A stretch of 62,448 nt of DNA from Succinimonas sp. (GTDB taxonomy: Bacteria > Pseudomonadota > Gammaproteobacteria > Enterobacterales > Succinivibrionaceae), in contig CAVGFV010000099.1 in the NCBI GenBank assembly GCA_963628765.1, positions 1-62,448 of the forward strand. Direction: 5' to 3'. This document shows, piece by piece, positions 1 to 62,448 of this stretch. A program made the translations under genes and the position numbers. The notes beneath the pieces were generated by a model. That model searched no databases. It saw only the letters and a program-made list of their open reading frames with translations, and was not told the DNA's origin. Position 1 is the stretch's first letter, and every line of letters starts with the position of its first letter.

Positions 1-30
1 AAACGTGGAAGACCTAAAAAGTTAGCATAG
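1..30 (+). CDS. 3' end of a gene entering from the left (…KRGRPKKLA*), AT-hook-like tail
   Basis: Frame 1 reads aaa cgt gga aga cct aaa aag tta gca TAG. Only 9 codons are visible. Confidence 0.4.
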   Translation, partial: KRGRPKKLA

Positions 31-97
31 TACTACTGATTGGGAAAGTTTTAATTAACAGGAAGTTTTTTATAAGCCTACTAAAAATGACTTAAAT

Positions 98-133
98 AAA
101 AAAAACAAAAGGTGACATAAAGATGTCACCTTT
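98..133 (-). terminator. Intrinsic terminator after flgD, possibly bidirectional
   Basis: Stem aaaggtgacat(108-118)/atgtcaccttt(123-133). The A-rich run at 98-110 gives a U-tract on the minus strand. Confidence 0.75.
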
Positions 134-149
134 CGCTATCTTTTAAGAA

Positions 150-830
150 TTAACCAAAGTTCTTAACTTCCGCCATCTTCACAGTACCACCGCCCTGAAG
201 GTTTAGCACAGTATCATTGATGCCGGAACCCAAAGTAACACTAGAAACCTTACCATAACCATATACTGGAATAGCAGCACTAGCACCATTTTGTTTACCA
301 GTAACGCTGAAACTATAGTTACCTGGAGCTACAGGATTGCCATTCTTATCAGAGCCATCCCAGTAAAGGTTAACTTCACCAGAAGCATCACCGATAGGGA
401 TTTCATTTATTATCGAACCAGTACTGTCTGTAATAGTAACCTTCATGCCTGTACTGCCATCGCCAGCATCAACAACAAACTGGGTAGGATCAGAACCATT
501 AAAGTAGCAGTTACTCGTTGAAAGCTTCACATCTTGACCAACTAGACTTGATGCCATCAAAGCTTGCGCAGAGGTAACACTAGAGCTTAAAGAGTTAACA
601 GTATCGTTAAGAGAAGCAATACCAGTAACCATATTAAGTTGAGCCAATTGGGTAACCATCTGAGAATTATCAACAGGGTTTGAAGGATCCTGATATGACA
701 ACTGGGTTGTCAACATGCTTAAGAACTCTTCTTGTCCAAGGGCGTCATTTTTCTTACCAGCCTTGGCTTTTTCATTGGCTGCTGCCACTGAGGATACGGT
801 GGAAAGGCCTATATCATTATAAATTGACAT
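150..830 (-). CDS. flgD: Flagellar hook-capping protein FlgD
   Basis: FLSMLTTQLSYQDPSNPVDN motif, WDG…G…G-Y-F Ig-like domain, downstream of flgC. Confidence 0.97.
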   Translation of the reverse strand: MSIYNDIGLSTVSSVAAANEKAKAGKKNDALGQEEFLSMLTTQLSYQDPSNPVDNSQMVTQLAQLNMVTGIASLNDTVNSLSSSVTSAQALMASSLVGQDVKLSTSNCYFNGSDPTQFVVDAGDGSTGMKVTITDSTGSIINEIPIGDASGEVNLYWDGSDKNGNPVAPGNYSFSVTGKQNGASAAIPVYGYGKVSSVTLGSGINDTVLNLQGGGTVKMAEVKNFG

Positions 831-846
831 GATTTATTCTCCCAAC

Positions 847-1275
847 TTAGCTCGAACTTCCGAGTCTCAAAGTCTGAAGTAGCATTTGCTTAGCGTTGTC
901 AGCAACCTGAACAACGGTTTGATAGGAACGGCTAGCACTAACCATGTCGGCCATTTCTTCAACAGGGTTTACATTTGGTCTATAAATATAGCCATCACGA
1001 TCTGCTAGAGGATGATTTGGCATATATTCTTTAATAGGATCGAGCTGTGACTCTACAATATCTTGAACTTCAACGCCAGCGCCAGCAATAGGACCAGAAC
1101 CTTCCTGTGCTTCCGCAAGTACAGCGGCAAAGACAGGTTTTCTAGCACGGTAAGTATCTGCCGCATTAGAGGTAATACTATCGGCATTTGCAAGGTTAGA
1201 AGCTGTAGCATTCAATCTGATGGATTGGGCTGCCATTGCTGATCCCGCAATATCAAGAACTCCATAAAGACTCAT
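847..1275 (-). CDS. flgC: Flagellar basal-body rod protein FlgC
   Basis: ASNLANADS, YRAR, HPLAD.DGY…PNVN.VEEM.DM.SASRSY motifs. Confidence 0.98.
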   Translation of the reverse strand: MSLYGVLDIAGSAMAAQSIRLNATASNLANADSITSNAADTYRARKPVFAAVLAEAQEGSGPIAGAGVEVQDIVESQLDPIKEYMPNHPLADRDGYIYRPNVNPVEEMADMVSASRSYQTVVQVADNAKQMLLQTLRLGSSS

Positions 1276-1288
1276 AACCTAGCTCCTT

Positions 1289-1699
1289 TTATTCTGCCAT
1301 TACACGGCGAAGGTTGGCAATTTTAGTGTTCAAAAATGTCAAAGTAGCTTGATAATCAATGCTATTTTCAACATATGCCATACGTTCACTGCTTACATCT
1401 ACGGTATTTCCGTCACCTGTATCAGGTTGTAAAGGTCTTTTAAAAACCTCTGCGGCTGCAAAGATATTATCTTGACCTACAAGATGCTTATCATTTGTTC
1501 TAGCAAGGTTTGTGCCATGAATAGATCCAGTCTGTTCATCTATAGCAGTTTTCATAGCAGCTTTGAAATCAAGATCTTTGGCCTTATAGCCTGGGGTATC
1601 CACATTAGCAAGGTTACCCGCCAAAACTTCAGCTCTACGAGCTCTCAACGAAAGAGCCTGGGAATGCACTCCAAAAATGTCACCAAATGAAATACTCAT
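1289..1699 (-). CDS. flgB: Flagellar basal-body rod protein FlgB
   Basis: NLANVDTPGYKAKDLDF and DGNTVD motifs. ATG 1699 chosen from SD spacing. Confidence 0.97.
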   Translation of the reverse strand: MSISFGDIFGVHSQALSLRARRAEVLAGNLANVDTPGYKAKDLDFKAAMKTAIDEQTGSIHGTNLARTNDKHLVGQDNIFAAAEVFKRPLQPDTGDGNTVDVSSERMAYVENSIDYQATLTFLNTKIANLRRVMAE

Positions 1700-1753
1700 A
1701 ACCATAACTCCTGTCAAATCTCTGACTGAATAAGAATCTTTGATTATAAGTTA

Positions 1754-1770
1754 TTCAAGAATTGTGCCAA
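1754..1770 (-). promoter_or_regulatory. sigma54 promoter of flgBCD
   Basis: Minus strand reads TTGGCAC-AATTC-TTGAA (consensus TGGCAC-N5-TTGCW, one mismatch at -12). Confidence 0.65.
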
Positions 1771-2619
1771 TTAGGCTTTCTTTTTGAAAAACATCCCCGG
1801 ATTTAGCCTTATCATCTCAAAATCATTGCTAATACCAGATAAGAATTCGGAGCTTCCTAAAAAGAGATAACCTCCTGGACGTAAGGCATCAGCAAAGTTT
1901 TTGATTACCCGGGTCTTCTCTTCAATAGAAAAGTAAATCAGAACATTACGACAAAAAATCACGTCAAAATGTCCTAGGAGGCTAATGTTATCGAGAAGGT
2001 TTTGTGTCTTAAAGGCGACCATCCTACGGATACTATCAGTCACCTTGAGACAATCTGGAAAATCTTTACAAGTCTCAAAGAACTTATGTTTCCTTTCTAA
2101 GCTAAGGCCACGACCAAGAGCAAGATTATCGTAGATGCCAGTTTTTGCCATATTGATCATCGTATCCGAGATGTCAGAGGCAAGAATTGTCACCGAAGAT
2201 GCGGAAAATTTCTTTGTCGCCTGGGCAGCTTCTTGAATAGCCATAGCCATAGAATAAGGTTCTTGCCCAGAAGAGCAAGCTGCTGACCAAATTCTTGGAT
2301 GAATATTTTTAGAAATAAGTTCTGGGACAATACGTTCCGCTAAGATTTGGAAAGGATAGCAATCACGAAACCAAGAGGTTTCATTGGTGGTCATCGCATC
2401 CACAACCACCATTTCCATCGTAGGATGATGTCCACTAATGGTACTCTCTAAAAGAGAATCAATATCCTTCATCTTAAAGCGTGGTAAAAGAGATACCAAG
2501 CGACTTCTAATAAGATACTGTTTACCAGGACCGAGGACAATACCGCACTTCTTTTCGAGAAACGCGCAAAATTCCTCATAGATCCGGTCACTAACAGTCC
2601 AGCTAGATGGCTGATTCAT
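1771..2619 (-). CDS. cheR: Chemotaxis methyltransferase CheR
   Basis: TTNETSWFRD, RIWSAACSSGQEPYS, FDVIFCRNVLIYF motifs. Confidence 0.97.
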   Translation of the reverse strand: MNQPSSWTVSDRIYEEFCAFLEKKCGIVLGPGKQYLIRSRLVSLLPRFKMKDIDSLLESTISGHHPTMEMVVVDAMTTNETSWFRDCYPFQILAERIVPELISKNIHPRIWSAACSSGQEPYSMAMAIQEAAQATKKFSASSVTILASDISDTMINMAKTGIYDNLALGRGLSLERKHKFFETCKDFPDCLKVTDSIRRMVAFKTQNLLDNISLLGHFDVIFCRNVLIYFSIEEKTRVIKNFADALRPGGYLFLGSSEFLSGISNDFEMIRLNPGMFFKKKA

Positions 2620-2634
2620 TAGAAGCACTCCAAG

Positions 2635-3609
2635 TTAAGCATTCATTTCCTGTTCTACTTGATTCATAAGGTCTTGAACCGCTTTAGCAAGCTCGTCAGG
2701 GTTGAACTTAGCAATAAAGTTATCGGCACCAACTTTTTTAACCATGGCTTGGTTAAACACACCACTAAGAGAGGTATGTAAAATTACTTTTAACTTTTTC
2801 AGATCTTGGTCAGCTCTGATATTGGCAGTAAGGGTATAACCATCCATTTCCGGCATTTCAATATCTGATATCAAAAGACCAATTTGTTCACTAATTGGGC
2901 CTTTTTTAGCCATATCCTTCAGCATATTTAAAGCCTGGAGGCCATTTTCCACTACAACTGCTTCTACATTGATAGATTGCAGAGCACGTTTAACCTGATT
3001 TCTAGCGACAGAGGAGTCATCTGCTACTAGTACGCGACGGCGTAACTTCACCTTACCTGGTTCTGGAGCTGGTTGCTCTTCTTCGCTCTTCTTAACCTCT
3101 GCCACTACTTCTTCACTAACATTCTTTTCGTTAGGAGAAATTTCATCGAGAATCTTTTCTACATCGAGGATTTCCACAAGTTCCTTATCGACTTGGGTTA
3201 CCGCAGTAAGGTAATTGATTTTGCCCATGCCTTTTGGAGGTGGCATTATGGAATTCCAGTCTAGGTTTACAATTCTGTCCACCCCACTTACGAGGAAGCC
3301 TTGTACAGAACGGTTATATTCGGTGATGATAATGTAACTCTTTTCTAATTCGTGGTTCATCTTGCCACCAATGGCGAGTCCCATATCAATAACGGAAATG
3401 GTTTGACCACGCACGTGGGCCACGCCACGAACATTCTTATTAAGTTTTGGCATCACGGTGAGTTTTGGGCATTCCAAAACTTCTTTTACCTTAAAAACGT
3501 TAATGCCATAGCACTGCTCTCTACCTGGAAGCCTAAAGAGGAGAAGCTCCAAACGGTTTTGTCCTACCAGTTCAGTAAGCTGATTTACGGAGTCCAACAC
3601 ACCAGCCAT
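2635..3609 (-). CDS. cheV: Chemotaxis protein CheV (CheW + REC)
   Basis: VGQNRLELLLF, YGINVFKVKEV, REC domain VADDS…LISDIEMPEMDG. Confidence 0.97.
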   Translation of the reverse strand: MAGVLDSVNQLTELVGQNRLELLLFRLPGREQCYGINVFKVKEVLECPKLTVMPKLNKNVRGVAHVRGQTISVIDMGLAIGGKMNHELEKSYIIITEYNRSVQGFLVSGVDRIVNLDWNSIMPPPKGMGKINYLTAVTQVDKELVEILDVEKILDEISPNEKNVSEEVVAEVKKSEEEQPAPEPGKVKLRRRVLVADDSSVARNQVKRALQSINVEAVVVENGLQALNMLKDMAKKGPISEQIGLLISDIEMPEMDGYTLTANIRADQDLKKLKVILHTSLSGVFNQAMVKKVGADNFIAKFNPDELAKAVQDLMNQVEQEMNA

Positions 3610-3931
3610 AACATTCTCCTTGTACTTATAAAACCCAATCTAGTTCTCATTTTAACTAGATTTATGAACAGCTATTTATTAATATTAGAACAGTCAGTAT
3701 CTCATATTGTCTTATATATAGAAAATTATGCTATTTCAAAAAGGCGATTTTGTGAACTACTAACCACCTAAAAGGAAGAGTGCTACATAGAAAGCTGGAA
3801 ACCTTTTCAGATATTTAATATTTAGGTTCTCTGTAGATGCTTGCAAAACTACTTTTCTTGTTAGTAGGTCTAAGGTGTACTTTGGGTATAATTTAAAGTG
3901 AAACAGAATGAGGATTTAGGGAGAAATCAAA

Positions 3932-4636
3932 ATGACTAATATTTTATGTAAAAAGCTGTCGACTTTTCTGATACTCCTCTGCCTTAGTACCTCTACTACG
4001 GCTCTTGCCGATGAGGAATATAACCAAGAACTTGCCGATGGCGCTAAAGACTGGCTTGAAAGCCAGCTTGAGCTTGAAGCCAATGAGACTGCAGAGATCG
4101 ACGTTACTCCCCCAAGCTCGAGAAGAAATTACCCTGTCTGCGAAGGTGAAATCACCTACGAACTTGTGGCCGGCAAAATTAGAAAAAATAACTCTATCCG
4201 TATCGAATGTAAAAGCGAGACCACCCCTTTTAAAGCCTATGCTACCGCTCGCTTAGAAATAAAAATGCCTTATGTCACAGTGGTTAATGCCGTACCTAAA
4301 AATAGTGTTCTTACCGCTGATAACCTTGTAATTGATTACATGAACAAAAATCAAGATCGGGGCAGGACCTTTTCAGATCCCGCGGTTTTAGATGGTATCC
4401 GAACTAAAAGAGATATTAGGCCAGGCCAACCGGTACTCACGAACCAGATTTGTGTCATCTGCGAAGGTGATGAAATCGATATTGAAGCCGCTGGATCCGG
4501 TTTTAGTGTCAAAACACGTGGAGAAGCCATTCAAGATGGTTCCTTTGGTGACACCATCCGAGTAAAAAATTCTAAGAGTGGTAAAGTAGTTAAGGGTAAA
4601 GTTGTAGATGCGACCCTAGTTTTAATTGAAATGTAG
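3932..4636 (+). CDS. flgA: P-ring assembly chaperone FlgA
   Basis: Signal peptide, SAF-like region, GEAIQDG..GDTIRVKN..SGK C-terminus, divergent from cheV. Confidence 0.93.
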   Translation: MTNILCKKLSTFLILLCLSTSTTALADEEYNQELADGAKDWLESQLELEANETAEIDVTPPSSRRNYPVCEGEITYELVAGKIRKNNSIRIECKSETTPFKAYATARLEIKMPYVTVVNAVPKNSVLTADNLVIDYMNKNQDRGRTFSDPAVLDGIRTKRDIRPGQPVLTNQICVICEGDEIDIEAAGSGFSVKTRGEAIQDGSFGDTIRVKNSKSGKVVKGKVVDATLVLIEM

Positions 4637-4708
4637 CTACTGTCCCCCCTAAAAGTAGCTTTCTTAAAGGAAAGTTCTCTAAAAAAACAAAATTTTCACA
4701 TTTCAGGC

Positions 4709-4735
4709 TAAAGTTTTTTACCAAAATGCCGCTTA
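4709..4735 (+). promoter_or_regulatory. sigma28 (FliA) promoter of flgM
   Basis: TAAA(GTTT)-N15-GCCGCTTA, against consensus TAAA-N15-GCCGATAA. Confidence 0.75.
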
Positions 4736-4771
4736 GTAAGTAATAGTGTTAACTATGAAGGAGATGTGAAA

Positions 4772-5098
4772 ATGTCAATAGATATACTAAACAACAAACA
4801 AAACATTTCCGGCATTCAAGCTAGACAGGTACAAGCGTCTTACATAAAAGGAAGCCGGGATAGCGGCGAAATTCAAAATACGAGAGCGAGTGACACTGAT
4901 AATGTCCAAATAACAGATACAGCACAAAGCATGAGCGCAGCAGCTGCAAGAGCAGAAAATGCTACTGGCATTGATCCCGCAAAAGTAGCCTCCATAAAAG
5001 CATCCATTGAGAATGGCGAATATCACATCAACTTTGACAGATTAGCATCAAACATAATGTCTAAGGAAAGTGAGCTCGCAAACGCCCTCACGGATTAA
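4772..5098 (+). CDS. flgM: Anti-sigma28 factor FlgM
   Basis: DNVQIT…ID.AKVASIKASIENGEY.IN..RLA motif. SD AAGGAG lies 8 nt before ATG 4772. Confidence 0.93.
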   Translation: MSIDILNNKQNISGIQARQVQASYIKGSRDSGEIQNTRASDTDNVQITDTAQSMSAAAARAENATGIDPAKVASIKASIENGEYHINFDRLASNIMSKESELANALTD

Positions 5099-5136
5099 AA
5101 AGATTAAAACACAAAGACTCAAGAGAGAAAACACAT

Positions 5137-5159
5137 GGCGCCCTTTGGGGCGCTTTTTT
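5137..5159 (+). terminator. Intrinsic terminator after flgM
   Basis: gcgccc-tttg-gggcgc followed by tttttt. Confidence 0.8.
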
Positions 5160-5276
5160 ATTTTCCTCAAAAACAATCTAAACCAACATCAAAGATACTA
5201 TCCCTACTTCTCACAAGATTCTATACATGGGCTATAATCAAAACATCCTTTTCTTACAGATTTAAGAGAGCCATTT

Positions 5277-5702
5277 ATGCCAGAACGTGAAATTACTGAA
5301 ATTCTTAAAGAACAGCAAAACCTTCTCGCAAAAATTAGCGAAGTTCTTAAAGAAGAATACGAACTTCTTAAAAATCGCCGGGCTCTTGATCTCCCTAAGC
5401 TCACGGAAAGTAAATCTGAGATCCTGCTAAAAATCCAAACGAATGATCGCTCCCTTAAAAATCACAGTGCAAGAGAGCGTCTTAAAGGCGATTTAGCCCC
5501 TATGAAGGAACAAATTCTAAAGGCCCTAGCCGAAGTACAACAGCAAAACGATGTTAATGGCCGTCTAATTGAACTAAACCTTGCAGCTAATAGGCGCCTT
5601 GCATCTTCTCTAATTCAAATAAGAGATACTTCCACCATGACCTATGATGGCAAAGGAAACCAAAATGCAATTCAGGGTGGTCATATAAGCTTTGATGCTT
5701 AA
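5277..5702 (+). CDS. flgN: Flagellar export chaperone FlgN
   Basis: Helical 141-aa protein with QQQNDVNGRLI and TYDGKG, located after flgM. Confidence 0.88.
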   Translation: MPEREITEILKEQQNLLAKISEVLKEEYELLKNRRALDLPKLTESKSEILLKIQTNDRSLKNHSARERLKGDLAPMKEQILKALAEVQQQNDVNGRLIELNLAANRRLASSLIQIRDTSTMTYDGKGNQNAIQGGHISFDA

Positions 5703-5753
5703 ACCTAAGCCACTTCTAAAAACAAAAAAACGCAAAACTCATAGATACAAAAG

Positions 5754-5802
5754 AAAAAGGAGTGACAAAATACCAACGTAATTTTGTCACTCCTTTGTTT
5801 TT
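5754..5802. terminator. Bidirectional terminator between flgN and flgP
   Basis: 16-bp stem aaaggagtgacaaaat/attttgtcactccttt with A-run and T-run flanks. Confidence 0.8.
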
Positions 5803-5831
5803 ACACTAACTAGCTAAGACCCAAGCGAGCT

Positions 5832-6263
5832 CTAGAGTGCACCGCGCATCTTATAAAGGTCGTAAAGCACCTTGCTATCAAGTTCTAGCTCGGTTACATA
5901 GGTGTTATTTAAAGGATAGGATCTAATAACACGTGCCCCCTTGATAATACCTGCCGTACGTGCTTTAAGCTCATTATTAGTTTGGATATTATCCTTAAGA
6001 TCGGTATCCGCAATAAGCTGCTGACCATAAACCTGCTCACTTAGTTCCCGATAAGCATCTAGCTTCGAAGCCCGCATCGCTTGTAAGGTGCGATCGTCTC
6101 TAGAAGGCCCCGGTTGCCGTGATATCACCGCATAACCAGTAGCTCTCAGAATCGGATAACGATCTGGCTCGGACACCTCATTACTTGAGTAGTTCGTTAT
6201 GGTAGAACAGCCAGTAACAGCTAAAAATACAGCAACGCTACATATCAATTTAGGTATTTTCAT
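5832..6263 (-). CDS. flgP: Flagellar assembly lipoprotein FlgP (LPP20-like)
   Basis: Lipobox VTGC, AMRASKLDAYRELSEQVYG motif, flgOP-flgT context. Confidence 0.9.
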   Translation of the reverse strand: MKIPKLICSVAVFLAVTGCSTITNYSSNEVSEPDRYPILRATGYAVISRQPGPSRDDRTLQAMRASKLDAYRELSEQVYGQQLIADTDLKDNIQTNNELKARTAGIIKGARVIRSYPLNNTYVTELELDSKVLYDLYKMRGAL

Positions 6264-6272
6264 ATGTTACTC

Positions 6273-7382
6273 CTATCTTCTATCGTACTGACTTTGATTT
6301 CTAACATCTCGCACAATGGAACCACCATATAAACCACTAGATGCAGGATAAATATCAGGATCCGAACATTCAGCGTGGCAGTGAGCATCACTTTGAGCAC
6401 AGCTTTCACAAGGAATGCTCATATTGCCGTTACTGGTAGCTTGACTACCATCAACTCTATATGATGCTGAATTATCACTAGTGCTATAGCTATTAGAACC
6501 ACGAGAATTATTAAGCACTGTTGGGCTACCTGCTGATGTTGTGGTGGTAGAGGTTCTAGTAGTAGTTCTAGAAGAATACTGGGTTCTTCTACTAGTACTA
6601 CTATTGTTACTTCTCTGAGAGCTTCTAGTGGCCCCACTGGTATTCCTACGAGCATTAGAATTTCTCGCATTATTAGTGGTGCTTCTATTCTGAGCTCTTT
6701 GAGTGTTTCGGTTAGCGGTGCTAGTTCTGGTAGTGCTACTTGCCTTACCATTGACAACGCCACCTGTGCTTGGATCCTTTATCTGAGAATCATACACCGG
6801 ATGATCACCACAGGTCTTAGGATACAATCTATAACAACTTGGGAGATTTTCATAAGGAATAAAGATTTCACTAGTGCCTTCAACCATAGAGGTCTTAAGG
6901 TTCACTAGTCGTGCATAAACCATTACACCATTATCATTACGGCTCATAGTGCCACTAAGAACTTTCGAAACGGAAGCTTTACCGGCAAGTTTTTGCCAAT
7001 TTCTACTATAGATGTAGTCACCATTTGCCGTAATCTCTAGCCAACCGGTAAGTTTATACTCTAGTACCTGAAAGCCATTTTCATGCATGGCGCTTACAAA
7101 GTATTCCGCAAGCTCGCGCCCTAACCAATCAGTATGCTCAAGTGACGCCACATCTACAGGGGTAGCAATAGCCACTCTCCCACCACGTTCGGATTTAGGG
7201 ATAGAACTCACCACATCCTTAACGAGGGTATATGCGTATCTTCGTAGCTCCGCAGGATCCTGTATCTTCTTTGCTGTCTCCTGAGTCGAAACAGGTCTTG
7301 AAACTGGCTCGGGATTTTTGGAGCTACATCCAAAAACTCCCAACAGCATCACAGCTGCAAGACAACAGATTAAACTTCTCAT
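6273..7382 (-). CDS. flgO: Flagellar outer-membrane lipoprotein FlgO with a long C-terminal extension
   Basis: Lipobox VFGC, LGRELAE…GF.VLEYKLTG…GDY..SRNW..L FlgO core, then an S/T/R/N-rich tail. Confidence 0.85.
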   Translation of the reverse strand: MRSLICCLAAVMLLGVFGCSSKNPEPVSRPVSTQETAKKIQDPAELRRYAYTLVKDVVSSIPKSERGGRVAIATPVDVASLEHTDWLGRELAEYFVSAMHENGFQVLEYKLTGWLEITANGDYIYSRNWQKLAGKASVSKVLSGTMSRNDNGVMVYARLVNLKTSMVEGTSEIFIPYENLPSCYRLYPKTCGDHPVYDSQIKDPSTGGVVNGKASSTTRTSTANRNTQRAQNRSTTNNARNSNARRNTSGATRSSQRSNNSSTSRRTQYSSRTTTRTSTTTTSAGSPTVLNNSRGSNSYSTSDNSASYRVDGSQATSNGNMSIPCESCAQSDAHCHAECSDPDIYPASSGLYGGSIVRDVRNQSQYDRR

Positions 7383-7451
7383 AGCATTTCCTCTATCCTT
7401 TTAGATATGGCACTGATATTTTTTTGGCGCTCATGTCTATGGTATATATAA

Positions 7452-7468
7452 TGCAAGCACTATGCCTA
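7452..7468 (-). promoter_or_regulatory. sigma54 promoter of flgOP
   Basis: Minus strand reads TAGGCAT-AGTGC-TTGCA, with GG and GC correctly spaced. Confidence 0.65.
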
Positions 7469-7501
7469 GATTATTAAAAAATAGTTCAGGAGCTATTTCT
7501 T

Positions 7502-8668
7502 ATGATAAAGCATTTATTAACCGCCTTAATATTTTTTACGCTTCTTATCACTGAAGCCCATGCTGAATGGTTTGAGGTACGTGGTACAGCTCAAATCCAT
7601 AATGGCGATGTTCCTACCGCAAGACAGGAAGCTATCGACGATGCTTTAAGACAGGTAATGCTAGAGTCAGGTTCCTTTGTCACCTCAAGCCAAAATGTTT
7701 CGGGAGGTGTGGTTACTGATGATAGCTTTAATGTTGCTTCTGCTAATAATATTAGACAGTACACCCTAATGTCGGAAAAACGCGAAAATGGCTTTATCTA
7801 TGTACAAGTAAGAGTGTTTGTCGAAAGTAATCCGGGACAATGTCTAGGAGCTTCCTGGAAAAAATCCGTACTTCCTCTCTTATTTACCTACGATACCAAC
7901 CAGTATCAAGAAAGTATCCACGGTATGGAAGGTATCAACGTGGAACTTGCCAAGCGTTTTACCGCAGAACTGGCTACTAGCGGTGGGGTAATTAGTAAGT
8001 CCTTTTATAACAAAAATCTCGGTATTGATCCTTTACGCCATACTACTGATAGCGCAAAACTCGATACTACTCTGAGACAGCTTTCCCGAAGCCTCGATGT
8101 CCAATATATTGTCACCGGGGTAGTTAGAGATCTCTCTAGAAGTCGCCCTGATGATGGCTGGTTCAATAAGCAGTTTGGCGATGATTTAAGACAATTTAGT
8201 TTTAGTATCTACGTTTTTGATGGTCTTACCGGGGAACAAATCTACACCAATGACTATCACACTGTAGCGGTATGGAATCTCGATTCCGATAAACCTTCCG
8301 TACAAAGTAGAGAGTTTTGGAGTTCCTCCTACGGTAAAGAAGTCGCTATCTTAATAAGCCGTGCCTCTCGTGATGCGGCTCAAGTAATCGGCTGCCAAAA
8401 ACCAGTAGCCCGTATCATCAAGGTAGATCCTCTCTCCGGGGAAGTCTATATCAACCTCGGTAAAAACAGTAACCTTAAACAAGGTACCCGTTTCTATATT
8501 GAACACAGCGGGATGTTTACCGATCAAAATGGAGAAATTAGATTTACTCGCAATCGTGCAAGAAGCCAAATGGAAGCTATCGAGATTTATCAAAACTCCG
8601 CTCTTTTAAAGCCTATCGGTAACGATAACGGCAACATTCAGCTCGATGATTTGGCTTTTATTGAATAA
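7502..8668 (+). CDS. flgT: Flagellar basal-body protein FlgT
   Basis: Signal peptide followed by WFEVRG.A.I…AR..AI.DAL, and FWSSSYG. Divergent from flgO. Confidence 0.9.
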   Translation: MIKHLLTALIFFTLLITEAHAEWFEVRGTAQIHNGDVPTARQEAIDDALRQVMLESGSFVTSSQNVSGGVVTDDSFNVASANNIRQYTLMSEKRENGFIYVQVRVFVESNPGQCLGASWKKSVLPLLFTYDTNQYQESIHGMEGINVELAKRFTAELATSGGVISKSFYNKNLGIDPLRHTTDSAKLDTTLRQLSRSLDVQYIVTGVVRDLSRSRPDDGWFNKQFGDDLRQFSFSIYVFDGLTGEQIYTNDYHTVAVWNLDSDKPSVQSREFWSSSYGKEVAILISRASRDAAQVIGCQKPVARIIKVDPLSGEVYINLGKNSNLKQGTRFYIEHSGMFTDQNGEIRFTRNRARSQMEAIEIYQNSALLKPIGNDNGNIQLDDLAFIE

Positions 8669-8671
8669 AGA

Positions 8672-8923
8672 TTACTGCTTTTCAAGTCCCGAAAGGAGAG
8701 AACGCAGTCTCTCCTTCCAGGAGTTTTGGTTTTCATGAATGAGGTGGTTTTCTTCCTTTAATTCTTGATTTTCTTTTTTTAATGAAGCATTTTCTGAAAG
8801 AGCTTTTTTTAGATCCTCGGAAGCATTCTTCTGCTCCTCATTTTTAGTTTTAAGATCTATAACCAACTTTTCTAGATCATCAAAAGCGCTATTTAATTCA
8901 TCTTCCGTCATAAGAGCTGTCAC
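8672..8923 (-). CDS. zapB: Cell division coiled-coil protein ZapB (start may be ATG 8911)
   Basis: Short coiled coil ending WKERLRSLL. Confidence 0.8.
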   Translation of the reverse strand: MTALMTEDELNSAFDDLEKLVIDLKTKNEEQKNASEDLKKALSENASLKKENQELKEENHLIHENQNSWKERLRSLLSGLEKQ

Positions 8924-8988
8924 TGCATTAGAAGTGTTCTAGAGGGTAAAGAACTTTCTCAACCTTACCCCACCTATGTTCCTGCACC

Positions 8989-9846
8989 TTAAGAAATAAT
9001 GCGATTTTCTTCCATCCACTTAGAAATAGTTTCAAGCTCTTCAACGTCGTTTAACGGAGCAAAAGAAGCTTCTAATTCTGAAGGTTCATCTAAAGCGATA
9101 CCATTTTCTTCCGCATATTTAATAAAAGCAGTCGCAAAAGCGAGAGAATTAGTAAAGAATTCTTCGGTGTTATCAGGCTCTAGATAAAGCACATGCTCAA
9201 AGGATTTATCAAAACGCCAATGTCTTAAGATAGCAGTACCAAGAGGAAATTTAATTTTATTTACCGCCTCATCTAAGCCTTCTTCGGTAATAGAAGCCCC
9301 CTTATCTTGGCGCTTAAAAAAGTTATCCACTTCCACTAAGAATGGTAAAGCGCCAATGTTTAAAAGAGCGCTAGCGAGAATTACATAATCGTAAATGAGG
9401 TTCTGAAGATTACCGTAACGAATTCTACAAATGGTTAAAGCGTATTTACAGATCTGATTAGACTTCTTAATCTTGTTACGGCAGTATCTCTTTACAATTT
9501 CATTTTTAAACACGAAGGTCTGTTCAATAGCAAGAGCTAAAGACATTGATACCGTGCTAGTAAGCCCGATACGGCTTATAGCTGCAGGCAAAGAAGTAAT
9601 AGTAGTGCCAGGATTAGAATAGCGCATAGTCTGGGACATACGAACTACTTGTGAAGTAACCCCAGTATCAGAACTTATGATATTCGCCAATTGTTTTACG
9701 GTAAGATTTGGGGCATTCATAAGCTTACTTAACTTTACAACGAGCTCTGGCATGGCTGGAATAAAAAGATTATCGTTTTTCAAAGATGCGGCGAGCTTAT
9801 TTACTAACAAATCAAGATCAGAAGATGCCATAAACGTTGTTCTCAT
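8989..9846 (-). CDS. HDOD domain protein
   Basis: IPAMPELVVKL…LANIISSD.G.T..VVR…SL..AISRIG…ALL.NIG.L…ILRHW.F. Confidence 0.85.
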   Translation of the reverse strand: MRTTFMASSDLDLLVNKLAASLKNDNLFIPAMPELVVKLSKLMNAPNLTVKQLANIISSDTGVTSQVVRMSQTMRYSNPGTTITSLPAAISRIGLTSTVSMSLALAIEQTFVFKNEIVKRYCRNKIKKSNQICKYALTICRIRYGNLQNLIYDYVILASALLNIGALPFLVEVDNFFKRQDKGASITEEGLDEAVNKIKFPLGTAILRHWRFDKSFEHVLYLEPDNTEEFFTNSLAFATAFIKYAEENGIALDEPSELEASFAPLNDVEELETISKWMEENRIIS

Positions 9847-10063
9847 AAATATTGCTTAAAATTCACGTACCAAAATTTAATATTTGCTCCATAAAGCTTA
9901 GGTACTGTCTTGTATAGTCGGCTTAATGATAGAATAATAATACCCTAAAGAGCGGTATCGCATAAGGCGTATTATTAAATTTGTGATAGGGTTACGTCTC
10001 AATCTCACAAATAAAGGTCTCTGCAAACCATTCTTTACTAAATCTATATCAAAGGACCTTATT

Positions 10064-10813
10064 GTGGAAATAAACACTGAAACCAAACACCGCTTTCGCG
10101 GAATCAGAGCTGTATACGGCGAAGATGCTTTTATCAAATTTAGAAATGCCCATGTTTTTATCGCCGGTGTAGGTGGTGTAGGTTCTTGGTGTATAGAATC
10201 TTTGGTACGCTCAGGTGTTGGCCACGTTACTATTATCGACAACGATACTATTGAAGATAGTAACTCTAATAGACAACTTCACACCATGCAGAGTACTCTT
10301 GGCCAATATAAAGCTGACGTATTAAGAGATAGACTTATTGATATCAGTCCGGATGCTCAAATTGATGTTATAAAGACCTTTATGACCAAGAATAATTTTA
10401 AAGAATGCATCCCAAGTGATGCCGATATTTATATCGATGCTATCGATAACATCACTGTTAAAGCTGCCCTTATTGCTTATATTCATAAAGAACTTAAAAG
10501 AACCGTGCTGGTTTCCGGCGGTGCTGGTGGTAAAAGAAATCCTGGTATGGTCACTATTACTGACCTTGCCCATTCTCATAATGACAGTCTTTTGGCAAGA
10601 TTACGTTCTGTTTTAAGACGAGAATATGGCTATCCAAAACTTCCTCAAGAGATGCACCTCACAGCTATTTACAGTACAGAATTAAGTAGACTGGGTAAAG
10701 ATGTCTCAACAGGAGAAGATATTCCAGACTTTGGTGCCCTTATGTGCGTAACTGCCACCGAAGGCTTAAGAATATCTGGAGAGGTTCTCCGAATTCTTGC
10801 GGAAAGAAAATAA
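10064..10813 (+). CDS. tcdA: tRNA threonylcarbamoyladenosine dehydratase (ThiF family)
   Basis: GVGGVGSW..ESLVRSGVG, SNSNRQ, IDAID, GGAGGK motifs. GTG 10064 follows an AAGGA SD. Confidence 0.88.
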   Translation: MEINTETKHRFRGIRAVYGEDAFIKFRNAHVFIAGVGGVGSWCIESLVRSGVGHVTIIDNDTIEDSNSNRQLHTMQSTLGQYKADVLRDRLIDISPDAQIDVIKTFMTKNNFKECIPSDADIYIDAIDNITVKAALIAYIHKELKRTVLVSGGAGGKRNPGMVTITDLAHSHNDSLLARLRSVLRREYGYPKLPQEMHLTAIYSTELSRLGKDVSTGEDIPDFGALMCVTATEGLRISGEVLRILAERK

Positions 10814-10852
10814 GTAACTTGTTAGCAATTTACAAAATAGAGATATAAGAAC

Positions 10853-12475
10853 ATGGATCGTGAACAGGCTAAAGAATATTTAAAGGGTATGATGCCACGC
10901 TATTTAAAAGAACGTGGCATTCTATCAAGCGGTTATTTTAAATGTCTTAACCCTGCTCATGTGGATCCCCGCCCCATGATGAGCTTTAATCCTAAAGACA
11001 ATACCGTACATTGCTTCGGCTGCGGGGCCACTTACGATATCTTTGGAGTCTTAGGAATTGACTATAACCTCCCTTCCTACGGAGATCAGTTCAATAAGGC
11101 TTGCGAACTATTTTTACCGGAAGAATCTATTCGCGAAAACCGCATTACGAGTTCTGGCATAAAACAGCTCGGCTCTAAGCCACAATCTGAAAAGGTGGTG
11201 GATTACACCGCTTATTTTAGAGAATGCGCCCTCCGGGTAAACGATACAGAATATTTTAAAGATCTAGGTTTTTCGGATGAGCTTATTAGAAATTACACCC
11301 TCGGTGTCGATCCGGACTTTAGAGGCGCGGAAGGTAGTAGCTTTCCAGCGGTAATTATTCCCCACGGAGCTTATGGTTTTCTAGCTATTAACCTAGAAGA
11401 ACCTGAAGATAGTGCTTTTAGATTATATTTTGGTAAAAACACCCTCTTTAATCCTACTATTCCAGAAACCGCTAAAGAAGTTTTTATTAGCTCTACCGAG
11501 TTAGAAGCTTTGTCTTTTCTAGAAATTGGCAAGACTGCCATAGCGGTTGGCGATCGTAATAACGTTCACGAACTTATTACTTTACTAAGCCATACGAGAC
11601 ACGGGGTAAAAATCTATCTCATATCCTCAGAAGATCCAGACTGGCGTGATCTTACGGATATGATAAAAAATGAGCTTGATGCCCTTGAGATCAAGTGTCA
11701 CGAAATAAAAATTTCCTATCCTTATCAAAATGTTTGTGATTATCTCGAAAGAGATCGCCAAGATTTTGAAAAACGGGTTACAGAAATCGAGGAAATTTTC
11801 TCCGTAAAGAAACAAAAACTCCCCGCTACCATCAAGTTTGAAGAACTCACAGATAGCGATAGCTTTATGGAACCAGCCTTTGGAACGGGGGTATACACCA
11901 TTGAGTGTACGCCAAGTATCCGAAGAAAATTAATCGCCTCTTGGACTATTCACACCCAAGCTGAAGATCTCCACTACATTTACGTTTCAGGTAATCGGGA
12001 TTGGCAGCTTTTAGGGCAAGAAATCATGTACCTTGCCACCGAGCTTGGTGAAAAGTACTACCTTCAAGCACCAAAGGTTGAAGAACTTAATATCGCTACC
12101 AATGAAAATGCCCACGATATTTCAGAAAAGATCTTGCACCTCTTCCTTGCGCACCGATTAAAAAACGATACTGACAACATTATCATCTTGAATGTGGGTA
12201 GTTATAGTGTCATTGGGGATAAGCTCTTAACAGAAATTCTTGATATCATTTCCGACAAGATCCACTTCTTTAAGATGTCTATTGTGGTATTTTTTGAAAA
12301 CCAAGGCGGAACTCTCCCGGAGGAAATTGGGAACCAGCACTTCACAATCACCAAAGAGTCCCTTTCAGAAGAAGAAGCGGAAACCTCAAGTGATATCGAT
12401 ACCTCTTACGCCCAAGTAACCACCCAAACCACCAATGGTGAAAAATGGGAATTCACGATAAAACTTGATGAATAA
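10853..12475 (+). CDS. CHC2-type zinc-finger protein with degenerate TOPRIM and degenerate DnaB-like helicase regions
   Basis: CLNPAH…HCFGCG…DIF Zn finger. Primase-like VFISSTELEALSF and helicase-like GVYTIECTPSIRRK segments lack the catalytic residues. Confidence 0.7.
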   Translation: MDREQAKEYLKGMMPRYLKERGILSSGYFKCLNPAHVDPRPMMSFNPKDNTVHCFGCGATYDIFGVLGIDYNLPSYGDQFNKACELFLPEESIRENRITSSGIKQLGSKPQSEKVVDYTAYFRECALRVNDTEYFKDLGFSDELIRNYTLGVDPDFRGAEGSSFPAVIIPHGAYGFLAINLEEPEDSAFRLYFGKNTLFNPTIPETAKEVFISSTELEALSFLEIGKTAIAVGDRNNVHELITLLSHTRHGVKIYLISSEDPDWRDLTDMIKNELDALEIKCHEIKISYPYQNVCDYLERDRQDFEKRVTEIEEIFSVKKQKLPATIKFEELTDSDSFMEPAFGTGVYTIECTPSIRRKLIASWTIHTQAEDLHYIYVSGNRDWQLLGQEIMYLATELGEKYYLQAPKVEELNIATNENAHDISEKILHLFLAHRLKNDTDNIIILNVGSYSVIGDKLLTEILDIISDKIHFFKMSIVVFFENQGGTLPEEIGNQHFTITKESLSEEEAETSSDIDTSYAQVTTQTTNGEKWEFTIKLDE

Positions 12476-12490
12476 TCCCCTGGCAAAAAA

Positions 12491-12518
12491 TGGACAAAGC
12501 CTAACAAACTGTTATAAT
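12491..12518 (+). promoter_or_regulatory. sigma70 promoter of tRNA-Arg
   Basis: TGGACA-16-TATAAT with extended TG and a GC-rich discriminator (cgcccg). Confidence 0.75.
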
Positions 12519-12527
12519 AACGCCCGT

Positions 12528-12602
12528 CTCTCCATAGTTAAATGGATATAACGGCCCCCTCCTAAGGGGCAGTTACAGGTTCGATTCCTGTTGGAGAGGC
12601 CA
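12528..12602 (+). tRNA. tRNA-Arg(CCT), argW-like
   Basis: Acceptor CTCTCCA/TGGAGAG, anticodon arm GCCCC-CTCCTAA-GGGGC, GGTTCGATTCC, encoded CCA. Confidence 0.97.
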
Positions 12603-12725
12603 CTTTCAAATCAATACACCTTGTTTCAGCTCTAATTTCTTAAAGATCCTTGTAATCCGAGACTTAAAATATTTGATCTCTCTTGATACTGAGATAAAAT
12701 ATTCCGCAAAAAAAGGATCATTATC

Positions 12726-13316
12726 ATGAAGTATATATACATATTATTTGCAGCTTTCATTGCTGTAGGATGCTCCTCAACTAGTAGCAATAATCAGGCT
12801 GACACTCCTATCAGTGTTGCTAACTCTTCAAGACCAATTCTCGAAACTACTGTCGCTGCCCAAAGCTTAAAAGCTTGGCCTTATGAAAGCGCTAAGCTTA
12901 GCTACGTGCTTAAAAACAAGAATATCGCCGTAAGCAAAGTAAAAGATGCCCAGAGTTTTGCAGAATGGGATGGCATTGTTGATGAAGTTTTAAAGACCAA
13001 ACTTAACGCTTTAGGTCTTCACGAAGCACAAGGTAAAGCAAACTTAATTATTCAGTATAGTGTTACCCCACCAACTTCCGATAAAGCTACTGCTGATTTG
13101 GTATTTGATTCCCTCGGTGTAACTGCAGGTAGTAATAAGAGAGGCACTAACGGTTCTATCGAAATTTCTATTATCGATAATTTCACTAAACAGAACATTT
13201 GGACTGGCGCTATAAGTACTACCTCTAATAAACCAATCACTACGAAAGAAATGAAGCGTTTTGTGGTAGAAAAACTTCTCTCAAAACTAGTGAAAAAGTT
13301 GCCAAAGGCCCAATAA
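12726..13316 (+). CDS. Putative lipoprotein, DUF4136-like
   Basis: Lipobox IAVGC, L.ALGL…ANLIIQY…GSIEISIID…NIW.G pattern. Confidence 0.65.
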   Translation: MKYIYILFAAFIAVGCSSTSSNNQADTPISVANSSRPILETTVAAQSLKAWPYESAKLSYVLKNKNIAVSKVKDAQSFAEWDGIVDEVLKTKLNALGLHEAQGKANLIIQYSVTPPTSDKATADLVFDSLGVTAGSNKRGTNGSIEISIIDNFTKQNIWTGAISTTSNKPITTKEMKRFVVEKLLSKLVKKLPKAQ

Positions 13317-13346
13317 AAGCCCAGTAAAAACCAAATAAAAAACCAT

Positions 13347-13372
13347 AAAAAAGGAGCTTGGGCTCCTTTTTT
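13347..13372. terminator. Bidirectional terminator between the lipoprotein gene and dusA
   Basis: aaaaaaggagc-ttgg-gctcctttttt. Confidence 0.8.
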
Positions 13373-13378
13373 ATTTAC

Positions 13379-14383
13379 CTACTCAGCACTCTCACTCGGT
13401 ATTTCCTCGGAAACTAAAGCTAGAGCAGACTCAATAGTCTCTATCCCCGCTCCCGGAAGCTGCTGGTGCTGGGCCATATAAGTTCTAAAAGCCTTCGCAT
13501 TTGGACAACCTTGGAACATACCAATAAAATGCCTTGTGACATGCTTTAGAAGCTCACCCTCGCTAAGTTCCTTTTCAATATAAGGATACATAGCTCTAAT
13601 AATGTCTTTACGGCTTCTAAAGTTGTCAGGTTCCCCGTAAATAAGGTGATCCGCTTCAGCAAGAAGATAGGGATTTTGGTAAAGGGCCCGTCCCATCATG
13701 ACCCCATCTACATGCTCTAAGTGTTTAAGGGCATCGGAAAGATTAGTGATATTCCCATTTATCCCAACAAATAGGTCTGGAAAATCCTTCTTAATCTCAT
13801 ATACCGCTTCATAGTCTAGTGGTGGTTTTACACGGTTATCCTTAGGAGAGATACCGAGAAGTGCATCTCTTGCGTGTAAAATTACCCCGCTCGCTCCCGA
13901 ATCCCGAATAGTTTCCACAAGCTTATGGGTAAAGTCTCTACCTCTAAGATCGTTTACCCCAAGGCGGGTCTTTACCGTTACTGGAATATCCACCGCATCC
14001 TTAAGGGCTTTAACCGCATCACTAAGCACATCAAAGTTTTGCATTAAAACGGCGCCAAAGGAGCCACTCTGGACTCGTGATGACGGACAACCGGCATTAA
14101 GGTTTATTTCATCATAGCCTCTTAAAGCTCCCGCTTTAGCAGCTTTCGCAAGATCTTGGGGATTAGAGCCTCCTAACTGTAAGGCTACCGGATGCTCACT
14201 AGGATCAAATCTAAGATAATCCCCACTTCCATAAATTATGGCTCCGGTTGATACCATCTCGGTGTACAAAAAAATATTACGTGATAACACACGACAAAAA
14301 TAGCGGAAATGTCGATCTGTGAGATCCAGCATCGGAGCTAAGGAGAGTCTAGCATTACGGGAGAACTTATTTAAGGAATTCAT
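13379..14383 (-). CDS. dusA: tRNA-dihydrouridine synthase DusA
   Basis: LAPMLD.TDRHFRY, LYTEMV, EHPVALQLGGS, EINLN.GCPS.RVQ.G.FGA.LM. Confidence 0.95.
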   Translation of the reverse strand: MNSLNKFSRNARLSLAPMLDLTDRHFRYFCRVLSRNIFLYTEMVSTGAIIYGSGDYLRFDPSEHPVALQLGGSNPQDLAKAAKAGALRGYDEINLNAGCPSSRVQSGSFGAVLMQNFDVLSDAVKALKDAVDIPVTVKTRLGVNDLRGRDFTHKLVETIRDSGASGVILHARDALLGISPKDNRVKPPLDYEAVYEIKKDFPDLFVGINGNITNLSDALKHLEHVDGVMMGRALYQNPYLLAEADHLIYGEPDNFRSRKDIIRAMYPYIEKELSEGELLKHVTRHFIGMFQGCPNAKAFRTYMAQHQQLPGAGIETIESALALVSEEIPSESAE

Positions 14384-14546
14384 AATTTAAAAGAAAAAAG
14401 CAAGAAAAAAATTAGCAACAGAGAGCTTTACTCTACTTGTTCACATGGTTATCCACTAATAATAACCAATAACTCACTGTTTCTTAGGTACTTATAGGGG
14501 AAATTATAACAGATGCCGTAAAAACGGCATCGCAAATAGAGAGGAA

Positions 14547-15341
14547 TTATTTTTCGGTAGTCTTACCGGTAAGGAGATCTTCCTTTTCTCGATCACCATG
14601 GTTTATAGCAAAAACCAAATCTCTCGCCCATTTAAAACCTTCAGTAAGCTCATTTTCAGAGAGAGACTGTCTAGCTTCGCTATCGATTCTTTCCGCCTCG
14701 TTCATATTTTTACGGAGCTTAGAAAGATCCCCATAGCGCTTTGCCCACATAATAAAGAATTCAATATTACGATAAGCAGCGAGATTATTGCCGAGTGCTA
14801 ACTGCTGTTTTGCTAAATAAAATGAATATTCATAAGCCCGGTTATCAAAAAGCTTTTGGTAGATATCAACCGCTTCTTGTTTGTCTTGTGTAGAGTTAGT
14901 GCCAAAACTCAAGGTTTCTGCATATTGAGCGGTGCAAGAAAGATCCTTTTCGGGATCAAACTCTAGACACAAGTTAAACATTTCTCGAGCTTTATTGGTG
15001 TCTCTTTTTACCCCAAGACCGTTCCAATAGAGGACACCAAGATAGCGGTAAGCCTTAAGATTACCAGCATCCACGGATTGTTCTAAATATCTACGGGTTT
15101 GTCCCCAATCACGAGACACTCCTTTACCCTTAAGGTACATATAGCCGATATTCATGGAAGCTTCTGGATTCCCCTTGTCTGCTTCATATTCACAAACCGC
15201 GAGAGCGGCATCGTAATGCTCTAAAGCGATAGCGGTATTGCAATCTTCATTTTGAAGACTGCTATTTACTTCTGCGTAAGACACACCTGATACCAAAAGA
15301 GCGGTACTAACGAAACTGATAATGTTTTTTCTTACAGACAT
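14547..15341 (-). CDS. Secreted Sel1-like repeat protein
   Basis: Signal peptide, IGYMYLKGKGVSRD and LGVLYWNGLGVKRD SLR repeats. Confidence 0.85.
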   Translation of the reverse strand: MSVRKNIISFVSTALLVSGVSYAEVNSSLQNEDCNTAIALEHYDAALAVCEYEADKGNPEASMNIGYMYLKGKGVSRDWGQTRRYLEQSVDAGNLKAYRYLGVLYWNGLGVKRDTNKAREMFNLCLEFDPEKDLSCTAQYAETLSFGTNSTQDKQEAVDIYQKLFDNRAYEYSFYLAKQQLALGNNLAAYRNIEFFIMWAKRYGDLSKLRKNMNEAERIDSEARQSLSENELTEGFKWARDLVFAINHGDREKEDLLTGKTTEK

Positions 15342-15509
15342 ATAATTTAAAATCCGTCAAAAAAGGAAATCCCAATAATAATGTACATTTTTTTGCTAAA
15401 AATTTCTTTAACTTAAATAATAGAATTAGAAATAATTAGCGCGAGAAAGGAAATTTTTGAAAAAATCTGAAAATAGGAAAAATTTAGAAATTTAAGAAGA
15501 TTTCGGACC

Positions 15510-15596
<87 letters not shown>

Positions 15597-15610
15597 CCGA
15601 AACGAGGCAT

Positions 15611-15638
15611 AGTATACAAGAAAGAATGTCTAATGCAA
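15611..15638 (-). promoter_or_regulatory. sigma70 promoter of tRNA-Leu
   Basis: TTGCAT-16-TATACT on the minus strand. Confidence 0.6.
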
Positions 15639-15732
15639 AGTTTTTTTTGCAATATCAGTGTAGAAGAGCAAAAGTTCTCTCTATTTCAAGTTTTTCTGGT
15701 AACCTAAATATTCTAGAGAGAACACAAAAACA

Positions 15733-16806
15733 TTAGTTACGCTTTTTAAGAAGGTAGATACCAATGCCAAACATGATAATCGTTGGTGCTGTAGCCCCAA
15801 TGATGGCAGGAATACCATAAAAGACAGTAAATGGCGCTAAGATTTCGTTTACTGCATAGAAGGTAAAGCCTACGACAATACCTACCACGATTCTCGCTCC
15901 CATAGTAGCACTACGAAGCGGTCCAAAAATAGTGCTCGCTGCAAGTAATAGAATCACGAGAGTCATAAATGGAGTAATAAATTTTCTATAAAGATCCAAA
16001 TAATAGCGATCAGCTTTTTGACCATTTTGGGTTATATAGTCAATATAACTTAATAAACCACGAATAGAGAATTCATCGGCACCTACACCTACTACATCCA
16101 ACTTATCTGGAGTTAAATGCAGTTTCCAATCCACAGATGCTAAAAAGCCTGACTTAATTTCATCGTGACCATAGTTGTTGTACCATATTTCAGTCATGTG
16201 CCAATGGTCTTTGTCCCACACACCGCCACGAGCAATATAAGAGGACTGTAAGGTCTTAGGGTGGTTTTCAGAAAAATCATACCGAAAAACCATATCTAAG
16301 GAGCCATCACTAAGCACACGAGAAATATTGATAAAGGAATTTCCTTCACGAAACCAAATACCACGGCTAGTTACTGCAAGCTGGCCACTAGAGATCGCTT
16401 CGGTTCTCACGCTTTCAGCTTTCTTTTCTGCTTCAGGAACCGCAAATTCACCAAGACAAAAAACCAAGGCCACGGCAGGTAAGAGCCAAGTACAGGCACT
16501 AAGAACGATGCCCAGTCGAGACTTACCAAGGCTTTGCATCACGATAAGTTCGGAACTGGACGCGAGGTTACCTAAGGCGAGAACAGTACCTAAAAGTACG
16601 CCTAAAGGGAAAAACATACAAACTTGGCTTGGGACAGTCCAAGAAACATATTCAAGTATCGTATAGGCATCGTAATCGCCTCTACCCACGTTTCTTAACT
16701 GATCCACAAATTTAATAAGAGACGAAAGCGCCACAAGTCCAAAGGTGCACCCCAAAGACCAAGCTAGAACATTACGTCCTACGTAATTATCAACAACCTT
16801 AAACAT
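15733..16806 (-). CDS. lptG: LPS export ABC permease LptG
   Basis: IKFVDQLR.VG.GDY, LG.LA..SELIVM, IFGPLRS.TMG.R. Confidence 0.96.
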   Translation of the reverse strand: MFKVVDNYVGRNVLAWSLGCTFGLVALSSLIKFVDQLRNVGRGDYDAYTILEYVSWTVPSQVCMFFPLGVLLGTVLALGNLASSSELIVMQSLGKSRLGIVLSACTWLLPAVALVFCLGEFAVPEAEKKAESVRTEAISSGQLAVTSRGIWFREGNSFINISRVLSDGSLDMVFRYDFSENHPKTLQSSYIARGGVWDKDHWHMTEIWYNNYGHDEIKSGFLASVDWKLHLTPDKLDVVGVGADEFSIRGLLSYIDYITQNGQKADRYYLDLYRKFITPFMTLVILLLAASTIFGPLRSATMGARIVVGIVVGFTFYAVNEILAPFTVFYGIPAIIGATAPTIIMFGIGIYLLKKRN

Positions 16807-17986
16807 TTGGAGCCTTTCTCTTCTTCATGCGATAACGGAGGCGATTACACCACTCGGTATCTAAGAGGTTAAATGGAATCACCATAAATATAGTGTAAAG
16901 AACCGGTATTAGCATGATTCCTGGAAATAGTGGGAAATGCTCACGGGAAATACTGGACTTTAAACCAAAGGCAAAGAGGTAATAGCTAAGATAAATCATG
17001 ATAGCTGGAAGTAGTTTCGCAAAGCGTCCCTGTCTTGGATTCACCATCGAAAGAGGTACCACCAGGAGAGCTAACACGATAACGCTAAAAGGTTGCACAA
17101 TACGCCACTCTAATTCGGCTTTTTCAGGAGCACCGGCTTTGTCTGACATGAGCTCTTTGGTAGACTTTGCGGAAACCTTACTTGGTTCATAACGCTTACT
17201 ACCTTCAGGAACTAGAGCCGTATATTCATCAAAGTAAGAACACCTGAATTGCTTTTTATTATTAGGACCTTCGTATCGAATGCCACGATTCAAAGTCAAC
17301 CACAAAAGATCATTACTGTCGTAATGTACATTGCCTTCATTAGCAATGGTTACTGATGGCGGAATATTTTTATTAGCATCCCCTTGAGACAAAATATAGA
17401 TTTGTTTCATAAGATCTCCAGACTTACTTTTTTTGATATGGTCTGGAACATTAGAAACCGAGTCCTTAGAATCTTCCATATCCTCGATATACACCACAGT
17501 ATCCATCAAAGATAAGAAGCGTCCGCTGTCTAAGGAAAACATAGCCGGATCACTTTTAGCACTATCTATAAGCTCTAAGGATTTCGCTTCACACCAAGGA
17601 GCTAAAACAAGGGTACAAGCACCATTTACGATAGCCGTTATCAAACTTAGAAAAAACACCATGGAGAGGATACGGTTTCTAGAGTAACCTGCAGAACGCA
17701 TCACAACCATTTCACTTTGAGAGCATAAAGATCCCATGGTAAGGAGGATGGCCAAAAATAGCGATAATGGCAACATAAAGTTCGCCATAGATGGCACAGA
17801 TAAACTCATAAGCTGAGTTACTAGTTCTGTAGGAATCTTTCCTCTTGAGGCTCTACTTATGAAAGAGATAAACGATTGGCTCATAAAAATCAGCATCAAA
17901 ATGCTGAAAATTACCACCTGAGTTTTTATGGTAGCTTTTAGTATATATTTCGAGATGGTTTTCACGGCGGCAACACTTATAAACAT
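16799..17986 (-). CDS. lptF: LPS export ABC permease LptF (start may be GTG 17965)
   Basis: LPLSLFL..L…SEM.VM, AELEWR, PLS.VNPRQGRFAKLLPA. Confidence 0.95.
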   Translation of the reverse strand: MFISVAAVKTISKYILKATIKTQVVIFSILMLIFMSQSFISFISRASRGKIPTELVTQLMSLSVPSMANFMLPLSLFLAILLTMGSLCSQSEMVVMRSAGYSRNRILSMVFFLSLITAIVNGACTLVLAPWCEAKSLELIDSAKSDPAMFSLDSGRFLSLMDTVVYIEDMEDSKDSVSNVPDHIKKSKSGDLMKQIYILSQGDANKNIPPSVTIANEGNVHYDSNDLLWLTLNRGIRYEGPNNKKQFRCSYFDEYTALVPEGSKRYEPSKVSAKSTKELMSDKAGAPEKAELEWRIVQPFSVIVLALLVVPLSMVNPRQGRFAKLLPAIMIYLSYYLFAFGLKSSISREHFPLFPGIMLIPVLYTIFMVIPFNLLDTEWCNRLRYRMKKRKAPNV

Positions 17987-17989
17987 TAC

Positions 17990-18029
17990 AGAACCGGTAC
18001 TAATGAAAGTACCGGTTCTTATTTTAGCA
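17990..18029 (-). promoter_or_regulatory. Extended -10 promoter of lptFG with an adjacent 12-bp inverted repeat
   Basis: TGcTAAAAT (18029-18021), inverted repeat agaaccggtact/agtaccggttct (17990-18019). Confidence 0.5.
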
Positions 18030-18143
18030 TGATTTAAAATGGGTACAGATATTCACAATATCATCTATGACTCAGATCTTTTATCTTAGCTTCTCAATCC
18101 TAATAAAAAGCTATTTTTTTCTGAATACTAGATCCGTATTTTC

Positions 18144-19112
18144 TTAAGAGCGCCCTACTAGAATACTTATCCAAGATATCATTTGTAACCTTTGAATAAG
18201 AGAAATCTTCATGCCTGGCACTTTCTTGAGTGCTATTAAACGCCCTTGCGCTTCTTTTAGAGAATCCACATCGATTTCGGCAATCTTGTTCACTAAATCA
18301 GGATAAGCCCCAAGAAGGCAAAGTAATTCCTTGTGGCCACCATTTTCAATAACCATAGCATCGCGAATTACGGTGTATAAGAAGCTATAGATATATTCAC
18401 TTTCAGAAAGAGAATCCACCAAGAAATCCGCTAAATCGCTTTCGAGAGCTTGACCTAAAAAGACGCGGTTTAATAACTCAGCACCTTCGCGAAACTTATC
18501 CCCGATACCATCATTTACAAAAGACAAGGCTTTTAATGGGGAGTTTCCACTGATAAAGATCTCTAACCGATAATCTTGATTCTTCCCTGTTGCATTAACA
18601 ATGAAATCGTTCATCTCTTTTAGAGGTGGGATAACTACTGGGATTCTCATGGTTCTACTCATGATGGTCGGTAGTAGAGAACGTACATTACCCGAACTTA
18701 AAATCAAGAGTGAAGACTCTGGCGGTTCTTCGAGAGTTTTTAAAAGAGCATTCTGAGCTGCGATAGTCATGGTTTCGGCTTCATTTATATAAAGCACCTT
18801 ACCATGATTATTAGCGGGAGTTTTTTCTAAGATCTGGGTACCCTTACGCACCTCATCGATACCGATACTAGAACCATCACCACGAGACAGCTCTAAAAAG
18901 TCGGAATGGGTACCAGCTTTAAGCATGGAACAACTATGACAAGTGCAATTATCAGCATGGTTTTCTTGGCAAAGATAGCGGCGGGAAATTTCCCGGGCAA
19001 GATCGCTACCCCCAAGACCATCAGCAGCACAGATCAATAAGGCATGCGGAACGCGGCTTTGTTCCTGCATTTCAGAAAATATATTTAGTGCTGGAATCAG
19101 CCAATTATACAT
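18144..19112 (-). CDS. holB: DNA polymerase III delta' subunit
   Basis: HALLI, Zn motif C…C.CHSC…H.D, AQNALLKTLEEPP, LLPTI.SR. Follows tmk. Confidence 0.93.
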   Translation of the reverse strand: MYNWLIPALNIFSEMQEQSRVPHALLICAADGLGGSDLAREISRRYLCQENHADNCTCHSCSMLKAGTHSDFLELSRGDGSSIGIDEVRKGTQILEKTPANNHGKVLYINEAETMTIAAQNALLKTLEEPPESSLLILSSGNVRSLLPTIMSRTMRIPVVIPPLKEMNDFIVNATGKNQDYRLEIFISGNSPLKALSFVNDGIGDKFREGAELLNRVFLGQALESDLADFLVDSLSESEYIYSFLYTVIRDAMVIENGGHKELLCLLGAYPDLVNKIAEIDVDSLKEAQGRLIALKKVPGMKISLIQRLQMISWISILVGRS

Positions 19113-19738
19113 GAGGACTCCAAAACTTTTCTTAGCATCGCAGTAACCTCTGAAACAGGAGGTTCGGCATTGATAATCTTGATGCGATCAGGATTCTTTT
19201 TGGCTTCTTCAAGGAATACCGCCCGGACTCTTTGGAAAAAATCGATTTTTTCTTGTTCAAAGCGGTCAAAAGCTCCACGCTTACCTGCTCTTTCAAGACC
19301 AATTTTCTGGTCTAAGTCCATAAGCAAGGTGAGATCTGGGTAAAAGTCACCTAAAACCGCATTTCTGATAGTAGAAATTTGGGTTCTTGAAATACCGCGG
19401 CCGCCACCTTGGTAAGCCACGGTAGAAAGATCATGGCGATCACCGATAACATATTTACCGCTATTAAGAGCTGGAATAATCACGGTATTAACCAACTGGA
19501 CACGGGCCGCATACATCAAAAGGAGTTCCGACTCTGGGCAAAGTACATCTCTTTCATCGATTTCCTTAAGGATATTACGCATCTTTTCTGCAAGAGGGGT
19601 CCCGCCAGGTTCTCTGGTTAAAATAATATTTTCCTCAGAAACTCCATGTTCCATAAGATATTTTTTAACTTCATTCACCATGGTGCTTTTACCTGCACCT
19701 TCGCTACCTTCGATAACGATAAATTTTCCCTTGCTCAT
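19097..19738 (-). CDS. tmk: Thymidylate kinase
   Basis: FIVIEGSEGAGKST, TREPGGT, DRH..ST.AYQGGGRG. Confidence 0.97.
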   Translation of the reverse strand: MSKGKFIVIEGSEGAGKSTMVNEVKKYLMEHGVSEENIILTREPGGTPLAEKMRNILKEIDERDVLCPESELLLMYAARVQLVNTVIIPALNSGKYVIGDRHDLSTVAYQGGGRGISRTQISTIRNAVLGDFYPDLTLLMDLDQKIGLERAGKRGAFDRFEQEKIDFFQRVRAVFLEEAKKNPDRIKIINAEPPVSEVTAMLRKVLESSCIIG

Positions 19739-19773
19739 GTTGTAATTCCCACAAATTCTAGCTGATAACCTAA

Positions 19774-21081
19774 CTACTTAATCTCAATTTCCGAATTTAA
19801 AGGTGCCTCTTTAGATGGAGATTCAGTTTCCGTTTTAACAGCATCTTTGGATTTAACTTCACCTTCAGATTTATTTTTATCTTCGGCTTTAGTATCAACT
19901 TCGGTTTTAGACTTATCTTCGACCTCTACATTAGCCTCAGATTTACTTTCAGCTTCGGATTTTGCCTTATCTTCAGGTTTGGTTTCGTCTTTAGGCTTAG
20001 CACCTTCTTCTGTTTTTAATTTATTGGTAGTAGCTGGATTTAACAAGCTCTCCTTATATTCTTTTACAGATTTGCGGTAATCTAAAACCGCTTTCTGATG
20101 CTCGATATCTGTTTCAGAAAACACATGCCCTTCTCTACTATCAGGTCCCTTCGCCACAAAATATAAATAAGGCGTGTCATCAGGATGAAGAGCTGCATCT
20201 ATGGCATCTCTACCAGGAGCCGCAATCGGGGTTGGGGGAAGTCCCTGTATTACATAAGTATTATAAGGATTCACATCCGTTAAAAAGCTCTTATAAATCT
20301 TGCCCTTGTAACGATCTTTCACTCCATAGATCACGGTAGGATCTGTTTGGAGCTTCATGCCCTTACGAAGTCTATTCACAAATACCGAGGCTACTTGCGG
20401 GCGTTCTGAAGCCACTGCAGATTCTTTTTCAATAATAGAAGCCATTATCAAAGCTTCATAAGAAGAGGCATACGGCAAATTCTCTGCCCGTTTTTTATAG
20501 GCCACCTCAAGATAATCCTTTTCAGCTTTATAAGCTCTTTTAAGGATGGATAAATCTGTATCCCCGATACTAAAGGTATAGGTATCAGGTAAAAAGAGAC
20601 CTTCCAGATTTTTATGACCATCGAGGTCTAGAAGCTTTGCAAGGTCAGTTTCGGTAGTACCTTCAGGGATCTCATGCTTTAAATTTTGATTATTTTTCAA
20701 GGTCTCTAGCATATCGCTTACTCGAGTACCTTCAAGTAAAGTTATCTGATAGGATTTGGTTTTACCAGATATAAAAAGTTCCAAGATGGTTCTTACTTGA
20801 GCGTGAGCTGGGATTTCATAAATACCAGCCTTAAGGCCTAGTAAATTCGGATTTTGACGCATCCATAGCTTCAAAATATGTGGTTCAAAGCTATTTTCAA
20901 AAATATTCTGAAGAACAGCTCCAGCGCGATCACCTTTCTTTACTTCAAATAATGTAGGTGTCTCGATAGTAGTTTTTGCTGTTTCAATTTTCCAAAAGTG
21001 GAAGCCTAAAAAGGCGGCTCCTACCACACTGAAACAGAAGATAAGAATAATCAGAAAACCCGATATGTATCTCATGGTCAC
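19774..21081 (-). CDS. mltG: Endolytic transglycosylase MltG with a charged repeat tail
   Basis: LEGLFLPDTY, ASIIEKE, NRL..GMKLQTDPTVIY, PYNTY…GLPPTPI. Confidence 0.96.
   Translation of the reverse strand: MTMRYISGFLIILIFCFSVVGAAFLGFHFWKIETAKTTIETPTLFEVKKGDRAGAVLQNIFENSFEPHILKLWMRQNPNLLGLKAGIYEIPAHAQVRTILELFISGKTKSYQITLLEGTRVSDMLETLKNNQNLKHEIPEGTTETDLAKLLDLDGHKNLEGLFLPDTYTFSIGDTDLSILKRAYKAEKDYLEVAYKKRAENLPYASSYEALIMASIIEKESAVASERPQVASVFVNRLRKGMKLQTDPTVIYGVKDRYKGKIYKSFLTDVNPYNTYVIQGLPPTPIAAPGRDAIDAALHPDDTPYLYFVAKGPDSREGHVFSETDIEHQKAVLDYRKSVKEYKESLLNPATTNKLKTEEGAKPKDETKPEDKAKSEAESKSEANVEVEDKSKTEVDTKAEDKNKSEGEVKSKDAVKTETESPSKEAPLNSEIEIK
19822..20019 (-). repeat. About 11 degenerate 18-bp (hexapeptide) repeats in the mltG 3' end
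   Basis: LKTEEG AKPKDE TKPEDK AKSEAE SKSEAN VEVEDK SKTEVD TKAEDK NKSEGE VKSKDA VKTETE. Confidence 0.7.
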
Positions 21082-21129
21082 TCCGATACAAAGTGCTTGA
21101 TACTAGTAATTTACCTAAAAGCTTTTTTG

Positions 21130-21154
21130 AAAAAAAGAGCGGGTACCCCCGCTC
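21130..21154 (-). terminator. Terminator after valS
   Basis: gagcggg/cccgctc stem plus an A7 run (U-tract on minus). Confidence 0.75.
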
Positions 21155-21173
21155 CTTTATTAGACATTAAAGA

Positions 21174-24035
21174 TTATAAGCTTTCAATAACCTTTTTCTG
21201 TTCCAAAAGCTTAGCCAGGCTTGCTTCAAAGCCAGGAAGCTTTTCTTTTTCCTTTGCAATAACTGCTTCAGGAGCTTTTGAGGTAAACGCTGGATTTGCA
21301 AGCTTGTTGTTAACTCTTGCAATTTCATCATTCACATGCTTAATTTCCTTTTCCAGTCTTGCAAGTTCCGCTTCCTTATCAAGAACGCCAGCCATTGGGA
21401 ACAAGATTTCACTGTTACCAACGATGACCGCAATTGATGGAGGAAGTTCTGACTCTACAGGAACTACTGCTTCAAGATTTGCTAATACATCAACGAAACC
21501 TGAGTTTCTGTTGATGATATCCATCTCTTCAGAAGAACCTCTCATATAAGGAGTAAGTTTCTTAGCTGGAGAAAGGTTCTTTTCCGCACGGAAATTACGT
21601 ACCGCAACAATGAAGTCCTTAATGTAGTTCTGCTCTCTTAAAGCTACTTCATCAACACTATAGTCGGTAACTTCAGGATAGCTCTGAAGCATAATAGTGT
21701 CACCATCCTTGTAATCTCTTACTAAAGGAGCAATAGACTTGTAAATTTCCTCAGTAATGTAAGGCATTATTGGGTGCGCAAGACGAAGAGTAACTTCAAG
21801 CACTTCAAGAAGGTTATAAATGGTAGCGTTCTTTTGCTTACTGGTTACTGAACCATTCTTACTATTAAGAACAGGCTTAGTGAGCTCAATGTACCAGTCA
21901 CAGAGTTCATTCCAAATAAACTCATATAAAGCGCTAGCAGCGAGGTCAAAACGATAACCATCGAAAGCTACCCTCACATCCTTAATGCAGAGAGCCAACT
22001 TACTTCTGATATAACGATCCGGAAGGGAATAGTCTTCTTCTAAAGGCTTGGTTATTTCAAGACCTTCGGCATTCATCAAAGCATATCTACTTGCGTTCCA
22101 AAGCTTATTACAGAAGTTTCTATAGCCTTCAAGACGCTTCATATCCCAATTGATATCACGACCGGTAGAAGCTAAAGCTGCAAGGGTGAAACGTAAAGCA
22201 TCAGTACCATGAGCTTCGATACCATTAGGGAACTGCTTTTCAGTTCTCTTGGCAATCTTAGCAGCCTTCTGAGGTTGCATCATGTTCTTGGTACGTTTAC
22301 CTAAGAGTCCTTCAAGAGAAATACCATCGATCATATCAAGAGGATCGAGGACATTACCCTTAGACTTACTCATCTTCTGACCTTCTTCATCTCTGATAAG
22401 GCCAGTAACGTAAACGGTACGGAAAGGAACTTGAGGTTTACCATCTTTATCCTTGATAAAGTGCATGGTCATCATGATCATTCTAGCAACCCAGAAGAAA
22501 ATGATATCGAAACCAGTTACAAGGACATTGGTAGGATGGAACATTTCAAGTTCAGGAGTCTTCTTAGGCCAACCTAATGTTGAGAAAGTCCATAGACCAG
22601 ATGAAAACCAGGTATCAAGAACGTCTTCGTCTTGCTTTAATACAACATCAGGTCCTAAATGGTTCTGGCTTCTAACTTCTTCTTCGTTATGAGCTACATA
22701 AACCTTTCCATTTTGGTCGTACCAAGCAGGAATTCTATGCCCCCACCAAAGCTGACGAGAAATACACCAATCGCGGATATCACGCATCCAAGAGAAGTAC
22801 ATGTTTTCATACTGCTTTGGAACAAAGGTGATATCGCCATTTTCAACAGCTTCAATAGCAGGCTTTGCGAGAATGCCAGCACGAACATACCATTGGTCAG
22901 TTAGCATTGGTTCAATAGGTACGCCACCTCTATCACCATATGGCTGCATTAGAGTATGGTCTTCAATTTTTACCAAATAACCGGCTTCTTTAAGATCCTG
23001 AACCATAACGTCACGGGCTTCGTAACGATCAAGTCCCTGATACTTTTCAGGAATTTCCGAACTATAGATATCAGAAGCTTCGCCGTTAGTGTTGAATACT
23101 TCAGCTTCTTTTCTGATATGAGCATCTTCGGTAAGTACGTTGATCATTGGTAAAGCATGGCGTTTACCAACTTCATTATCATTAAAGTCATGTGCAGGAG
23201 TAATCTTCACACAACCAGTACCCTTAGTCATATCAGCGTGTTCATCGCCGATAACAGGGATTTCACGACCAACTAACGGAATAATAACCTTAGAGCCAAT
23301 AAGATCACGATATCTTGGATCTGCACTGTTAACAGCAACTGCAGTATCACCTAAAAGGGTTTCTGGACGTGTAGTCGCTACTACTAGGTAATCTAAACCT
23401 TCAGAAGTCTTCTTACCACCGGCAAGAGGATAGCGGATATGCCACATGCTCCCCTTAACTTCCTTGTTTTCAACTTCCAGGTCACTTATCGCTGTGCGTA
23501 ACTTTGGATCCCAGTTTACGAGTCTCTTACCACGATAAATTAAGTCTTCGTTGTATAAACGAATGAATACTTCCTGAACGGCTTCAGAAAGACCTTCATC
23601 CATGGTAAAACGTTCACGATCCCAATCTACAGAATCACCTAAACGGCGCATCTGTCTTGTAATGGTGCCACCTGATTCTTCTTTCCAGGCCCAAATCTTA
23701 TCAATAAAGGCATCACGACCATAATCAAGACGAGTCTTACCTTCTTCAGCAGCAATCTTTCTTTCCACAACCATCTGAGTTGCAATACCAGCGTGATCGG
23801 TACCAGCCTGCCAAAGAGTATTATCGCCCTGCATTCTATGATAACGAATCAAGATATCCATGATGGTCTGTTGGAACGCATGCCCCATATGAAGTGAACC
23901 GGTAACATTCGGTGGAGGCAAACATATGCAATATGATGGGCGAGTCGGATCCATGTTAGGTTTAAAGAATCCTGATTTTTCCCAGGTCTGATAAATGGCC
24001 TGTTCTATCGCATTAGGGTTATATGTCTTTTCCAT
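21174..24035 (-). CDS. valS: Valine--tRNA ligase
   Basis: [19 protein letters not shown]-terminal coiled coil. Confidence 0.99.
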
Positions 24036-24222
24036 TATGATCTTCTTTATGCTACATATTCAAACAGCACAGCTTCCCACTGATGCATAAAAGCAATTCG
24101 GAATTTCTATGTCTGCTGATGCCTTGATCTTTTACTCAAGGCTCATTAAAAACAATTTTATGGGTATTTTACTCTAAAAGTAGCGCAAAATCACGTAACA
24201 CTGAAGATAGGCACTTAAGACG

Positions 24223-24248
24223 AAAAAAGGAGCATCGCTGCTCCTTTT
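24223..24248 (-). terminator. Terminator after pilY1
   Basis: aaaaaaggagca-tcgc-tgctcctttt. Confidence 0.8.
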
Positions 24249-24274
24249 ATTAAAATTAAAACAATCTCTTTAAA

Positions 24275-27200
24275 TTAGTAAAGCTTAATCCAAGAAGATG
24301 TTCTAGTGCTTGGAAGTGTAGATGGGATTACATCTGTAGCAACTGGAGTTGCGCCATCTCTAGTTTGATCAGTATCATCAAGAGGAATATTTACTACAGG
24401 TTTTCCATCATGAATGGTCAAAACAGGAGACTTAGCAATTGCCTTATAAGTGGTTTCCTTCATAAGTCTACCTGCAACCCAATCCATTTCTATTGCAGAA
24501 GATGTACCGCCACCGCTACAAGCGTCACCGATATTAGGAGTATTGGTAGTCATGTAAAGCATATTACCAACTACTAATGGATCGGTGTAAGCACGTTCGC
24601 CAGTATCTCTCTTTTCATCTCCTTTAGTATCAAAGGAAACAAGATCAAAATACCAACCAAAATTCTTGGTAGCAGTATAACTAGAAGAAACCCTAGCGGT
24701 TCTTGTGTAAGTGGTATTACCTTCAGAATCAGTATTAGCAACTTTACTTATAACAAGTGGTTTCAAACAGTTCACAGTCACACTAGAATCACAACGTTTA
24801 ACAGGCTGTTTTGACCTTGCCATATCAGATACAGAGGCACTACCAAGATCTCTCAACATATAAATAGTCTGAGTATCATTATATTTGAAAGATACATCGT
24901 CAGAGTCATAGGTATATGTATATGAACCTGTACCAAAAATCAAACCAATACCATCTCCGTTAAAGTATCCAGCACCTGGAGTACCAGTAATCATCTGAGC
25001 ACGACCATTTGCGTCAACAGCATTGAAAATCACACTTGGATTTGGATTAAAGGCTTTTGTTTTTGAAGCACATGTTTCATTACCCCAGCATCTAACCTTA
25101 CTTTCCAATGCATTATTATTTAGATCGATCTTCCAGAAGTTTCCGAAGGTATCACCAAAATAAAGTGCTTGATAAAAACCATTAGTGTTCAAAGAAACAG
25201 CTTCGATCTTGGTCATGTCAGCCTTTCTGCCAGTACCCCAAGGATCAGAAGCTAACTTTTCATTTGCGGACATATCAGCATATGTTACAACACAAGGCTG
25301 TCTACCTTCTTGTAAAGTAGACTTATCAGCTTCATCTCCGAAACTACCATCAGCTTTCATCACATAGCACTTTTCATCAGCATCATTACCACGATAAAGC
25401 ATATTGACAGCAAAGAAACCAGCTTTCTCAGCTCCAATACCGCTACTGAAAAGTAGGTAAGGAACCGTTTCAGCGCTGTCACTTGAAGTACTAACTTCTA
25501 CTAAAGTAGGTGCATATTTATAGCTACCTGCAAATGGAACACCAATCTTTTCACCATCATGTTCGCCATTTTCGAGAGTACGAGGTTCAGAAAGTTCCCA
25601 TTTAAGCATATTTCTAGCAAAAGAAAGTTTTTCCTCTGGAGTCTGACTTGAAACGTCTGAAATTCCAGTAACATCAAGGAGGTAGCCACCTTTAATACCT
25701 GTTCCAAAGGTACCATAGAGGTAAGTCTTTGTTTGATTGTTGTTATTCTTTCCTATGTACACATTAGGCGTGCTATCAAAATACGGATAATGACCGTAAT
25801 CTTGAAGGGTTATCTTCTTAATCTCTGGAAGTACCTGTGATGGCAAGTAAGAAATTACAGGAGTCATGTCAGATGCTGATAGTATATGAAGCATACCATC
25901 ATTGGCACCTACAGCCACAAAACTAGAATTGCCATCAGTAAATGCTACGGCATCTGAGTTAACAATATCGCCAAGGATAAAGTGTTCGCCTGCAGCATCT
26001 TTTCTTTCACGTAGAGGAGTACCTTGAGAACCACGTCCACCACTAGTATTCAACGGAATACGTTTTGCACTATTTTCCTCGGTATTTAATCCCTCATAGG
26101 TATCATCACCAGCCATCCAACGGGCAAAGGCATTCATATACTGATATGATTCAGCATTATTCTGGCTATAATCATCACTTGATATTGAGCTACAAGAACC
26201 ATCTTTAAGAATGTCACTTATGATGCCACATGACAAGTTCTTAAATGCCGTACCTTCAGCACTAGTATCGCTATTATCTTTTGAATATAAACGATATACC
26301 TCGTTAGCATTTGGGTCATAGGTAAAGATGAATCTATCATCAACCTCTACACTTGCAAAGCCATCTGAAGCTCTTTTGGTACTTGAAGAAGTTATAGATT
26401 CATAATTATAACCACCATCAGAACCTACTTTGGCAGCTATTACATCACCCTTCCAAACAGATGGATCGTAAGTGGTTGCATATACAGTAGAACCAGTAGT
26501 AGTATTCTTTGTAACAGTAGAGAATCCTGAACCAGAATGTCCTGTCTTGTTAATTTGGTTAAGCATCTTCGCAACACCATCACGAAGTTTACTCATATTG
26601 GTTACTAGGAAGTAGTTAGATGGATCAGTTGTATCGCTAGCATCAACCTTACCACCTAAGCCATACTTAGCAGCATACCAAAGAGGGCTCTTTAACCAAT
26701 AGTTACCAGAATCAGAACTGGAAACCTTGAAAACACGACTAGAAATAGAGTTTCCATCAAGATATGTTTTGCGGTAATAGTCGCCCATCAATCTAAGAGA
26801 AGCAGTAAAGTTCCAAGTACTAGAAAAACGGGAATCCTTATCATGTCTTAACGTGCCTCTGCTTGCATAATATACTTCTTCTACAGGTTTTACATAATTT
26901 TTATAATAATCACTTATATTATTACTACTAATTGAGCTTCCATTTATTCTAAAATCATCAGGTCTCAATAATCCCGAAGGGTATCTACACCCTTCTGTTG
27001 ACTTATCAAAAGAGCGATTTGTAAATTGCTGACCTCTTGGGCAATTTATTAAAGACGAATCGTTTACTATGGTATCTAGCTCATATACATTATAGTAATT
27101 ATTAGCAGAATTTTCCGCTGTGGTTTTAGCTAAATCTACATAAACACCTGTATGGTCGACACCCGTTATCAAATAACCTGCATGTTGAGGAGCATACTTA

Positions 27201-29644
27201 TCTCCATCGACATGTCTTAAAGTCACGCGAACGTAATCGCCATCAGATCCTTTTAAAATTCTGTAACGATATTCAACCACCCAATCCATATCATAATCAG
27301 AACCATATTGGAAATCTTCATAATTGATTCTGAAAACACCTTCTTCATTATTTAAACTTTCAATATAAAAGTCTGCAACTTGATTGGTAGATATTACCTT
27401 ACGAGCATTGGTATCATCACCGCTACCATCACCTACAGTTTTAGCAAAAGGAATAATTGTAACATTTTTACCATTGACATCTATGTTAATTTCTGGAAGG
27501 TTTGGTTTCATTGCCACAACATAGGTTTGCATCTTAGGATCTACTGAAACACCTGTTGAAGGGTTTTTAAGATCTGATCTTAATGAATTTGATGCATAAT
27601 ATGATGCAACACCTGCAACGTTATAACTACCATGGCTGAAAGCTGCTGCTGGTGCAATACCTTCCACATCAGCTAAGTTATTTATATGCTTTAATGATGG
27701 AACATAAACATATGGATCTTGAGATTCGTCTACTCCGCCTACTTTTCCGACAATATATTCTCCCGCCTTAAGACCTTGCGAAACCTTATTTTTTAGCTCA
27801 TCTGTAATTGTGGTTGTATCGCTATCGAACGGACTCGCACCACCCCATCGACTGTCGTAATCAAATGAGACATTCTCATCTGCAATTAATAAGCTAACTG
27901 GCTTAGAACAATACTCAATGCCTAATGTTGTATACGGATCATTTGCCGTTACGTGCCCAATCCTCAAGCCAGTAGTAGTGTTTTTTTCATCACTCAAAAA
28001 TCGACTTTTACTATTTAGAGTCCCTTTAAAATATTGTGCACTTGCATATAGTAACTTAGATACTGGATTTCCCCAATCCTTACATTTGCCATTTTCCATT
28101 TTAGCAATGCGCTCACCTGCAAAATCTCGAGGGCAATCAGTGTATACACCGTCACCTGCATTACCATCATTTTTTTGCGCAATAGCCATTCTATCAATTG
28201 TTTTTATAAAACCACAATTTAAGTTAGAGTTTTCACACAAGACTTTATTATAAACAAAGTCCCCCAACACTTTATTGCTGCCATCACTTTCAGAAAGGTT
28301 AATTTCTTTACCAAAGTCATCTACTTCGGCACGCAAACCTGCTCCGGTTAAATTATTTGCCCAACTTCCTGTGATAAGTCCAAAACGAATTCTTGGAGAG
28401 GCACCTTCACCATACTGTTGTAAAAGGCCTACTGGTTGCCATGAAGGATTATCTCTTGTACCATAATTTTTACAGTCATCACTAGAATGGAATTCTGTAG
28501 TACAGACAACAACGTTCAAATCGGCTTGACGTATTTTTTTATAATCTGAATATCTCTCATCCCAACTAACACCTTGTCCTCCAGAAAGTGTTCTTAAGTG
28601 TTTTCCTACATCATCAAATGGTACCCAATTGATTTTTGTACTTAAATTTCCACTTCCGCTATAGTCAGGACCTGCAATACCAACTGTATCTGCCATTGTT
28701 TGACGGCTAACCCAGTCCCAAATATAATTTTTAGAAGTATCACCATTGGACTCAATACCAGGCATACCGGCATTTGCCACTAGACCGACTCTGAAGTAAT
28801 TTGATTGTTGAATACCATTACCATCATATGATGCTAAAGCAAAAAAGTATGCCTGTTCGCCTCTAGTATCAGGTAATCCTGTAAAATCAGATACCTTAAA
28901 TTGCTCTTCATACATTTTTCCACTAAGCACTTTTCCCCAAGCATGAGAGTCTCTCAATACTCGAGAATGCTTTAAAATAGTTGCATAACGCTCTGTCCCT
29001 GAGGAGTCCGTATAAACATATCTTGTAGGAATACTGCTAGAAGTTGGAAGTGCATTATTTACAAGTCTCGCACCACCATAAAGAACTTTTCTAATGGCAT
29101 CTATTCGAGTAGTTGACATGTAATTTAAAAAATTACCTAACCATTGTTCTCCAGCATTACAAATTTTTACAGTTTTACTTTGGCCATCCCAAATTTTCAA
29201 TGAGCCACTTTTGTCGGCAGCATGGCTAACAGGACGCCAATAGCCAAAATGCATCAACCCTGTCTCACTGTTTTTTTCTTCTGGAGCATTAATTAAATTT
29301 TCTCTTCCTCCTTGATAAACGTAACAAAAATCAGGGTCAAAAATACCTTCATACCTAATAGAAGGATCGTACATAATATCTAAGGTACTATTTCCATCGA
29401 TATCCGTTGTATCATCGTATGCTTCTGAAAATAACCCGTGCTCACGACCTAGTACAATCATTACCGACGGTGCTACAGTCATACCTGCAACATTCATAGG
29501 TCCTGTTGCTACAGTACCATTTTGAATTTTAGATGTTTCGTCTGCTGTCATCTCAGCGGTGGCATAACTAGCCACACCGAGTCCCATAATCCCTGACAGC
29601 ATGGCTAATCCCATATGCCATGAAAGTTTTGATAGCTTAAACAT
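24275..29644 (-). CDS. pilY1: Type IV pilus tip adhesin PilY1/PilC-like protein (1789 aa)
   Basis: Signal peptide, GNFLNY…RIDAIRKVLYGG, PLWYAAKYG, LGDIVNS…VGANDGMLH, YFGD..GN.WK.DL, FGTG, GWYFDL…GER beta-propeller motifs. Confidence 0.9.
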   Translation of the reverse strand: MFKLSKLSWHMGLAMLSGIMGLGVASYATAEMTADETSKIQNGTVATGPMNVAGMTVAPSVMIVLGREHGLFSEAYDDTTDIDGNSTLDIMYDPSIRYEGIFDPDFCYVYQGGRENLINAPEEKNSETGLMHFGYWRPVSHAADKSGSLKIWDGQSKTVKICNAGEQWLGNFLNYMSTTRIDAIRKVLYGGARLVNNALPTSSSIPTRYVYTDSSGTERYATILKHSRVLRDSHAWGKVLSGKMYEEQFKVSDFTGLPDTRGEQAYFFALASYDGNGIQQSNYFRVGLVANAGMPGIESNGDTSKNYIWDWVSRQTMADTVGIAGPDYSGSGNLSTKINWVPFDDVGKHLRTLSGGQGVSWDERYSDYKKIRQADLNVVVCTTEFHSSDDCKNYGTRDNPSWQPVGLLQQYGEGASPRIRFGLITGSWANNLTGAGLRAEVDDFGKEINLSESDGSNKVLGDFVYNKVLCENSNLNCGFIKTIDRMAIAQKNDGNAGDGVYTDCPRDFAGERIAKMENGKCKDWGNPVSKLLYASAQYFKGTLNSKSRFLSDEKNTTTGLRIGHVTANDPYTTLGIEYCSKPVSLLIADENVSFDYDSRWGGASPFDSDTTTITDELKNKVSQGLKAGEYIVGKVGGVDESQDPYVYVPSLKHINNLADVEGIAPAAAFSHGSYNVAGVASYYASNSLRSDLKNPSTGVSVDPKMQTYVVAMKPNLPEINIDVNGKNVTIIPFAKTVGDGSGDDTNARKVISTNQVADFYIESLNNEEGVFRINYEDFQYGSDYDMDWVVEYRYRILKGSDGDYVRVTLRHVDGDKYAPQHAGYLITGVDHTGVYVDLAKTTAENSANNYYNVYELDTIVNDSSLINCPRGQQFTNRSFDKSTEGCRYPSGLLRPDDFRINGSSISSNNISDYYKNYVKPVEEVYYASRGTLRHDKDSRFSSTWNFTASLRLMGDYYRKTYLDGNSISSRVFKVSSSDSGNYWLKSPLWYAAKYGLGGKVDASDTTDPSNYFLVTNMSKLRDGVAKMLNQINKTGHSGSGFSTVTKNTTTGSTVYATTYDPSVWKGDVIAAKVGSDGGYNYESITSSSTKRASDGFASVEVDDRFIFTYDPNANEVYRLYSKDNSDTSAEGTAFKNLSCGIISDILKDGSCSSISSDDYSQNNAESYQYMNAFARWMAGDDTYEGLNTEENSAKRIPLNTSGGRGSQGTPLRERKDAAGEHFILGDIVNSDAVAFTDGNSSFVAVGANDGMLHILSASDMTPVISYLPSQVLPEIKKITLQDYGHYPYFDSTPNVYIGKNNNNQTKTYLYGTFGTGIKGGYLLDVTGISDVSSQTPEEKLSFARNMLKWELSEPRTLENGEHDGEKIGVPFAGSYKYAPTLVEVSTSSDSAETVPYLLFSSGIGAEKAGFFAVNMLYRGNDADEKCYVMKADGSFGDEADKSTLQEGRQPCVVTYADMSANEKLASDPWGTGRKADMTKIEAVSLNTNGFYQALYFGDTFGNFWKIDLNNNALESKVRCWGNETCASKTKAFNPNPSVIFNAVDANGRAQMITGTPGAGYFNGDGIGLIFGTGSYTYTYDSDDVSFKYNDTQTIYMLRDLGSASVSDMARSKQPVKRCDSSVTVNCLKPLVISKVANTDSEGNTTYTRTARVSSSYTATKNFGWYFDLVSFDTKGDEKRDTGERAYTDPLVVGNMLYMTTNTPNIGDACSGGGTSSAIEMDWVAGRLMKETTYKAIAKSPVLTIHDGKPVVNIPLDDTDQTRDGATPVATDVIPSTLPSTRTSSWIKLY

Positions 29645-30020
29645 CTTGATCTCCTAACTGGAATATCTTTTTCATCTTGCAGATCACAATACCGTACCCG
29701 AGCGGTAATAAACGCCCAAAATCCCATCTATAGAGTTTAGTTCAGAACTGTACGTACGGCTAATTTTTAGCAGTTTTTTTTTGCTCAAATTTTAACTATC
29801 TCACAAGGATAAAAAAGTAATTAGAATATATAAATCTTTGGTAATACAAAAAAATTTTTGGGGACTTACTCCCCGTAGAAAAACAATCTTTTAATCGATC
29901 CGAGACACTAAAAATAAGTAACAAATCGGATTTACGACGTAAATTAACAGTTAAAAGCTCGTTTCCAAACAAACTTTGTAAACACGAGCCTTAATAACTA
30001 AAAGCCCAGATAAATTCAGA

Positions 30021-30998
30021 TTAATTTTCTAAAGCATCCGGTAACTTAAAACGCTGGTTTTCAGTTTTTTCACCGAGATGATGAATATCATTAAAACCTT
30101 TGGTTTTCAAAAACCCTAAAAGGTCATTTAAAAGATATTCTGGTGCTGAAGCGCCCCCCGTAACCCCAACGTTTTTAACACCTTGAAGCATTTCATCTTC
30201 TACTTCAGTGTAATCATTTACAAGAAAAGCTTTTGTGCCACACTGCTCAGAAACTTCACGAAGTCTATTGGAGTTAGAAGAGTTTTTAGAACCTACCACT
30301 AAAACCACATCCGCAACTTCCGCAAGCTCCTTCACCGCATTTTGTCTATTTTGTGTAGCATAACAGATATCATTTACACCAGGACCTGAAATACCAGGAA
30401 ACTTCTTTCGTAGTTCTTCAATACAGTTCTTAGTTTCATCTACACTAAGGGTAGTTTGGGTTACGAAACTTATATTGTCAGTATTCTTCACTGACAAAAG
30501 AGGAATATCCTTTTCATTTATGATGAGGTTCATCGAGCCATGAACATTGTCATATTGCCCTAAAGTGCCCGCAACTTCTTGATGCCCCGCATGTCCTATC
30601 ATAATAACATCCGCACCTAAGGCAGACATTTTTCTCACCCTACGGTGTACCCTTTCCACAATCGGACAAGTCGCATCAAAAATTCGTAAATGGCGTCTCT
30701 CAGCTTTGGCCACTACCTTCTGAGACACTCCGTGAGCAGAAAACACCACAATACTGTTTTCAGGAATCTCAGAAAGGTGATCCGTAAAAACCGCCCCTTT
30801 ATCACTGAGATCCTGCACCACATGCTGGTTATGCACAACTTCGTGGAGGACATACACCGTCTCATTCGGAAATCTTTCTAGAACTTTCTTTACTGTCGCT
30901 ATAGCCCTACTAACACCAGCACAAAAGCCATGTGGATTTGCCACAATTACTTTTTTGCTTGAATTTTGAGAATCTTTTTCTAAAACAGGAGCCACCAT
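30021..30998 (-). CDS. ispH: 4-hydroxy-3-methylbut-2-enyl diphosphate reductase
   Basis: GFCAGV, DATCP, DICYATQNRQ, SSNSNRL. Confidence 0.98.
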   Translation of the reverse strand: MVAPVLEKDSQNSSKKVIVANPHGFCAGVSRAIATVKKVLERFPNETVYVLHEVVHNQHVVQDLSDKGAVFTDHLSEIPENSIVVFSAHGVSQKVVAKAERRHLRIFDATCPIVERVHRRVRKMSALGADVIMIGHAGHQEVAGTLGQYDNVHGSMNLIINEKDIPLLSVKNTDNISFVTQTTLSVDETKNCIEELRKKFPGISGPGVNDICYATQNRQNAVKELAEVADVVLVVGSKNSSNSNRLREVSEQCGTKAFLVNDYTEVEDEMLQGVKNVGVTGGASAPEYLLNDLLGFLKTKGFNDIHHLGEKTENQRFKLPDALEN

Positions 30999-31522
30999 TA
31001 CGCTTCGTTTTCCTTATTTTTTGATGAGAATAATTCACAGAAAAAAAATATTGCTACACCAACACAAATTGCACAATCAGCAATATTAAAGGCTGGATAA
31101 TGATGTTCCCCAGTATCTGTGGTAATAAAAAAATCTAAAAAATCCACCACGTAACCTAAAGACATACGATCCCATAGGTTTCCAAGAGCGCCACCAATTA
31201 TTAAAGCATAGGCAGTATTTCTAAACCATTTATCTCTAGGAGTCCTAATAAGTAAGCAGGTTAAAAAAACACTTACTACTACGGCAACACCACCAAAAAT
31301 CCATTGTTGCCAACCTGGATATTGAGAAAGAAAGCTAAATGCCGCTCCTTCATTATGCACATGCACTATTCTAAAAAAGCCAGGAATTACCTGAATAAAA
31401 TCTGAAAAATTATAAGCTTCAACATTATTCATAATCCATTGCTTAGATATAAAGTCAAAAGCAAAGGCAAAAACAGCTAGCAGAAGATACCAAATTCCTG
31501 ATTTTTTTAAGGGAACTGACAT
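30998..31522 (-). CDS. lspA: Lipoprotein signal peptidase
   Basis: N.GAAFS, GGALGNL.DR, VVDF, PAFNIAD. Overlaps the ispH start (TAATG). Confidence 0.98.
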   Translation of the reverse strand: MSVPLKKSGIWYLLLAVFAFAFDFISKQWIMNNVEAYNFSDFIQVIPGFFRIVHVHNEGAAFSFLSQYPGWQQWIFGGVAVVVSVFLTCLLIRTPRDKWFRNTAYALIIGGALGNLWDRMSLGYVVDFLDFFITTDTGEHHYPAFNIADCAICVGVAIFFFCELFSSKNKENEA

Positions 31523-31537
31523 AAAAACTCCTGTATG

Positions 31538-31562
31538 AAAAAGGCCAGTAAATACCGGCCTT
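31538..31562 (-). terminator. Terminator-like hairpin between ileS and lspA
   Basis: Minus strand ggccggt-attt-actggcc followed by ttttt. Confidence 0.55.
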
Positions 31563-31603
31563 ATATTTTATCTAAAATCTATCCCAAAAGGATCTAATAA
31601 GCA

Positions 31604-34426
31604 CTAAGCGAACTTACGAACTTCACCTTCGCCATCAATATTTGTAACACAGCGTGAACAAATATCTTCATGACCTGGGATAGTGCCCACAGAGTCTTCA
31701 AAGTGCCAGCAACGGGTACACTTGCAAGCGGTGCTATGCTTAACTTCAATAGCAAGACCAGCTATATCAGCATCCTTGGCATTTTCAGTCTTTTCAGAAA
31801 GTGGGAGTACCTTTGAGTGAGAAACAATTAACACATAGTTAAGTTCACCCTCAAGTTTATCAAGAACTGCCTTCTTGTCAGCATCTGCATAAATTACAAC
31901 ATCTGCTTCCAGTGGGCTTCCGATAACCTTGTCGTTTCTTGCGTCTTCCAACTTCTTATAAACTTCATCACGAACGTTCTTAACTTCGTGCCAGAAAGCA
32001 TCATTGAATGCTGCGTTTTCATCAAGTTCAGAAAGATTCTGATACCATTCAGCGGTGAATACATACTTGTCACGCTTGCCTGGTAAAGAACTCCAAGTTT
32101 CCTGAGCAGTAAAGCTTAGAACTGGTGCAAACCAACGTACGAGAGCTTCGGCAATATGATAAAGAGCACTCTGACAAGATCTTCTTGCAAGGCTATCTGA
32201 CTTCGCAGTGTACTGTCTATCCTTGATAATATCGAGATAGAAAGAACCCATTTCTACAGAGCAGAACTCCATAATCTTTTGCACTACAGTATGGAAATCA
32301 AAGGCATCATAAGCCTTGATAATATCCTTTTGGAAGTTTGCAGCACATGAAACTGCCCACTGATCCAAAGCCACCATCTTGTCAAACGGTACAAGATTCT
32401 TTTCCGGATCAAAGCCATTTAGGTTAGCAAGTAAGAATCTTGTGGTATTTCTGATTCTACGGTAAGCATCCGCACTACGCTTAAAGATTTCATCAGAAAC
32501 AGTCATTTCACCGGTATAGTCGGTAGAAGCCACCCACAAACGAAGTACATCCGCACCAAGTTTCTTAATTACATCCTGTGGGCTTACAACGTTGCCGATA
32601 GACTTAGACATCTTACGGCCTTGACCATCAACGGTAAAGCCATGAGTAAGAACTGTCTTATAAGGAGCAGTGCCTCTAATAGCAGTACTGAGCATAAGTG
32701 AAGACATGAACCAACCTCTATGCTGGTCAGAACCTTCAAGGTACATATCCGCACTATTGCCATGGTATTCTGGACGTTTATCCACAATGGTGAAACTAGT
32801 TGAACCAGAGTCAAACCACACATCAAGGGTATCCTTAACCTTAACATATTGCTTCTGTTCTTCTTCGGTCAAAACTTCAGCAGGATCAAGATCCCACCAA
32901 GCTTGGATACCTTTTTCTTCAACTCTCTTAGCAACTTCTTCAATAAGTTCCTGAGTTCTTGGGTGGAGTGCAGAGGTGTCTTTATCTACGAATAAGGCGA
33001 TTGGCACACCCCAGGTACGCTGTCTTGAAATACACCAGTCTGGACGGTTAGTAACCATCGCTTCAATACGGTTCTGGCCCCAAGATGGTACCCATTTAAC
33101 CTGCTTGATTTCTTCAAGTGACTTCTTACGAAGATCACGGTCATCCATGCTGATAAACCACTGGGCAGTAGCACGGAAAATCACAGGTGACTTATGACGC
33201 CAGCAGCAAGGATAGGAGTGCTTAATATGACCTAAAGCTACTAAAGCGTGCTTTTCTTGAAGTTTTTCAATAACTTTCTTGTTAGCATCAAAAACATTCA
33301 TTCCTGCGAAGAATTCTACATTAGGTAGGAACTTACCATCAGGTCCTACAGGGCATTCCACAGGAAGGTTGTACTTAGTACCAACCATGTAGTCGTCGAG
33401 ACCATGAGCAGGAGCAGTATGTACGGCACCAGTACCAGAATCATCGGTTACGTGAGCGCCTAAAATGATTGCTACATTGCGATCAAGGAAAGGATGGTGG
33501 AAAGCTAAGTTTTCAAGATTTTCACCTTTAGTCTCAGCGAGAACTTCGTATTCCTGTACCTGATAACGCTGTAAAGCAGATTCTGCAAGGCTAGATGCAA
33601 GAATAAGTCTCTCAACCTTTGGAGCCTTAACTTGAATAAGTTGGTATACAAAGTCCTTGTTAAGACAAATAGCCTGGTTAGCAGGTAAAGTCCAAGGAGT
33701 GGTGGTCCAAATTACAGCACTGATAGTGCCTTCACCATTGTCGCAACCGAAAGCCTTTAGTACTGCATTTTCATCTACAGCATTAAAGCGAACGTCAATT
33801 GCATATGAATCAAGATCAGCATATTCAACTTCTGCTTCGGCTAAAGCACTTCCGCAGTCGATACACCAGTGAACTGGCTTAAAGCCCTTTACAAGGTGAC
33901 CATTAGCAGCAACTTTACCAAGAGCCCTGATAATATTAGCTTCGGTATCAAAGTTCATGGTGAGATAAGGTTTATCCCAACTACCTAAAACGCCAAGACG
34001 CTTAAAGTCTGCCATCTGAGCGGCAATTTGAGTCTTTGCGTATTTACGGCATTCTTCTCTAAATTGTGCTGGAGTTACCTTCTGACCTGGCTTACCAACA
34101 AGACCTTCTACCTTAAGTTCGATAGGAAGACCGTGGCAGTCCCAACCTGGAATATAAGGGGCATCATAGCCAGACATGGTCTTAGACTTAATAATGATAT
34201 CTTTGAGAATTTTATTTACAGAATGGCCAAGGTGAATATTACCATTTGCATATGGAGGGCCATCGTGAAGAATAAATGACTTGCGGCCTTTTCTGGCTTC
34301 ACGAATTTGTCCATAAACGTCATCCTTGTACCATGCTTCGAGCATTTCAGGTTCACGTTTAGCCAGATTACCACGCATTGGAAATGCTGTTTCTGGCAGA
34401 TTCAGAGTATCTTTATAGTCTGTCAT
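31604..34426 (-). CDS. ileS: Isoleucine--tRNA ligase (type 1)
   Basis: [30 protein letters not shown]-terminal Zn finger. Confidence 0.99.
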
Positions 34427-34427
34427 T

Positions 34428-35378
34428 TTAATTACTTACCATGTCTCGCCCTTGCGAAGCAAAAAACTTCCGGGCATTTTCTTCATCTAGTGAAATTTGT
34501 GCCTTTAACTCATTTAGATTCGCAAACTTTCGTTCATCGCGCATCTTCATAAGAAAAGAAACTTTAATCTGTTGATAATATATATTTTGATGAAAATTAA
34601 AAATATATACTTCAAGTCGAGGAATTTTGCCATTTACTGTCGGACACAAGCCTACATTAGCAATTCCCTGTTTAACCGTGTTATTGGGTAGCTCTACCTC
34701 TACGGCATATACGCCTGATAAAGGTACAGCCCGCCTATTTAAATTAATATTGGCTGTTGGAAAATTAATGGTTCTCCCAAGCTCTCTACCGTGGCTTACC
34801 TTGCCTCTGATAAAGAAATTTTCACCTAAAAGAGGTTTTACAGCCTCAAGGTCACCTAGAGCCAAATATTTTCTTATTCTAGTTGAGCTTATGCGTTCAT
34901 GGTCATTTTCAAAAGTATCTAGGCTTTCTACTTCAAAACCAGCTTTTTGGGCACTTGATTTTAAAAAATCATAATCGCCTTTACCACCAGCTCCGAAACG
35001 AAAGTCATCACCAATAACGATGTACTTAACATTAAGCTTTTTATTAAGAATATCGCTTACAAAACTTTCCGGGCTTAAGGAAACGAAATCTTTATCGAAA
35101 CGCAGGCAGTACATTACCTCAATTCCGATATTCTTAAAGCCGATAAATTTATCCCGAAAGCGACTCAACCTTGCAGGAACACTTCCAGTACCGAAAAATT
35201 CCTTCGGTTGTGGCTCAAAACACATTACAGCAGGTATAAGTCCGCGGTTTTTCGCTCCCGTAAGAAGCTTCTTTAAAACTGACTTATGCCCTAAATGAAG
35301 ACCATCAAAATTACCAATCGTCAAAGCGATGCCTTGATTTTTTGATTCATAATTTTGTAGGCTTCTAACAAGCAACAT
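34428..35378 (-). CDS. ribF: Riboflavin kinase/FAD synthetase
   Basis: [35 protein letters not shown]. Confidence 0.98.
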
Positions 35379-35486
35379 GTTTAGATATTCTCAACTTTTG
35401 CATCTTTTTAAAAACAATGACCGATTATATCAGAAAAAAGCACTTAACTAATAACATGCAAGCACCCACCAACTGACATAATCATT

Positions 35487-37067
35487 CTAGCCACGTAACT
35501 CTCTTGGTCTTACACCTAAAATAATAAGCACCAAACCATATATTAAAGCACCAGAACCAATTAAAAGTGCCAAATATAAAATAGCAGAAAAGAGATCCAA
35601 AGAAGCCCAAGATTCCATACCGGAACATAAATAATTCTTTAAAAAGGTTACAGCTACCGCCATTAAAACGGCTCCTATAATGAGCTTAATAATGAATTTA
35701 ATGGTTCCGAAGCTTAAGCGATAAATATTTTTGGTATGAAGGCCGTGTAGGAGAAGACTTACGTTCACCACCGCAGCAAGGGCTGTGGATAAAGCAAGCC
35801 CCACATAACCAATATTCCAAAAATGTTCTAAGGGCCAAACTATAATCAAGTTAAAACAAAGATTGGAAAGCATAGAAATAATGCCATAACGTACCGGAGT
35901 TTTGGTATCCATCCTGGCATTAAAAGCCGGTACTAAAACACGTACTAACATGATGGCCCAAAGACCAGATACGGAAGCAATAAGGCTATACGAAGAACAT
36001 ATAGCATCACTTACCCCATAGCTACCTCTTAAAAATAACACTCTTATGATAGGTTCGCGAAGAGAAATCATGCCAAGCATAGCGGGAATTCCTAGGGTAA
36101 GCACGAGTTTTACGCCCCAATCCATAGTTCTCGTAAAACCTGCCTCATCATTAGTTACCTTGACCTTAGATAAAGCGGGCAGTATCACAGTACCAATAGC
36201 TACGGCAAAAATTCCAATAGGAAACTCTAAGAGTCTATCCGAGTAATAAAGATAGCTAATGGCTCCTGTCGCTAAAAAAGAAGCCAGCATGGTATTAACA
36301 AGAAGGTTAAGCTGGCTTACAGAAACGCCAAAGAGTGCTGGGAGCATTAGGGTACGAATCTTTTTTACACCTTCATGGTTCCAGCCCCATTTAGGCCATA
36401 CGAGCTTATGAAGTTTTCTTAAAAAAGGAAATTGGAAAATAAACTGTACGATACCGCCTATAAGAACACCTAAGGCTAAGGCTGTATTAGGATCCGCCAT
36501 ATGAGGTGCTAACCAAATACAGCAGGCGATCATGGAAAGATTCATAAGACAAGGAGTTATCGCTGGTACTAAAAAACGTCCATAGGTGTTTAGCACAGCT
36601 CCCGAAACAGCCGTAAGAGTTATAAAAAATAGGTATGGGAAAGTAAGCTTTAACAAGAATGAAGCTTGTTCAAACTTTATCGCTTCCGGGCCAGAGTGGT
36701 ACCATTCCATAAACCAGCCCCAGCCAAATAAAGCGGTAATCACCGCACTTCCTAGCATACCTATTACTGTAACTAAAAAGACAACGGCTCCCAAAGTACC
36801 AGAAGTCTTAGAAAGTAATTCGTTTACTTCCTCTTCAGAACGGTTTTCTTTAAATTCCGTCATTACTGGAACAAAAGCAGAACTAAAAGCACCTTCGGCA
36901 AAAAGTCTTCTTAAAAAGTTCGGAATGCGGTTTGCAAAAAAGAACACATCCGCACTCATTCCGGCACCTAAAAGGTGGGCAATAAAAATATCTCTTACCA
37001 GTCCTAATATACGTGATAAAAATGTAGCTCCAGAAGTAATAAGTCCAGAGCGAAAAAGTTTAGCCAT
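35487..37067 (-). CDS. murJ: Lipid II flippase MurJ
   Basis: SRILGLVRD, IPNFLRRLFAEGAF, YY.DRLLEFP.G. ATG 37067 follows GGAG. Confidence 0.97.
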   Translation of the reverse strand: MAKLFRSGLITSGATFLSRILGLVRDIFIAHLLGAGMSADVFFFANRIPNFLRRLFAEGAFSSAFVPVMTEFKENRSEEEVNELLSKTSGTLGAVVFLVTVIGMLGSAVITALFGWGWFMEWYHSGPEAIKFEQASFLLKLTFPYLFFITLTAVSGAVLNTYGRFLVPAITPCLMNLSMIACCIWLAPHMADPNTALALGVLIGGIVQFIFQFPFLRKLHKLVWPKWGWNHEGVKKIRTLMLPALFGVSVSQLNLLVNTMLASFLATGAISYLYYSDRLLEFPIGIFAVAIGTVILPALSKVKVTNDEAGFTRTMDWGVKLVLTLGIPAMLGMISLREPIIRVLFLRGSYGVSDAICSSYSLIASVSGLWAIMLVRVLVPAFNARMDTKTPVRYGIISMLSNLCFNLIIVWPLEHFWNIGYVGLALSTALAAVVNVSLLLHGLHTKNIYRLSFGTIKFIIKLIIGAVLMAVAVTFLKNYLCSGMESWASLDLFSAILYLALLIGSGALIYGLVLIILGVRPRELRG

Positions 37068-37182
37068 AAAAATGCACTCCAGTAATCGCACTGGAATTAT
37101 AAATAATGTATTAAGTAATTAACACAATAAAAAAATACGAAACGCCTTATTCAAATAAAGCTATTTTAGAAGTCAAAAAAAA

Positions 37183-37363
37183 ATGACAAATACGTTATTA
37201 AGTTATAAAATACTGCCGGTTTATTGTCCTACAACGGACTCTGGCAGCATGAATTTCTGAAAAGAAGTGTCTCTTTGTGCCGCTGGTCAATACATAGAGC
37301 TATCAGAATTAGGAGTTTCTCCTGCGGCGGATTCTGATAAGTCTGTATCTGTGTTGTTTTTTT
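37183..37363 (+). ncRNA. Candidate structured RNA or long rpsT P1 leader (promoter included in the span)
   Basis: ATGACA-17-TAAAAT, two long imperfect hairpins (37237-37288 and 37288-37356), then T7. Confidence 0.35.
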
Positions 37364-37389
37364 ATAACGCGAACATTATAATTGCGCGT
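37354..37389 (+). promoter_or_regulatory. Proximal sigma70 promoter of rpsT
   Basis: TTGTTT-17-TATAAT followed by GC-rich tgcgcgt, the same layout as the rpsB promoter. Confidence 0.7.
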
Positions 37390-37490
37390 AACTTGGTCTT
37401 AATTATATAGACCTTAGAAAATGATACAGAAACGGTACGATAAATTATTTTAGTTTATCCTTACACTTAAAAGATTTTTAGGAGTTTACT

Positions 37491-37754
37491 TTGGCAAATA
37501 TCAAGTCTGCAAAGAAGCGTGTTATCACCTCTGAAAGAAATCGCGTTCACAATGTTGCTAAGCGTTCTGAAATGCGTACTGCTGTTAAAAAGGTTCTAGC
37601 TCTTGTTCAAGCTGGTGATAAAGAAGGTGCAAAGGCTGCATTCGTTAGAGCAGAAGTTCTTCTTGACCGCGCTGCTACTAAAGGCCTTATCCACATCAAC
37701 AAGGCTGCACGTCATAAATCAAATCTCAGCAAGGCTATCAAAGCTTTAGCTTAA
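37491..37754 (+). CDS. rpsT: 30S ribosomal protein S20 (TTG start)
   Basis: ANIKSAKKR…[20 protein letters not shown]. Confidence 0.99.
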
Positions 37755-37778
37755 GACTCTGATATAAGTATCTATTCT

Positions 37779-37805
37779 AAAGGCTTCCTGCGGGAAGCTT
37801 TTTTT
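37779..37805 (+). terminator. rpsT terminator
   Basis: gcttcc-tgcg-ggaagc followed by T7. Confidence 0.85.
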
Positions 37806-37986
37806 ATTTCCAAAATTCTCACGGAACTCTTTAAAATTACTAATAACAGCTCCGAAATTGTACAAATGTGAAAAAGATCAAAAAATCTCACATTAATTTT
37901 ATTTTTTTAACGTCCTCCAAAGCCTTACAAATAAACGTTTTCCAAAAAAACATCCCAAATTTCTTAAAAAAATATTAAAAATCACT

Positions 37987-38013
37987 GAACTTTTTTATTA
38001 GGTTCTTATCTAA
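37987..38013 (+). promoter_or_regulatory. sigmaE (RpoE)-type promoter 1
   Basis: GAACTT(37987-92)-N16-TCTAA(38009-13) with an AT-rich upstream tract. Confidence 0.75.
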
Positions 38014-38018
38014 ATAAA

Positions 38019-38098
38019 CAGATTAGGACGTGAATCTCATATCTTAGTCTCCTTCATAATATATTTTCTTCGCCCATATACTTGTATATGGGTTTTTT
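38019..38098 (+). ncRNA. Candidate sigmaE-dependent sRNA 1 (about 80 nt)
   Basis: 5' hairpin agattagga/tcttagtct, unpaired ccttcataatatattttcttc, terminator cccatata-cttg-tatatggg-T6. Confidence 0.65.
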
Positions 38099-38224
38099 CT
38101 TTCTATATTCTTCAATTTCAAAATTTTCCCACCAAAAAAATTGCTGATCCTTTTCAAATAACTACTTCAAGGTTTAGCCAAAACGCGATTTATATCAAAA
38201 TTTAAGATTTTTTATATTTTTAAT

Positions 38225-38251
38225 GAACTTTTTACATGTTTTATACTCTAA
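38225..38251 (+). promoter_or_regulatory. sigmaE (RpoE)-type promoter 2
   Basis: GAACTT(38225-30)-N16-TCTAA(38247-51) with an AT-rich upstream tract. Confidence 0.75.
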
Positions 38252-38256
38252 ACTAA

Positions 38257-38331
38257 TACCTGCGAAACGAAGATTTTATCTTTGTTTTTCATTCCGTGTT
38301 TTTCGGTCATCTGTAAAGGTGACCGCTTTTT
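38257..38331 (+). ncRNA. Candidate sigmaE-dependent sRNA 2 (about 75 nt)
   Basis: 5' hairpin gaaacgaagat/atctttgtttt, unpaired tcattccgtgttttt, terminator cggtcatct-gtaa-aggtgaccg-cttttt. Confidence 0.62.
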
Positions 38332-38447
38332 AGCGCGGTTTCTCCACGACTAGTCTAAGCCCTAGAATAAATTAACTTTTGCGGTATGTAGTGAATAACC
38401 GCACAGGACTAAACTATTAAAACGACAATATTTTGAGTTTTACCATT

Positions 38448-38480
38448 GCCATCCTCTTGTGCTACAAGAGGATGGCTTTT
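38448..38480 (+). terminator. Strong orphan terminator, possibly ending a third RNA
   Basis: Perfect 13-bp stem gccatcctcttgt/acaagaggatggc with tttt on the + strand only. Confidence 0.65.
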
Positions 38481-38619
38481 CGTTTGTACCAAGACAAACT
38501 TATCCAAAAGAATTATTTATCACTAACAACTTTTGTGCGGAATTAAGGTTAGAGGAAACTCTAAATTCAAAAACAAAAAAAGCTTCGTTATTTTATTTTT
38601 CTATACATTCCAAGTTATC

Positions 38620-39576
38620 TTAGCAGTAACCGTACTGCATAAGTCTGTTATAACGGTTTTCTAGAAGCTGTTCTGCAGATTCTAGCTTAAGTTGGCTAAG
38701 ATCTGTAACAATACGGCTCTTTAAGTTTTGTGCCATCTTCTTATAGTCTCGATGTGCGCCACCGAGAGGTTCTTCTACAATATTGTCGATAAGCTTAAGT
38801 TTCTTAAGATCCTTGGCTGTGATATTCATAGCTTCAGCAGCTAAAGGAGCCTTATCAGCACTCTTCCAAAGAATAGAAGCACAACCTTCTGGAGAAATTA
38901 CTGAATAGGTAGCATATTGAAGCATGTTCACGCGGTCACCCACACCAATGGCTAAAGCACCACCAGAACCACCTTCGCCAATAACTGTACACACAATAGG
39001 TACACGAAGAGAGCTCATAACCTTAAGGTTTCTCGCAATAGCTTCTGCTTGACCTCTTTCTTCTGCACCAACACCTGGATATGCACCCGGGGTATCAATA
39101 AAGGTAATGATAGGCATTTTGAATTTTTCAGCAAGTTGCATTAATCTCAAAGCCTTACGATAACCTTCTGGGCGTGGCATACCAAAATTACGCATGGTAC
39201 GAGTTTGTACATCTCTACCCTTTTGATGTCCGATAACCATTACGGATTCACCCTCAAGACGTGCAATACCACCAACTATAGCACTATCATCGGCATAAGC
39301 ACGATCGCCATGAAGCTCTTCAAAATCAGTAAAAATTTCCTTGATATAATCAAGAGTATACGGACGTAGCGGGTGACGAGATAGTCTTGAAATCTGCCAA
39401 GCACCAAGATCTGTAAAGGTCTTCTTGGTCATTTCTTCTGCTTTCTTTTCAAGAGACTTTATCTCATCTGAAAAATCTACACTTTCACCGATATTGTTGC
39501 TGACATGCTTGAGCTCCTCAATATGAGCTAAAAGCTCTGCTATAGGTTGCTCAAAATCCAAATAATCAATATTCAT
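38620..39576 (-). CDS. accA: Acetyl-CoA carboxylase carboxyltransferase alpha
   Basis: [35 protein letters not shown]. Confidence 0.99.
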
Positions 39577-39679
39577 GCATAAACTCCATCATCGGATGAA
39601 ACATTAAACCACCATATTTTACTCTATGCTGTCTAAAAATTCGAGACAAGGTGAAACATTATGCAAATTCCTCACAAAA

Positions 39680-42600
39680 TCATAGAGTTTGGTAAGCCAC
39701 TGCCGCTTGCCCATTTAAAATATATTTAAGGTCATCAAGTAATTCATCACAAGGCTCAACGCAAATTTTGCTTGGTATAACCATAGCTCCCGCATTGGTC
39801 TCATAAAGAACTTCAATCGGCATTTTTCCAGGGTAGCGCTCTAAAATCTTATGTATTTCTGAGACACCTCCGCATTTCTTAAGCACATTATCACTGAGCT
39901 TAAGGCGCAATGATTTCCCATATCTTTCACGGGCTTGGATAACGTCAATTATTTCATTTACAAAAATTTTGTTCTTTTTGTTGTAGTTATCGTAGCCCAC
40001 AGAACCTTGAACCACCACGAGCATATCATCGTGGAGGATATCCTTGTACTTTTCATAATCGTCGCGCCAAAGGGAGAACATAAGTTCCCCGGTAAAGTCG
40101 ACGATATCCCCTTGCATAAACTTCTGCCCAGACTTTGTGGTTCTAAATTCCAAATGGTTTACCACACCTACTGCGGTAACGCGGTGTCTATCCTCATTTC
40201 CAAAACCCCGCGCTTCTGGTCTTAAATCATTAATACAAGAAGTACTGAAGTTTAAAGCCTCTTCTCGGTAGCGATTCATAGGGTGTCCAGTAAGGTAAAG
40301 ACCTAAAGTTTCAATCTCACCATCTAAATTTACTTTATCAGGGTACGGTTTTACCTTGGGATATGGAGGATCGTTAAAGGCATCGAAATTACCGCCACCA
40401 AAAAGATCCATTTCCCCCGTTGCACGGTCTTGGGTGGCTTGGCTATTTAATTTAATTGCCGAGTCTACACAAGCCATCAATGCCGCTCTATGAGGACCGA
40501 TCTTATCTAAAGCTCCCGCTTTAATAAGAGCTTCTAGAACTCTTCTTGTCATATAACGGCCATCAATGCGACGGCAAAGGTCAAAGATACTGGTAAATGG
40601 ACGTTTTTTACGTTCTTCCATAATAGCTGTAACAGGAGCTTCACCAACCCCCTTTATAGCACCAAGGCTGAAAACCACATGTCCTTCCTTATTAACAATA
40701 AAGTGAACTTCACCTTCATTGATATTAGGAGGAACTACTGGAATTCCTAATCTCCGGCATTCGTTTACATAAACCACTACCTTATCAGTGATTTCCTTAT
40801 CGGCTGTCATCATCGCAGCTAAGAATTCCGCAGGGAAGTGGGTCTTAAGCCAGAGGGTTTGGAAGCACACTAACGCATAAGCCGCCGAGTGGGATTTATT
40901 AAAGCCGTATTTTGCGAACTTTTCCACCATGTCGAAGATCTTCATTGCAAGATCGCCGTCGATGCCTTTATCCTCAGCACCCTTACGGAATTTGGCACGT
41001 TGTTTCTGCATCACGTCCATCTGCTTTTTACCCATAGCACGACGGAGAATATCTGCACCGCCTAAGCTGTAGCCCGCCATGGCTTGAGCAATTTGCATTA
41101 CCTGTTCCTGGTAAATAATTACACCATAGGTAGGTTTTAAAATAGGCTCTAAGCACTTATGCTCAAATTTAGGGTCTGGGTAAGCGATTTTTTCTTTACC
41201 GTGCTTTCGGTTTACGAAGTTATCCACAAGTCCACAACCTAAAGGACCTGGGCGGTACAGAGCCACCAACGCAATGATATCTTCAAAGCAGTCTGGTTGA
41301 AGCTTACCTATAAGTTCACGCATGCCCTTAGATTCAAGCTGGAACACCGCTGTAGTTTCTGTGGATTTTAAGACCTCATAAGACTCATGGTCGGCAAGGT
41401 CGATTCTCCTTATATCCACTTCTGGCTTACCTTCGCGTTTCATTCTCTCGTTAATCATGTCGAGAGCCCATTTAATAATGGTTAAGGTACGAAGGCCCAA
41501 GAAGTCGAATTTTACAAGACCAGCTTCTTCAACGTCGTGCTTATCGAATTCAGTCTTAAAATCGAGACCTTGTTCGTCACACATAAGTGGGGCAAAATCC
41601 GTAATCACTGAAGGCGAAATTACCACACCACCAGCGTGTTTACCGTGTGAGGTGGTTAAACCTTCTACGCGCATGGCGATATCTACAACGCTTCTGATCT
41701 CTTCATCCTTGGCATAACGCTCACGAAATTCCTTCGCAGCATCATCATTAGGATCTTTTGGTTCCGAAAGAGCTTCTTTTAAGGTGTAATCCAGCTTATC
41801 GTTTACCTTCTTAGGTAGCATCTTGGCGAGCATGTCGCCAAAGCTATAGCTCTTCCCCATAACACGGGCCACCGCCTTCACAGAGGCTTTGGCGGCTAAG
41901 GTACCAAAGGTAATAATCTGTGATACCGATTGTCTCCCGTAGAGATCCGCTACGTGCTGAATAACAAGACCACGGTTATCCATACAGAAGTCCACGTCGA
42001 AGTCCGGCATGGAAACACGCTCTGGGTTTAAGAATCTTTCGAAAAGGAGATCGTAAGGTAACGGATCGAAATCGGTAATTTTAATAGCGTAGGCAACTAA
42101 AGAGCCACCACCAGAACCGCGTCCTGGCCCTACTGGAATACCGTGAGCTTTAGACCATTGAATGAACTCCATCACGATAAGGAAGTAACCCGGGAAGTCC
42201 ATCTGAATAATTACTTTTAGTTCTTTTTCAAGACGCTCAAGATAACGTGGGCGTACCTCGGCCCGCTTTACAGGATCCGGATACAAAAAGTTTAAACGTT
42301 TTTCAAGGCCTAAATAGGATTCCTTCTTTAAGAATTCAGCATCGGTAAGACCACCTGTTGGAAACTTCGGAAGATAGTTTTTACCAAGATGCATGTGTAC
42401 GTTACAGCGTTCCGCAAGGTACACCGTATTTTCAATCGCTTCAGGAATATCCTTAAAGAGCTCGATCATTTCCTCCTGAGAACGGAGATACATCTTAGGA
42501 GTATAAGGAGGATTCCAGTTGGTATCCGCGAGAGTGACCTTATCTTGAATGGCTACACGAATTCTATGAATCTCAAAATCTTCTTCCTTCGCAAATTCCA

Positions 42601-43213
42601 CACAGTTTGTGGCAATCACAGGAACATCAGCCTTATTCGCTAAAACTAAAGCTTCCTTGATGTACTTTTCTTCCCCATTTCTACCAATACGGCTTAATTC
42701 AAGATAATAGGAATCAGGATAATACTTCTTATAGAAGGCGATACGCTCTAAAGCTAAATCACTACGATTATTTAAGATGAAATGGCCAATATCGCCATCG
42801 ACGCCACCTGATAGAACAGCCACCCCTTCACAATACTTTTTAAGCCAAGAAAATTTCACACAGAAATTGTAGTCAATGGTCCCTTGACGGTAGCCATCCG
42901 CTTGAAGTTCTACAATATTGCGATAGCCGACCTCATTCAAAGCAAGCATAACCAGGGTAAAAAATTCTTTTTTACCACGGTTAACAGTATCGTCTAAAAC
43001 ACAGAGCTCGATACCAAAAATTGGCTTCATTCCCACTTTAAGGGCACACTCATAGAGCTTTACGGAGTTACACTGATTCATATGGTCCGTAATTGCGAGT
43101 GCTGGCATGCCTAATGCTGCAGCCTTATTTACTACATTCTTGACATCCAAAAGGCCATCACGAATGGAGTAATCGGTATGAACGTGGAGATGCACGTATC
43201 TCAAATCAGCCAT
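39680..43213 (-). CDS. dnaE: DNA polymerase III alpha subunit
   Basis: PHP HLHVHTDYS..DG, GPGRGS, FERFLNPERVSMPDFDVDF, GFNKSHS. Confidence 0.99.
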   Translation of the reverse strand: MADLRYVHLHVHTDYSIRDGLLDVKNVVNKAAALGMPALAITDHMNQCNSVKLYECALKVGMKPIFGIELCVLDDTVNRGKKEFFTLVMLALNEVGYRNIVELQADGYRQGTIDYNFCVKFSWLKKYCEGVAVLSGGVDGDIGHFILNNRSDLALERIAFYKKYYPDSYYLELSRIGRNGEEKYIKEALVLANKADVPVIATNCVEFAKEEDFEIHRIRVAIQDKVTLADTNWNPPYTPKMYLRSQEEMIELFKDIPEAIENTVYLAERCNVHMHLGKNYLPKFPTGGLTDAEFLKKESYLGLEKRLNFLYPDPVKRAEVRPRYLERLEKELKVIIQMDFPGYFLIVMEFIQWSKAHGIPVGPGRGSGGGSLVAYAIKITDFDPLPYDLLFERFLNPERVSMPDFDVDFCMDNRGLVIQHVADLYGRQSVSQIITFGTLAAKASVKAVARVMGKSYSFGDMLAKMLPKKVNDKLDYTLKEALSEPKDPNDDAAKEFRERYAKDEEIRSVVDIAMRVEGLTTSHGKHAGGVVISPSVITDFAPLMCDEQGLDFKTEFDKHDVEEAGLVKFDFLGLRTLTIIKWALDMINERMKREGKPEVDIRRIDLADHESYEVLKSTETTAVFQLESKGMRELIGKLQPDCFEDIIALVALYRPGPLGCGLVDNFVNRKHGKEKIAYPDPKFEHKCLEPILKPTYGVIIYQEQVMQIAQAMAGYSLGGADILRRAMGKKQMDVMQKQRAKFRKGAEDKGIDGDLAMKIFDMVEKFAKYGFNKSHSAAYALVCFQTLWLKTHFPAEFLAAMMTADKEITDKVVVYVNECRRLGIPVVPPNINEGEVHFIVNKEGHVVFSLGAIKGVGEAPVTAIMEERKKRPFTSIFDLCRRIDGRYMTRRVLEALIKAGALDKIGPHRAALMACVDSAIKLNSQATQDRATGEMDLFGGGNFDAFNDPPYPKVKPYPDKVNLDGEIETLGLYLTGHPMNRYREEALNFSTSCINDLRPEARGFGNEDRHRVTAVGVVNHLEFRTTKSGQKFMQGDIVDFTGELMFSLWRDDYEKYKDILHDDMLVVVQGSVGYDNYNKKNKIFVNEIIDVIQARERYGKSLRLKLSDNVLKKCGGVSEIHKILERYPGKMPIEVLYETNAGAMVIPSKICVEPCDELLDDLKYILNGQAAVAYQTL

Positions 43214-43224
43214 TATCCTTTCTC

Positions 43225-43899
43225 CTAAAAAAGCTCACCACTTTTTCCAGAAATTAATACTTCGTCCACAAAATGCCCAGCATTCTTAGCGAGAATCTCT
43301 TGCACCGGGCGGTAACTCCTTCGGTAGCATTTCAAAACGCCATACTTTTGAATAGCCTCTAAATGCGCTTGGGTAGGATACCCTTTATGTTTTGCAAAGC
43401 CATAATTTGGAAATTCCGTATCGAGTTTCTTAAGCTCACGATCCCGGGTGACCTTAGCTAAGATAGAAGCCGCACTTATTTCCGGAACTCTTGCATCGCC
43501 TTTTACTACCGCAAGAGCTGGTATCCCGAGATTTTTCGGAACCTTATTACCATCTACTAGCACCATGCCTGGCTTTACTGAGAGAGCTTTAACTGCACGT
43601 TCCATGGCGAGCATAGAGGCCCACAAAATATTAAGGTTATCGATTTCTTCAGGAGTCGCTTCCCCAATACCAAATGCTAATGCTTTTTCACAAATTTCCT
43701 CAAAAAGCATCTCGCGCTTCTTTTCAGAAAGCTTTTTAGAATCATTTAATCCTTGAATAGGACGCTTAGGATCTAGAATTACTGCTCCCGCCACCACATT
43801 ACCCACCAAGGGGCCACGTCCAGCTTCATCAGTTCCAGCAAACATTAATCCCGAATCTAATGGAGGATATTCAAAGGGAGGAAAAATTATAGATGACAC
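43225..43899 (-). CDS. rnhB: Ribonuclease HII
   Basis: [35 protein letters not shown] 43899 follows AAGGAG. Confidence 0.97.
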
Positions 43900-43983
43900 A
43901 CAAGCTCCTTGAAAGCAAAAATCCAAAGGAAGTTCTCGATCTTAAATTGTTTTCACAAATAGGTAAAGGAAATAAATTAGCTG

Positions 43984-45153
43984 TTATTTTTCAGCTTGTT
44001 GAATTACAGCTTCCGCAGCAAGAACATCGGAATTGATACGGAGCTTACGATGGATCTTAGAAAATTCCAACATCTGATCGCGGTTTTCACTTGTATAAAT
44101 GCGTCTTACTTCTTCACAGATATTGTCCGGTGTGCAATCATCTTGAATGAGTTCAGGAACAATACGTCTACCTGCTAAAAGATTTGGAAGGGAATAGTTA
44201 TCAACCTTAAGAACACGACGCCCGATCATAGCAGTCACTCTACTTACTATGTAGCAAACTACCATACGTTTCTTTAATAGCATGGCTTCAAGAGTGGCTG
44301 TTCCGGAAGCTAAAATTACCGCATTAGATGCCGCCATAACCTCTTGGGACTTACCGATCCAAATATTAAGAGGGATATTAGGAGCATGTTCCTTCCAAAG
44401 TTTACTTATAAGCTTGGCTTTTTCTAAACTAGTAGCCGCACAGATAAAACGCATCACGGGGAAGGTTTTTTGTAAAAGATACGCTGCTTCGGCAAATTCA
44501 GGTGTTAGGAAGGTGATTTCGGCAGTTCGGCTACCTGGCATAATTGCAGTAACCTGGTTGCTCTTAAAGGCATCTTCTGTAAATCCCAAAGCAATTCTTG
44601 CTGCAGTCATGGAGGATTCCATCGGAATCTCACGCGCGAGACGGTGCCCTACATAGGTACAAGGAGCATCGTATTTATCGTAAAACTCTTTTTCAAAAGG
44701 CAGGATAGAAAGCACCATATCGGTAGCTTCTTTGATTTTAAAGATTCTCCCAGTACGCCAAGCCCAAACAGATGGACTCACGTAATGCACAGTATGAATA
44801 CCGGCTTTCTTTAGAAAAAGCTCCACATCCAAATTAAAGTCGGGAGCATCAATACCCACAAAGACATCTGGGTGGACTTCAAGGATCTGCTTTTTGAAAA
44901 TTTTTCTGAGTTTTAGAAGTCTAAATAAGGATTTTAGAACTTCCCCTATTCCCATAACAGAAAGCTCCTCCATATCGTAGAGTTGCATTCCTCTGCTACC
45001 CACCGCATCTCGAATTAGAGGTCCAAAAATACCAATAAAGGTCGCTTTAGGATCTCTTACGAGAATTTCACGTATAAGCCCAGCTCCTAGAGCGTCTCCA
45101 GAAGCTTCACAGGCTGCTAGTGCATAAATATGGGAACGGTTTTCTGTTGTCAT
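43984..45153 (-). CDS. lpxB: Lipid-A-disaccharide synthase
   Basis: EASGD.LG, IDAPDFN, HYVSPSVWAWR, PGSR..E, SGTATLE. Confidence 0.98.
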   Translation of the reverse strand: MTTENRSHIYALAACEASGDALGAGLIREILVRDPKATFIGIFGPLIRDAVGSRGMQLYDMEELSVMGIGEVLKSLFRLLKLRKIFKKQILEVHPDVFVGIDAPDFNLDVELFLKKAGIHTVHYVSPSVWAWRTGRIFKIKEATDMVLSILPFEKEFYDKYDAPCTYVGHRLAREIPMESSMTAARIALGFTEDAFKSNQVTAIMPGSRTAEITFLTPEFAEAAYLLQKTFPVMRFICAATSLEKAKLISKLWKEHAPNIPLNIWIGKSQEVMAASNAVILASGTATLEAMLLKKRMVVCYIVSRVTAMIGRRVLKVDNYSLPNLLAGRRIVPELIQDDCTPDNICEEVRRIYTSENRDQMLEFSKIHRKLRINSDVLAAEAVIQQAEK

Positions 45154-45942
45154 TTATCTGCAGATACCACGGGTGCTTTCTTTAAGGAAATCCACAAGAA
45201 GCTGAACAGATGGCTCTTGTTCAACAAGAGGAGCAAGCTTTTCAATAGCTTCTTCAATGGTCTTACTTTCCTTGTAGACTACCATATATGCGTGACGAAT
45301 TATAGAAATTGCTTCTGGAGAAAAGCCACGTCTCTTAAGACCTTCCTTATTGATACCAAATGGCTTGGCATAATGACCTGCAGCCATTACAAAAGGAGGT
45401 ACGTCTTGGTTAAGAGCTGCCATTCCAGCGATAAATGCATGATCACCTACACGACCAAACTGATGGATTGCCGCAAGGCCACCAAAAATTACCCAATTAC
45501 CGATAGTAACGTGTCCAGCAAGGGTAGCATTATTAGCGAAAATACAGTCATCACCAACCTGACAGTCATGAGCTACGTGTACATTAACCATCAAAAGGTT
45601 TCTACTACCAACACGAGTTACAGTAGAGCCTTGAACAGTGCCTCTATGTAAAGTACAGTGTTCACGGATTACATTGTCATCGCCAACTTCAAGATAGGTT
45701 CTTTCACCGTTATATTTCTTGTCTTGGCAATCTTCACCCAAAGTAGCGAATTGGAAAATCTTGTTTCTCTTGCCAAGCTTCATAGGACCACGTAGCACAC
45801 AATGTGACGCAATCTGGGTATCGGCACCAATTTCAACTTCCGGGCCAATCCAAGTCCAAGGTCCAACTTTTACCCCCGGTCCTATAATAGCATCGGGACT
45901 AACAATAGCTTCTGGATGAATAACAGCAGTGCTGTCGATCAT
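45154..45942 (-). CDS. lpxA: UDP-GlcNAc O-acyltransferase
   Basis: Hexapeptide repeats, QDKKY.GE, HVAHDC, GL.RRGF. Confidence 0.98.
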
Positions 45943-45965
45943 AAGAAACTCCCCCTACTCAAATC

Positions 45966-46436
45966 TTAATCACGACGCTTAGCACACATAAGTTCTGCAG
46001 AGCAGACTTCGTGGCCATCAACTGAAGCAACTCCAGTAAATTTAGCGATGCCGCGACGTTCTTTCAAATATTCTACGTCTAGGATCAACTGGTCACCTGG
46101 TAATACAGGACGCTTAAAACGTGCATGATCAATTGAAGCAAAATAATAAAGTTCGTCAGGTTGTGGCTTACCAACCATGGTAAAAGCTAAAATACCTGTA
46201 GCTTGCGCCATAGCTTCAAGAATAAGAACTCCAGGAAGAACTGGCTTTCCTGGGAAGTGTCCCTGGAAAAACGGCTCATTGATAGATACATTCTTTAATC
46301 CACGTAAAGTCTTATGTTCGCCTTCGATGTTATAGCTTAATACGCGATCCACCAAAAGAAACGGATAACGATGCGGAAGTAAATTAAGAATTTGTTGAAT
46401 ATTCAAATCCAAAGCAGGGGTATTAGTATCGCTCAC
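45966..46436 (-). CDS. fabZ: 3-hydroxyacyl-ACP dehydratase
   Basis: [33 protein letters not shown]. Confidence 0.98.
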
Positions 46437-46457
46437 TTCTCTTATTCCTTACTTTTA

Positions 46458-47513
46458 TCACTTTTTTTCGTCTGTATTTTTTGCATCATTTGGAAGTAAA
46501 GAGCCGATTTTCTTCTCTAAAGCTACCAAACGATTATAAATATCGCCAATTTGGTACAATCTTACTAGTGTACGCCACCATTTAGAGGCCTCCATTACTG
46601 GGAGGAAGGAATGGTATTTACCAGGTTTATCAATATCGCTTCCTACTTGACCTAATACCTGAACGCCATCACACACCTTAAGATGTCCATTAAATACTGA
46701 AGTACCACCTACAATACAGTATTTACCAAGTTCTACACTGCCGGCTAGCACTGTGGCACCAGCAATGGCTGTACCATAGCCAATCTTATCATTATGGGCA
46801 ATTTGTACTTGGTTGTCTATTATAACATTGTCCGCAATAACGGTATCGTCGACAGCACCACGATCCACTGTTGTGGAGGCACCGATTTCTACGCGGTTAC
46901 CTATTACTACGCGACCGAGCTGAGGGATCTTTACCCACTCACCTCTTTCATTGGCATAACCAAAGCCATCAGAACCAATAACACAACCTGATTGGAAGAG
47001 GCAGTTATCACCTACCACGCAGTCATGGTAAATTGAAACATTGGCCCATAATTTGGTATTTTTGCCAATTACAGTATTCTTTCCTACAAAGCAGTTTGGT
47101 CCAATTTGAGCACCAGAACCAATCTTTGCACCAGCTTCAATCACAGCATTAGCTCCAATAGCAGCATCTGGCGCTATTTCAGAGCTAGGATCTACAACAG
47201 CTGAAGGATGTATCCCTATAGCTGCACTTCTCGGAGTCGTATCAAACATCTGTGCAACTTTTGCAAAAGCTACATAAGGATCTGACACCACTATATAGTT
47301 AATCTTTACATCAGGTAGCACATCGTTCTCTTTTACAAGAACTGCACCTGCCTTAGTGGAGGCAAGATATTTCAGCATTTTTTTATCGGACAAAAAACTT
47401 ATTTCGTCAGGATTAGCAGTGTGAAGATTCGCAATCTTATTCACAACTGTTTCATCATTACCGATGATTTTGCCACCTAATTTTTCAGCAATATCTTTAA
47501 TTAGCATGCTCAT
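46458..47513 (-). CDS. lpxD: UDP-3-O-acyl-glucosamine N-acyltransferase
   Basis: DPY.AFA, IGSDGFGY, DRGA..DT, DNQVQIAHN. Confidence 0.98.
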   Translation of the reverse strand: MSMLIKDIAEKLGGKIIGNDETVVNKIANLHTANPDEISFLSDKKMLKYLASTKAGAVLVKENDVLPDVKINYIVVSDPYVAFAKVAQMFDTTPRSAAIGIHPSAVVDPSSEIAPDAAIGANAVIEAGAKIGSGAQIGPNCFVGKNTVIGKNTKLWANVSIYHDCVVGDNCLFQSGCVIGSDGFGYANERGEWVKIPQLGRVVIGNRVEIGASTTVDRGAVDDTVIADNVIIDNQVQIAHNDKIGYGTAIAGATVLAGSVELGKYCIVGGTSVFNGHLKVCDGVQVLGQVGSDIDKPGKYHSFLPVMEASKWWRTLVRLYQIGDIYNRLVALEKKIGSLLPNDAKNTDEKK

Positions 47514-47537
47514 ATCTTGCCCCTTAAGCCAACAAAA

Positions 47538-48047
47538 TTACTTTGACTTGCTTACGATGCTGATTACTTCATCAGAAATTTCGAGAGATTCATCTCCAAG
47601 ATATACAGCACCTTCTGAACGTAAAACTACAGAAAGATTCTTCTTCTTAGCAACTTCATCAATAGCGCTCTGAACAGTCTTATTGATTTCAGCCTGTTCT
47701 TTAGCAGTGAGCTTCTGTTCTGCTTCACGGAATTCAGAAACTTTAACCTTCATTTCTGCATCGAGCATCTGAAGTTCACGCTGCTTCTTTAAAGAATCAT
47801 TCTGGCTAATCTTTGGATCAGAAAGAGCCTTCTGGATTGCCTTGTAATCATTTTCCATCTTTTCTAAAGCGCGTCTCTTAGAATCAAGAGCACTCTGAAT
47901 CTTATTCTGTGCAGCCTTGGTCTGAGGGATCTTTGACATTACGTAGCCGTAATTGAAAAGACCAATATTGATATCCTTAGCTTCTGCTGATACTGAACCA
48001 GCGATTAAAGCTGCAGAAACAAGTGCAGAAGTTAGTAATTTCTTCAT
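47538..48047 (-). CDS. skp: Periplasmic chaperone Skp/OmpH
   Basis: Signal peptide, coiled coil, position between bamA and lpxD. Confidence 0.88.
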   Translation of the reverse strand: MKKLLTSALVSAALIAGSVSAEAKDINIGLFNYGYVMSKIPQTKAAQNKIQSALDSKRRALEKMENDYKAIQKALSDPKISQNDSLKKQRELQMLDAEMKVKVSEFREAEQKLTAKEQAEINKTVQSAIDEVAKKKNLSVVLRSEGAVYLGDESLEISDEVISIVSKSK

Positions 48048-48281
48048 TGCAATTTCCTTTTATAATAACGTGCAGAAAGAACTGCATTTTTTACTAAAAT
48101 AGGTATGTTAAACTGCAACATTCCTAATTTTTTGCCTTTAAGTAAAAGTGAGAATTTGTATCCTCACCTCCACTAATTTTATAAAGCCTAACTTAGTTAA
48201 CGCAAATTCATATTATACACATGAATATAGGCTTTATATGATCTTGTATCTTTGGCATTGCGATACAAGATCAAGTTCTAA

Positions 48282-50756
48282 CTAAAATGTCTTACCTAAA
48301 CTGAAACTAAAGAATTCGGTACGGTCACCATCCTGTTTCTTAAGAGGACGTGCCAAGGTGAAACCGATAGGCCCCATAGGAGACACCCAAATAAGGGTAG
48401 CACCCGCAGACATTCTGTACTTCATAGGATCTGAGAAGTCGTAAATATAGTTACAACGTCCGAAACACTGACCAATAGCATCCTTGTCATAGGAGGTATC
48501 CCAAACGGAACCCACATCGAGGAACAAGGTAGTTCTTAGTGAGGTTTCATAACCTTCAGAGGCAAAAGGAGTCGGCACTACGAGCTGGAGACTTCCTGCA
48601 ACAATTGCGTTACCACCCACGGCTTCTCTAGTACCCATAACACCCATATTACCCATCATAAAGGTATTATAAAGTGCCTTAGGCCCCGCAGAGTTATATT
48701 TAAAGCCTCGGAGCCATTCATCACCGCCCACATAATAGTTTTCAAAGAATGGGAAGATTTCATCTTTACCATCTTTCTTACCATAACCATTACCATAGCC
48801 CGCTTTCGCACGGAAATTAATTATGTAGTGGCGCTCTTTATCTAGAGGGAAGAAGTGGGTGGTATCGGCACCGGCCTTATAAAACTTGGTATCAGAGCCT
48901 GGTACAGCAATAGTGCCATAAACACTTTGACGACTACCATCGGTTGGTAAAATAGCACGGTCTAAGTAATTTCTACTGTAGCTAATACCAGCCTTATAGT
49001 TTTGGAAAATAACCTTACCATTCTTGGTATTGTCAGAAGCGTATAAATCCCAGAATTTCTGTACTTGAATATAGGAGTTAGTCTGAGAAAGACGGTTATG
49101 TTCATATCCCAGGCTGTAACTTATGAAATTATGTTCATCTAGAGGGTAACCTAGGGTTAAACTACCACCAAATTTTTCATTGGTATAGTCAACGATATTA
49201 GCATCACCCGCTTCGAATTTTTCATAAAAGATATTACCACCAAGACTAACCCCATCTACAGTAAAGTAAGGTTCATTGTAGTTAAGGTCAATCTTTTGGT
49301 CATACTTATTGGTATTGATGGCAATACTAGCGCGGCCACCGTAACCCAAGAAGTTATCCTGAGAAATTTCACCATTAAGGTTAATACCAGTTTCAGTACC
49401 AAAACCAATACCAGCCTTAATAGAACCCGTAGGACGTTCCTTCACAGTGGTAACTACTTCAACGGTATCGCCATCGGTACCAGTTTTTTGGGTGGTGATA
49501 TCTACTTTTTCAAAGAAGCCTAACTGATCCAATCTTCTCTTAGAAGTATTGATAGCTTCGTTAGAAAGCCAAGTGCCATCCATTTGACGCATTTCACGAC
49601 GAATAACTTCGTCGGTAGTTACGGTATTACCAACAATCTTCACATCGGTAACATAAACTCTGCGGCCTGGTTCTACTGCAAAATTCAGCGATACCAACTT
49701 GTTTTCATCATCGATCACAGGAATGGCATGCACCTTGGTATAGGCATAACCAAACTTACCCATGTAATTGGTCAAAAGCTCTTCGGTGTGAGAAACCTGA
49801 GCCGCATCGTAAGTTTCACCAGATTCTAGAGGAATAAGTTTTTCCATTTCCTCTTTGTGGCCATAGGTCTCGCCGATAACTTGGAATTTATCAAAGTTAT
49901 ATTGGTCACCTTCGTTGATAGCGATACTTAAATAGATACCTTTTCTATCAGGAGTTACTTCAACTCTAGTAGAATCAACCTTAAAACGTACATAACCACG
50001 ATTCATGTAATATGAGCGTAAGGTTTCTAAGTCACCATTAAATTTCTGTGCCTGGAAGGTTCTATCTGCAATAAAGTTCCACCAAGGCACATGATCTCTA
50101 AGTTCTAGTTGGGCTAACAGTTTTTCTTCTGGGAAACTCTTGTTACCCACAATGTTGATCTGTTCAATCTTGGCACTCACTCCTTCAGTGAAATTAAACT
50201 TTACATCCACACGGTTACGTGGCAAGTACACTAGGATGGTACTAACCTTGGCTTGATAGCGACCGGTACTGGTGTAGTAATCTTCCAAAGAGCTTTCAAG
50301 CTCTTTAAGATTTTCTACATTAAGGATTTCACCTGTTTTAACGTTCTGAGCTTTAATGATTTCATCAAGCTGTTCTTCTTTAATCGCAGAGTTACCAGCA
50401 TAAGTAACGTTAACGATAGTTGGACGTTCTTTAACGTTAATAACTAGGGTGCCATTATCTTTATAAGAAGCACTAACATCATCGAAGTTATTAGTCTTAA
50501 AAACCTTTTTCAGCGCAAGTGAGATATCTTCCTTAGTAACATCATCACCAGCCTGTATCGGAAGTGCTAATAAAACAGCTCCCTTAGTAACACGATAAAG
50601 ACCTTTTACTTCAATATCATTTATATGCATGAGAGCTGGTACTGACTGTGAAACAGAAGCACCTGTTCCATTCGACGAATCCTGAGCATTTGCGGCATAA
50701 GCAAATGTTCCCGTCATTGCAATACATAACCCCAAGGCCAGCTTAGTAAGCGACAT
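48282..50756 (-). CDS. bamA: Outer membrane protein assembly factor BamA
   Basis: POTRA repeats, LRGF motif, SPMGP, C-terminal F. Confidence 0.98.
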
Positions 50757-50764
50757 ACTTTAAA

Positions 50765-52117
50765 TTACCACGAAAAATATAGATCATTGAAAACTGCCAA
50801 TGCCATAAGCGAGAAGAGAAGAATCATCCCAATAATCATCAACTTATTCAATAGCGCTTCAGGAAGAGGTTTACCGGCAATGGCTTCAACTGTATAGAAG
50901 AACAGATGCCCACCATCCAATACCGGAACCGGCAGTAAATTAAGAATACCTAAGTTTACACTTATAAGAGCCATAAAGCTCAAAAAAAATGTGAATCCCA
51001 TTCTAGCAGTTAATCCTGCTCCCTTGGCAATGCCTACCGGACCAGAAATATTTTTAGGAGAGATATCACCTGAGATAAACTTTTTCATAAAGCGTAAGGT
51101 AACTACGCTCATATCCCAAGTCTTGAACCAACTCCCAGTAACTGCATCTAAGAAATCGTATTTTCTAACAAAGGAAACGCCAGGGACCTCATCAATATTA
51201 GGCATAATTCCCGCATAGCCCTTAACCTTTCCTTCAGAATCGGTTTTAGAACTTGGAACTAAAGTGAGATCAACGTTTCCAGTAGCTCTCTTTACCTTAA
51301 GCTGAATTGCTTTTTCAGGATGGGTTTTAATATGTTGACTAAAGTCATCCCAGCTTTTGTAAGGAGTATCGTCATAGCTTAAGATTTCATCGTCAGCCTG
51401 AAGTCCAGCTTTTTCAGCAGCCGATCCTGATTCTACCAAGTTAATACGAGCAGAAACGCTATAGGTCATTGGCTTTAGACCAATAGACTCAAAGAGCTTA
51501 CGATCACCAGGTTCTAGCTTCCAATCTGATAAAGAAATGGAAAGATTTCGTTCTGCCTCTACACCTTTGTTACCAGAAACCACAATAGGAACATTCGCAT
51601 CCCCGATATGGCTTATTAAAGCATAGAGAGATTCTTCAATATCGACAGTCTTACTACCATCAACCTCGAGAATAAGGTCTCCAGTTTTAAAACCGGACTT
51701 CTCGGCAATACTGTCAGGAATAATCTCAAAAACCGGCTTTAAATCAGGAATTCCCATTACAAAAACAGTGCAATAAAGAATCCAGGCTAAGACAATATTA
51801 TTAAAAGGTCCCGCAAAAACAATCAAAAATCTTTGCCATACCTTTTTGGAACAGAAAGCTTCGTGCTCACGCCCCTTTTCTAAGTTATCCTTAGATTCAC
51901 CGTACATTTTCACATAGCCACCAAAAGGCAACAATGACAAAGAATACTCCGTGCCATTCTTACCCTTGACGGTAAAAAGTCTTGGTCCAAAGCCTAAGGA
52001 AAATCTTTCGACATATACACCCATAAGGCGAGCCATAAAGAAATGCCCCGCCTCATGAATAGCAATCAGAATTCCAAGAGCTACGCAGAAATAAAAAATG
52101 TTACCTAGAATATCCAT
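50765..52117 (-). CDS. rseP: RIP metalloprotease RseP
   Basis: HEAGH, two PDZ domains, NLLPVPVLDGG. Confidence 0.98.
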   Translation of the reverse strand: MDILGNIFYFCVALGILIAIHEAGHFFMARLMGVYVERFSLGFGPRLFTVKGKNGTEYSLSLLPFGGYVKMYGESKDNLEKGREHEAFCSKKVWQRFLIVFAGPFNNIVLAWILYCTVFVMGIPDLKPVFEIIPDSIAEKSGFKTGDLILEVDGSKTVDIEESLYALISHIGDANVPIVVSGNKGVEAERNLSISLSDWKLEPGDRKLFESIGLKPMTYSVSARINLVESGSAAEKAGLQADDEILSYDDTPYKSWDDFSQHIKTHPEKAIQLKVKRATGNVDLTLVPSSKTDSEGKVKGYAGIMPNIDEVPGVSFVRKYDFLDAVTGSWFKTWDMSVVTLRFMKKFISGDISPKNISGPVGIAKGAGLTARMGFTFFLSFMALISVNLGILNLLPVPVLDGGHLFFYTVEAIAGKPLPEALLNKLMIIGMILLFSLMALAVFNDLYFSW

Positions 52118-52126
52118 GTCTTAGGT

Positions 52127-53323
52127 TTATCCTACAAGAGTATTTAAGATGCTAAAGGCTTTACTTCTAGCAGCTAAATCGATGTTTAGGATATCTTCTA
52201 AGCTTTCTGATGGTGCTAAGCCAAAGGCTTCAGATGTCTTAGCTACTACGTTGTAGATATCTGTGAACTTTAAGCGTCCATCAATAAAAGCTTGCACTGC
52301 TACTTCGTTAGCTGCATTCACAGCAGTAGTTAGAGCTTGGGAGGTTCTACAAGCATCAATAGCTAACTTAAGGCAAGGATAACGTACAAAATCAGGCTTT
52401 CTAAAGGTATGTGTGCCTAATTCTGTGAAATCTAATGGAGCGACGCCACTTTCAATACGGTCTGGCCAAGCAAGAGCTCTCGCAATAGGAGTACGCATAT
52501 CAGGAGCACCTAATTGTGCAAGGACAGCGCCATCTTTGTATTTCACCATAGAATGAATCACAGATTCTGGATGAATAACTACTTCAATGTCATCCGGATC
52601 TGCATTGAAAAGCCAACGAGCTTCAATGAATTCAAAACCTTTGTTCATCATAGTCGCACTATCGACACTGATCTTGGCACCCATACTCCAATTAGGATGG
52701 TTTATGGCTTCCTCTGGAGTAACGCTATCTAAAGTTGTTAAATCACGATCGCGGAATGGACCACCTGAACCAGTAAGAACAATCTTGGTGATTCCCGCAT
52801 CTTTGAGCTTGCAGCAGCCAATTCTGTTTTGTTCACTTTCAGGTAAGCACTGGAAAATTGCATTGTGTTCACTATCCACAGGAATAATTCTAGCTTTATA
52901 ACGTCTTGCGGCATCTACAAAGATATGACCACTCATAACAAGAGATTCTTTGTTAGCAAGATAAACGGTCTTACCCATGGTTAAAGCAGCCAATGTTGGC
53001 TTAAGACCAGCAGCTCCTACAATAGCAGACATAACGCTATCGCATTCTTCACTTGCGGCTACTGAAGAAATTGCTTCAACACCACTTAAAACTTCAGTCT
53101 TTAAATTCTCTTCTTTTACGGCTTCTTTTAGGATATCAGCAGCATTTTTATCAGCCATTACCGCTACTTCAGGATGGAACTCTCTAATAATACCGAGCAT
53201 TTTGGCGTGGTTACTAGAAGCGGTAACTGCGTATAACTTATAAAGATCACTGTTTCTTCTGATGACATCTAGAGTACTTGATCCAATAGAACCAGTAGCA
53301 CCAAGAATAGTTATATTATTCAT
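52127..53323 (-). CDS. dxr: 1-deoxy-D-xylulose 5-phosphate reductoisomerase
   Basis: LGATGSIG, LANKESL, PVDSEH, HPNWSMG.KISVDSATMMNKG. Confidence 0.99.
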   Translation of the reverse strand: MNNITILGATGSIGSSTLDVIRRNSDLYKLYAVTASSNHAKMLGIIREFHPEVAVMADKNAADILKEAVKEENLKTEVLSGVEAISSVAASEECDSVMSAIVGAAGLKPTLAALTMGKTVYLANKESLVMSGHIFVDAARRYKARIIPVDSEHNAIFQCLPESEQNRIGCCKLKDAGITKIVLTGSGGPFRDRDLTTLDSVTPEEAINHPNWSMGAKISVDSATMMNKGFEFIEARWLFNADPDDIEVVIHPESVIHSMVKYKDGAVLAQLGAPDMRTPIARALAWPDRIESGVAPLDFTELGTHTFRKPDFVRYPCLKLAIDACRTSQALTTAVNAANEVAVQAFIDGRLKFTDIYNVVAKTSEAFGLAPSESLEDILNIDLAARSKAFSILNTLVG

Positions 53324-53372
53324 AGTTAAACCTTCTATATAAATTTTCCCGGATATAAACCAGAACTATTAT

Positions 53373-54341
53373 CTATTTAAACAATAAACTCAAAATCGCA
53401 TAGCATACCAGGAAGAATGGTACTGCTGCTGATAGAGAATCCACTCTATCAATCATGCCACCGTGTCCTGGGAAAATAATTCCCGAATCCTTTATGCCAG
53501 CATATCTCTTAAACATACTCTCAGTAAGATCACCGAATATGGAAATGATAATGGTTAAGAAAGCCGTTACTATCAAAACAGGGAAATTCGCATAATGGAG
53601 GGAGTACCAACCAAAGTGTTCGAGAATGAAAAAAGCCACCATCGCGAGTACAACACCACCGACAAGACCTTCCCAGGTTTTATTAGGACTTACGTGTGGG
53701 CTCATATGATGTTTACCTAATAATCTCCCGGTGAAGTAAGCACCAGAATCGGCACACCATACCAAAATCATTACCGAGATAAGAATCTTCGCACCTACAT
53801 AAGGATTATCAATAAGATTGATATAACGTAGCCATTCAAGCGCCAAAGCAAAAGGCACCATAGTGAAATAGCCGGCTAAGCCACGGAAAACTTTGAAACT
53901 AAGAACAGCTTGGGAACGTGGATATAAGATCACTAAAATAGAGGCTAAAATCCACCAAATGAACCCACCAATAAACCAAAAGAGTTCGCCATTAGAAGCA
54001 TTTCTAAAAAGCAAAGCAGGACGAGCCCAACTTAGCATGTCAGGGACGTTGCCTACAGCTCTATAACAAATAATGCCCCCAAGAACATAAATCGCCCTTT
54101 CGCCAATTAGTATTATATCAGCAAGTGTTTTATTTTTAGGAGCTGACTCTATTGGGGAATTATTTTTAAATATGAATTGTGAAAATTCCCAAAGACCGAA
54201 GGCCACAATAACAAGCACACCGGTAGAAAATATCTTCACAAAACTTATAGGATTAAGGGGAAACCAATCAGTTGATGGCGGGAATAACCATAACCCTGCC
54301 ACTATCAAAAGGATAATACCTGTTATTATTCTCGTTAGCAT
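53373..54341 (-). CDS. cdsA: Phosphatidate cytidylyltransferase
   Basis: DSGAYF.G, SPNKTWEG, KDSG..FPGHGG..DR.DS. Confidence 0.97.
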   Translation of the reverse strand: MLTRIITGIILLIVAGLWLFPPSTDWFPLNPISFVKIFSTGVLVIVAFGLWEFSQFIFKNNSPIESAPKNKTLADIILIGERAIYVLGGIICYRAVGNVPDMLSWARPALLFRNASNGELFWFIGGFIWWILASILVILYPRSQAVLSFKVFRGLAGYFTMVPFALALEWLRYINLIDNPYVGAKILISVMILVWCADSGAYFTGRLLGKHHMSPHVSPNKTWEGLVGGVVLAMVAFFILEHFGWYSLHYANFPVLIVTAFLTIIISIFGDLTESMFKRYAGIKDSGIIFPGHGGMIDRVDSLSAAVPFFLVCYAILSLLFK

Positions 54342-54346
54342 AAACG

Positions 54347-55117
54347 TTAGTTTTTAAACTCCTGATTCTGTACCTGTTCACTAGTACAGCCAAATCTTCT
54401 CTCACGTCCCGCAAAATAATCTAATGCCATTTGAAAAACATGCTCATCAAAATCAGGCCAAAGGACATCGGAAATAAAGATCTCACTATAGGCAAGCTGC
54501 CAGAGTAAGAAATTTGAAATACGATGCTCCCCACCGGTACGTATCATAAGATCAACATCCATAGGTTCATCAAGATACGAGGTAAGTGTAGCCTCGGAAA
54601 TATCCTCTTCCTTGAGAAGATTGTTTTTCAAATCCTTAGAAATTTTTCGCACTGCTTGCACAATGTCCCAACGGCCACCGTAATTTGCAGCAACGACAAG
54701 ACTCATGCCAGTATTCTTACTAGTATCAGCTTCGGCTTTTTTAATGGCGTTTTGAAGGCGCTCTGAAAAACGAGAAACATCACCAATAATGCGTAAGGAA
54801 ATGTTATTTTCAGAAAGCTTTCTAACTTCTTTAGACAACGCCCATACAAAAAGTTCCATAAGGCCCGAAACCTCATCAACTGGACGCTTCCAATTTTCGG
54901 AAGAAAAAGCAAAAAGAGTGAGCTTTTTGATACCTTTACGAGCAGCAAATTCAACGGTTTTACGGACAGAACGCACCCCGGCTCTGTGCCCGAAAAGGCG
55001 CACATAGCCTTGCTTTTTTGCCCAACGGCCATTACCGTCCATTATGATGGCAACATGAGAGGGGAGTTGAGATTGAGTCTCAATCCCCTTTGTTCGAGCG
55101 TCAGATAGATTCGACAA
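54347..55117 (-). CDS. uppS: Undecaprenyl diphosphate synthase
   Basis: [37 protein letters not shown]. Confidence 0.98.
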
Positions 55118-55121
55118 AGAA

Positions 55122-55682
55122 TTAGATCTCCATCAATTCTTTTTCTTTTTCAGCCATTAACTTGTCCATTTCTTTAATGCTACTGTCAGTTAATTTCTGA
55201 ATTTCGTCCTGAGCTCTCTTATCTTCATCTTCAGAGATTTCTTTAGCCTTGGTAAGAGCCTTGATATCGTTGTTGCAGTCACGACGAATGTTACGTACTT
55301 CAACTTTACCTTGTTCGATTTCGCCACGTACAACCTTGATAAGTTCCTTACGACGATCTTCGGTAAGTGGTGGTAAAGGTACACGGATAGAGGTGCCTGC
55401 AGAAACTGGGTTTAAACCAAGATCGCTATCACGAATAGCTTTTTCAACAGCACTTGCAGCGCTTCTATCAAATACGCTAATTGATAGGGTACGTGAATCA
55501 GCAACGTTGATGGAGGCAACCTGATTAAGCGGAGTTTTACTACCGTAATAATCAACCATAATACCATCCAAAAGTGCTGGCTGAGCTCTTCCGGTTCTAA
55601 CCTTTGACAAACGATTCTTCATCGCTTCAACTGCCTTGGTCATTTTTTCTTTGGCTGTTTTTTTAATATCGTTAAGTGCCAT
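55122..55682 (-). CDS. frr: Ribosome recycling factor
   Basis: [28 protein letters not shown]. Confidence 0.99.
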
Positions 55683-55717
55683 TTTTTACTCCATGCGTAA
55701 AAGCATAAATGTTGAAA

Positions 55718-56434
55718 TTATCTTACTATGGTGCCTTCATTCTCACCAGAAATTACCTTCTGAAGAGCACCTGGGCGATTCATGTTAAATACCATAATTG
55801 GCATCTTATGATCTCTTGCAAGAACAAAAGCTGACAAGTCCATAACTTTTAGTTCTTTTTCCATTACCTGTTGGTAGGTAAGTTCGTGGTAAAGAGTTGC
55901 ATCTGGGTGGGTTACAGGATCTGCGCTATAGATACCGTCAACCTTAGTCCCCTTGATTACAGCATCTGCTTGAATCTCGATTGCTCTTAAGCAAGCTGCA
56001 CTATCGGTGGTGAAAAATGGATTACCGGTACCAGCAGCCATAATTACTACACGTCCGCCAGAAAGAGCATGGATAGCATCTGTCCAGCTATAAGGAGTAC
56101 AAATACCTTGCATTGGTATTGCTGACATTAAAGTAGCAGGAATACCAGCTCTATAGAGGGCATCACGCATTGCAAGACCGTTCATGACAGTTGCAAGCAT
56201 ACCCATGTGGTCACCTACCACGCGGTTCATACCAGCTTCAGCAAGCTTAGCGCCACGGAAGATATTTCCGCCACCCAGCACAAGACCAACTTCAACGCCA
56301 GAACTTACCACAGCTCCAATTTCGCCAGCCATGCGTGCCAAAACTTCTGGATCAATACCGAAATCTTCCTTTCCTTCCAGGGCTTCGCCACTAAGTTTTA
56401 AAAGTACTCGTTTAAAATTTTTATGACTGCTCAT
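55718..56434 (-). CDS. pyrH: Uridylate kinase
   Basis: [33 protein letters not shown] 56434 is the likely start. Confidence 0.98.
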
Positions 56435-56889
56435 GTCATCCACCGTTAATTGTTTTTCACTTAGTTCCATTTGAAACTGTGTGAACACGCACCCTATAAG
56501 AGTGCCTTTTATTAAGTCTCAAACTCTTTAATATGTTTGCTATCTAGTTTTCAAGGCAGCAAATAAATTCAAATTTTTAAGGCGTGTTTAGAGCGCCTTA
56601 ACGTCTTTTATTAAAAAAACTTCGTTACTTTTAAGTAAAAATCTAAGTCTCTCAAGGCTACATGCCCTACTACTTTTTGGTAGTAAGTTTTCCACTTAAA
56701 AGTATATAAAATCGGGTAATTATAGTATAGATCTGACCATTTCCGCAAAAATACCCGAGATTTGTATTTTCTTGATATGACAACAATAAAATATTTTTCA
56801 GAAATTGCCTTTTTCTGAAATTTTTATAAAAAGAATGTCATCCCCAATTTAGATAATTTCTAGTTACCAAAATTCCATTTTTAAGACAC

Positions 56890-56917
56890 AAAAAAACGCC
56901 ACATAGAGTGGCGTTTT
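56890..56917 (-). terminator. Terminator after tsf
   Basis: aaaacgccac/gtggcgtttt stem with an A-run. Confidence 0.8.
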
Positions 56918-56941
56918 CGTAATTAAAAGTAACTTAAAAGA

Positions 56942-57859
56942 TTACTTACCCTGTGCAGCAGCAACCTGAGCAGCTACTTCAGCAGCAAAGTCAACGGTAT
57001 TCTTTTCGATACCTTCACCAACCTTGATACGAATGAACTTCTTAACAGTTGCCTTGTTTTCCTTAAGAAGATCACCAACCTTCTTAGAACCATCTTTAAC
57101 GAAGTCTTGGTTAACAAGAGAAAGTTCTTCGAAACGCTTGTTGATACGACCTTCGATAATGTGAGCAAGAACCTGAGCTGGTTTTGCCTTCTTACCATTA
57201 GCTTCAGCTTCAGCTTCTTCCTTATTGGTGATTTCAGTCTGAATCTGACGTTCGTGTTCGATCTGTTCCTGTGGAACTTCTTCCTTGGTAACATAAAGTG
57301 GAGCAGATGCACAGATATGCATAGCAATATCGTGTGAAAGCTGTTCGTCACCGCCTTCAAGATCTGCGATTACACCGATGAGCTTGTTGCTGTGAATGTA
57401 AAGACCAAGATTTGAGCCTTCCATTGCAGCGATACGGCGAATTGACATGTTTTCGCCAATCTTTGCAATGAGGTTATTTAAAGTGGTCTGAACTGAATCA
57501 GCGCTACCTGGGAAAGCTTCGTTCTTAAGAACTTCAACATCAGTAATGTTCTTATCAAGAGCAAGCTTAGCAACAGTATTACAGAAATCGTTAAAGCCCT
57601 TATCCTTTGCTACGAAGTCAGTTTCGCAGTTTACTTCAACAACGAGAGCCTTGCCTGGAGCAGTAGCGTAAGCAATAACACCTTCAGCGGTTACACGGCC
57701 AGCCTTCTTTGCAGCCTTTGCCTGACCATTCTTACGCATGTTGTCAATAGCAACTTCAATATCACCATCAGCTGCAACGAGTGCTTTTTTGCAATCCATC
57801 ATGCCAGCGCCGGTGCGTTCACGGAGCTCTTTAACAAGAGCAGCAGTTACGTTTGCCAT
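56942..57859 (-). CDS. tsf: Elongation factor Ts
   Basis: VKELRERTGAGMMDCKKAL, EVNCETDFVA. Confidence 0.99.
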   Translation of the reverse strand: MANVTAALVKELRERTGAGMMDCKKALVAADGDIEVAIDNMRKNGQAKAAKKAGRVTAEGVIAYATAPGKALVVEVNCETDFVAKDKGFNDFCNTVAKLALDKNITDVEVLKNEAFPGSADSVQTTLNNLIAKIGENMSIRRIAAMEGSNLGLYIHSNKLIGVIADLEGGDEQLSHDIAMHICASAPLYVTKEEVPQEQIEHERQIQTEITNKEEAEAEANGKKAKPAQVLAHIIEGRINKRFEELSLVNQDFVKDGSKKVGDLLKENKATVKKFIRIKVGEGIEKNTVDFAAEVAAQVAAAQGK

Positions 57860-57889
57860 TTATTTATTCCTTTTTAAAATTATTAGAAT

Positions 57890-57920
57890 AAAAGACCGGA
57901 GACAATAGTCCCCGGCCTTT
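57890..57920 (-). terminator. rpsB-tsf intercistronic hairpin (attenuator-like)
   Basis: Minus strand ggccggggac-tatt-gtctccggtc followed by tttt. Confidence 0.6.
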
Positions 57921-57928
57921 ACTTCAAA

Positions 57929-58666
57929 TTATTCAGCCTGTTCTTCAGCTGGAGCAGCAGCTTCTTCAGAACGAGCGTTAGTCAAAGACTCACGAGCATC
58001 GTTGATAGTGCTTGATACAGCCTTGAGGTAAAGAGCGATTGCACGGATAGCATCGTCGTTACCAGGAATTACATAGTTAACACCATCTGGGCTAGAGTTG
58101 GTATCAACAACTGCAACTACAGGGATACCGAGCTTGTTAGCTTCATCGATTGCAATGTGTTCAACTTCTGCATCGATTACGAAAAGAACGTCAGGGATAG
58201 AACCAAGATCCTTGATACCACCGAAGCTCTTTTCAAGCTTAGCGATTTCACGGGTACGGAGAAGAACTTCCTTCTTGGTGAGCTTATCAAAAGTACCATC
58301 GGTAGACTGAGTTTCAAGTTCTTTGTAATGCTTGATTGACTGTCTAACAGTCTTCCAGTTGGTAAGAAGACCACCGAGCCAACGGTGATTTACATAATAC
58401 TGACCACAGCTTAGAGCAGCTTCCTTAACTTGTTCAGATGCAGCACGCTTAGTACCTACAAAAAGAACCTTACCCTTCTTGCTTACTTTGCTGCTGAGGA
58501 AGTTGAGAGCTTCGTCGAGGCTGGTAACAGTCTTATCAAGATTGATGATATGTACACCATTGCGTGAACCATAGATATACTGCTTCATCTTAGGGTTCCA
58601 GTAACGGGTCTGATGGCCGAAGTGTACGCCAGCGTCGAGCATTTCGCTCATAGTAACATTAGACAT
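57929..58666 (-). CDS. rpsB: 30S ribosomal protein S2
   Basis: [33 protein letters not shown]. Confidence 0.99.
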
Positions 58667-58682
58667 GTTGAAATTTCCTTAT

Positions 58683-58760
58683 TGGGGTTAAGCCTCCACC
58701 GCACTGTTTATGAGACCTTGTGGCACCCCACATAAACATTGTTGTAACGGTGTGTGTATT
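58683..58760 (-). ncRNA. rpsB leader (t44 / S2 autoregulatory RNA)
   Basis: Reverse complement ACACACACCG…GGGGTGCC…CGGTGGAGGCTTAACCCC matches the conserved gammaproteobacterial S2 leader. Confidence 0.85.
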
Positions 58761-58835
58761 AGAAATGAACCGCTTTAATTTGAAGAATTTTATTTTTCAA
58801 AAACAGCAGTACCCCGGTACCTCCGAGGTACACGC

Positions 58836-58864
58836 ATTATATAGATATCTCCTCATAAAAACAA
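58836..58864 (-). promoter_or_regulatory. sigma70 promoter of rpsB-tsf
   Basis: TTGTTT-17-TATAAT followed by gcgtgt. Confidence 0.7.
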
Positions 58865-58922
58865 CCCTTAAATCACACCTAAATACACAACTTATCAGCA
58901 AAAACTCGGGAGCCATTCATGG

Positions 58923-58931
58923 TGTTATAAT
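58923..58931 (+). promoter_or_regulatory. Extended -10 promoter of map-glnD
   Basis: TGtTATAAT. Confidence 0.6.
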
Positions 58932-58964
58932 GAGCCCATTAAAGTGTTTATAAGAAGTAGAAAA

Positions 58965-59774
58965 ATGAGAAAAATTTCAAATATAACCATCAAATCCCCT
59001 GAAACTATTGCCAAAATGCGTATTGCAGGCAAACTTGCAGGTGACGTATTAACCATGATCGAGCCACACGTACAGGCGGGAGTAACTACCCTTGAACTTG
59101 ACAACATCATGCTCGATTACATCGAAAATACCCAGCACGCTATTTCTGCTTGCCTAGGCTATGAAGGTTATCCTAAAGCCACCTGTATTTCTGTAAACGA
59201 AGAAGTTTGCCACGGTATTCCAGGTGCTAGAAAACTTCATAATGGCGATATTGTGAATATTGATGTAACTGTCATCAAAGATGGCGTTCACGGCGATACC
59301 AGTAAAATGTATGTTGTTGGTGGTCATACCGCTCAAAGAAACCAAGAGCTTGTGGATGTAACTAGACAATCTCTTTATGAAGCTATAAAGGCTGTTGGTC
59401 CTGGCAAGGATCTCACTATTGTGGGTAGCACCATTCAAAAGATCATTAACAGAACATCTTTCTCCATAGTAAGAGACTTCTGTGGTCACGGCATTGGCGA
59501 AGGCTTCCACGAAGAACCACAGGTACTTCATTACGCAAATGATTTCCACGTTCTTCTTGAACCCGGCATGACTTTCACAATTGAACCTATGATCAACTGT
59601 GGAACTTGGAAATGCAAAATCAACCATAAAAATGGTTGGACCGCTACCACTGCTGATAAACAACCTTCTGCACAGTTCGAACACACTCTTCTTATAACTG
59701 AAGACGGTGTAGAAATTCTCACCTACAGAGATGAGGAAGAAGGACTTATCGACAGAGTTATCCACAATTCTTAA
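58965..59774 (+). CDS. map: Methionine aminopeptidase
   Basis: CIS.NEEVCHGIP, GDIVNIDVT, CGHGIG..FHEEP, FTIEPMIN, SAQFEHT. Confidence 0.98.
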   Translation: MRKISNITIKSPETIAKMRIAGKLAGDVLTMIEPHVQAGVTTLELDNIMLDYIENTQHAISACLGYEGYPKATCISVNEEVCHGIPGARKLHNGDIVNIDVTVIKDGVHGDTSKMYVVGGHTAQRNQELVDVTRQSLYEAIKAVGPGKDLTIVGSTIQKIINRTSFSIVRDFCGHGIGEGFHEEPQVLHYANDFHVLLEPGMTFTIEPMINCGTWKCKINHKNGWTATTADKQPSAQFEHTLLITEDGVEILTYRDEEEGLIDRVIHNS

Positions 59775-59795
59775 ATAAAAAAAGGAACACACTCT

Positions 59796-62399
59796 ATGCA
59801 GGAAGCGGCCACTTTCATTCCCGAAGAAGCTATAACAATGGAAAATGGTCGCGAGGCCATTAAAAAGCATTTTGATTATTTGGCTACCTGTTTTACGGAG
59901 GGGGTTCCTGTCTCAGAGCTCGTGCAACATCGCACGGAATTCATAGATAACCTTCTTAGAAAAATTTGGAAACAATTTGGACTTGATACCTTTTCGAATC
60001 TTGCACTTATTGCAGTAGGTGGCTATGGTAGAGGGGATCTCCAACCACATTCCGATATTGATATTCTTATTTTGTCTTCCGATCTTCTTGAAGATAAGAT
60101 TAAAGAAATTATCCCAACATTTTCCAGCTTACTTTGGGATCTCAAATTAGATTTAGGGCAGTCCGTAAGAACTATTGCGGAGTGCCTTACCGAAGGTAGA
60201 AAAGACGTTACTATTGCGACTAACCTTCTAGAAACACGCCTTATTACAGGCAACAGTCAAACCTACGACAAGCTAAGGGAAGCCGTTAACGATCCTAATT
60301 TTTGGCCGGCCAAAGAATTTTTTCAGGCAAAACTTGATGAGCAAAATGGAAGACACCATTACTATAAAGATACTGTCTACATGCTAGAGCCTGATATCAA
60401 GAATAATCCCGGGGGACTTCGTGATATCCAAACTATGCTTTGGGTAGCACGAAAGGCCTATGGGGTTACTAGTATTCGTGAGCTTATGGAAAAGAAGCTC
60501 CTAAACCGTATTGAGTGCTATGAGCTTACAAGTTGCCAAGATTTTCTCTGGCGCGTAAGATTCGCTCTCCACCTTATCCTCACCCGCCCTGATAACCGCC
60601 TAACCTTTGATAGACAAAGAAGTATTGCCATTAATCTTGGCTATGCAGGAGATGGTAACACTCCAGTAGAAACCCTAATGAAACGTTTCTACCAAACCAC
60701 TCATACAGTCCATGAGTTAAATGAAATCTTCATGCAAATTATGGAAAACAATCTTTTCCCTGAAAAGATTCCTCCTGTTGTAGCCATGAATCAATATTTC
60801 ATTTTCCGGGGCACCTTAATTGATGTTCAAGATCGCAACATCTTCATCAGAAAACCAGAAGTTATTTTGGAGCTCTTTTTAACCTACACAAAGCACGAAG
60901 AGCTAACCGGTGTCTATACCGAATGTATTCGCAATCTCAGAATTGCAAGAAGAAGCCTTAACCATTACCTTTCAGAACTCCCGGAATGCCGGGAAATCTT
61001 CCGGGAAATTATTGCGGATCCTCGCTCTCTCATAAGAGCCTTCCCAATAATGCATAAGCACCAGATCTTTGCCATGTATATTCCAAGATGGAATGAAATC
61101 CTAGGTCTTATGCAATTCGATATGTTCCATCAATACACAGTGGATGAACATACCTTACGTGTTTTAGAGAGCATCTATAAATTCACCCATAGCACTGATG
61201 AAAAATACGCTCTCTACCAGCAAATATATAACAGCATCGATAAGCCAGAGCTCTTATTCATAGCAGCCCTCTTCCACGATATTGCAAAGGGACGCGGGGG
61301 ACATCATGCGGACTTAGGTGCTCCTGATGCTTTGTACTTTTGTAAACTTCACGGTTATAACCGCTATGAAAGTAGACTCGTGTCCTGGGTTGTTAAAAAA
61401 CACCTTTATATGTCTATTGTGGCCCAAAGACGCGATATTTCCGATCCTGATGTGGTAGCGGATTTTGCGAAGAATGTAGGCGATGAAAGCTATCTAAATT
61501 ACCTTTACTGTCTCACTGTAGCTGATATAAACGCCACCAATGATACAGAATGGAATAGCTACAAGGATTCATTATTTAGGACCCTTTATTTTGCAACTCG
61601 TGATGCTCTCCGTAAAGGTCTAGAAAATCCTCCTGATCTTAGACTTCACGTAAGAGAAAACCAGCAACGAGCTCTTGCCATTTTAGTAAAAATTGGACTC
61701 TCTCCTCTTTCGGTATTTCGAATTTGGAGTAACTTCAAAATTGATTACTTCATTCGTTACCTACCAGAGCAAATAGCTTGGCACACACAAAATATCATTG
61801 CCCATAAATGGACCGATAGTCCATTAATCCTATTTGCCCAAAACACCAAAACAGGTTGCACTGAACTATTTGTCTATTTAAAGGATACAGCAGGAATTTT
61901 TGCGAAAGTATGTAGCATACTCGGCTCTAAAAAGCTCAATATAATGTCCGCAACCATTTCCAACACTAATGAAAACTATGCTCTCGATACCTTTGCCTTT
62001 GTGAAACAAGATGGGCATCAGCTTCCTGTAGATAGAATGGGGTCCATTCGTAAAGCTATTCTATCAGCCCTCACCAGTGCAGAATACACCTACCCTAAGA
62101 TGCCTGAAGTACCAAAACAGCTCAAGCTCTTTAGAGTACCTACCCATGTGCACTTTTTGCCAAATAACGAAAGAAAAACTTCGGAACTAGAGATCTCTAC
62201 CTTGGATCTTCCAGGGATTTTGGCAAGAATAAGCATTATTTTCCAAAAGCATAACCTCTCACTCCATGCGGCCAAAATCACCACTACAGGTGAAAGAGTA
62301 GATGACTTTTTCTCCCTTACCAAAAGCGATGGTTCTCTTATCTCCGAAAAGGATAAACAGCTTATTGAATACGATCTCGTAAATGAGCTTAAACTGTAA
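59796..62399 (+). CDS. glnD: PII uridylyltransferase / uridylyl-removing enzyme
   Basis: AVGGYGRG.L.PHSDID, LEPDIK..PGGLRD, HD motif FHDIAKGRGG, two ACT domains. Confidence 0.98.
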   Translation: MQEAATFIPEEAITMENGREAIKKHFDYLATCFTEGVPVSELVQHRTEFIDNLLRKIWKQFGLDTFSNLALIAVGGYGRGDLQPHSDIDILILSSDLLEDKIKEIIPTFSSLLWDLKLDLGQSVRTIAECLTEGRKDVTIATNLLETRLITGNSQTYDKLREAVNDPNFWPAKEFFQAKLDEQNGRHHYYKDTVYMLEPDIKNNPGGLRDIQTMLWVARKAYGVTSIRELMEKKLLNRIECYELTSCQDFLWRVRFALHLILTRPDNRLTFDRQRSIAINLGYAGDGNTPVETLMKRFYQTTHTVHELNEIFMQIMENNLFPEKIPPVVAMNQYFIFRGTLIDVQDRNIFIRKPEVILELFLTYTKHEELTGVYTECIRNLRIARRSLNHYLSELPECREIFREIIADPRSLIRAFPIMHKHQIFAMYIPRWNEILGLMQFDMFHQYTVDEHTLRVLESIYKFTHSTDEKYALYQQIYNSIDKPELLFIAALFHDIAKGRGGHHADLGAPDALYFCKLHGYNRYESRLVSWVVKKHLYMSIVAQRRDISDPDVVADFAKNVGDESYLNYLYCLTVADINATNDTEWNSYKDSLFRTLYFATRDALRKGLENPPDLRLHVRENQQRALAILVKIGLSPLSVFRIWSNFKIDYFIRYLPEQIAWHTQNIIAHKWTDSPLILFAQNTKTGCTELFVYLKDTAGIFAKVCSILGSKKLNIMSATISNTNENYALDTFAFVKQDGHQLPVDRMGSIRKAILSALTSAEYTYPKMPEVPKQLKLFRVPTHVHFLPNNERKTSELEISTLDLPGILARISIIFQKHNLSLHAAKITTTGERVDDFFSLTKSDGSLISEKDKQLIEYDLVNELKL

Positions 62400-62448
62400 C
62401 GATATAAATTTAGGTATGTAATTTAATTACTAATCTTACGAAACCACT

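Follow-up and report, generated by a model that had tools for sequence, protein, structure and literature searches.

MicA and RybB are small RNAs (sRNAs) of about 70-80 nt that are transcribed from sigmaE promoters and repress outer-membrane protein (OMP) mRNAs, including lamB (PMC1804206, PMC4618604, PMC6694218). In Vibrio, MicV and VrrA form a sigmaE sRNA pair with shared and distinct targets (PMC6694218), and MicL, which derives from the 3' region of cutC, targets lpp (PMC13501541). Rna01 of Actinobacillus pleuropneumoniae is lineage-specific, lies at sbcB-eriC, has the promoter GAACTT-16-TCTTA with 6 bp from the -10 box to the start, and is predicted to pair at OMP ribosome-binding sites (PMC9577009). 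FoxI and FoxJ of Fusobacterium make up a two-RNA sigmaE noncoding arm that represses the major porin (PMC11005410). Pilus and DNA-uptake machinery is repressed by sRNAs pairing at the translation start, namely Arp in Acinetobacter baumannii, which is BfmR-linked and acts on pilA, and RocR in Legionella, which acts on comEA; neither is described as sigmaE-driven or pilM-targeting in the accessible text of PMC12338739. Sibling sRNAs are related genes found in tandem (PMC4211561). It is already known that lineage-specific sigmaE sRNAs recur (Rna01, FoxI/FoxJ) and that an sRNA can repress a pilus gene (Arp on pilA).

The DNA analysed here, referred to as the window, is a stretch of 62,448 nt from Succinimonas sp. 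(Succinivibrionaceae; GenBank assembly GCA_963628765.1, contig CAVGFV010000099.1). Two putative sRNA genes, RNA1 and RNA2, lie between rpsT and accA (Table 1). RNA1 is like MicA and RybB in promoter type, size and predicted lamB repression. However, MicA and RybB are located at luxS-gshA and ybjK-ybjL (PMC1804206 for MicA), and the predicted seed of RNA1 is, unlike theirs, an internal linker following a 5' hairpin. As lamB is a target shared by MicA and RybB, RNA1 is predicted to act like them, while falling outside either family. Identity with MicA was rejected on the basis of the flanking genes, which are rpsT and accA and not luxS-gshA, and identity with MicL because lpp ranked only 557 (RNA1) and 682 (RNA2) of 1750 predicted targets.

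Compared with MicV and VrrA, RNA1 and RNA2 are adjacent genes with differing seeds and without CRCUGCUUUU; 'pil' does not occur in the main text of the MicV/VrrA paper (PMC6694218). The likeness to Rna01 is in lineage restriction, promoter layout and predicted pairing at OMP starts, though at another locus, and the 6 bp spacing reported for Rna01 is the one predicted for both RNAs here (PMC9577009). FoxI and FoxJ differ in belonging to another phylum, in their C-stretch seeds and in a host that is without the common Hfq/ProQ chaperones (PMC11005410). The tandem arrangement recalls sibling sRNAs, but here one to four units share a promoter type and carry up to three different cores (PMC4211561). 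In a search of the main text of mostly open-access papers, we found no sRNA for Succinivibrionaceae and no sigmaE sRNA pairing with pilM. New here are two unlisted families, a tandem, expandable array and, probably, a sigmaE-to-pilM link.

The first-pass annotation of this DNA had pointed to an 865 bp ORF-free gap between rpsT and accA, at the end of the rseP-bamA-skp-lpx cluster, with two identical GAACTT-N16-TCTAA boxes 238 bp apart. This description was borne out. The 865 bp between the rpsT stop (37754) and the accA stop (38620) contain no ORF reaching 60 aa, accA is the last gene of the cluster, and exact matches to the box begin at 37987 and 38225. Terminator-like sites numbered four, where 0.9 would be expected.

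Table 1. Features of the rpsT-accA interval, with positions given in the window; RNA ends and structures are predicted
Feature	Position	Strand	Details
rpsT (S20)	37491..37754	+	Left flank; own terminator 37779-37802
sigmaE-type promoter box 1	37987..38013	+	-35 GAACTT 37987-37992; -10 TCTAA 38009-38013
RNA1, predicted 79 nt	38020..38098	+	Start from C|A step 6 nt past -10 box
RNA1 5' hairpin	38020..38050	+	Sequence and length differ between genera
RNA1 unpaired linker	38051..38071	+	Core UUCAUAAUA invariant in 9/9 aligned copies; predicted seed
RNA1 intrinsic terminator and U-tract	38072..38098	+	Hairpin 38072-38093, CUUG loop
sigmaE-type promoter box 2	38225..38251	+	-35 38225-38230; -10 38247-38251
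RNA2, predicted 74 nt	38258..38331	+	Start from T|A step
RNA2 5' hairpin	38261..38291	+	5' arm masks most of seed
RNA2 invariant core	38279..38299	+	38280-38295 is the 16-nt perfect complement of pilM codons 3-8
RNA2 intrinsic terminator and U-tract	38304..38331	+	Hairpin 38304-38325, GUAA loop
Third strong hairpin and short U-tract	38448..38480	+	Hairpin 38448-38476; no sigmaE box upstream
accA	38620..39576	-	Right flank; last gene of rseP-bamA-skp-lpx-rnhB-dnaE-accA cluster in the source genome

A third strong terminator had also been claimed. The hairpin is present on the plus strand, but it has no sigmaE box and does not make a third sigmaE unit. A third sigmaE RNA at 38334-38480 was considered and rejected, because the TCTAA at 38354 has no -35 box to go with it and the copies within the genus have only an 8-nt motif and a sequence-divergent hairpin in common. 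Nothing resembling this hairpin was found downstream of RNA2 in relatives beyond the genus. It probably serves as a reserve terminator or insulates against the converging accA.

Two exact boxes compare with 0.07 expected per window, and two or more were found in none of 100 shuffles. However, the bare box is not in excess genome-wide at spacing 16 (10 matches, with 1-14 at other spacings), and the case therefore rests on context and conservation rather than on box counts. Among the 28 relaxed boxes listed, these two alone lie between genes and have a terminator behind them. Aligned copies from relatives agree in boxes and cores but differ in spacers, loops and the tops of the terminators. In the close clade, 26 of 27 units (counted by hand, one spurious row excluded) have a pyrimidine-purine (Y|R) step 6 nt past the -10 box, and from this step the starts are predicted at 38020 (C|A) and 38258 (T|A). 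In genus g9 units, the step is often displaced by one base.

The source genome encodes the machinery that such promoters imply, and the presence of rpoE and hfq, which had been left for confirmation, was established together with that of rseAB. An identical exact box lies 73 nt upstream of rpoE (C98:3195; TIGR02939 equivalog, above cut-off), with rseA- and rseB-like genes downstream of it. Consensus-like sigmaE boxes also precede two genes that we take, from sequence motifs, to be degP-like and rpoH-like. There are two Hfq-family genes in this one small genome (G000:C185:12572-12760 and G000:C76:358-702; L023, L024), the second being divergent with an N-terminal extension, and csrA is present. 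An exact sigmaE box is also found at G000:C74:120, before an ORF for a 137-aa secreted proline/arginine-rich protein of unassigned family.

Both predicted RNAs are more stably folded than their shuffled counterparts (z -4.8 for RNA1 and -5.1 for RNA2, with 0/200 shuffles as stable in each case). RNA1 has the layout first described for it, a hairpin, an open linker and a terminator with a CUUG loop. For RNA2, the hairpin and the GUAA-capped terminator were likewise found, but most of the UUCAU motif that had been placed in an open linker is base-paired, in the lowest part of the 5' hairpin stem. The RNA2 5' helix has four one-sided changes, all of them in the masking 5' arm, and the seed arm is invariant. 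Covariation in RNA2 was not significant (50/500 shuffles). Its hairpin loop is A/U-rich, with a length of between about 3 and 19 nt, and opening the seed would cost 9.4 kcal/mol.

MicA and RybB have Rfam models. An Rfam scan of the gap gave no gathering-level match, the seven weak ones being far under the cut-off and terminator-only in appearance, and the loci of six relatives also gave none, which upholds the suggestion that the RNAs are not in a listed family. The reported lack of the RybB/MicV/VrrA seed CRCUGCUUUU was confirmed, as neither this seed nor shorter versions of it occur on either strand. When the rpsT-accA interval of relatives was checked, both units were found to be kept in Succinivibrionaceae-type genomes. 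The reading of the locus as lineage-specific and sigmaE-type is thus supported by box conservation, variable spacers, invariant cores, the Y|R step and the presence of rpoE, rseAB and hfq. On these sequence features, RNA1 and RNA2 are very probably sigmaE sRNA genes, and the locus appears to be an undescribed, lineage-specific sigmaE-type sRNA pair of rumen and gut bacteria. RNA1 and RNA2 are two distinct families, with different predicted targets.

The RNA2 core with an exact box was found in 11 of 98 family genomes, and a covariance model detected RNA2 in 14 of the 98 (E<1e-13), in genera g1, g11, g14 and g8; the -35 box is altered in three of the 14 copies. Seven weak matches to the model (E about 0.02) were not counted as RNA2, being promoter-terminator units of other kinds. 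Across the whole GTDB scan, the 24-nt RNA2 core was found in 13 records, 10 titled Succinimonas, Ruminobacter or Succinivibrionaceae and three only uncultured Enterobacterales or proteobacterium. RNA1-type units (core UUCAUAAUA or close) are present in at least 24 genomes, 16 of the close clade and eight of genus g9; this is a lower bound, for which the neighbourhood of rpsT was taken in from 40 additional genomes. Outside the family, one of 371 genomes fits a relaxed RNA1 pattern, with no terminator after it, and as there were three control matches this was attributed to chance.

The units occur in arrays of one to four in tandem. There are two RNA1 units and one RNA2 in G011, three RNA1 units in G070, and one other unit with three RNA1 units in G101. 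In G062 and G063, a third unit type with a sigmaE box and the core UUUUCUCCUUCA (L080 and L074, respectively) is located between RNA1 and RNA2. Read by eye, it has UUGUUUUUC or UUUUC in common with RNA2 and CUCCUUCA in common with RNA1, and these shared motifs hint at a common ancestry of the three. A unit similar to the third type lies upstream of an ompA-like gene in G111 (L127). Further sigmaE-box units with other cores, e.g. UUUACAUCCCAUA, were seen in g9 and g15 (L083, L090, L104, L109, L254 and L129), mostly at the same locus as RNA1 and RNA2, with up to four units in G101. Genus g9 also has a conserved unit of sigmaE box, hairpin and terminator between genes that we take, from motifs, to be metY-like and sod-like (G078, L128; G082, L130; G065, L131; G066, L133; also G067).

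For target prediction, 1752 genes and their starts were called using an in-house script. Among these, lamB (LamB identified by Pfam) gives the best hybrid with the RNA1 linker, at -22.6 kcal/mol (mean -8.1, sd 2.8), and the pairing spans the Shine-Dalgarno (SD) motif, the AUG and codon 2. With accessibility weighted in, the ranks among 1750 genes were 1 for a porin, 2 for an OEP channel, 8 for LamB, 11 for a Porin_1 protein and 19 for a TonB-dependent receptor; several top-ranked outer-membrane genes were identified on account of their rank, and an enrichment p-value is therefore not given. Porins were identified by Porin_1 matches and PDB porin sequence matches (the latter for rank 1), and the Porin_4 profile had no match in the source genome. 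Of the 1750 ranks, 570-1421 went to three other barrel-type candidates and BamA, and 235 to pilQ. When each genome's own linker was used, lamB was in the top 0.1 % in all nine genomes scored (12 loci given, three unparsed), and seven of 16 porin genes were in the top 2 % and four in the lower half, the background for these relatives being the leaders of the source genome. In a 7x7 matrix of RNA1 by lamB, cognate pairs scored better than permuted ones (p 0.008), though the genomes are kin and a genome's own pair is not always the best cell. The U-rich anti-SD/anti-AUG linker suits many AT-rich leaders, which counts against specificity. On this complementarity, RNA1 is likely to repress lamB and porins. 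No canonical OmpA was found in the source genome, where three PF00691 matches are otherwise assigned and are read by us, from sequence, as presumably Pal, MotB and a MotY-like protein; as the assembly is only 97 % complete, the absence of OmpA is not established.

Repression of OMP mRNAs, as by known RpoE sRNAs, fits the RNA1 linker and the lamB/porin starts but does not carry over to RNA2, for which the best complement is pilM and not an OMP gene. Against OMP starts, RNA2 ranked lamB 1264, porin 1323 and lpp 682 of 1750, and none stands out. The longest perfect complement of RNA2 in the 2.2-Mb genome is 16 nt long and occurs once, in pilM (G000:C84:2947-2962), which is also the best RNA2 hybrid of the 1752 genes. 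This is the first gene of pilMNOPQ in the locus mrcA / pilMNOPQ-aroKB, and its start was set at the methionine of MAGMK on the basis of the distance to the SD in relatives. At its 3' end, the RNA2 core complements the SD motif of pilM, so that a second register, of about equal energy, pairs all 21 core bases. The 21-nt core can be paired in full and without mismatch on one pilM mRNA in six of the seven RNA2 genomes scored.

In the 98 genomes, a 16-nt pattern with two wobble positions matched only 14 RNA2 genes and 12 pilM genes, with no control matches, although the pattern was derived from the sequences it was counted in and the genomes are kin. pilM was detected in 25 of the 98 genomes, among them 13 of the 14 RNA2 genomes, and neither RNA2 nor a pilM match was found in 72. 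Substitutions in the pilM site are mostly A-to-G opposite U and hence G-U-compatible. Opposite the single G of RNA2, the 13 RNA2 genomes all have C, and two of the three close genomes in which RNA2 was not found have T. A well-conserved 5' coding end is not peculiar to pilM within the clade, as 18 of 21 nt are invariant in pilM, compared with 18 in lpp, 17 in rpsT and 14 in pilN. A complement of at least 16 nt was obtained with 26 of 2000 shuffled cores (p about 0.013), the two-block score was reached by 17 of 1000, and an equally strong best hybrid was found in four of 20. When opening costs are included, pilM is at rank 27 of 1750 for RNA2.

Three genomes in which no RNA2 was found, G009, G013 and G024, retain an almost unchanged pilM site; the rpsT contig of G013 stops at the locus and the region contains N in G024. 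RNA2 is present with a mismatched pilM site in G011 and with no pilM match in G063. The PilM tree does not settle the order of the genera, and RNA2 loss therefore cannot be placed on it. Overall, the complementarity makes it somewhat probable that RNA2 represses pilM. A separate candidate, lpp as a target of the RNA2 5' end, was dropped because the short match is lost in five of 10 close lpp genes.

In each of the 25 pilM loci, the leader (G000:C84:2926-2938 and L171-L195) has GCACGGAUGC, or a sequence differing from it by one base, across the SD, which we take to fit the CsrA-site consensus. Nine of 17 genera were positive with the pilM query and none of the 44 genus g9 genomes was, which suggests that retention of type IV pili is patchy across the family. 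In the window, the minus strand at 24275-29644 encodes a 1789-aa secreted protein that, by eye, we presume to resemble a PilY1-type pilus adhesin.

From the boxes, folds, conservation and complementarity that the data provide, we infer a mechanism that we consider fairly probable as a whole, in which two sigmaE-transcribed, Hfq-type sRNAs block translation, RNA1 that of lamB and porins and RNA2 that of pilM. Envelope stress would release RpoE from RseA, RpoE would initiate both RNAs 6 nt past the -10 box, and Hfq would assist pairing. The open 21-nt linker of RNA1 would occlude the SD, AUG and codon 2 of lamB/porin mRNAs and so block initiation. RNA2 would nucleate through its exposed AUUCC, with the pilM mRNA stripping off the G-U-rich masking arm, and the resulting duplex of about 18-21 bp would cover codons 3-8, the near-equal register adding the SD motif. 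The outcome would be a stressed envelope with a lower load of barrel proteins and of pilus and secretin. A broader version has perhaps an even chance of being right, namely that Succinivibrionaceae have their own sigmaE sRNA arm in the form of an expandable array, where the bamA-lpx cluster ends, of duplicating, seed-changing promoter-hairpin-terminator cassettes, in which RNA2 is a dedicated, self-masked switch that turns off the pilus/secretin operon at pilM during envelope stress and is opened only by pilM mRNA.

Both RNAs could be sigmaE sRNAs and the match of RNA2 to pilM nevertheless due to chance, with the exposed linker AUUCCGUGUUUU or the 5' end of RNA2 acting on other mRNAs and the RNA2 hairpin kept for stability or protein binding. 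We regard this as doubtful, if worth serious consideration. It draws on the shuffle p values (about 0.013-0.017) and the unexceptional energy of the best hit, on the occlusion of the seed, on the 26 genes that stand above pilM once accessibility is counted and on the pilM site kept in three genomes without detectable RNA2. Against a chance match, the seed arm is constant and the masking arm variable, and the core pairs without mismatch in nearly all genomes scored. Nor did the exposed linker lead to another target, as its exact 11-nt complement gave eight non-self matches in five relatives, with no gene in common. A variant of our preferred mechanism, which overlaps it in probability and is itself unlikely, is that RNA2 does pair with pilM but after processing in the A/U-rich loop to a 3' fragment, or through mRNA cleavage or interplay with CsrA. 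The size range of that loop, the universal GCACGGAUGC-type motif in pilM leaders together with csrA, and the complementarity of UCCGUGU in RNA2 to this motif are consistent with such a variant, though dimer folding predicts net-gain binding by the full-length RNA2 already.

That the units are sRNA genes at all could also be questioned. Their position where a converging operon ends, and the strong terminators within them, would be expected of cis elements, i.e. attenuated leaders, or antisense promoters and terminators that shield rpsT from the accA/tilS cluster converging on it. However, there is no downstream same-strand gene, the conserved part is the unpaired linker and not the stems, and the units are tandemly duplicated and also found at other loci, and we consider a cis role very unlikely. 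Least probable, to the point of near-dismissal, is that the units are small-peptide genes or parts of a type I toxin-antitoxin system. A five-codon minus-strand ORF (MRFTS) with an SD is antisense to RNA1, but its ATG sits in the variable hairpin and, by eye, is missing in aligned same-genus copies, and no conserved small hydrophobic ORF adjoins the units.

RNA1 and RNA2 are the first candidate regulatory RNAs that this literature search found for a major rumen and gut bacterial family, and the base-pair predictions are concrete. If correct, the porin-silencing arm of sigmaE would have arisen independently once more with RNA1, converging on lamB, and RNA2 would extend the sigmaE arm to type IV pilus assembly. 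A sigmaE sRNA would then govern piliation (adhesion, twitching, DNA uptake, phage receptor) and not porins. Arrays of one to four cassettes with duplicated and diverged seeds also offer a natural series on the origin of sRNA seeds. Elsewhere in the window, Rfam identified tRNAs at 12528-12599 and 15513-15596, and a t44 RNA, at the gathering threshold, on the minus strand at 58687-58774.
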